Origin: Klebsormidium nitens
Taxonomy: Eukaryota; Plantae; Klebsormidiophyceae
Length of the DNA stretch: 34,818 bases
NCBI GenBank assembly: GCA_000708835.1
Contig: DF237716.1
Coordinates: forward strand, 1-34,818
Reading direction: 5' to 3'
Shown: positions 1 through 34,818 of the stretch, piece by piece
How the letters are laid out: each line of letters begins with the position of its first letter
Numbering within the stretch: position 1 is the stretch's first letter
Translations under genes and position numbers: made by a program
Notes under the pieces: model-generated
What the model saw: the letters and a program-made list of their open reading frames with translations, nothing else
The model's database searches: none
What the model was told of the DNA's origin: nothing

Positions 1-555
1 CATCAGCAGGTGGAGCTACCAGCTGGCCGCTGTATAATGGTTCCAAATCTAATCCTGTCTGGCATACCTATATTGGAGACCTCATGAGCTGTCCCCCTAC
101 CGTACGTTACCCGGAGCTTGTTGATATAAGGTAAAGCAGGGCTTTCACGGCTTCGGCGAGAAAAATGGAATTAGACGTGCCTCAATGGTGCTAGCGCTGG
201 TTCTGAGGTCCTTTAATAGTCGGCGGAACCTGAGTTCGATCGGGGTCCACGGGTGACGTCGACGGTCGGATGAGCCCCGGCTCTATGTTTAAACCAGCGA
301 TCAACGTCCAGAATAATGCATATCACCAGGCTCAAGCCGACCGTGCGCATCTGTCAGCACTAGCTGCCTGTCTGGTTTTCCTGGCCGGGCCGACGTGATT
401 ACGGATTTACGGTACCTACTGGCAAAACCACCCGCTCGTCTGTGCGGTTCCAAGTACGTATTACGGAAGTGTTCACTAAACGGAGTGTTCACTTGTAAAG
501 GTCCACAAGGCCCGGGCACACAAACGAAAAAACCTTAACCTAATTTAGTATCACA

Positions 556-600
556 CGCTCCGCACCCCTACCCACCCTAACCACCAAAGCAACCCTATCC
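556..600 (+). repeat. Dispersed C-rich (CCCTAA-containing) repeat module, copy 1
   Basis: CGCTCCGCACCCCTACCCACCCTAA (556-580) matches the reverse complement of 22978-23002 at 23/25. Confidence 0.6.
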
Positions 601-3068
601 GTTAACCTGTGTTGCCAGCGTAATAGTGAACACTTCCGTCAGTCCTTCCGTTGCTAAAGTCGGCATGTACGCTGATCCGGTTAAAGGTATGCCGCAGCGT
701 AACCGAACACGGCATGACGACATGGTCGATCTGCGGAGCTCCGTACATTTTGTTGCAAAATTCCTATTCGCTGCATTAAAAGGAGTCCGGACTCTGGAGT
801 CGTGCGTGTACGGACACGTTTGATTGTGTCCAAGTTTCCGCACTGTTCAAGTTGTCAGTGGTTGTGAAAGTCTGAAGGTATATGAAACCAGCGCGAGGAT
901 CATGGGCGAGCTAGCTGCGCTCATGAGCCGTACGCACTTCGCTGATCACATGTCCAACAGTGTCAGACTCAATAGACCGTAGATGTTGTGGCCAGCTGGC
1001 GGCTCGCCCTGCAATATGGCCAGCTGGCGGCTCGCCACTCCCGGCCAAAAGTTCTCTGGTCAACGAAGTGATACCGGAGTGAGTCCGGCCGCGATTCATC
1101 GGACGGGCGTCGGCCAAAAAGCCGACAAAAGTGTGGTAATCTAGAGGGGTCTGGGTGATCTACAAGCAGACCGGTGCAAGGCATCGAAACTTCAAAGGGT
1201 CCAGGGACTCCAGTGACAAGAAATTACAGAGAGATCAGCGGCCGGCCAGCCGACGGGCTATCGGCTGACGTTTGCGCCCTCGCTTCTTGACGGGTCTTGT
1301 CCAATCCGTCCAAGCCGTCCTCTTTCAAACGTGGAATCGGTCTGACAGAATACTTACTACTGGTCTGCTAGCAAGTGCCCGTCAGAACTACTTCCGAAAG
1401 TTACGGCCAGCTGTGTACTAGCGCCGACCGGCCACGTGAGTCGCTGAGAACACTGGCAGCGCTGGACATGAGCTTCTAGAAACTGCAAGACGAATGTACA
1501 ATTGCAATCACTTCGTTGCGGCAGATAATACTGGCAGGTTGGCACTAGACGTACTGCGGTAATGTTTGAATGTAGTGATAATCCGATAGTCAGGAAACTG
1601 TCTAGTATTTGTCCATTATATTCGTCTACGCCATATAGATACCTGCGTTCATGGGTGATTCGTCGAACGTTTCGGTCCCAAACGTTTTTGTCCCCAATAG
1701 TTGGTATCGTACGGCGATACCATAAACCTTATAGCGACTCGGACTTGCGAACCAGAGGCGGACTCTGCCTACCGTCGGACGGTAGGCAATTATGCACGTG
1801 GCAACCTATGCCGGGCCTGCGGCTATATGTAGTGAGATCGGCTGCGCCTGAGAAACAGTGTAGACAGCTGGTCAAGACCACGTACTGTTGCATGCTTCTT
1901 TTACAAATATAATAACATTCAACTTCCTTCCAAACTGATCCTTTCAAGAAGACGAACACCACAGAAACCAACCCCGAACCCATGATGGGACTTTTGAAAC
2001 CAGATGACTCTTCTTCCTGCAATATCTGTTTCTGGAGCCATTGATGGCCGGGCGGATCCTATGGGGATCCTATACAAGAGAGGGCGCCCCAAGTATCCAT
2101 AGTCGACGATTGCCTGGCCGACTGGAAGCACTCTGATTTTCCAAAATTTCGAAGCCACAGAATCGGATTTCAGAGAAGCTCTATCCGAAAAACGTAGCTT
2201 CAAGTTTCCGCCTTACCCCTCTGGGCAGGCAGAAGAGGTTCGAGGGAGTGCAATTCGTGGAATCACTGGTAGCAGGGTGTGGCAATAAGAAAGAGAACCC
2301 GGGATAGCTGCAACTGGCAAAAACCTTGCGTGCAATTGCGCCGGCCTCGCTGACTGCGCGTGGACGGCAGCAATGAGCGCGCGCAACCGGAGGGCGAGCG
2401 AATTTGCTTTGCTTCCGAAGCGATTGCTCAAGTTCGCCGGAGAAAAAAGCACTCCTATTCGCACGGTTCGAGATAATGGCACCAATCCGGGTGTCGCCGG
2501 GCAGCCGGGGCCCGTCGTGACTGACGTGACGCCTCTCATGGCGCCCCGGGTAGGCAACTCATGATGCTTTAAACACAGAGGGAACTTTGAAAACATGGCC
2601 TCTGTTTTTACATAAACTTTGAGAAATGGTGTAAAAACTTGGTTGAACTCGTGTTAAACTGGGCATAGCGCGCTTTGCCTGGCCAGCGCACCCCGGGGGA
2701 GCGTCAATACGGTTTTGCTCTCTATTTCTAATTACCAAGAAGAGAGTGAACGTGCAAGCAACACTGGAGACTTCAACCGCCACCGTCGGCGCTCCTGAGT
2801 TCGGAGCGCTCGGCGGCAGACCGGAAAATTGCTGAAAGCGACGGCGGAGCACTCGATATATACGGGTGAGCTTCTAGAAGAATCTGCTTCGCTAAAGCGG
2901 GCTGGCTGCGCCGTCTGCTATGGTGACAGCCAGATACCTTTTTGAACTGGCGCTTGTCTCCGCTTTAAATGACTTGCCGCCTAGTCTAATTTCTAACAGG
3001 GCCGTGCGAGCCGTCAGATATGTTAGAAGTATTTGCGCACTGCCACTCGGGCCACACTGGCGCCAGTG

Positions 3069-3166
3069 NNNNNNNNNNNNNNNNNNNNNNNNNNNNNNNN
3101 NNNNNNNNNNNNNNNNNNNNNNNNNNNNNNNNNNNNNNNNNNNNNNNNNNNNNNNNNNNNNNNNNN
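3069..3166. other. Assembly gap (run of 98 N)
   Basis: Directly visible N run; ORF-track entries spanning it are artefacts. Confidence 0.99.
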
Positions 3167-6100
3167 ACTTCTAACAAGATATTCCGATATTGGCTCTGTC
3201 AGTTGTGGAGCTCAACCGTAAGATTCTAGTCGTTTGAAGATTGTCCTGCGCAGATCGCAGGCTAGCTTTCCAACCCAATTGCGGGCACACTTTTAAGGGC
3301 GCAGCGTTGCTCAATCTCTTATTTTCTCTGCTAGAGTCGGGAATTTCCTCACGCTTACGGCGCCCGTTCCGGCCGTGAAATCCGCCTAGCGGCAGGACCG
3401 GAACAAGCGGAAGCAACCAAGGGCGCCACGGCCGCGGCCGCGGACGGAGCCGCCCGCGGTCCCCGTCGGCGGAGAGGCGGCGAAGGAGTGACGATAGGTG
3501 TACAAGTGCAGCGCACAACATCGGAAGCAGCTGTTGACACATGGAACTTTTATTCAGATCTGAAAGATTTCCGCGATATGACAAGAAGATTTTGCTTTCA
3601 ACCAAACCTGGTTTAAGGGCAACTACCAGAGTTGGGAGCCACGTACTGGTGCGGCGAGAGCGTCTCCTGCTCTCATCGAATGCAACCTTAAAGCATCCTG
3701 CAGATATTTCAAAAACATTCTCAGAAGACATTGGTGAGTCTGGCTGATATTTCAATGGAAAGTCTAGGAGCTAAATGAAGCTTGGAAGGAACGTGGACAA
3801 GCTCAGGGCATGCACCGTGTAAGGCATTCAAGTGTTCAGTATGTGTCTCTAAAATATCGAAGGACCGCAAATGGCCGCAGCAACTCAAACCCAAGTTGAG
3901 ACTGGACGTCTACATGCGCCTGTCTTTGCAAGCGTTTCTTCGGACGCCTCTGGAGGTATGTATTCTGTTCAGCGATACGGCCCGCGAAAGATATGATGAT
4001 TCAGACTTGTCTGGTAGTCAGAAATAAACGGTACTTGAAGAAGTTCAGATTTCTGCCGACTAGCTGAACCTGATAAGGGCGAGAAGAAGGTGACCGTAGG
4101 GGCTTTTCTGCTCATGTCTTATCCACCTTCTTCGTGATATAATCTACTCGGGATTCCGTACGTCTCCGACTGTAATTGCGTCAATCGTACATCAGTCAAC
4201 CCGCTGCTTCGAGAAGACGCCTAAGCGAGCGAGAAGCAGAAGCCGGTTACTCAATCCCGGTCTCAGCCAACTTGCCCCAAACCCTACGCTTCGATCTTCT
4301 AGAACGAGAAAGGGGAAGAGAATATAAAACAAACGGAATACCAAAGCCGAACGGAGAGCGCCGACCCCGGTCGTCCTGGGCCCTGGCTGTGGACGGCTCG
4401 GATGCACGCCATCCGCTTGAATCTCAGGACCCAAGTCCTGAGAAAAGCACTAATTGACCGTGTTGGGAGGAGAGTGCGTAAGAAGTCGAAACCCCGGAAA
4501 CTTCGACTGTTTTCGTGGATGAGGGAAGCTCGCATGACGAAAAGCGAATCGACGACGACTCTGAGGACACTGATGAAGAACGAGGTTCAAAAAAGGGACC
4601 TCGCAGGCTGCTTACGTATGTAAGTGTTCAGAATGATCTTGTAGGATGAGACCTTCAGCGGAAGAGTAAAGCACAGATGATGTCCCGGCCGAGCCGCACA
4701 GAGCCGTCCTTCAGAAGGGCAGCAACGACTGCACGGGATTCTCCTCGACTTAGAGGAACCCTGGGAATCAGCGCAAAAAGAGGAACGCGCGTTAAGAGGA
4801 AAGCGCGTTGATCTAGGGGGCTGAACGACCTTTCCCGGCCAAACCCCGAACGCGAAGACACTTCGTGGCTGGAAACTTCACATGCAGTCTGTCGTTCGGA
4901 AGGATGCACTAAAGCAGAACCGGTCACGGTCAGCCAGGCAAGTTCTGGGCTGGCTAAAACGGGTTCTTAATTAGCAGACGTCTGCACACCTGGCCGGGGG
5001 ACAATCAAGCCGCAGAGAGGAAAGATCGTCAAAGCTAAACTCAGAAAGGGGTATCCTGAGCGCGACTCAGGCAATCTGTTGACAAACAACCGGGGCCAAC
5101 AAATTCGTCTTCCGTTATCACCAGTCTTTTGAAATCTAGTACTGGGAGTCTTCTCAACGAAGCTTATGAAGCTCTTGATTGCTCTGGGCCGGCAATCCCC
5201 TTGTTTGGGAAGGAATGTGACGAGCCGGTTTAGTCGCGAAGCCGTTGTAGCGCGCTCGGGATAGTTGCATCAGCACAGAACGTCTTATCTTCCTTGACGG
5301 CAGCCACTGCATGCGGTGATCATGTATCTTAAGGACCTCCGATCTATCTCTAGTACCAGCGCCTCGATATAATCTCACCTTCACGTTTCGGTCCGCCTTC
5401 GGATATCTGGCAGCTCTCCACACGGCGATTGGAAGCGCGCCGGCACGAAACTTCTCCAATTGAACGCCTCGCTTCTACTACTAGTAACAGCAAACTTTCT
5501 GCGATGGCCTCAACGTCGGAAGTTTTGCAGCCGCCGTACACAGCCTTGACATCCACGAGGTCCTGCGTTGAGTCTCATTGTCTACTTGGCAGCTGGCCAA
5601 GTCTTTCAGGGCCCGTTTGCGTCCTGATAAAGAAAGCCTGGTTTTGGAAAGTGCCCTTTAAGTGCGATCCGTTCTGGTACAGTCTCTTGAGCAATCATTG
5701 TAACCATAGTTAACGCCGCCCGGCTTGTTTGACGGGACTACTCAAACACTGGTGGGAAGAGCGCAACGTCGCTGTAGCGGCGCACTGCGGCATCAAAATC
5801 TCACCGGACATCCCAATCTCAGCGTGCTCGAGCCATCTGCATGATCAGTAATCAGTACCGCGTTTCGGTTCGATTAGGCCCAGCACACGCTGTTGCTCGT
5901 TTTGCCCTGTTGTGAAAATATATCTGCATGCAATCAGTTTTGCTAGTACTATTGAAACATCCCGCGGGCCGCCGCGGCACTCAGCAGCCGCAGCAGCTAG
6001 TTTGCAAGTCTTCCAACTTGGCAATTAATGGTAGTACCGTACTGCTAACTATTTATCAGCGAGCCGTCTTCTCCGGACTCATTTGGCACGTGAAAGGCTT

Positions 6101-7848
6101 GTTGAAACATAGCTATATAGCTCATTACATGACTAACTTGAGCACGGCAACGTGCAATGTTCGGGTTAATACCGACCACTCGGCGGCAGGTTGCTGCAAG
6201 CCTCCGACAGGCATATGGGTCACTGCTGTCACTATGACAATGATCGGCGCCGGGCCAAGCTTGCTACGAACGGTTTTCTTTGATCAGTTACAATGCCAGT
6301 AATGCCATGATGGACAACGTATTTGAATTATATCAGTGACTTGAGTCATGAGTTAATGAGCGGCCTGTGAATCATGCAGATCAGATACGTATGCATACTA
6401 TACCACGGATTGCGAAACGGGTGAATGGCAAGGGGCGTGCATGGCTCACTGCAAGGATCCGACGCGGAGTCCCAACCGTTTCAACCAGCAGCGCGAGCCG
6501 CGCGCACCCTTAAGGATCACACTGGCACTTTAAATGACGGTAACTTCAATAGGACGGTCTGGCCGGCCCGGAATTACAAAGATAAAGATGATTAGCTGGT
6601 ACTCTGATAATAAGACTCATTGTTTGCCAAGTTGGGCTCGTTAATAGCACCTTGGTGGTGCTAGGTGATCATTTCAAGCTCCGTGAATCACTAAGCATCA
6701 GTTTCTTAGGTTCGACTTCCATACAAGTCGGGACTTGAATGCAAGAAAAGCAGGTTCTGATACCCGTGTACAACGTATGCTGGGGGACCTTCGTGTCAAT
6801 CACTGGCTTCAGAAGGCGCACTGCAGATGTCCGCAACACTGCAGCCCTAGGACTTGGTATCTGACCAGAATACTGGATAATCACGGACGCTATAAAGCAA
6901 CAGTTCTGCGCAAACTCACAACTTGCAAACATGGTTACCCTGGCCGAGTCCCTCCTAAACAAGACACATTTCTGCCGGACCTACTTGGACGACCTCGTTG
7001 TCTTTCCGTTTTCCTTGACCTTTTCTCGTGCTTCTTTGTTCGCTTTCTGACGCGCAGCCGCCGCAAGCTTTCTATCCTGCAACTCTCTCTTCTGGCACAT
7101 GACGACCTCATATACCGACACGTCTCCAAGCTGCAAAGAGCACACGTGGCATGAGGCGGTCGACATTCGTGGAATGTCGGTGGACGTGACATGTCTGCCA
7201 GTCTATCTTCTGTGACTGTGGTTACACCTGTGACTTAAGGCGAAATGCCTTTCAAGCGCTGCCGCCAGGGACTAGAAAAGAGCTCTTCTTCATTTTCAGG
7301 CATGTATGTAAAAGTTGAAAGAAGCCAAAAGCACAGTACCTGCTCTTTCAGGATTACACGGCCCTGATTCTGAGCGGGGACTGCGACATACAAAGAGACA
7401 GACTGCTTCACCATCAGAGGTGGACTTTTACCAAAGCTGCGAAACAACGTGCTTCAAACAACCCTGACAAGGTCGAATCAGGCCCTTGGGTGTGCCTGTC
7501 CCTTTGCCTATGTAGACCATCCTAACCACAAACTCTGCCTTCCCAGGACCTTACAACTTCTAGGGAGGCCAAAATGCAGTGTCTGCAATTTCCACTCTCA
7601 AGAACCAACTCAGCGGGCATGGCTCGACAAACTCACTGACAAGGACAACCTTCCAAAAGGCATACGAATCATAGGAATCTTCTCTTCCGCTTAAACAGGA
7701 CAACAGAAGGAAGGTAAGAGTTTAGAAGCACTAGCGAATCTTCTGTCCGGAAGAGAGGGTCAGCTCCAAACGTGCAAGGTTATTCCTGCGCCTTTCTATG
7801 AAGGCTTGTTCTTCGACCCTCAAGCTTTCAGATTTCACATCATCCGTC

Positions 7849-9444
7849 CTAGGTAGGAATTGCCTGATTGAGCAAAGACAAGTCAACTGCCAGACAACTG
7901 GTCAAAACTAAGAAAATGAGGTCAGGTTTTGCTTTTGGACGTACCTTGATGTATCTCTCCACAGATAGCGGGTCTGGCCACTGCCCGAGAAGCCGGCCGC
8001 GGGTGGTGACTCGCACACCCAATGCTGCCAACGCTGTCTCAATCAGTTTTTTTCTCGCCTCCTCTAGTTCCTGCTCTTTCAGATTGTATAACCGCATGCG
8101 CCGAATCCGCTCCAGCGTGATGGACGTCGTGTGCTCCCTATGTTTCAAGTACTCCAGAAAAACACCCTCGGAGTACGGGACGCTGTCTAAGAAGGTTTTG
8201 ATTCGTTGAAGGTCCTTTCCATCGATGCTCCAGAAGGGGGTTTCATCACCAATGTCCAGATCCAACTCTGATTCAGGGAATCTGGCCAAGTCAGCTTTAA
8301 ACAACTTCTCGATCCACTCAAGCTCTGTGTCAAGAATCTCTTGGCGCCTTCGAATCTCGTACTCAACCTGTGTCTCGCCTGCTGGCCACCATTCTTGGAC
8401 CCTCGAAAGCTCACTCTCCCCTCCCTCTTTGTCTATCCTGTCGAGTAGGCGCTTGATTCTCCTGGATGCTGAGAAGGCGTCAAGGCTTTTCTTGACGGCA
8501 GTGTCGCAACTGCAGTTCTCTGGGTTTGGCAGCAGTGCAGAGCTCAGCACCCTTCCAATCCTGCAGGTTTGCACAGACAGTCCCGCCCCGGAACCAGGAA
8601 ACTTTTCTCTGTGGAGCAGTTGGCCTCCATCCCAACCCTGGTAGACTCCAATCAGGTGGCCATTCAGGCAACAGTGGCCGCTCACATTTACGCCGTTGCC
8701 TTTGGTTAGCTGGAAATTGAACTTCCCATCGCGGGGGACTGGCTCAGTGTCACAGATTGGATTATCGAAGATCGCAGGAGGGAGCATCACCAAGGGCGCC
8801 TGACAATACGCGCACAGGTCCGTTGCCATCTTCTGCAGTTGCTTCTGCGCATAGCCAGGCGCGTTCAGGTACGCGACAGCTCCCAATCTCCTCGCAATTG
8901 CAGAGTGCTCGAACCTCTGGACCACACCTCGGAACACCATACCCAGAAGCCCTATGGAACCGCACCGCTGGCTCCGCATCTCATGCGAGCAGGGGCTGCT
9001 GACAAAGAGAACATCTGACGCGAACTGTGCCATCAAGCCCAGGTCTTTGTTGACTTGAGGCCCCGTCTGGAAACCGCTTGCTGTTTCATGCATGTGTCCC
9101 AGGATGTCTTCGTAGACACCGGCGAGTCTCTCAGCACGCTCCCAGTTGGCACTAGTCTCAAGACCGGGGCAGTAGAGCAAGAGCTTGTAAACACCTAGCC
9201 AACCCCCTGGAGGAGATGCCGAAGTAACGCTGTACAACAGAGAGTTGCATAACGCCGGCGCCGCTTCCAAGCAGAGCTGCCTCCAGAGGTCCCCTTCCAT
9301 CACTTGTCTCCAGCGTTTGCATACGCATGCAAGCGCCACCAAATGCATAGGGCTTGGCCCCAGCTTGAGGAAAATCGAAGCGAGCAGCTCTTGGCCCAGA
9401 TCTTCTACTGTAACCGTGCCGGTGTTCCGCTTCATCGTCGCCAT
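7849..9444 (-). CDS. EID1-like (EDL family) F-box protein with a long charged C-terminal extension
   Basis: 541-codon open frame; first ATG at 9444 (MATMKRN). N-terminal F-box LGQELLASIFLKLG..LACVCKRWRQVMEGDLWRQLC, then EID1/EDL-type motifs KLLLYCPG, DVLFVSSPCSH, VFRGVVQRF, CAYCQAPL, CCLNGHLIG. The last about 30 codons may be intronic (AAG|GTACGT donor at 7945/7944). Confidence 0.85.
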   Translation of the reverse strand: MATMKRNTGTVTVEDLGQELLASIFLKLGPSPMHLVALACVCKRWRQVMEGDLWRQLCLEAAPALCNSLLYSVTSASPPGGWLGVYKLLLYCPGLETSANWERAERLAGVYEDILGHMHETASGFQTGPQVNKDLGLMAQFASDVLFVSSPCSHEMRSQRCGSIGLLGMVFRGVVQRFEHSAIARRLGAVAYLNAPGYAQKQLQKMATDLCAYCQAPLVMLPPAIFDNPICDTEPVPRDGKFNFQLTKGNGVNVSGHCCLNGHLIGVYQGWDGGQLLHREKFPGSGAGLSVQTCRIGRVLSSALLPNPENCSCDTAVKKSLDAFSASRRIKRLLDRIDKEGGESELSRVQEWWPAGETQVEYEIRRRQEILDTELEWIEKLFKADLARFPESELDLDIGDETPFWSIDGKDLQRIKTFLDSVPYSEGVFLEYLKHREHTTSITLERIRRMRLYNLKEQELEEARKKLIETALAALGVRVTTRGRLLGQWPDPLSVERYIKVRPKAKPDLIFLVLTSCLAVDLSLLNQAIPT

Positions 9445-10159
9445 GGAGAAGGGGGCTGGATTGCTTCTCAGCACGTAAGAAAGTCCAGCTGGAATGCGTC
9501 CCCTGATCCCCTAGACCTAACCCCAGAATGCAGCTTCTTCCCCATGCCCCATTCTCAGAATCCTGGAAATGCACGCAGCAAGCTACGATCTAGGTACGAG
9601 GGAAACAATGGATCGGCAATGGTTATTGGCCAGGCCGCCCGGCCAGACCGTCTGACCGGACTGCGCGTCAACCATTCCCACTCCGAGCCGGGCCTGTGCA
9701 TGATCACCACTTCATGCGGTGACTCTAGCTGGAGTGGAGGCAGGAGTCAGGACACGCCCGCCTACCTTCAAAAAACATACCGTAGTAGCCTGACAGGAAG
9801 GCTGTCCACTCCAGCCTTCACAACCCGATCAGGGCGCAGAGGTCATCAGGCTTAAGGTCAGCTTTTTATGAGGGGTGTTGCTACTATTATAGGCGGGGAG
9901 CACTGTGAATTTAGCCGTGCAAAGCGAACAAAGTGGAGGAGCCAGAATCCGGATCTCAGTAAGATCAAACGGGGCGCAGTTGCCGATGAGATTAGCGCAG
10001 ATCAAGACGGTGACTCGTACTTGCAGCCCTGTCTGAAAGGTTTGGACCTAGACTCTAAGCTGCCCATCTTGGCTAAGTTTGACCTTTTTCACACGCACGC
10101 AATTTGCTGCTTGATCCCAGATAATGTGGTCTACTAAGGGCTGAAACTTTAGTCACGCT
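9445..10159. promoter_or_regulatory. Short intergenic region between divergently oriented F-box and threonine deaminase genes (candidate bidirectional promoter plus both 5' UTRs)
   Basis: The two start codons (9444 minus, 10160 plus) are 715 bp apart, head to head. No specific motif identified. Confidence 0.5.
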
Positions 10160-10672
10160 ATGCCAGCATTAGCGACCCCTCGCCTGACCAGCGGGGGGGT
10201 GCTCAACCACTCTTCTCAGGCCCCCGTTGCTGACAAGTTTCCCAGTCGGCAGCTTTCACCAGAGGCTTTCAAAGTCAGTAGCTTCTCGTTTTCTGGCTCC
10301 ACTTTTGGCAGCCCCATATTTACAGGAAGATCAGGAACAGAAGAGCTGTTTAAGGTCAGCGGGAGGAACCGCGTGGTTCAGCAGAACTGCGCACGATGTG
10401 AAGTGGCAGCCAGAGAGTCGTTCCGCAGAGGCGATGATGTCAGCAGGCCTGGTGGGGGGTGGGGCACGACGCCAGCAAGAGCGGCCGGGCCCATTCGCAA
10501 ACGGGGGGCCAGCGTGCGATGCCGAGTTGCTGCTAGGGAAGCCCCCCCGGGGGCGGACAAACTGGCGCTTCCTGTAATTGAGGAGGAGGTCCCGGCAACG
10601 TGTGAAAAGGCCCCGGAGCTGCCGAAGTACGCGGCCCCTGAGTTCCCTAGGAGACTGCCGTCGCAATTGCAG
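10160..10672 (+). CDS. OMR1: Threonine deaminase exon 1 (Ser/Arg/Ala-rich transit-peptide-like N-terminus, 171 codons)
   Basis: ATG at 10160, open frame to CAG|GTGCGC at 10672/10673; phase 0 fits exon 2. No recognisable catalytic homology, so the start is inferred. Confidence 0.7.
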
Positions 10673-13600
10673 GTGCGCACATGTTTATTCTCCCTCTCGA
10701 AAACCTGGGTTGCACACTGTTGAGTTCCCCCTCTTGAAGATGTAGAGAGAGCTGGTCCTAACCACTGTGCGTTGAGGCGGACTGTATGTGCAGAGATCTG
10801 CTATCCTGCCCCAGAATTCACTAGACTGCTTTCTTTGCGCTGGTGCGCTTGTTTTCATTTGAGAATTGATACTTCTTCTCTTATGCTTTGGTCGTGGGGC
10901 TGTAGCCGGCTGTGAGCGTTGACTGGGAAAGTTTGTGGGTGTCCAACTTAGCACAGTGGTTGGACCCTGGCAAAGTTCAGAATGTACACATGCAACTCTA
11001 TGTATCCACTCACTTGTGAAGGGAGTCGGTTCCGAGATGACGGTGCCGTTGGGGATCGTGACAATTTGTTACATGTCTGTTACATACTTGTTACACTATG
11101 CACATATTTCTTTACACGAGACCTTGCCTGATCGATTGTTGCGGTGCCTTCCGTCGAGCGAGGCAGTTCTAGTTTGTTCTTTAAGTGTGGACTTAAATAG
11201 GAGGAGGGCATGCTGGTAGAAAGCAGCAAACTTATGCAGAAAAGGAAACGCTTCTTCTTCGGGAGCCGGTCTGCTGTTTAAACTAAAGCAATGGAAACAC
11301 CGTGATCATCGTGTTCCATTGAATCATCGTGTTTCCATTGTGATATGGGTACATCAGTGACTCTGCCTTTTTGCCCCTGGTACGAGGAAAGCTTCCTGCA
11401 GAGATAAGCGCTTTCACAAGAGGGTCGGTTGACCAGACTTGGAAAGACCAATCCCTTCAATCGAAATCGTTCATCTTGTCTTTGGTTTGATCGTTCATTT
11501 CGTGCCACTTTCAAGTGCTCCTGGTTGCTCGCTCCTCCTTTGCAGTGTGAAGCGGGCATGCTGGGGGGGTCAGCGAGTTCTGACTATCTTATCATCGTTC
11601 TTACTTTCAAAACCTTATAGCCAGTCGTTTTGGTTATTTGATACTACGAGGACATGCTGGGAGGAGTCAGCGCGTTTTGACCATTCACTTTTGTTGACAC
11701 TTTCGATTTATTATTTTTGTGCGCTTTTCTTTACAGTACGAAGAAGGCATGTTGGGAGGAATCAGCGCATACACACGGGGTGTCGGCCGGCTAGACTTGG
11801 GGGCAGACACACTATCATACCTGAAGAAGATTCTGACGTCACGAGTGTATGACGTGGCAATCGAGTCTCCCCTGGAGCGCGCAAACAAGATCAGCGACCG
11901 GATGGGAGCGGACATCTTCCTCAAGCGGGAGGATCTGCAAAAGGTGCGCACGCCCCTCTAGCTGTCTCGTTTTTCTTTTCCTACTTGTCTGCAGCCTTTG
12001 TTTGCCCGGCTTTCTTTCACGATGCTTTTCTGACCTGTGGCAACTGGATACTCTACTGCAGCAAAAGGGCCAACTGGAGAGGCAACCTGTATTCTGTTGG
12101 CTTGTTGTATTTTGAGTGTCGGTAGATGGAGAACAACTGGTTGCTTGCTCTTGATCCAGTGGTCTTTTTCTTCGTTGATAGACTGCCTTTACCGTGATCA
12201 AGCTAGACACTAGTGTGCTTGTCTGAGTGTCTCTCCCATCTCGTCGGGTGTTGCTGTCTCGTCAAAATAATCGTCATTGCTTCACTTCGGAACAGTTTGG
12301 GTTTGTCGAGTCTGGCCGTCAAACCAAGCCCCAGCTTCCCAATCGTGTTGCTTGAGAACGCTTTGACCCAGTGTGGTGTTTGGCAGTTGAGTCGTACCGT
12401 GCAGAGAACCAAACCCCTCTATTTGTCACTTTCACTGGCATCTGATTCCAGAATCTTACAAAGTTCGAAGTGAACCCTTCGAGGGGATCTCAAGTTGCTC
12501 GTTTGCAACATGATGGCCCAATCAAAACGGTCTTGGAAGGGTATCGTCTGCTCATCCCGCAAGTATAGCGATCCTTTCAAGCTTCTTTATGGTCATGCTG
12601 CCTTCCGTTTATTAACCCGCTTCTAACATACTTCTTGACCAGGTTTTCTCCTTCAAGCTACGTGGCGCCTACAAGATGATGGCGCAGCTGCCGCAAGACG
12701 CCCTTGAAGGAGGGGCATCTGCCTTGACTGCTAAATTTTCAGATTCTCTAAAGTCTACGTTTTTCTTACGATGGTTTCTTAACTCATTTCAAACCTACTT
12801 CTTGACCAGGTTTTCTCCTTCAAGTTGCGCGGCGCCTACAACATGATGGCGCAGCTGCCGCAAGATGCGCTCGATCGGGGAGTCATCTGCTCTTCTGCCG
12901 GGAACCACGCCCAGGGAGTCGCGCTTGCGGCGGCGCAGCTTGGTTGCAGTGCAATCATTTGCATGCCGGTTACGACACCTGCGATCAAGGTGGGTGGTTT
13001 TGAATCGAGCTTCTGGCTTTGGGGTTCATGGCTGAGGGTATCTAAGGATCATATTGCTTCTCGATCTTAGGTTCTATGGCGTTTGACTTGGGGGTTTTTG
13101 AGTTGCATTCGAGCTTGAAGTTCAGAGGTTAGAAAGACATCGCTCTGCCAGGTACAATGGCCAAAGGATGGTACTCACCGCAGCAGCTCAGATGCAGCGA
13201 AAGTTTTTGGATATCGCTAACCACACCCGCAACTAAGATACGCAATACTGGTGCCTCAGATTTCCAAGCTTTTAGATTAGTCTGTATAGACCGAGAGGTG
13301 GCTTTGACCAAGCAGAGGGTGCTGTGCTAGGAGTAATAACATCAGATTGAGAAACGTTTCTGCATTGAGAAAGCGAAGCTCAAGTCCTTTCGGAATCATT
13401 TTAGGAACTTTTTGGCAGAGGTTCCGGCGAGCTGCGCTCGCTTCTGGATACGTGACGCGACCACTCTTGATTAATTGTCTTTCATAATCGAGTCGCGCAA
13501 GTTCTGGACAGCGAATAAGTAGGGGACCTTATCTAGCAATAGGAGGACTCGGTATTGCGCGTTCCGCAAGCACGTAGCTCTTCTTCGCTCATCCTACAAG

Positions 13601-16600
13601 ACGCAGGCATGTGCTAAGCAGACGACGCTTGACGGGCCGAGAGGAGGGGTCACACGCAAGCCTGGTTTTGCGCTTTGAAGAAAACAGTTTCTGAGAATCA
13701 CTTGTGTCATTGCAATGGAACTCTGCGGAAGCGTCTCGGAGCAACCGTGGTTCTGGTGGGCGAAGCGTACGACGAGACGCAGGCACATGCCAAGCAGAGG
13801 GCTCTCGAGGAGGGCTCTCAAATGAGGTCAAACGCAAGCTCGTTGTTCGAGATTTTCAGCAACGCTTCGCTCACGGTTACTTCCTTTCTCTGCAGTGGAA
13901 CTCCGTGAAGCGGCTCGAAGCAACCGTGGTCCTAGTGGGTCTAATTTCCCTGACACACCGCCGAAATTTTTTAAGTCAATACAATCCAGCCTTAAAAGAG
14001 ACCGCAATAACTCGGCGTAAGTACATTCGAACTTACTGCAGTCCACGTTCGTTTTTTGCAGTGGAACTCTGTGAAGCGTCTCGGAGCGACGGTGGTCCTG
14101 GTTGGTGAGGCGTACGATGAGACGCAGGCATTTGCCAAGCAGAGGGCGCTCGAGGAGGGCCGCGTCTTCGTGCCGCCGTTCGACCACCCTGACGTCATTG
14201 CGGGACAGGTGAGGGGCCTGCTGACGTCAGTGTAGCTCCTTGGTTGGCTGCGTGCGCCGTTTTTGAGAGCGCGTTCAACTGGCAGCGCCAAATCTTGGGA
14301 ATCTTCCACCAAACAAATGCCGTTGGAGCAGCTGTCGAACACCGTTGATGACATCATTCCGGGATTCCAAATTCGCGCTAGTTTTGCTGATGTAGCAGCA
14401 CTGCCAATTATAAGTCCTCACCCGCTATTTTCCTGCTAGGTTCGTCATACACTACTCTTGTTTCGTAGACTTCGTAAGTTTTTTGTTTTGACAGCGACCC
14501 CAGTTCAAAGCGCACCCGAGAGCTAGGGCGTTGGAGGTCACACTCTCCCTATGACACTTCTCGTGCTTGAGTCCGAACTCCGAAATGCGAAACGACTTCG
14601 TTGCGGGGGGGGTGGACTTTCCGACAACCCGAGGATGAAGCAGATTGTCTTTCGTTATCTCTTTCTGCACACCAGATCTCTGTTTTCTTGGCAGGGCATT
14701 GCCGGCATGGAGATTCTATGTCAGCATCCAGGGCCTTTTCACGCCATTTGTGTTTGGTCGGGGGAGGGGGTCTAGTCGCCGGCATCGCAGCATATATGCA
14801 CTGCCTGCTTCCGGACTTTTGGGTCATGGCACCGTCGGCATGGATATCTTTGCGGCAGCATTCACTCCGTATTTGTTCCAATCGGGGGAGGGTGCTTATC
14901 TGAAATGCCACTTTCTGAATTGCTCGGTCATCTATAGAGCACGGTCGGCATAGAGATCCTTCGTCAGCACCGGGGGCCTATTCACGCCGTCTTCGTTCCA
15001 GTCGGGGGAGGGGACCTGATAGCCATCATCGCGGCGTATGTGTACTGCCTCCTTCGCCGAAACTCTGGAAGCTGTAAAAAGTTCAATCTTTTTTTTTTTT
15101 GCAGGGCACCGTCGGCATGGAGACTCTTCGTGAGCACCCAGGGCCTATTCGCGCCGTCTCTTTTTCAATCGGTGGAGGGGGCCTAATAACCGGCATCCCG
15201 GCTTATGTGAAATGTCTCCTTCGCCCAAACTTGAAATTTCGAAGCTGTTAACAGCTTAACCTCTTCTTACAGGGCACTGTTGGCATGGCAATCCTGCGCC
15301 AGCACCCGGGACCTATTCACGCCGTCTTCGTTCCAGTCGGGGGAGGGGGCCTGATAGTTGGCATCGCGGCGTATGTGTACTGCCTCCTTCGACGAAATTC
15401 TGGGTCATGAAGCTGTAAAGAGTTCAATCTTTTTTTTGCAGGGCACTGCCGGCATGGAGACTCTTCGTGAGCACCCAGGGCCTATTCACGCCGTCTCCTT
15501 TGTAATTGGTGGAGGGGGCCTGATAACCGGCATCATGGCTTATGTAAATGCCTCCTTCGCCCAAACTTGAAATTCGAAGCTGTTAACAGCTTAATCTCTT
15601 CTTACAGGGCACTTTTGGCATGGAATCCTGCGCCAGCATCCGGGGCCTATTCACGCCGTCTTCTTTTCAGTTGGTAGGGGGGCTGATAGCTGGCATCGGT
15701 TCGGCTTAAAGATTCTGACCTACTTCAAAGGTCGTTGATTCGTCAAGAACTCATTTACCATTCCTTTTCAGGGGACTGTCGGCATGGAAATTTTACGCCA
15801 GCACCCAGGGCCTATTCACGCCGTCTTCGTTCCAGTCGGGGGAGGGGGCCTGATAGCCGGCATCGCGGCTTATGTGAAATGCCTCCGGCCAGAGGTCAAA
15901 ATAATCGGAGTGGAACCAGCGGATGCAAACGCGATGGCGCTGTCGCTGCACGAGGGGCAACGCATCTGCTTGGACAAGGTAAGTTCTGCGGCTTCCATGA
16001 GGCACTTTGTATATCAGTCCTTGCCTTTGTCCCGCCTTTCTCGTGGATTGTGTCGACTCGATTGAGGACGGGCTCTGGCTCGCAGAGGACAGCGCAGTAG
16101 CTTGGACAAGGTGAGTAGTATGGCCCCAAGAGGCCTTTCTGAATCACCGTCTGTCCCGCCGAAATTGTAATTTACTGTTAGTTTAATCTCGTCTGGGGGA
16201 TACCAACGCAGGACATCGGAGTTGCTTGGACAAGGTACTTTCTGCGGCTTCTTAACTGGCGTTTCTTTCTGACTACCTTACTCTGTCTTGCCGTTGGGTT
16301 GGCCTAATCACGGCTGCGCTAACACGTGTCCAAGCGCATCTGCTTGGACAAGGTAGTTTGCGTCGCTTCGAAAGAGGTCTTTCGTTCTGCCTCCTTGCAC
16401 TTCGTCTCGCCGTTGGGTTGATTCCGTTGAAGGCTGGGCTACTGGAGCGGATAGCGCATCTACTGGACAAGGTAATCGGCGTGTTTCGAAAGAGGCGTTC
16501 TGTTCTTAACCCTTCACTTTGCCCTTATAGTGGATAGCGACTTCCTCTGCTTTATTAACGCATTTCTTAATCGCAGTATCTGCCGGAGACTCAGCGCTAC

Positions 16601-19600
16601 AGACATGCTGCTCTCACCCGAAGCGCCGGCGAAGCATTGGACGTAGTTTCAAGAAAATATTTTTGGCATGTGCGCGGTTTTGCTGATGGCGTGGTCCCCA
16701 AATTGGTCGGCGACGAGATTTTACGCATCTGCCGGGAACTTATCGAAAAAGATGTGTTCTATTCAGAGTCTTTGGGGGAGTCAATGGTAAATCCCTCCTT
16801 ATTGATTTTCTTCTCAGGTGGGCGCTTTTTCCGACCGTTAAAAATGGTCGGCGACGAGACCTTCCGCATCTGCGGGAACTCTTCGACCGTGTCATTTTAC
16901 ATCGACTGCAATCAGGATGATAGAAAGACTCATGCGAACCTCTTTTTCGCAGGTCGGTTGTTCCGCAGACGGAGTCGCAGTCAAAATGGTAGGTAACAAG
17001 ACGGTCTGCATCTGCCGGGAACTCATTAACGGCGGCATTTTGATCTCCAGTGCAACTCAGCGATGATAAGAAGACTCATGCGAACCTCTTTTTCGCAGGT
17101 CGGCGGTTTCGCAGACGGAGTCGCAGTCAAAATGGTCGGCGATGAGACGTTCCGCATCTGCCGGGAGCTCATCCACAAACCGCTTTTTTTCTCGAAATCC
17201 CTGGGGTTTCCTTAATGATTTCTTATTATCTTTCTTTCTTCTCAGGTGGGCGCTTTTGCTGACAGAGTCGCAGTCAAAATGGTCGGCGACAAGACGTTCC
17301 GTCGCCGGGGACTCGTGAATCGTTTCTTTCAAGAAAGTCATGCAAAACCTCACGATAGTCTCCTCTTTGCAGGTGGGCGGTTCCGCAGATGGAGTTGCAG
17401 TCAAGATGGTCCGCTTTTGCCAAAAACTCGTTCGCAGACTTCTTTACCTTCTTAGAACGTTGATTTGAAAGCAGAGGTTTTTTATTTTTCTTTTTCAGGT
17501 GGGCGGATTCGCTGACGGCGTGGCCGTCAAGATGGTCGCCGACCAGGCGTTCCGCGTCTGCCGAGAACCCATCAGCAATTCCTTTTATGGTCTCTGGAGA
17601 TTCCTTACTTAGTTTCTTTCTTTTCAGGTGGGCGGTTTCGCTGACGGGGTTGCGGTCAAAATGGTCGGGGACGAGACATTCCGCATCTGCCGGGAGCTCA
17701 TCGACGGCGTCGTGCTCGTCTCCAAGGACGCAATTTGCGCCGCGATCAAAGACGTCTTCGAAGAAACGCGGTGCATTCTGGAGCCAGCTGGCGCGCTCGC
17801 ATTGGCTGGCGCGAAAGCCTATGTCAAGTACAACGATTCGCAAAAGGGGGGGTCCAGCAACGGGGCGGCGAGGGGGGGCGCGGGATCGATGGTGGTGATT
17901 ACGAGCGGGGCGAATATGAACTTTGACAGGCTAAGGTGAGCTTTCAAAATAGCCGTTTTTGGATTGCGGGATCTGTAGCCTACGAATCTCCGACAGTCTC
18001 TGCCTTTTCGGTGAGACGCCTCCTTAGTATGAGATGCTGGACCAGTCTCATCTGTGGTCGTCAGGTCTCGCAAGCCTGCATTTCAATTCACTACCAACGT
18101 GACTTCGATAGGGTCCGGCCCAAGTCCCGAGTCATCGGTCTTTCGCAGAATAACGGCCCGGCGAAGTAGCGAAGCAACGCCTTTTGTTCGTGCGCAAGTG
18201 TTGACCCAATCAGTGCTTCCGATCCTCATCAGCAGCTTTGAACTTCAAATTGCTGACGTGGCCCCGTTCTATAAACTTTGGTTGGCTCCATACGAGCCCC
18301 ACTTAATTAACGTGCGAACCTGAGCCGTCAGCTGCGGATATTATGAGGATGAGGAGCAGATAGGGGGTTCGTAGACGCCTCTCTTCAGCATGCCATAATC
18401 ATTCCAACTCCTGAACCAGTTTTCATACGTGTGGATATCTCCTACTCATAACCACAACAAACCTGGAGACAAGGCTCTGCGAAGCACGACTGAATATGGT
18501 AGGGAGAGGTTCGAGGTCAGTTAGTCAGCTTTGAGGGGCCGAGAGCCTGCTGAAACTTTCTCTTCTTTCAGAACAGTCGACATCAGTCAGGCGGTTGGCT
18601 TCAATTCATAACAAGGTTCAAGAAAGGGAGGCCCTTTCTGTCGTTTTCTCGCAGGGTTAAACTTGTCGTCGCGACGAGTATCCCCCAGCGCTCTGGAAAG
18701 GTTCTGGACATTTCTCCTCGATTCTGGCCAAAATCTTACTTCTCCACTTGGTTCTACTTTTATGACAACGAGAGGAGTATAATGCACTGTGATTGCTTCA
18801 TGCAGAGTGGTTGCAGAACTTGCCGAGCTCGGCGAACGGAGAGAAGCGACTCTTGCGACAAGCATCCCCGAGCGCCCCGAAAGTTTGAAGGAGCTTTCTC
18901 TTTGGATTCCTTGTCAACGGTTTACTTGTTCCAACCTCATTCCAGTTTCAAAACGACAAGAGGACTCAAACGCACTGTGGTTGGCCCATGCAGAGTCGTC
19001 GCAGAAGTGGCGGAGGTTGGCGAGAGGAGAGAAGCGGTGCTTGCGACGAGCATTCCTGAGCGCCGCGGAACGTTCAAGGAGCTTCTCTGTTTGATCCTGG
19101 TCAAAAACTCACTACTATGCACTTTGTTCTGGGCTTAAATCGACAAGGGGATTGAGTTGCACTGGTTGCCCCATGCAGAGTCGTCGCAGAACTTGCCGAG
19201 GTCGGCGAAAGGAGAGAAGCCGTTCTCGCGACGAGCATCCCGGAGCGCCCCGGAACGTTCAAGGAGTTTTGCCGGCTGGTGGGGCCAGATATCAACATCT
19301 CGGAGTTCAAGTATCGGCGGGCAGACGACGCGGCAGCGCACGTGTTCTACAGCGTAAACGTGGCAAACGACGAGGAGCTGGCGAATCTGCTCGCGAGGAT
19401 GGCGAATGCGGAGTTTCCGACGATCGATATGAGCAGCAACGACCTGGCGAAGACGCATCTGAGGCACTTGGTGAGGATCTACAGACGCTTTTTCCGACGT
19501 CGGTTTTTCTTTCCGCTTAGTCGGGATCCAAAACTGGCGATACTTTTCTTGATGAGAACGTGGCGTGGAGTGACATGCTGGAGAAACTGCTGGCGAGAAC

Positions 19601-21281
19601 GGCGAAAGCGGAGTTTCCGACGATCGACATGAGCAGCAACGACTTGGCGAAGACGCATCTGAGACACTTTGTAAGTATTTTGAGACTTTTTCCTTGGAGC
19701 TCAGGTTTTTCTTCCATGACATTTGAACATTTGAGAATCTGAACTGCGGTCACTGAACCTGATTAGGACTGGCAACCGATGAGGAGCTGCCGAATCTCAT
19801 GGCTCTTATGGCGAAAGCGGAGCTAACGACCGAGATGTCTAGTAACGACTCGACAAAGACGCATCTGATTTATTTATCCGAGAACTTTTGTTGAACCCTC
19901 CAAGTCTTCCATCCAAGCGTTCGTTCATCCGAGATCCTGAACCAATGAGCGAGCGATGCGATGCCTATTTTCATCTTATGAGCTGCTCGGGAGAACACTT
20001 TGGAGCTCCCTTTAGCAAGTCATTTCTAAGTGCCTGTGGGCTCACTGTCCGCAGCTGAAAGGGAGTCTTGTAAGATTCCATCCTACCAGCACTCAGCTAC
20101 TAACTTTGAGTTCTCCGTCCGCAGTAACCTTCGATTTGGCGCCTGTCAGCACTCAGCCCTGATTTGTGAACTCCTTTTGTTCTAGGTGGGCGGGAGGAAC
20201 AGCGTAGAAGACGAGGTTTTGTACCGGTTCGAGTTTCCGGAGCGGCCCGGGGCGCTGCTCAAGTTCCTAGACTTCCTCAGCCCGCGGTGGGACATCACGC
20301 TTTTCCACTACCGAGCCGAGGTGGGTTATCTTGTCAACCCGTTTTCAGAAAGTCATTGTGCTGGGTTTGTTTCTGCTACTACCGCAAACATAGAATGTTC
20401 TTTTCAAGTTCCTAGACTTCCTCAGCCCACGTTGCTTGTAACGTTTTAGCTCGTTAACCCTGTCTGTTGCATACCTAACGCTTTCTTGCTGGTGAACGAG
20501 GAACTAGGAAAGGTTCTGTTCTTGAGATCTTGTACTTTTTTAGTCCGTGGTGAATCACGAGCTTCCACTCCCGAGCCGAGGATGGTTACCTCTAACCCGC
20601 GTGATCGCTTTTGCTTCTGTTTGAACCTTAAAAAGGGCGTCAGATTTCAAAGCGCACCAGTGGCATCTGAGTCCTGAGGGAAAATGTCATCGGACGGACT
20701 ACAATGCATCTTGAAATATTGGCTCAGCGACCAGTTTGCCCATTTCTGCGGGTTTTGGTCGCCGAGGCGTGACGGGTCCCAGGACGCCCTCTGTAAGTCG
20801 TACCGCCCTTGCCATCGCCCTTGTTCACCAGCGACGGAGCACAGGGGCGTCGTCTCATTTCCTTCTCGTGTCCGCTCTTGCAAGGCTCCGCCGCTTTTAT
20901 GTGTCGTTCTAGAAGCTTTGTCTTGAAGCCGCACGTTTGTCCACAAATCTTTTTTTTGCCTTCTGCTTTTTGACGAACGTGTGGGATGGATGCTTCGAGA
21001 AGCTTCCTCTCAGGATCCGTTGATCTGCTCTCGGCCCTTTTTTCCTTGCTTCGAGTCGAACGTATGGGGATGTATGTTGTAAAAGCTTGTTTGCGGATCT
21101 TCTTTTTGCTCACGAGCCTTTTCTTTCCTGTATGCTTCAGGGCGAACGTGTGGGAAACGTTCTGGTGGGGCTCCAGATTCCGCCAGCCGAAGAAGCACAG
21201 TTCCGGTCAGCGGCCGACGCTTTGGGTTACCAATACGTCTCGGAGGGCAACAACGAAGCGTTCCGGATGTTTTTACGCTAG
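10160..21281 (+). CDS. OMR1: Biosynthetic threonine deaminase/dehydratase (IlvA/OMR1 type), plastid-targeted, 9 exons, about 709 aa
   Basis: Exons 10160-10672, 11737-11943, 12810-12989, 14062-14208, 15772-15978, 17628-17935, 19179-19470, 20186-20320 and 21141-21281 join in frame with GT-AG introns. Motifs: [18 protein letters not shown] (PLP lysine), [56 protein letters not shown], and two ACT-like units ([22 protein letters not shown]). Confidence 0.95.
11195..11736 (+). repeat. Degenerate intronic echoes of the exon-2 acceptor/start
   Basis: Partial copies of TACGAAGAAGGCATGTTGGGAGGAATCAGCGC at about 11200, 11546 (after tgcag) and 11645. Confidence 0.6.
11737..11943 (+). CDS. OMR1: Threonine deaminase exon 2
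   Basis: ttacag|TAC ... [42 protein letters not shown]|gtgcgc. Confidence 0.93.
12475..12809 (+). repeat. Intronic echoes of the exon-3 acceptor/start (167-bp unit)
   Basis: tacttcttgaccag|GTTTTCTCCTTCAAG..ATGATGGCGCAGCTGCCGCAAGA at 12643 and 12810; a more decayed copy near 12490-12517. Confidence 0.9.
12810..12989 (+). CDS. OMR1: Threonine deaminase exon 3 (PLP-binding lysine)
   Basis: ccag|[13 protein letters not shown]...[14 protein letters not shown]...MPVTTPAIK|gtgggt. Confidence 0.95.
13590..14061 (+). repeat. Intronic echoes of the exon-4 acceptor/start
   Basis: Copies start at 13716 (acceptor mutated to CAA) and 13896 (intact tgcag); partial copy at about 13595; real exon at 14062. 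Confidence 0.9.
14062..14208 (+). CDS. OMR1: Threonine deaminase exon 4
   Basis: ttgcag|[26 protein letters not shown]...[14 protein letters not shown]|gtgagg. Confidence 0.95.
14680..15771 (+). repeat. Seven intronic echoes of the exon-5 acceptor/start, about 167-bp period, alternating A/B units
   Basis: Copies start at 14695, 14828, 14938, 15105, 15273, 15442 and 15608; real exon at 15772; the last five spacings are 167, 168, 169, 166 and 164. Confidence 0.95.
15772..15978 (+). CDS. OMR1: Threonine deaminase exon 5 (Gly-rich phosphate-binding loop)
   Basis: ttcag|[36 protein letters not shown]...VKIIGVEP...ICLDK|gtaagt. Confidence 0.95.
15979..16500 (+). repeat. Downstream echoes of the exon-5 end/donor (TGGACAAG|GT)
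   Basis: GT after TGGACAAG at 15979 (real), 16111, 16235, 16353 and 16472; spacings 132, 124, 118, 119. Confidence 0.9.
16660..17627 (+). repeat. Seven intronic echoes of the exon-6 acceptor/start
   Basis: Copies start at 16670 (AG lost), 16818, 16953, 17099, 17246, 17373 and 17499; real exon at 17628; spacings 126-148 bp. Confidence 0.95.
17628..17935 (+). CDS. OMR1: Threonine deaminase exon 6
   Basis: ttcag|[27 protein letters not shown]...[12 protein letters not shown]...[10 protein letters not shown](R)|gtgagc, ends in phase 2. Confidence 0.95.
18640..19178 (+). repeat. Intronic echoes of the exon-7 acceptor/start (185-188 bp unit)
   Basis: catgcag|AGT(C/G)GT.GCAGAA copies at 18806 and 18994, decayed copy near 18655; real exon at 19179. 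Confidence 0.92.
19179..19470 (+). CDS. OMR1: Threonine deaminase exon 7 (first ACT-like regulatory unit)
   Basis: tgcag|a [31 protein letters not shown]...EFKYR...[11 protein letters not shown]|gtgagg. Confidence 0.95.
19560..19875 (+). repeat. Downstream echoes of the exon-7 end/donor (about 200-bp unit)
   Basis: GCGGAGTTTCCGACGATCGA..AAGACGCATCTGAG.CACTT|GT repeated with a donor at 19671; decayed copy ending at about 19870. Confidence 0.9.
20186..20320 (+). CDS. OMR1: Threonine deaminase exon 8 (second ACT-like unit)
   Basis: tctag|[45 protein letters not shown]|gtgggt. Confidence 0.95.
20404..20600 (+). repeat. Downstream echoes of exon-8 internal and 3' sequence
   Basis: 20404-20428 is identical to 20259-20283 (TCAAGTTCCTAGACTTCCTCAGCCC); TTCCACT.CCGAGCCGAGG recurs near 20560-20582. 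Confidence 0.8.
20925..21140 (+). repeat. Short (about 85 bp) echoes of the exon-9 start
   Basis: CGAACGT(G/A)TGGG follows unit starts at 20972, 21055 and the real exon at 21141. Confidence 0.65.
21141..21281 (+). CDS. OMR1: Threonine deaminase exon 9 (terminal)
   Basis: ttcag|[14 protein letters not shown]...[19 protein letters not shown], typical IlvA C-terminus. Confidence 0.93.
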   Translation, partial: GERVGNVLVGLQIPPAEEAQFRSAADALGYQYVSEGNNEAFRMFLR

Positions 21282-22944
21282 CCTAATCTGACGTCGCATG
21301 TGTCGTCAGCTAGGTTTTGAATTTCTCTCTGTCATTCGAATTCAGTTGTCACTTCTGTGACACGTGCATAGATGGACAAACGTCCATTGAGAGAAGACCA
21401 AAAGCGCCAGGCAACTAAACTTGCGTATTGATAGCGGACTCCGCGCTGCATGCCATGATGAATTATAGGGGGCTCGTCCTGTAAGAATCTCAACCGTCTC
21501 CTGTCATTCAGCTCCGTCGAATGCCTTTCTTAGACTCAGCACATATCTAGCAATATATAGCAAGGTAGGCGCGACAATCCGCTCCCACGTTTCTGCAATT
21601 TCATTTAGTGGCATTGGCTTGTCGAGTTCAAAAAGTTGGAAACTTGAAACTGATATGGCACGCGGTAAGAGTCGACCTGTTGCCCTGCGGCCGCTCCCTT
21701 CGTCCCACGCGAGACCGGACTCCATTCGAGTCCGACCCCTCATAACACGCATTTGACTCAATCTTTGTGACACGAGTGCCGGCATTTCGCATTGATAATA
21801 TGCAGATCAGGCATTAACGTTGCATTCTGTCACAGTCAATCGAAAGTCTGCGCGGGCATTCGTGGCCGGGGCGACCCATACGTGACACTGTGTGTAGACA
21901 CATCTGCTTCAATTCTTTGTTTTCATTTGGTCTCGTTGCATTAAGTTAGTCAAGGTCAGGACCCATGAATGGGTCCATGATCATTATTATAATATGAACG
22001 TACTAGCTTAGTCAATCGCACTCAGTATTACCCGCTGATACCCTAGCTTCAGTTGAGATTGACGCGGACGGTTCCGGCTGTTCTAGCATTCAGAGTCCGA
22101 AGGGGCATGCATGATGTGAGTCCGACAATTATTGATGATGTTCAACGCCGAGTGAGCCCGGAACTGACTCGCCTGGGCCTGTTGGAACGTGATTGTCCCG
22201 TGATTGTATTGGCCAGGCTCCCGGTCCGGCCAGCTATATTGGATAATCAATATAGTCGTTTGATCAAACGACGGTCCGATTTCATTGGCATGATGCATTA
22301 GTTTTCCGACTGTTTGGTCACGGCATGTCACTCAATCGCGTTGGGGCACATTGAATGACGCATGCAGTGCGCGAGACCGTATGAATCCTTTAGTGGCCTG
22401 GCTAGCTCTGCTCGGTGTCTGTCCCATGCCGGCCTCGACTCGACCCGTTCCCGATAATTGCTGGCATGCCACTAACTGGCGGCTCAACCAATGGCAATGC
22501 TGCGCCGCTAAGTTCGTAAAGGGACAGTTCAGTTGTCGACCGTGTGTACATGCATGTTGGTTTCATAGTATGACTGCACAAATCATGCACTTTTAAACGG
22601 TTTAATTATCCACACGTGACATTTCCACCAGCGGAATGGTATTTCCAAACGAGTTCCAAACCACCGCTTCAAGAATTTTGTCGGATTGAAGGGATGAAGG
22701 CCCATGTGCCATCTTCGATTGAGCCTCCCGGCTGACATGTCACCTCCGACATTCATGCACAACCTACACTTTAACTAGTAAAGGTACTGCATCTCAGTAC
22801 TGCATGCTCAGGCATGGTCCTGCACTAGTCCAGTGCAAAATTGCAACCTAAACTAGCCGTGCGCGGCCTCTTATAAGATAAGACTTCAATATAGGTTAAA
22901 TAAGCTTGAGGTAAAGTAAGCCAAGCAGCGTGTCAGCGTGGGAC

Positions 22945-23100
22945 GGATGGTAGGGTGGGCTTAGTTTCAATGGGGATTTAGGGTGGGTACGGGTGTGGAG
23001 CGGGTAAGTTTGAGGGTCAGGTTTCAACACGGTTTCAACGCTAGGAGATTGCTGTACCTACAACTCAGAACTTACTACACCCTCAAACCTAACTTTACCC
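22945..23100 (-). repeat. Dispersed C-rich repeat module, copy 2 (inverted), with local inverted repeat
   Basis: 22978-23002 reverse-complements to CGCTCCACACCCGTACCCACCCTAA; GGGTAAGTTTGAGGGT (23002-23017) is inverted relative to ACCCTCAAAC..TTACCC (23079-23100). Confidence 0.55.
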
Positions 23101-23325
23101 ACACTTTACCATGCAGAGACATCCTTATCATACATACTATATGCCCCTCAATTGTATGAGCGAGGGGGGAGCGGGGCCGGCCGCCCCCCCGCGGCCGCTT
23201 TCCGAAAAGCTCAGCTAGGATCATAGGATGACAGAGGAATTAAGATCGCGACGTTCGCGACGTACTGCAGTGGCAAAGGAAGCTAGCCAGGCCGCCGCCG
23301 CGCGCCAATGCGCGGCCGGCTTGGT

Positions 23326-23688
23326 GATGGGCCGGCGGCCGCTCAGTTGTCCTCAAACCCCTAAGGGAAGGTCATTTTGTAGTGAACCCCCTATGTTCAG
23401 TCCAGAGCCCCTCAAGACCCGAACGGCCAAGCCCCCCCCCCCCTCCGGCTGTATGAATATGTGTATTTTGCGGCTTTTTTGCCCCTGAGAACAGCATTTT
23501 CAGATCCCGATATTACAACAGATTCCGAGCCTGCGGCTCGACCATGGCCGAAACCCCGAGCCCCCCCCCCCCTCCCGCCGCCCTGAGGATTCCAAACCCC
23601 CAACCCCCACCCTCTGAACTGAACATAGGGGGTCAGCTTCAACATGACCTTACCCTAATGAAAAGGTGGGGCCTCCGCCGGCCGGATC
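23326..23688. mobile_element. Foldback / MITE-like element with imperfect inverted arms
   Basis: ACCCCCTATGTTCAGTCCAGAG (23386-23407) vs CTCTGAACTGAACATAGGGGGT (23612-23633) pair at 21/22; pairing continues outward (AAGGTCAT/ATGACCTT, GGCCGGCGG/CCGCCGGCC). No clear target-site duplication and no ORF. Confidence 0.55.
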
Positions 23689-25351
23689 GACCCGTCCCAG
23701 AATATCTCCCAAAACGATCCTCTCAACATCTTACTGGCCAGGAGTACCACGCGTGGCAGATCCTGGAAATCTGAGAATCGGCAAACGGGTGGTCAATTTT
23801 GCAGGAGCCAGCTGCTCTCTGACACGTCATTTAACAGGTGCCGAAAAGCACGAATCCAGTTCGCGTGTGGTCAAAAGGCCTCTGAATCCTGATGATTGGA
23901 AGTTGGTTGAGTAATTCGGCGAATTTAACCGTTGTAAATCTAGGTCTCTCTGAAGAAGCAAAGCAGCTACGGTTTATAGCTGGGTTAGACAATAAGACGA
24001 GTTTGATATGAGGTCACCCTGAAAATGACAATGCTCACTTTTCCAACAGCCCGTACTACCGTAGAGAGACCGAACAGACTGAACTGAACACAGTGAACAG
24101 ACTGGCCGGACAAATTTTCCAGTTGCCCGACTACCATCTGCTTGTTGCAACGAACTTTCAACTGTGGCAGTCTTCCAAGTTGTGGCGCAGTCTTCCAAGT
24201 TCTCTGTGTGTCTCCCACCATGCAGATGCTGACAGCTAGCAAGGAGAACAGCTTTGAAAACAGATCCAGCGGCGGCGGCTAGGGGCGCTTCCAGAGTTGA
24301 AATCTTGCGAGTTGCTCCAGAAATCATTGGACAGGAGGTCAATGCGGGCGCCCGTTGAGCTCCATCATCAGGTTATAATCTAGATTACCCTGAGCTCTAA
24401 TGCTCGTCTGAGTAGCAGGTGCGAAGGTCAGAATCTTGGCAAAAAGGGGCATCTCAAGGGCAGTGTTTCATTGGTCTTGATGCGGTTGTCGTAGACCATT
24501 CCAGGCATTGACCGCATGGTTTGCGGACAATCAGGCCGGTGCAAGTCCCGCTCACCTCTCCGGGCGTGAGGCCTTCTCTCACCGCCAAGCGTTCCTCCTC
24601 AAGAACAAGACCTCTTCGGGATGCACGTCGTATGTTTGGGCAGCAGCAGGTAAACGGCCAACCTTGCAGGATTTGACTGACGTCCTCAGAAAGACCTGCT
24701 AAGTGCCTGTTCCGACGGAAATTTGAGAATGCTTCTTGTTCATGCTCAGCGACGCCACTTCTTTGTTGCTCCAGCTTTGCTGCACTTGAAGCTTGAGACT
24801 CCTCCAGAGCATTCTGGTCTGCCGTGCAACAGCTATTATTCACAGATCGTCAAGAGGCAGAGTTTGATTGTCCTGCTTGCTGACAGCCCTCGCTGAGTGA
24901 TTGAAGAGAGGATAGGACAAACTTTGAGATGCTTGACATGATGCTCAAAGTGACTCAAACAAGTGCGGCTTATTCCCAATCTGGAAGGGATTGCATTGTG
25001 TCTTTTCACAATGGATGTGCTTGGCAAGGGAGCTCTGCATCTCATTTAGTGTGACTAGCAGTGGCACAAGAGGAGCTCTGCTTATCTTCAAATGGAAAAT
25101 GAGGTTCATCTTTGACAGCAACAACGTGCTGACGAACTTATGAAGTACGAAGCGAAAGAACGCTGAAAAGTCTGCATAGATCTTGTTGTTTAGCTCATTT
25201 CAACAAAGAATTTCTTGATGCAAGTAATAAATAGAGCGCAACGTCTGCTCTCTCTTCATTGATTGGTTTCAGCGTTGACTCTGCTTCAAAGAAGAAGATG
25301 GTATGCATTGGCTAGGTTTTCATTTCCACCTGAATGATTCACAAACATGAG

Positions 25352-26398
25352 TCAGAATCTGATTGTTTCCTGACAATATCTGTCGAGACCATCCTCCAGT
25401 GCTGTGCGTTTATGGAAGTCAGCAGGGGTTATACCCATCAGATTGAGATTGAGCAATGAAAGACCCATTTGCAGCCTTTGAGGGGAGTGGCCATCTCTTT
25501 CTCCCTCAGATGGTTGTTTCTGGCGACTACCTGCCACCACAACAGAGGCTTTCTCGAGGAGTTTGAAGAGTTTCCAGACCCCGGAATTCAACTACAACTT
25601 TGATATAAAGTTCCGGCATACCAGGTTGTAGAGTGGCACCACAACTCTTCCTTGATCTTCACTGCACTGGCGCGTCACCTCACATACTGAGCAATCCTCC
25701 AACTTTTTCCAGGTAGGAGATGATGTCACATACTTAAGCCAGCGAAGGAAAGCTCAAAACAGAGCAAACAGGGGAACTGCACGAAACGTCCTTGTAAGGT
25801 GATGGTTCCCCGCTTTGCTCACTTCGGACGCTATCACTTCCTCAGCTGCTCTGAGTGGTAATCCAGGCTTCTGCTACGCTGCTGCTGTTTCAAACCGAGC
25901 CGCTAGCCTGTGTAAGGTGCGCCTCTCTCTTAGCTTAATTGCAATGGGTTGGTTAGCAAAGCGGGATGCAGATGGAACACACTCGAATCGATTGAATCCT
26001 AGAAGCAAGTATGGGTTCACATAGCAGGAGGAGCAATTAAGTCACCCATTGACAATTGGTGGTATACAGACAGGATCAGGAATCGTGGGGGTGGTTTTGC
26101 ACGCTCCCCCTTCCAAATGACGGAATAGCGCTTTTCTTGCTCTGTCTTCTGGATATGAGGCCCTACTCAAACGACACTGAGCTCTGAGGTAATGCTGAAC
26201 GAACCCTGAGCGAAAGTGAAAACTACCACAAGCACAGCCAACACAGCTTACAGAAAGGAGCAGGTGTTCCAGCTGAAACCGATCATTGTAGCCTGTGTCG
26301 CATCTTGCCCAAAGTTGCAAGTTCAACAAACACCATGTGCTGATTACAGTCTGTACTTTGCCCAGGCAATCACTAGTCCAATGCTGAGCAGTAAGCAA
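25352..26398 (-). pseudogene. Probable decayed coding sequence (possible transposase remnant), identity unresolved
   Basis: ORF-track ORFs 26042-26398 and 25352-25591 lie in the same frame; by hand translation this frame runs about 350 codons with only 4 internal stops; Cys-rich segments. Confidence 0.35.
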
Positions 26399-26451
26399 GG
26401 CGGATGTTGCGGCTGAGGAAGCCTCCTAGCTCAATGACCAACAGAGACCAG

Positions 26452-27598
26452 GTAAGTCAGACATTTGCCCCTTGACTTGGTGAAGTTTTCCAAAATCTTG
26501 ATTGGTGTTTTGAGAGCTGAGGTTTTGTTACACTTCCTATGTCAACGTTTTGACTCGGCGGCTGGATCGGTATGTGTTTTGACAAGACCAATGACCTTAC
26601 CTGGAACCATTTACAGCTTTGGTTAGTTTTTTGGCCCCTTGTATGCTTATTCTCCTGTCAAAATTACTTTGCTGCAAAAGTCGACTTCTCTGAGGTCTCT
26701 CTGGCCAGCCGATACAGGCGTATGTTGAAGTTGCATCAAGCATATGATTGCCCTACTTGTAGAGCTTACTCGTGACAAATGTTCAACGGTTCAAACAACG
26801 CAGTCCCCTGAGTTGTCCTTTCAGCAAAGAGCACGTTCCAGATCCACCATTTTTGCCCTTTTTTTCTTCCTATTTTGCTGTTGTCATGAGTTGCTAAGGT
26901 GATGTCAGCGCAATGAACGATCTTGTGAACTAAAGAAGGGACTCTGAGCTGACTTGTCTTTTGATTGGAGAAATGTTTGAAATCTTAAGGATTATTCCTT
27001 TCACCCTCTCTTGGATCTATGCTTCAGACGGGATCCTCGGCTAAGATTGTTTCACCAGATAGCTACAACACGATTGTAATTTGGAGAGCCTAGATCAGAT
27101 ATTCCCGCCCTTCATCTTAACATTTCTTTCTTCTGATTACCGGTTGAGAACTCCGCTCTCCGTCATCCTTCATCCGCGCTCGATCTTGGGAAATCGAACA
27201 TGGAGACTCGCCCCTGATCTTAAGACTCGACAATTCCTGCTCCTCTTGGAGCAGGAAAGAGGATACGCACGGGGGCGCCAAGCTGATGCCTACACAGGTC
27301 TTGAAGGTACCCCTCCCGTGCTCTCTGCCTTGCACCCCCACAGATTTCCCTCTCTTTCTTACCCCTTCGCAAACCGGTCCTTCAGCCATCGATATTGAGA
27401 TATTTTTACTCTTCTCTCCCTTGCAGCCAAAGATGGGTCACGCGGGAGCCCCAAGCTGATGCACACACAGGTCTCGAAGGCATCCCTCCCTTGCTCTTTG
27501 CCTTGCACCCCCACGAATCTCTCCCTCCTTCTACCCCTTCGCAAATGGTCCTTTCATCCATCGACATTGAGAATCATTTACTCTTCTCCCCCTTGCAG
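26452..27598 (+). other. Probable 5' UTR intron of the NAL1-like gene
   Basis: Consensus donor CAG|GTAAGT at 26451/26452 and acceptor ccttgcag 6 nt before the ATG at 27605; pairing of the two sites is inferred. Confidence 0.4.
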
Positions 27599-27650
27599 CC
27601 AAAAATGGACTCACGCGGAGGCCCCAAGCTGATGCACACCCAGGCTCTTT
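27240..27650 (+). repeat. Three 172-bp tandem units covering the acceptor and ATG-containing exon start of the NAL1-like gene
   Basis: gcag| unit starts at 27255, 27427 and 27599, spacing exactly 172; shared CCAAGCTGATGC..AC.CAGG, and CCTTGCACCCCCAC in the two upstream units. Confidence 0.95.
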
Positions 27651-30600
27651 GCCCGGGTCGCCCTACCAACAAAAGCCCGACGTTCATCACCGACAAGCGC
27701 CCCGTCACGGGGGCCCTCGACAAAACGTCCCCCGACAAAACGATGACGGCATTCAAGGAGAACGTGCAAGGGCAGCAGGGGTTTCGACGGGCGTACCGGT
27801 CGGCGGGGTCGCATCCGGACGTCGTGTCGGGAGCGACGATGGTGTGGCCTCCAATGGCCGGGAAGAATGGTACCGCGCACGAGCGGGCGCTGTTTTTTGC
27901 GTCGTTAGGGGCGGGGCAACGGGCAGGGCCAGTGCACGAACGCGAGGCGCGGACTCTGTACGACCTGATGCTGATCCGGGGGTGCAACAGCAAGCTCTTA
28001 CAGCACTACTCCAGCATTCTCGGGACTGCGCTCGGGTTACGGACAACCAAGGGTTTGCTAACCACGCAGCCGGCGATCGTCGTCTATGTCTCGCGCAAGG
28101 TTAACCAGGCGTGGTTAGACGACCACCAAACCCTCCCCGACAAGCTCCGCGGCCCCGACGGCCTCTGGTGCGACCTCGACGTGATCGAATTCGCGGACGG
28201 CACCGCGCAAAAGGCGGAGAGCTACTCCGGGTTAGCGGATGGGTTACGGGGCGGCGACACGCAGATCGGCCCCGGTTCGCAAGTCGCGACGTCGGAAGTT
28301 TACGGGACGCTGGGCGCAATCGTTCGGTGCCGGTCACAGAAGCGGTTAGGGTTCTTAACCAACCGGCACGTGAGCGTGGATTTAGACCAACCCCTCCAGA
28401 AACTGTACCACCCACTTCCCCCGGTGCTCGGGGCGAACGTGTACCTGGGGACCGTCGAGCGGGCGGTCTCGTACGCGACAGATCATCTGTGGTACGGCAA
28501 GTTCTGCAGCCCAAATCCAGGTGAGATGGTTGAAAATGCTCAGCGTTTGGTTTCTTTGAGAGACGTGTCTGCTACGTTCTGCTTCTTCTCTATAATTCTG
28601 CTTTTGGATGTGAGAGCTGTCGAAAGGGCGGTCGTGTGTGCTGCTGTTTCTGAGGACCAGGACGTCTCGCAGTCGTAATCCAGCTCTGCGAGCCTGCTGT
28701 CCGCTAAGCAGTGCGAAGTCAAGGTTCGGTTTATGTGAGACTCTTTTACTCAGACGAATGGAAGTCTTATGGTCTCATAAGAAGAGCGGGAAGGACGTGA
28801 GTCTTAAGTTCACGGCCAGGGTCCTCCTTTCCACTTGCATCCTGCAACCAGCCTAGAAAAGTGTCAAAGCTGGAAAAGAGTCCAATCCAGCCCCTAAACC
28901 GGCCCTGCAGATGAAGTTCTGTCTATTGCCGAAGTTGCGCACTCACATCCACCAGTGACATCGGACTCGAGTTCTAAAACTTAATCGCCTGTGTGGGATT
29001 CCTTGACTCCCAGGTCATTTTTTCAGTTATGACGTCTTGGTAATTGAATCTGCTCCACGTGCAGATTCCAAACCGTTTGCTGCAAAGTTGGGCCGAGGAA
29101 AAGGAGCTTTCCCCAGTTGCACGGTCCAGAATTTGTTTCGATGCAGTTCCATCTTGGAAGTTCGCGCCGCTGGACGCGCAGATTGTCACATTCTGCGTAC
29201 TCGAATGTGCTCTACGTGCACTTTTTGAACCACCACTTCTTCTCGTATAACCCTGGTTAAGATGCAGATTCTTAACCCGCTACTTCGACTAACCTAACCC
29301 TGTGTAATGTGCAGACTCTTTCGTCCGCGCCGACGGCGCATACGTTCCCTTCGCCGACGACTTCAACCTGCACCAAATCACACCCGAGATGAAGGGGATC
29401 GGGAAGCTCGGGCCGGTGTTCGAGATCGACCTGGAACTGCCGGTAACTAGCATAGTGGGGAAAAAGGTGCATAAAGTCGGTCGGACCACTGGGCTGACGA
29501 CAGGTGTCATCATGGCGTGCTCGGTGGAGTACGACGACGATAAAGGGATTACGATCTACACGGACTTCCTGGTACTGGGGGACAAGGGAAACCCGTTCGA
29601 CGCCGAGGGGGATAGCGGGAGTCTGATCGTCATGCATGTGAGTGGATTACTTTGATCCAACTTACTAGATCGGACGAAGCTCCGTCTTATTATCGTTGAA
29701 ATTGATCGGACAGTCTCGATGTGGAGCGACGCACGACGAATTCCCTCTGGGCTCTGGGCAGTGATTGAGGATTCAATTTATATTACGGGCAGTCATTGAG
29801 AACTTTTATTGGGATCAGGGCAAGAACTGCTGTTTCATACTGGATTGTGGGCTCTTGAGCCAACCTACAGTGGATGAATCCAGCGTCTTCCAACTTTCGC
29901 CGCTTTCCCGACTTCACGAGGGTCGTGGAGATTGTGCTTGGCTCCATCATTTGAAAACAGGCACTTGCAACCAGCGTCGATCGATCTGACCGGTTCATAC
30001 GCTTTGCTTGAAGTCAAAATTTGAGTTCTTTTACAGCATAGCACCTCAAGAGTGGTTTCTGGCGCAACCTTTCTGCTTTCAGTAAAATCTGACGTTGCTT
30101 GAGGTCTCCGACACCTGACTAGTCGTAGTAAATGTCAACCAATCTTGACCATCCTTTCGACAATTGTCTCCACATGCCCAGGGCGAGGGCAACAAGTTTC
30201 CCGCCGGCGAGGCGAGGGACGACAACCGGCCTTCGACGTTCCGCTTTCGAAGTCTCAAAACACCCAACTTCTCTTTGACTTAGAAACGCAGAACTGATGC
30301 AAACAGCTTTTGGCTTTGCGGTGCAAATGCACAAACTTGTCTGCCTTCTTTGGGGTAACGTCCAGTAGTAGGTGCTCGAAAGCGAGGGCCCGCTTTTCTT
30401 ACCTGGCCATACCTTTTTACAGGATCTCTTGTGACTATCTGCACATCTCAAAGCCCTAAGCTGTTAACGGCAAAAACCCGGCGTGAAAGCCCTTGAGATG
30501 ACTGATACGCGACCGTTTTCTTATAGGGCGAAGACAGGAGTCTGCCCCGTCCGATTGGGCTCGTCTGGGGGGGCACCGTAAACCACGGACGCTTAAAACT

Positions 30601-32196
30601 GCGCGACGGCGCCGGACCTGAGAATTGGACGTCCGGGATCGGGCTTGCGCGTCTGCTCGATCTGCTGGATGTGGATCTGGTGACGTCACTTGATCAGAGC
30701 GGATCGGGTAAGAGCATCTTGGTATTGATTCCCTCTTCAAAGTGCCTGAGTTCAATTGGTTTTTGGGCAGAGGGGTCTCTGTGAGAGCGTTCAGGATTTT
30801 GTTTCTTTCTCCGGGTTTGGCCGTATTGATCCCCTTGAGGGAGAAGACGCCGCGGAATGCACCGGGACATTCGATTGGTGACGTTTTCTCTATCAGCGGG
30901 GTCCATTCACGGAACATGGTAGTTCTGTACTCCGCCTCTGTTTGCATTCGGTTTTGCTGTGCTGCAACCGTGCCTGTGGGCGGGTTTGACGCCTTCCAAT
31001 CAGTGGGATCAGGTGGGAGGACCTTTCTTTTCATGTTGTCCTCGTTTTGAAATCGTCATTTGCTATCCGGTGAGAGTTAGAACGGCCGCTGGATGTGTCA
31101 ACATGGGTTTGATGACGTTACGAGTTCAACGGGGGCGTGTTGAGCGGACAGCCTTCAGCGTAGCATCCTTTGAAGTTCCTTTCTCGCTTCCTCTTCCTAC
31201 TTTTCACGCCGAGAGGGTTGCAGAATCTTTTTTTTTGTGATTCTTTCAATGACGTCACTGAATGAGCGGAGTCCGGGTTCTAAGGCCAAAGATGGTTTGA
31301 CTAGCAGGAGCAAAGTGAGGAAGCGCCCTGTTCCTTTCCATTTGTCACCCTTCTCGTCGCTCTTTTGCCTGCGGGCAGGCAGAAATACTCGACGTCAGTT
31401 CGGTGACGTCACTCGACCAGTGGTGTCCAGATAAGAAGGCACCTGCTTTTCTGATTTTGTGGAGTACAATCTTGTCTGCCTCCGTTGGTTGGAAACTCGG
31501 CAGCAGCATACGGTGACGTCAAGTCGGCAGTAGCATACTATGACGTCACTCGAGCGGGGGCCTGGTAGGTGGCAACCCCGGTTTTGTCCGCCCATGTACC
31601 CTTTTTCGTTCATTGTTCGGTGTAGAGTAGAGAGCCAAGGGGTGTGCACGCTTTCGCTTTGCTGACGTCAGTCGACGGGCAGGACCCACGGTAAGGGAGA
31701 CTCCTTGTCCACTCCGCGAGCCCTTGTGCTTAGAAAACCTTGCCGTTTAGAATGACTTGAAAGCCTCTGGGTCGGAACCTCACGATTGTTCATCTCGCAG
31801 CCTCGGCTTGGTTCGTCAGCTGACCGTTTGGCACGAACGTGCGTATGGAGACAAGCAGCTTCGTCTTTGAGCGCGGGCGTCTGTTCAGAAAGTGACGGTT
31901 TTTCGGGACACTGGAGGCTGGGCTGCCTGATACTACTTTGCTGCCATGAGATTCTCTCGTGCGGCGTCATGCGGCGTCCAAATCGGCTGCAACGGAGGCT
32001 TCTCGGTCGCCGTGATGGGGATAGTTGACAGGATGCCCAAATGAGCATCGGCTGAGCACGTAATCACAATCTCACACCTAGGTAACGGTTTAAATTTGAG
32101 CGAAACAAGTCCTCCTTTCGTCCTTCTGCAGCATCCTTCAATCCGACGGGCACGGAAACCAGCGTTTTCTCTCCAAGCGCGGATGGCGCAACCTAG
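27605..32196 (+). CDS. NAL1: NARROW LEAF 1-like trypsin-fold serine protease, 4 coding exons, about 494 aa
   Basis: Exons 27605-28520, 29315-29637, 30527-30707 and tentatively 32132-32196 join in frame (phases 1, 0, 1). NAL1-family motifs LGTALGLR, GPDGLWCDLDVIEF, GPGSQVA..YGTLGAIV, GFLTNRHVSVDLD, HPLPPVLG..YLG.VERA, FVRADGAYVPFADDF, KVGRTTG.TTG, FDAEGDSGSLI, PRPIGLVWGGT.N.GRLKL, PENWTSG. Family membership is clear; strict orthology is not tested. Confidence 0.9.
30870..31675 (+). repeat. Downstream echoes of the NAL1-like exon-3 end, carrying repeated TGACGTCA
   Basis: Exon motif GGTGACGTCACTTGATCAGAGCGG (TGACGTCA at 30681) recurs degenerately at 30879, 31113, 31250, 31404, 31514, 31541 and 31663. 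Confidence 0.7.
32132..32196 (+). CDS. NAL1: Tentative terminal coding exon of the NAL1-like gene
   Basis: Strong acceptor cctcctttcgtccttctgcag, correct phase 1, reads ASFNPTGTETSVFSPSADGAT*; faint upstream echoes near 31801 and 31975. No sequence homology recognised. Confidence 0.45.
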
Positions 32197-34000
32197 CGTC
32201 GTATGAGAGGTGGGTGCTCTCATTCATTGTCTGATTTATTCGATGCGAGTTTTTAAAAGGACGTAGACAAGGGAAAGGAAAAACAGCATTCAGCGAGATA
32301 AGTGAACAAGTCCGTGTCCAATTGTCCGAAGTGCTGTGTCCATCTCAAAGCACGTTCGAAAAGGCTTCTTCAACGACAATTCCGGGGGGTTCTTTGTATG
32401 GACAAAGATGACGTAGGGCTTGGAAAGCATGATCGCAGAACGCGCATCTTGGCATTCCGTGAGACGTTGGAAGTCTCTTTGTGCACACGAAAAACAGGTC
32501 GCTGAACGTGGGCAACCTCTAAATGCAAAGAGAGCCTGAAGCGGCTGACAGCAGAATTCTTACACAGTCTGTTCGCCAAGGTTTGTGGATATTGGAAGTC
32601 TCGATTTAAGAGGAATCGTTCTCATACGGCCGGTGTGCGTTGAGAGCTTAAGGGATTGTAAGGCTAGTGCACGTCGAGAGAAAGGCCGTTTGTCCTCCGT
32701 CAGATGCGGCTGATAAAGCGGGGCTTACGGTCGCTGCAGACTCGCATGAACACGAACTTGATGGTTTGCGTTGAATGTGATTCCAACGAGCTACCTACGT
32801 CATTAAATATCTGCGCCAGAATAAAAAGCAAGAGCGATCCTCAGGGACAATGTTGGTTTGAGTTGCTTGCAATCGAAGTCTCCAGAATTATATCTTGAAG
32901 CTCCCCTTCTCGAATCTCCTCGTGCAGGTGGTGTGCAAGTGCATTGCATCAATCTAACATCGTCGAGGTGAAGCTTAGATACCAATGTGGACCTCCAGTC
33001 CAAACTGCCGGTCATGCTGCTTGCGGTTTTGTTGCGGTGCTCGTGGTTATGGCGAAGTGAGCATGCGGATGAGTTTGTGACGTGAGTGTCAAAGATAGCA
33101 GTCTGCTCGCCCACAACTAGCAGTTGCATGGTTTAATGTTCAATTGAGCCAGTTGCGCCTCCTTATACTCGGAATGTACAGTTCGGACATGGATTCAGAG
33201 TTAGCTTATGAAAGAAATAGCCCCTCAATGAAGCATTGGTGAAACCCATACAGAACGCATTTATCACCCCCAATGGTGAGTTTAGTCGGCAATTGCTTTG
33301 ACACTAGTTTGAGACTTTTGTAATCATTAAAATCGAGTAAGCTGGATGTTTTTAGATTGTTGTAATGATTGACGTATTGCTAAAGGTGGATCTGTTATTT
33401 GCTCTAACCATTAGTGATGGTTCAAGAAGATCATCATTGTGCGTTGGTCTCGTCAATCTGCACCAGATTATCAGTCACCAAACAATGGCAGAGATAAAAA
33501 CTCTCACATACATGCAATGATGGCTTTTGTAAGTTCTTAGAAGATCGATCAACTGAGCTACTAGCTGATGGTAATTTCCAAATTATCGCCCTTTCTTAGC
33601 CTGAGCCACCATGGCGGTGGAGCACACCGACGGTCTCCGGCACGGCCGGGAATCTATTTTTGACTCCGCGGCAGGCTTGCTACGGCTACGTTTCATGTCC
33701 AGCAAGATATGCGAACCCTAATACTACATGGACGCCAATAAGCAAGATGCAGCTTAACTAGCTTCGGACTCATCATCGGGCATAGTAGAGCGCATATTCC
33801 AAGATGCGGAGCTCTGTAGGTCTGGGATGCTTGACACACTTCATACATTTATGCGGCCGTGAGAAGCCTACATGGCCTATAGGTTGCTGGTAGCTATGCG
33901 TACGAAAAGCGACCATCGGATTGACCGATAGAACCTTCGATCCTAGCTACCCAAGTCAAACTTACCGGCCAATACATCAATTGACGGTATACATGCCAGC

Positions 34001-34045
34001 ACACGCTCCCCACCCTAACTTCCCTCAAACCAACCCTACCGTCCC
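34001..34045 (+). repeat. Dispersed C-rich repeat module, copy 3 (internally deleted)
   Basis: ACACGCTCC-CCACCCTAAC-TTCCCTCAAAC-CAACCCTACC shares blocks with copies 1 and 2. Confidence 0.45.
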
Positions 34046-34789
34046 TGTCCCCCGGGTGCTAGCTGCGTAGTCGACATGCCGTTAGTCAACGTGATCGCAA
34101 TCGCGACCTATCCGTCTAGGTCGTATGCATGCACCGGACTTCCCCCGGATACCCGGACTTCTCAAAGACACTACTCACAACTCTGACGGATATATGCCTA
34201 TGGCATCGCAGACTGCCTCATGCATGTTGAATGGTGCTAGTTCGCTGAGCACCTTCGAACCTTAGTCCGACTGCATCAGTGAGACCGCTGAGACCGGTTA
34301 TAATTTGTTTACGCTAGCCCCCCGCTAGCCAGGCGCTACCGTGGCGCTACCCATGCTGGACCTCATGGACCGGACATGCTAAGTTTCATCGTCTAAATGC
34401 AATCAATCAGAATGATGATTTTGCACTTCTGTAAAAGTACATCATGGCAGTTGTATCACGTATGAACGTATGATACGCGAGATGAAAATGAGCAAACAGA
34501 TCGATGAAACAGCCCCCCGACAGCCATTCTGCCTGTTTCCTTACTGCAACTTCGTACGGACTTTCAGGACTCAAATGTCTGGTAAGACACAGAGCCTGAG
34601 GCCGGGTAGGCCCAGCTGTACAACTGTTGTAGGAACGTGTGTTGTCCGCGCCGCTCCCTCCTCTTTCGGTCTTAGCGCCCCCTGAGTCAAGCGTCGTTGC
34701 ACCCGAAAGTGGACGATAATTGTAGAGCCGACTTAGAACCGGCACCGGTTCTTACATGACCTGCATGACCGTCACTTTCTTTCACATCA

Positions 34790-34818
34790 GCAGAGGAGCA
34801 GAGGCGCAGAGGCGCAGA
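34790..34818 (+). repeat. 8-bp tandem repeat (GCAGAGGC/A), cut by the window end
   Basis: GCAGAGGA GCAGAGGC GCAGAGGC GCAGA. Confidence 0.8.

Follow-up and report, generated by a model that had tools for sequence, protein, structure and literature searches.

Tandem splice-junction copies in the introns of a Klebsormidium threonine deaminase gene differ from their exons with an approximately two-fold synonymous bias

The introns of the threonine deaminase gene (IlvA) of Klebsormidium nitens contain echoes, by which we mean tandem, truncated copies of a neighbouring splice junction lying within an intron. These echoes are dead, unspliced and untranslated partial duplicates, and the silent differences that separate them from the working exon ends, about twice those expected, probably reflect the origin of copy and exon in different working versions of the gene. 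We infer that these versions were diverged haplotypes. The evidence is drawn from one gene in five genomes, and because the echoes of any one array have a common history, the effective sample is 33 arrays.

The window, the whole 34,818-nucleotide stretch of contig DF237716.1 analysed here, contains IlvA on the + strand at 10160..21281. Its 9 exons splice into a frame of 709 amino acids with 0 internal stops, exon 6 matches solved threonine dehydratases at E=2e-24, and the junctions 14208>15772, 15978>17628 and 17935>19179 occur exactly in RNA contigs from three runs. Exon lengths are identical in the orthologues L001 and L002. A blastn search of each IlvA exon against the exon-masked window yields 27 echoes, all on the same (+) strand and all inside the intron adjoining the source exon:

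10160-10672, 11737-11943, 12810-12989, 14062-14208, 15772-15978, + strand: IlvA exons 1-5 (spliced frame)
17628-17935, 19179-19470, 20186-20320, 21141-21281, + strand: IlvA exons 6-9 (spliced frame)
11642..11673, + strand: acceptor-side echo of the exon 2 start (blastn, 81% identity)
12643..12722, + strand: acceptor-side echo of exon 3, positions 1-81 (6 synonymous and 3 non-synonymous codons)
13599-13632, 13716-13815, 13896-13940 (span 13599..13940), + strand: acceptor-side echoes of exon 4 (blastn)
14700..15708, + strand: seven acceptor-side echoes of exon 5 (units of 165-169 nt, exon positions 1-115)
16087..16358, + strand: three donor-side echoes of the exon 5 end (...GCTTGGACAAG/GT; repeat family D20, blastn match 16335-16352)
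16670..17573, + strand: seven acceptor-side echoes of exon 6, starting at 16670, 16841, 16960, 17099, 17246, 17373 and 17499
18669-18698, 18806-18897, 18994-19084 (span 18669..19084), + strand: acceptor-side echoes of exon 7 (blastn)
19577-19669, 19770-19868 (span 19577..19868), + strand: donor-side echoes of the exon 7 end (repeat families, blastn)
20404-20434, 20554-20580 (span 20404..20580), + strand: donor-side echoes of the exon 8 end (blastn)

Unit alignments show that each echo comprises the intron end, the splice site and the adjoining exon edge, arranged head-to-tail, with the repeat families regularly spaced at 118-209 nt. The intron flanks are homologous to the working flank for the 12643 echo (z=9.8, 14/54 mismatches) and for the acceptor-side echoes of exon 7 (z=11-16), and most echoes keep the pyrimidine tract and the CAG acceptor. 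The exon-5 array is built as a two-unit higher-order repeat (15105/15442 and 15273/15608); because the intron part of its unit is also present in the relative L007, this array is older than the split between the window and L007. By eye alone, a possible fourth donor-side echo of exon 5 can be seen near 16450. The exon-6 array consists of two nested unit types, about -55..+75 and about -13..+133 relative to the acceptor. Copy numbers change fast, as the differences between the window and L007 indicate (7 versus 1 at exon 5, 7 versus 1-2 at exon 6 and 3 versus 5-6 at exon 7). A mobile element or introner was considered and rejected, since every unit repeats the junction next to it and no other, and self-comparison of the window reveals no dispersed copies.

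The arrays are genuine parts of the genome. Contigs from a DNA run, which may be from the same strain, match them at 100% identity, and their depth equals the exons' single-copy depth of 17-20x, short stretches of collapsed repeat reaching 29-35x, which rules out an assembly artefact or contamination. No second haplotype is visible in this DNA run when it is aligned to the window.

The echoes are not spliced into the dominant mRNA. The RNA contigs of the three runs contain no non-canonical junctions, although contigs drop rare variants and so leave room for minor use, and intron RNA depth is generally about 1-4% of exon depth. The echoes end at exon positions 39-133 without a donor site and then run into stop codons. 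Alternative or mutually exclusive exons are thereby rejected: the echoes are truncated, have one splice site, include frameshifted members and lack junctions in the RNA contigs. The exon-6 echoes begin cag/GT, the AG/GT pattern of a recursive splice site whose intermediates contigs cannot show; they do so because exon 6 itself opens with GTG, and echoes of other exons lack the pattern. In their layout, their genomic presence and their single spliced unit, these are junction repeat arrays, that is, tandem duplications spanning a splice junction.

The first-pass annotation of this DNA had allowed that the fragments are still translated in some isoform, and a minor isoform held by protein selection would account for the copy at 17099, whose peptide equals that of the exon over 25 codons, and for the 0 stop codons in the aligned parts of the window's echoes (1.4-1.75 are expected among unique events, so the shortfall is not significant). 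Against this stand the canonical junctions and low intron depth just described, the truncation of the echoes, and the stop codons present in the echoes of relatives. Moreover, in three L002 echoes with a frameshift the bias downstream still follows the reading frame of the exon, and by mean BLOSUM score the amino-acid replacements in echoes are indistinguishable from random ones (P 0.2-0.4). Translation of the echoes is largely refuted, and we regard it as scarcely credible.

How strong is the synonymous bias? The first-pass annotation had counted 61 synonymous to 22 non-synonymous codons by hand in nine copies. These counts were right within about one codon, the computed total being 62:28, but they represent the best 9 of 27 copies. 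On recounting, the copy at 17099 has 8/1 in 26 codons (8/0 in the first 25, where the peptide is identical), and the others have 6/1 (13896), 8/2 (13716), 8/3 (18994), 6/3 (12643), 7/3 (15273), 5/4 (19577), 7/5 (17499) and 7/6 (18806). By codon position, differences number 1/2/8 in the 13716 copy and 0/1/6 in the 13896 copy; the pooled exon-6 echoes have 24 in 304 sites at positions 1 and 2 and 51 in 149 sites at position 3. All 27 echoes of the window together, about 630 codons, give 142:105 with pN/pS 0.24 and differences by codon position of 73/45/174. We extended the count to echoes of the same gene from the window and four related genomes (84 echoes, 33 arrays, 5 genomes), with intervals obtained by resampling the 33 whole arrays. 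This wider set gives 435:408 (1.07), pN/pS 0.28 (0.23-0.33) and a ratio of position-3 to position-1/2 differences of 2.59 (2.17-3.09).

A simulated neutral-copy model yields 0.53-0.72 synonymous per non-synonymous codon, pN/pS of 0.53-0.40 and a position-3 to position-1/2 ratio of 1.58-2.32, so that the null of about 2 synonymous to 3 non-synonymous changes assumed earlier was about right. The pooled echoes deviate significantly from simple neutral decay. The excess over the null is real (0.28 versus 0.40-0.53) but about half as strong as had been claimed: the bias is about two-fold, not four-fold, and this, together with the lack of translation, removes its most spectacular reading. Nor do the echoes diverge almost like coding orthologs, as had been suggested, since the real exons of this gene against the orthologue L001 have a dN/dS of 0.019. 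For this one gene in five genomes, comparison with simulated neutral copies, with CpG effects examined, leaves the echoes off the neutral expectation.

Roughly half of the bias is ordinary, in that the exon changes only silently and the copy decays at all positions. It is unlikely, in our judgement, that the remainder is ordinary as well, with copies made in place and dead at birth and the bias composed of silent changes in the exon, higher third-position mutability, shared history and the choice of copies. Such an account can draw on the null itself, which already produces 0.53-0.72 synonymous per non-synonymous codon, on the selection of the nine hand-counted copies from 27, on the random appearance of the amino-acid changes and on the non-significance of the missing stops. 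Some single arrays do fit neutral decay (ratios of 1.2-2.1 for L001 exons 2-5 and 1.23 for the whole L008 locus), and changes private to one echo have a position-3 to position-1/2 ratio of ~1.55, which is possibly mutational. Third-position mutability estimated from doubly dead echo pairs is ~1.15, with an upper confidence limit of 1.65; at that limit the null ratio rises to 2.3 (2.32, against 2.59 observed), close to the observed lower limit of 2.17. Resampling of arrays nevertheless excludes the null pN/pS even at 1.65, where it is 0.36-0.44 and still outside the observed 0.23-0.33.

Further tests argue against third-position hypermutation. Clearly dead echo pairs change evenly by codon position (30/24/32 between L001 and L002, 10/7/9 among sister echoes of the window), and transversions at two-fold sites are depleted, with a statistic of 0.67 (0.36-1.13) versus about 1.2 under the null. 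CpG decay and base composition are likewise rejected as causes: intron CpG observed/expected is 0.94, position 3 does not change faster at CpG than elsewhere, and the position-3 rate is ~2x that at positions 1/2 for all four bases.

The intron flanks, which are free of codons, reveal where the bias lies. Among 23 units compared with the working sequence, divergence is 0.282 per site in the intron flank, 0.295 at position 3 and 0.095 at positions 1/2, and the ratio of flank to position 1/2 is 3.46 (2.57-4.75) versus 2 expected. Because the flanks have diverged as much as third positions, the bias consists in too few changes at codon positions 1 and 2 and not in too many at position 3, an observation that also counts against copies dead at birth in place. 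Working junctions of two separate lineages show the same kind of pattern: the real junctions of L001 and L002 differ by 0.195 in the flank, 0.191 at position 3 and 0.012 at positions 1/2. The position-3 to flank ratio of 1.09 in the 23 units indicates that the copies were not homogenised by the neighbouring exon. Repeated repair from the adjoining exon, which would lower positions 3 and 1/2 together relative to the flank, is rejected on this ground, and two-way conversion should, by a coalescent argument, move the ratio towards 1 and not up. Acceleration on the exon lineage only is also rejected, as most third-position changes polarised with L001 and L007 fall on the echo side, and so is a frozen echo sequence, as echoes differ among themselves and old ones decay evenly.

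Across echoes, third-position divergence is nearly constant at ~0.3 and positions 1/2 vary ten-fold, a pattern that again tells against in-place copies. With the slope fixed at the neutral value of 1.7, a constant-offset fit gives an offset of 0.15-0.21 and improves the log-likelihood by 5.1 over a proportional excess with equal parameters, the echoes being non-independent. The relatives present an age paradox. The L001 and L002 echoes lie at a position-3 distance of 0.32-0.34 from either working exon, farther than the 0.20 that separates the exons themselves, and yet at positions 1/2 the exon-6 and exon-7 echoes of L002 have changed at no more than 4/156.

Could selection keep the echoes partly intact, either because damage in an echo could be carried over into the essential exon, so that the echo is a recombination hazard or a repair template, or through a splicing role at the nucleotide level? 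The shortfall at positions 1/2 against flank and position 3 alike, the intactness of some echoes beyond what their silent-site age permits and the retention of pyrimidine tract and acceptor would all fit, as would the single case, at exon 7 of the relatives, in which echo and working end seem to have been exchanged. An insertion present in all three L002 exon-6 echoes points to a common dead ancestor, and the bias is found even among them (0.108 at positions 1/2, 0.24 at position 3, 0.32 in the flank). By our own calculation, however, a selectable hazard needs conversion far more frequent than mutation, which would homogenise silent sites, and the ratio of 1.09 and the ~0.3 at position 3 do not agree with this. 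The surviving amino-acid changes are not conservative, old echoes decay evenly over codon positions, and a splicing role gives no cause for a codon-frame pattern of conserved sites. We consider such selection quite unlikely.

We propose instead, tentatively and with slightly less than even confidence, that echo and working exon end trace back to separate functional haplotypes within a recombining species complex of very high diversity. Two functional haplotypes would accumulate differences of about 0.15-0.2 per site at silent and intron sites with the protein unchanged; out-of-register recombination or gene conversion between them would place the two versions side by side, after which the echo would decay neutrally. 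The first-pass annotation had ascribed most of the fragments' divergence to protein-level selection. A more constrained history than that of a copy dead at birth does appear to be required, but the constrained share is smaller: a pN/pS of 0.28 against a null of about 0.5 suggests constraint on both lineages for roughly 45% of the separation time.

Related loci lend partial support to the other suggestion of that annotation, that the echoes are abandoned exon ends replaced by sequence from a diverged functional homologue. L001, L002 and L003 come from one sample, not the window's own strain, and may be strains, species or homeologues. Related loci of this one sample differ by 0.19 at third positions and 0.195 (0.19-0.2) in flanks, equal to the pre-divergence of 0.15-0.2 suggested for the echoes. 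The three form a recombination mosaic of close and distant blocks: at 4-8 kb and 14-15 kb the closer match to L001 is L002, and at 10-14 kb it is L003 (84-92% identity). Recombination has thus taken place between related loci as diverged as the proposal requires. An L002-like island at L001 11727-11875 was set aside. Its exon part is solid; its 88% flank identity is probably due to an A-rich low-complexity stretch.

Exon 7 serves as an example. Between L001 and L002 its first 16 codons differ at 8/16 third positions and the rest of the exon at 12/82, and this diverged patch coincides with a 49-nt repeated segment. The L001 echo nearest exon 7 has the end variant that works in L002 and L004, with 4/49 differences from that working end versus 10/49 from its own exon. 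In its intron part this echo is like the junction of L001 itself, at about 0.21 divergence, and unlike that of L002, so that the donor is unsampled. The window's echoes were not derived from an L001-like lineage, since they fall with the window in the tree, their third-position distance being 0.29 to their own exon and 0.49 to that of L001. A breakpoint at exon 5 position 115 seemingly shared by the window and L001 was also discarded, being partly the end of a BLAST alignment; the L001 echo continues to about 155.

The exon-7 exchange and its coincidence with the repeated segment might also be read as a take-over inside the array, in which unequal exchange without diverged alleles swaps roles and echoes are former working ends; the fast shifts in copy number between the window and L007 would suit this. 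By our reasoning, though, only an unspoiled echo can take over, which adds constrained time of about 0.015/site (for 25 codons) against the 0.15-0.2 needed, and copy-and-overwrite exchange shortens silent-site coalescence. Echoed exon parts are not generally more diverged between L001 and L002 than others (0.181 versus 0.191 at position 3), indicating that exon-end swapping is not frequent. A take-over of this kind is, to our mind, improbable.

Birth from diverged haplotypes carries difficulties of its own. The required silent diversity of about 0.2 per site is extreme, and the position-1/2 deficit of the L002 exon-6 echoes despite their common dead ancestor means that extra conversion events are needed. 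To our knowledge, sex has never been observed in Klebsormidium. The fullest version of the proposal, that echoes are fossil alleles left by out-of-register recombination of diverged haplotypes in a hyperdiverse Klebsormidium complex, we hold to be possible but doubtful.

If birth from haplotypes is correct, each echo array would be a dated record of recombination between lineages. Streptophyte algae near the land-plant origin could then be tested for cryptic sex or introgression, and a mechanism for the growth of these introns would be at hand. If the echoes are fossil alleles, the arrays would preserve traces of former sex or introgression in an alga considered asexual, and the introns would be an archive of extinct functional variants and an occasional source of swapped exon ends. 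Dead partial exon copies can mimic coding conservation, with pN/pS of about 0.3 and identical peptides over 25 codons, and in this genome they can therefore mislead gene finders as well as dN/dS screens.

A full-text literature search found no published description of such arrays in Klebsormidium, and it is with several known systems that they can be compared. When unprocessed pseudogene fragments are compared with a live parent, a dN/dS of about 0.5 is expected. The echoes resemble such fragments in being dead and in that old ones decay evenly over codon positions; they differ in a pooled pN/pS of 0.28, not 0.4-0.5, and in flanks and silent sites that look older than positions 1/2. In models of intron gain and sliding, tandem duplication including splice signals creates extra splice sites, and the surplus is removed as intron. 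Splice signals are duplicated and extra sequence is removed as intron here too, but no new intron arises; existing introns have been lengthened repeatedly by copies of their own junctions. Unequal crossing-over between homologues produces duplicates from different alleles, in which ancestral polymorphism inflates paralogue divergence. That case predicts a silent and non-coding offset at the birth of the copy, such as the 0.15-0.21 fitted here, although the offset required of the echoes is very large and concerns fragments smaller than an exon, and the events would need to recur at many introns of an alga not known to be sexual.

Mutually exclusive tandem exons share with the echoes a tandem arrangement of exon copies with acceptor sites and divergence that is mostly silent, whereas the echoes are truncated, without a second splice site, often frameshifted and absent from mRNA contigs. 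Another parallel, among tandem repeats that cross an exon-intron boundary, is intron 7 of human F7, where a 37-bp minisatellite has a first unit that includes the exon 7 donor site (PMC1557585). As in that minisatellite, head-to-tail units repeat an exon edge with its splice site and normally one site is used. The Klebsormidium units, in contrast, are 120-210 nt long, form arrays that flank most IlvA exons on both sides, and are old and about 30% diverged at silent sites, not near-identical.

The echoes, truncated tandem copies of neighbouring splice junctions, lie in the introns of one gene:

10160-21281, + strand: biosynthetic threonine deaminase (IlvA) gene, nine exons, 709 aa, zero internal stops.

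The closest named proteins are land-plant chloroplast enzymes (64–70% identity), and exon 6 matches solved threonine dehydratases at E=2e-24. Junctions 14208>15772, 15978>17628 and 17935>19179 are exactly spliced in RNA contigs from three runs, and the loose ends of those contigs extend into exons 3 and 8. Searching each exon against the exon-masked window with blastn gave 27 echoes, all 27 on the strand of the gene and in adjoining introns, with periods of 118–209 nt in tandem arrays. An acceptor-side unit comprises the intron end, the acceptor and the first 39–133 nt of the exon; a donor-side unit comprises the last part of the exon, the donor and the intron start. Because DNA-run contigs match the arrays at 100% identity and array depth (17–20x) equals exon depth, except in short collapsed repeat stretches (29–35x), the arrays are not an assembly artefact.

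Unit lengths at 12600-20600 cluster at ~120–210 nt (for example 165–169, 141–147, 184–188 and 200–209), in the range of nucleosome repeat lengths, which may be coincidence. At 16950-17630 every intron 5 acceptor echo carries an AG/GT motif, as recursive splice sites do, because exon 6 begins GTG; echoes of the other exons lack such sites, so the motif looks incidental. The sole other strong direct repeat within the window, of ~173-nt units at 84% identity, is in another gene (27270-27644), and a 46-nt inverted repeat (23362-23407 and 23612-23657; 83% identity, arms 250 nt apart) also lies outside the threonine deaminase gene.

Used as a protein query, exon 6 led to a 93%-identical fragment, and from there to its contigs and cluster relatives, yielding orthologous loci from other genomes (L001–L009). 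L001, L002 and L003 were all recovered from a single metagenome sample; L007 is closest to the window, with third positions differing at 0.25. Exon lengths are the same throughout, and between the window and L001 the real exons encode proteins 94% identical, with silent sites saturated and a dN/dS of 0.019. All the relatives carry echo arrays of their own, some of them at other exon ends, and copy numbers differ greatly; the phenomenon is old and dynamic. The window (14700-19084) and L007 (700-4500) hold, respectively, 7 and 1 acceptor echoes of exon 5, 7 and 1–2 of exon 6, and 3 and 5–6 of exon 7, and intron lengths (1563/1649/1243 nt versus 760/1339/1759 nt) track array copy number. Intron 4 of L001, L002 and L003 contains the first ~130 nt of exon 5 in inverted orientation (L001:7153-7284, L002:7487-7604, L003:3462-3581), an old echo on the opposite strand that the three loci share; its differences from the exon by codon position are 9/7/11 in L001 and 6/4/17 in L002. 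In the L003 gene copy, exon 4 lacks a single nucleotide at two places and exon 6 carries one extra (L003:2516-2660 and L003:6242-6550), and the conserved motif VGEETF reads VGKKTF. Either this copy is a pseudogene or homeologue, or its contig contains indel errors. In L008 (1965-2570) and L009 (1964-2569) a called 201-aa open frame runs from the exon 6 start to ~300 nt beyond the donor, into intron 6, an example of exon-adjoining intron sequence inflating called genes in these genomes.

The first-pass annotation had counted by hand 61 synonymous to 22 non-synonymous codon differences in nine copies, against a neutral expectation of about 2:3. These counts were right to within about one codon (62:28 when computed codon-aware), although the nine are the most favourable of 27 copies; pooled, the window's copies give 142:105, with 73/45/174 differences at codon positions 1/2/3 over ~630 codons and a pN/pS of 0.24. 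We compared 84 echoes in 33 arrays of this gene with a simulated copy dead from birth, facing an exon that takes silent changes only. The simulation was run on the actual codons, with the branch length of each copy taken from its own position 1+2 divergence, transition bias from four-fold sites, and third-position mutability (b) set to 1.0, 1.2 or 1.65. The 2:3 expectation proved sound, and the excess of synonymous change in echoes is real, about two-fold, and variable among arrays. For the individual genomes, the ratio of position-3 to position-1/2 differences is 2.95 in the window, 2.12 in L001, 3.03 in L002, 2.69 in L007 and 1.23 in L008.

Table. Echo–exon differences against the neutral null (84 echoes; observed ranges from resampling whole arrays).
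Measure; observed; null at b = 1.0 / 1.2 / 1.65
Position 3 : position 1/2; 2.59 (2.17–3.09); 1.58 / 1.83 / 2.32
Synonymous : non-synonymous codons; 435:408 = 1.07 (0.84–1.32); 0.53 / 0.60 / 0.72
pN/pS; 0.28 (0.23–0.33); 0.53 / 0.48 / 0.40
Stop codons; 8; 16 / 17 / 18

Several observations argue against mutation as the source of this bias. CpG depletion was not found in the introns (observed/expected 0.94). Among polarised echo-lineage changes, position 3 evolves at about twice the rate of positions 1/2 whichever of the four bases is considered, and CpG sites at position 3 are no faster than others. Where both copies are certainly dead, change is even across codon positions, at 30/24/32 in four decayed echoes orthologous between L001 and L002 and 10/7/9 in close sister echoes within the window; pooled, such pairs give a third-position mutability of ~1.15 (rough limits 0.8–1.65), and we consider an ordinary null with higher mutability rather unlikely. 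Two further tests are independent of that parameter. Relative to four-fold sites, two-fold third positions show a depletion of non-synonymous transversions (statistic 0.67, 0.36–1.13; null ~1.2). Divergence was also compared in 23 units with a 60-nt intron flank of demonstrable homology to the working flank: it is 0.282 in the flank, 0.295 at position 3 and 0.095 at positions 1/2. After correction the flank to position-1/2 ratio is 3.46 (2.57–4.75), where 2 is expected, and the position 3 to flank ratio is 1.09. Since flank and position 3 are similar and positions 1/2 low, the anomaly is a deficit at positions 1 and 2. Calibration of position 3 to flank on real junctions is loose (1.00 for L001 versus L002, 0.60 for the window versus L007), which makes the flank test supporting rather than decisive.

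It had also been suggested that the echoes are still translated, a prospect we regard as practically negligible. RNA contigs from the three runs show canonical junctions only, with no echo junction seen, and intron depth in them is generally ~1–4% of exon depth. Echoes are truncated and then run into stop codons; three L002 exon 6 echoes carry +1 insertions, downstream of which differences still track the exon frame; and echo amino-acid changes are as radical as random ones. Repeated conversion from the cis exon would lower position 3 and positions 1/2 together relative to the flank, which is not so; by our calculation the ratio stays at ~1.8 under one-way conversion and falls towards 1 under two-way conversion. 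Selection on echoes, acting against damaged copies as hazardous conversion donors, seems quite unlikely: our calculation suggests that it would need conversion at a frequency far above that of mutation, and conversion that frequent would homogenise silent sites.

The ages of the echoes are paradoxical. At third positions, L001 and L002 echoes are equidistant from both working exons (0.32–0.34), whereas those exons are only 0.20 apart; by silent sites and flanks, the echoes are therefore at least as old as the L001/L002 split. Nevertheless, only 4 of 156 position-1/2 sites are changed in the echoes that L002 has of exons 6 and 7; L001 and L003 lack the exon 6 array, and the place of the exon 7 echo is non-orthologous. 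In the window, third-position divergence is ~0.3 regardless of position-1/2 divergence (0.02–0.18). With echoes taken as independent, a constant offset (0.15–0.21 at the neutral slope) beats a proportional excess by 5.1 log-likelihood units at equal parameter number; between L001 and L002, divergence is ~0.19 for silent sites and 0.195 for junction flanks, the same size as the fitted offset.

We tentatively propose, as the simplest account, that echo and working end would descend from different functional haplotypes, which recombination or conversion out of register would have joined, after which the echo would decay neutrally. The pN/pS of 0.28 against ~0.5 would place roughly 45% of the separation time under protein constraint. 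Outside exons, L001 is nearer L002 at 4–8 kb (78–81% identity versus 70–78% for L003), nearer L003 at 10–14 kb (84–92% versus 72–80% for L002) and nearer L002 again at 14–15 kb (90% versus 80% for L003); the three form a mosaic, so recombination has occurred between lineages this far apart. Across L001:4000-16000 the nearest copy switches near 9–10 kb and near 14 kb, with close blocks 8–16% apart and distant ones 20–28%. The acceptor-side end of exon 7 exists in two synonymous types: L001 and L002 differ at 8 of 16 third positions in the first 16 codons versus 12 of 82 in the remainder, the repeated unit covers this same diverged patch, and the nearest exon 7 echo of L001 (49-nt exon part) is of the L002/L004 working type (4/49 differences, versus 10/49 to the end that works in L001). 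Exon 7 is a single case; in general the echoed parts of exons show no higher divergence.

Weak points of descent from different haplotypes are its basis in one gene, the shared history of the copies, the very high diversity that it requires in an alga in which sex is not known to have been observed, and the L002 echoes from a shared dead ancestor, which show the same bias. No second haplotype was visible in the DNA run that covers the window. Take-over within the array is a further explanation, which we judge very unlikely.

Our full-text literature search found no description of such arrays in Klebsormidium. Intron change by tandem duplication has reportedly been described already. Tandem repeats across an exon–intron boundary are likewise already described, in PMC1557585.

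Follow-up and report, generated by a model that had tools for sequence, protein, structure and literature searches.

Internal (partial) gene duplication, in which a gene segment is copied in tandem within the same gene, was reportedly surveyed by Gao and Lynch in 2009 (PNAS 106:20818). It is the nearest category for the locus described here, a threonine deaminase gene of Klebsormidium nitens whose introns hold arrays of truncated copies of the gene's own splice junctions, termed echoes. As in that category, the tandem copies include ones that cross exon-intron boundaries, such copies are often silent, and the original splice sites are used; each of the 36 echoes repeats, in direct orientation, a piece of the gene that lies next to it. 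The locus differs in its extreme density, with 36 fragments at 11 of 16 junctions making up 39 to 62% of the intron DNA of one gene, and in its size-limited units of ∼165 nt, which form multicopy arrays and recur in every relative examined. The preliminary description of this DNA, whose author knew of no named system that matched, was fair on this point, and literature searches found no published account of such arrays.

Tandem exon duplication leading to mutually exclusive exons, reportedly treated by Kondrashov and Koonin in 2001 and by Letunic et al. in 2002, likewise places exon-derived copies in the neighboring intron in the same orientation, but the copies observed here are truncated, have a single splice site each, are not spliced in, and are not conserved as coding sequence. 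Strong splice signals within introns also characterize decoy exons, said to have been described by Parra et al. in 2018, and the recursive ratchet splice sites of Drosophila and human. The echoes resemble both in this respect, some of them with AG/GT, but conservation was not evident in the relatives, nor were intron retention or stepwise splicing in the assembled RNA contigs, which drop rare forms. Small tandem duplications in plants and animals are reportedly explained by repair of staggered nicks or breaks in the patch-mediated model of Vaughn and Bennetzen (2014), and paired nicks are said to have yielded them in the work of Schiml et al. (2016). The echoes share with such repair products the direct tandem copy and a short microhomology at the novel joint, which was CTG in a young copy from one relative (L083). 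To our knowledge, duplications from staggered nicks are mostly shorter and have not been reported to concentrate at splice junctions or to form arrays. Fill-in by Pol alpha-primase is a further described source of small tandem duplications (PMC8355091). A tandem genomic duplication of an exon segment that contains AGGT can also give rise to a new intron (reviewed in PMC3443670, section 8). There, as here, the gene tolerates a short tandem duplication since splicing removes the extra copy, but at this locus no new intron results; existing introns are extended, and all eight lie at identical positions in the genes of relatives. With minisatellites, the arrays share a head-to-tail arrangement (TRF), copy number changes between relatives, and mosaic units suggestive of unequal exchange or conversion, whereas the unit here derives from the adjacent exon boundary and the functional exon forms one end of the array. 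A transposable element or introner was rejected as the source: no copy was found off its source exon, either in the window or at the loci of the relatives, and the units consist of the gene's own exon and intron sequence.

The window analyzed was a stretch of 34,818 nt from contig DF237716.1. The rebuilt gene model placed the threonine deaminase gene on the + strand at 10160 to 21281, with nine exons encoding 709 aa and introns that are all GT..AG. Pfam detected a PALP domain followed by two Thr_dehydrat_C domains. Exon 1 (10160 to 10672) carries the start codon and an N-terminal extension and is followed by exon 2 (11737 to 11943, with a Pfam PALP match), exon 3 (12810 to 12989), exon 4 (14062 to 14208), exon 5 (15772 to 15978), exon 6 (17628 to 17935), exon 7 (19179 to 19470, with the first Thr_dehydrat_C domain), exon 8 (20186 to 20320), and exon 9 (21141 to 21281, with the stop codon); exons 4 to 7 are additionally supported by RNA. 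The interval 10673 to 21140, in which the arrays were initially reported, begins exactly where intron 1 begins and ends exactly where intron 8 ends. In a self-blastn comparison of the whole window, 32 of 34 repeat HSPs fell within this gene.

Exon-by-exon searches with nhmmer, blastn, and tblastn identified the 36 echoes, all direct, on the + strand, and adjoining their own source exons. No copies were detected by nhmmer, blastn, or self-blastn elsewhere in the window, and no echoes of exon 1 were found by blastn. On the acceptor side, exon 2 is preceded by an array (11167 to 11736; nhmmer, tblastn) of four decayed copies, at 11167 to 11230, 11364 to 11444, 11490 to 11577, and 11638 to 11674. 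Exon 3 has one acceptor echo (12606 to 12723; self-blastn, blastn, nhmmer) that covers positions −36 to +82 with 85% identity to the exon and a spacing of 167. Three copies precede exon 4 (13547 to 13637, 13693 to 13816, and 13878 to 13940, within 13547 to 14061; blastn, nhmmer). The exon 5 array (14682 to 15771; TRF, blastn, nhmmer) contains seven copies with a period of 165 to 169, overlaid by a 335-nt dimer repeat, and the exon 6 array (16660 to 17627; blastn, nhmmer) contains seven with a period of 123 to 148, six of which kept AG/GT. Three copies with a period of 182 to 188 precede exon 7 (18659 to 19178; TRF, blastn, nhmmer), and two weak copies that have lost AG precede exon 9 (20935 to 20989 and 21013 to 21070, within 20935 to 21140; nhmmer).

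Donor-side echoes were fewer. Exon 3 has one (13143 to 13242; nhmmer, tblastn), which corresponds to exon positions 84 to 185 and has lost GT. Four copies follow exon 5 (15979 to 16524; nhmmer), each comprising the exon end, GT, and ∼100 nt of intron, with a period of 114 to 132. Exon 7 is followed by two copies (19471 to 19876; blastn, nhmmer), of which 19556 to 19715 kept GTAAGT and the second occupies 19768 to 19876, and exon 8 by two that have lost GT (20403 to 20434 and 20520 to 20599, within 20321 to 20599; blastn, nhmmer). Acceptor copies contain 16 to 128 nt of exon and no donor; donor copies contain no acceptor. Every unit includes at least ∼43 nt of intron, and the exon share per unit varies widely in this gene and its relatives, from ∼0.2 to 0.7.

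In its anatomy, the catalogue agreed with the polarity reported in the preliminary description, in which exon starts lie upstream, exon ends lie downstream, and only the copy contiguous with the exon is complete. The earlier estimate of about 30 fragments filling much of the 9 kb of intron was also borne out: alignable echo sequence amounts to 3,549 of 8,992 intron nt (39%), and array spans included, the figure is 5,557 nt (62%). AG was retained in 17 of 23 acceptor copies, and the losses previously noted at 13716 and 16670 were both recovered. Two to seven copies had been claimed in front of each of exons 2 to 7 and 9, which held for exons 2, 4 to 7, and 9 but not for exon 3, with its one clear acceptor copy. 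Copies of the 3′ part had been listed behind exons 4 to 8; they were found at exons 5, 7, and 8, none were found at exons 4 and 6, and the list had omitted the copy at exon 3.

The splicing outcome was read from RNA contigs of three runs, which contained the exact joints 14208/15772, 15978/17628, and 17935/19179 and joined complete exons only, apart from one mini-exon. Mutually exclusive or alternative exons were ruled out by these joints between complete exons. In the deepest run, intron word depth reached ∼1 to 3% of that of the exons, and in the two others it was zero over most of the introns, and raised retention of the host introns was not seen in the three RNA runs. The mini-exon (16953 to 16988, + strand) is 36 nt long and in frame, uses an echo acceptor together with a new GTAGGT donor, and was included at ∼2% in one RNA run, where the joint 16988/17628 had a depth of 9 versus 484 and a loose end at the end of exon 5 matched 16955 onward. 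It is the sole echo detected in mRNA and the one that acquired the GTAGGT donor. We infer that copies with a single splice site are ignored by splicing because exon definition fails there; acceptor copies would be skipped for want of a downstream donor and donor copies for want of an upstream acceptor.

Relatives were drawn from the 90% cluster of P0151. The preliminary description had suggested looking for the same architecture in related algae, and it was present in four Klebsormidium-like loci. Each of these has 20 to 27 echoes in this gene, at comparable junctions, although copy numbers differ; arrays occurred at ∼70% of junctions in every relative. Echoes grouped with the exon of their own species and shared its species-specific substitutions, and some inverted copies were observed in the relatives. 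These substitutions, the copy number differences, and the inverted copies show that the echoes originated in DNA-level events within this lineage, to which the CTG microhomology of the young L083 copy also points. Turnover was also evident between the collinear loci L002 and L083, where most large length differences were located at arrays. The exon part of the young L083 copy was identical to the real exon at 64 of 67 positions and its intron part at ∼65%; in K. nitens, units 16953 and 17099 showed mosaic similarity. Both observations speak for recombination with the exon. The proposal of recurrent duplication that enlarges introns and leaves the open reading frame intact is thus upheld by the joining of complete exons only in mRNA, the differing copy numbers, and the own-species clustering. 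When metagenome contigs were searched with the peptide of exon 6, only bacterial threonine deaminases were returned, at 55 to 63% identity.

Decay was assessed in 12 orthologous echo pairs from L002 and L083, which differed by 18.9, 14.6, and 17.2% at codon positions 1, 2, and 3, respectively, compared with 16.7% for flanking intron. Divergence was therefore even across codon positions and at the intron rate, which identifies the echoes as neutral relics, and the retention of AG was judged compatible with neutral decay at the estimated divergence. On balance, the echoes are probably neutral relics of recurrent, size-limited tandem duplication of DNA (typically 125 to 200 nt, median 164), with later instability of the arrays and occasional gene conversion, and shaped by a splicing-viability filter and by exon-anchored recognizability. 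As to the molecular mechanism of duplication and the extent of gene conversion, we infer that a founding duplication would span an exon-intron boundary; that, once two copies were present, copy number would shift by unequal exchange or template switching; and that exon-derived parts would occasionally recombine with, or be converted by, the real exon. A duplication lying wholly in an exon would break the reading frame and be lost. One that spans an acceptor would survive only if it contained enough intron (at least ∼43 nt here) to leave the real exon with a branch point and pyrimidine tract of its own. Such a viability filter would explain why exon starts lie upstream and exon ends downstream and why the contiguous copy alone is complete, and the selective demand for a branch point and pyrimidine tract would explain the minimum intron content per unit. 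Copies anchored to a slowly evolving exon would also stay recognizable for longer than pure intron duplicates, which may account for much of the junction-centered appearance. The net result is growth of the introns, the echoes making up the 39 to 62% of intron DNA given above.

Across 84 spacings, the median was 164 nt (IQR, 144 to 179 nt). Neither generic slippage nor microhomology-mediated duplication would lead one to expect so narrow a range, which points to a size-setting factor. It is possible, although we rather doubt it, that mutation itself is targeted to junctions and coupled to chromatin or to cotranscriptional splicing, with nucleosome-sized units centered on junctions. Breaks or nicks in the linkers flanking an exon-edge nucleosome might be followed by fill-in or by reinsertion of the excised piece; in another version, flaps of Okazaki-fragment size would be responsible. 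The spacing is close to the nucleosome repeat, the relatives have arrays at a similar proportion of junctions, and a crude count over this gene and its ortholog L002 gave 21 junction-spanning arrays versus 2 confined to introns, whose periods differed and were shorter (78 to 85 nt). In ∼30 kb of flanking and intergenic DNA from the window and L002, no tandem duplications of 80 to 250 nt were found. A rough null for the 21 versus 2 count that allowed for selection and half detectability gave P of ∼0.007, and some real junction enrichment may exist. However, decay has brought the identity of the units' intron halves to 0.50, almost at the background of 0.37, versus 0.79 for the exon halves. A duplication of that age lying in intron alone would thus escape notice, so that detectability strongly favors exon-anchored copies. 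Selection alone accounts for the polarity and for the minimum intron content, and the variable exon share indicates that breakpoints lie at no constant distance from the splice site. The breakpoints of old events are irrecoverable because of the same intron decay, one young joint being readable. Of the junction-centered process put forward in the preliminary description, the recurrence stands; aiming at junctions was not established, since detectability favors exon-anchored copies and selection explains the polarity, although the count of 21 versus 2 favors some enrichment. A junction-targeted mechanism is not required by these data and seems unlikely, if worth keeping in view. The broader proposal that, in Klebsormidium and possibly other green algae, duplication is coupled to exon edges by nucleosome-phased or splicing-linked breaks that repeatedly copy nucleosome-sized DNA across junctions genome-wide is accordingly a tentative one.

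A functional role is improbable. The echoes might act as splicing elements: decoys that tune splicing or intron retention, recursive sites formed by the AG/GT row of intron 5, or alternative exon starts maintained in reserve. Most have a good pyrimidine tract and AG, one is used as an in-frame mini-exon, and the raw pN/pS of echoes versus exon was 0.26. Six exon 6 echoes read CAG/GT after a pyrimidine tract, and the other arrays are without AG/GT. Yet orthologous echoes diverge at the intron rate with no codon-position pattern, AG is retained as under neutrality, the intron signal and the mini-exon isoform stay at the low levels given above, and copy numbers vary freely between relatives. Joints of stepwise splicing were absent, except for the mini-exon, from the assembled RNA contigs, which drop rare forms. 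Recursion is not a general explanation because exons beginning with GT number only two.

It is very unlikely that a diverged but functional haplotype or paralogue was the source of the echoes or that the echoes themselves are constrained as coding sequence. Besides the low pN/pS, almost no stop was found in ∼700 codons, some variants are common to echoes and absent from the exon, and echo-lineage changes polarized with a distant ortholog showed an excess at third positions (61 observed versus 39.5 expected, P < 2e-4). The synonymous bias, however, is largely a product of constraint acting on the real exon, and the third-position excess was tentatively attributed to polarization error from a saturated outgroup. 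Echo-specific states often equaled the exon state of the ortholog (54 third-position cases) and are therefore older states of the same exon, and other shared variants stem from echo-from-echo duplication, as in the 335-nt dimers. Echoes also bear the species-specific substitutions of their own exon. Coding constraint was dropped as an explanation after the neutral codon-position profile of the orthologous echoes in L002 and L083; echo-to-echo sister pairs usable for neutrality numbered only two, too few for this purpose.

An assembly artifact of collapsed or misjoined repeats, as might be suspected from short-read unitigs that break within the arrays and one 137-nt piece at double depth, can be practically dismissed, and the arrays were confirmed to be real, since DNA contigs of run X1 tile 14165 to 20164 with zero differences from the assembly and flat depth, pre-mRNA contigs span portions of the arrays, and the relatives, which come from independent metagenome and Logan assemblies, have the same architecture.

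The arrays thus show an unusual route of intron growth, not a working system. The cause of intron growth is a long-standing question, and transposons are the usual answer. In the present gene, copies of its own splice junctions account for at least 39% of the intron DNA, and the relatives allow the births, losses, and decay of copies to be tracked. The arrays serve as dated fossils of earlier synonymous exon states, and the low-level, in-frame mini-exon from one copy illustrates how new exons can begin. When exon and copy are compared, the arrays can also give a false appearance of purifying selection, and they mislead gene prediction because echo fragments become translated into predicted proteins. 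The narrow unit size, ∼165 nt, could be used to test whether structural mutation is tied to chromatin or replication. A duplication process coupled to exon edges, if real, would rank as a major and hitherto undescribed driver of intron growth as well as a source of new exons.

Among the hits, P0008 (744 aa, seven matched stretches) proved to be an unrelated plant-like protein with perfect 80-aa repeats and was rejected as an echo case. A GC-rich, chlorophyte-like contig (L001), which was picked for repeated matches in its predicted protein and is uninformative on frequency, contained tandem pairs of 108 to 178 nt inside its threonine deaminase gene. Within the window itself, a like array was observed in an unrelated gene for a NAL1-like protease (27255 to 27650, + strand; TRF, self-blastn), where three 173-nt units each comprise the acceptor and the first ∼45 nt of the start-codon exon.

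The threonine deaminase gene was rebuilt as nine exons on the + strand, with all introns GT..AG and a product of 709 aa: E1 (10160-10672), E2 (11737-11943), E3 (12810-12989), E4 (14062-14208), E5 (15772-15978), E6 (17628-17935), E7 (19179-19470), E8 (20186-20320), and E9 (21141-21281). Along these exons, the Pfam domains ran in the order PALP and then Thr_dehydrat_C twice. The span 10673-21140, to which a preliminary description had assigned arrays of truncated splice-junction copies ("echoes"), corresponds exactly to intron 1 through intron 8. In a self-blastn of the full 34.8-kb window, 32 of 34 repeat HSPs lay within this gene, and TRF arrays inside it had periods of 167/335, 146, and 185 nt. 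Each exon with its flanks was then searched against the window using blastn, nhmmer, and tblastn. This yielded 36 echo fragments, all on the + strand and each in the intron adjoining its own exon, with no counterparts found elsewhere in the window by these methods. Acceptor-side echoes, composed of intron end and exon start, were located upstream of E2 (4), E3 (1), E4 (3), E5 (7), E6 (7), E7 (3), and E9 (2), and donor-side echoes, made up of exon end and intron start, downstream of E3 (1), E5 (4), E7 (2), and E8 (2). The described arrays were thereby confirmed, except that the donor-side copies reported after E4 and E6 were not found. The AG was retained in 17/23 acceptor-side echoes and the GT in four E5 and one E7 donor-side echoes. 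Alignable echo sequence accounted for 3549 of 8992 intron nt (39%), rising to 5557 nt (62%) when spacers within the arrays were counted. The junction echo arrays are real and striking. An origin as an assembly artifact was rejected, as contigs from a DNA run tiled 14165-20164 at flat depth with zero differences from the assembly, pre-mRNA contigs from the deep RNA run covered parts of the arrays, and independently assembled relatives had a like architecture.

Contigs from three RNA runs of different studies gave exon joints (14208/15772, 15978/17628, and 17935/19179) exactly as in the gene model, and the echoes were skipped in the mRNA contigs of these runs with a single exception. The echo of the E6 start at 16953 had mutated to carry a GTAGGT donor, and its inclusion as an in-frame mini-exon of 36 nt (16953-16988) adds 12 residues that duplicate the motif that follows. 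Its junction to E6 was observed in one RNA run at a depth of 9 versus 484 (∼2%), and a loose contig end where E5 stops matched the same mini-exon. This one case suggests that splicing ignores echoes for want of a partner splice site, with which the use of the GTAGGT-bearing echo is consistent. Intron depth was 1 to 3% of exon depth in the deepest RNA run and approximately zero in the other RNA runs. RNA runs X5-X12, from two studies, contained 0.3 to 0.6 of the sampled words of the mostly intronic region 14165-20164, compared with only the exon share (∼0.15) in the other runs; therefore, appreciable pre-mRNA or DNA was present in those libraries.

Relatives were reached through a protein match to the exon 6 peptide (P0151, 93% identical) and its 90% cluster. 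Three of the loci (L002, L083, and L084) were contigs of one JGI metagenome (3300060285), and L085-L087 were Logan contigs; all contained the orthologous gene with identical intron positions. Introns of K. nitens and the relatives were unalignable, with exons 80 to 86% identical, while L002 and L083 were collinear with introns ∼83% identical. Approximately 25 echoes were counted in L002 and 27 in L083, at broadly similar junctions but with different copy numbers, and most of the large length differences between these two loci fell at echo arrays. In exon-start alignments, echoes grouped with the exon of their own species and carried its species-specific substitutions. Therefore, the arrays are in continuous turnover, produced by a recurrent process. 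The earlier proposal of a recurrent duplication that expands introns while sparing the ORF accordingly holds, with mRNA composed of complete exons and arrays differing among relatives. A few inverted echoes occurred in relatives, but none in the K. nitens gene. One copy of the start of exon 5 lay inverted upstream of this exon in L002 (7123-7332, - strand), L083 (7484-7614, -), and L084 (3471-3620, -), and might pair with the exon in pre-mRNA. These three distinct Klebsormidium-like loci from one sample, ∼80 to 83% identical over 11 to 13 kb, could represent three co-occurring species or homeologous copies of one genome. L002 also contained three tandem arrays without an exon-edge origin, the only ones of this type in the gene: one (GGGAACA)n microsatellite and two minisatellites made of intron sequence only, with 78- to 85-nt units (11363-11603, 14018-14267, and 14543-14768).

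Comparison of echoes with exons gave a pN/pS of 0.26 and one stop in ∼700 codons, but because only synonymous changes accumulate in the real exon, half of this synonymous bias is expected. When echo-lineage changes were polarized with L002 as the outgroup, 111 of 168 unique events were nonsynonymous and two stops were present. Third-position changes were in excess (61 observed versus 39.5 expected; P<2e-4 by base- and CpG-matched permutation), although the polarization was noisy because L002 differs at 48% of third positions. The decisive test was a comparison of L002 with L083 at 12 pairs of orthologous echoes, in which codon positions 1, 2, and 3 differed by 18.9%, 14.6%, and 17.2%, close to the 16.7% of flanking non-echo intron. 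By this sequence comparison, echoes evolve neutrally; they are relics and not a working system. At 54 third positions, the echo matched the state of the ortholog's exon and the K. nitens exon had changed; therefore, echoes are fossils of older synonymous states of the exon. Together with echo-from-echo duplication (e.g., the 335-nt dimers), this explains variants common to echoes but absent from the exon, and a foreign haplotype as their source was not needed.

Exchange between copies was also indicated. One L083 copy, located upstream of E2 and absent from L002, had an exon part identical to the real exon at 64/67 positions, with six L083-specific substitutions in common, and an intron part only ∼65% identical. 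The intron of this upstream copy was the one orthologous to L002's intron, and CTG microhomology was present at the novel joint. Likewise, the K. nitens units at 16953 and 17099 were 94% identical across the intron part plus the initial 36 nt, dropping to only ∼75% further on. Such mosaic units probably reflect recombination between echoes and exon, by either unequal exchange or gene conversion.

In K. nitens and L002 combined, 21 junction arrays were counted versus 2 intron-only tandem arrays (P ∼0.007 under a rough null), the latter two having 78- to 85-nt periods, and no such duplications were found in ∼30 kb of flanking DNA. This excess favors some enrichment at junctions, but the targeting to junctions originally proposed is unproven. 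Intron halves of units had decayed to 0.50 identity with the real intron end (background, 0.37; exon halves, 0.79), so that equally old intron-only duplicates would escape detection, and the polarity of copies arises automatically from any tandem duplication crossing a junction. Each acceptor unit contained at least ∼43 nt of intron because the real exon must keep its branch point and pyrimidine tract; this requirement limits the exon portion of a unit to approximately 0.7, matching the observed maximum. Spacing between successive copies, with 84 values from three species, was narrow (median, 164; IQR, 144 to 179; small tail near multiples). As generic slippage does not predict this, a size-setting factor is suggested, with nucleosome spacing and Okazaki-fragment length as candidates.

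The nearest known category is internal partial gene duplication, and instability is held in common with minisatellites. The arrays do not qualify as tandem exon duplication or mutually exclusive exons, intron gain by AGGT duplication, transposons or introners, or decoy exons, and literature searches found no published description of them. They are notable for their scale, their size signature, and their value in studying intron growth and exon birth. Elsewhere in the window, a NAL1-like protease gene (ORF 27395-28678, with the Pfam domains NAL1_N and Nal1_C) carried three 173-nt tandem units (27255-27650) over the acceptor and first ∼45 nt of its start-codon exon, thus creating upstream ATGs. 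The threonine deaminase gene is immediately preceded by a 541-aa uninterrupted F-box ORF (7849-9474, - strand) in which no repeats were found, and unannotated DNA downstream of the gene held a 46-nt inverted repeat of 83% identity (23362-23407 and 23612-23657, ∼200 nt apart). The threonine deaminase gene of L001, a GC-rich (63%) chlorophyte-like metagenome contig, contained seven tandem pairs with periods of 108 to 178 nt (9122-11630), some of them sharing 95% identity; the duplicates are translated in the predicted protein of this contig (P0051), and the contig was selected because of this feature. In P0008, a predicted PALP-family protein of 744 aa, a unit of ∼80 aa was present in seven perfect copies; this protein probably arose through annotation or assembly of a plant gene fragment repeated in tandem.
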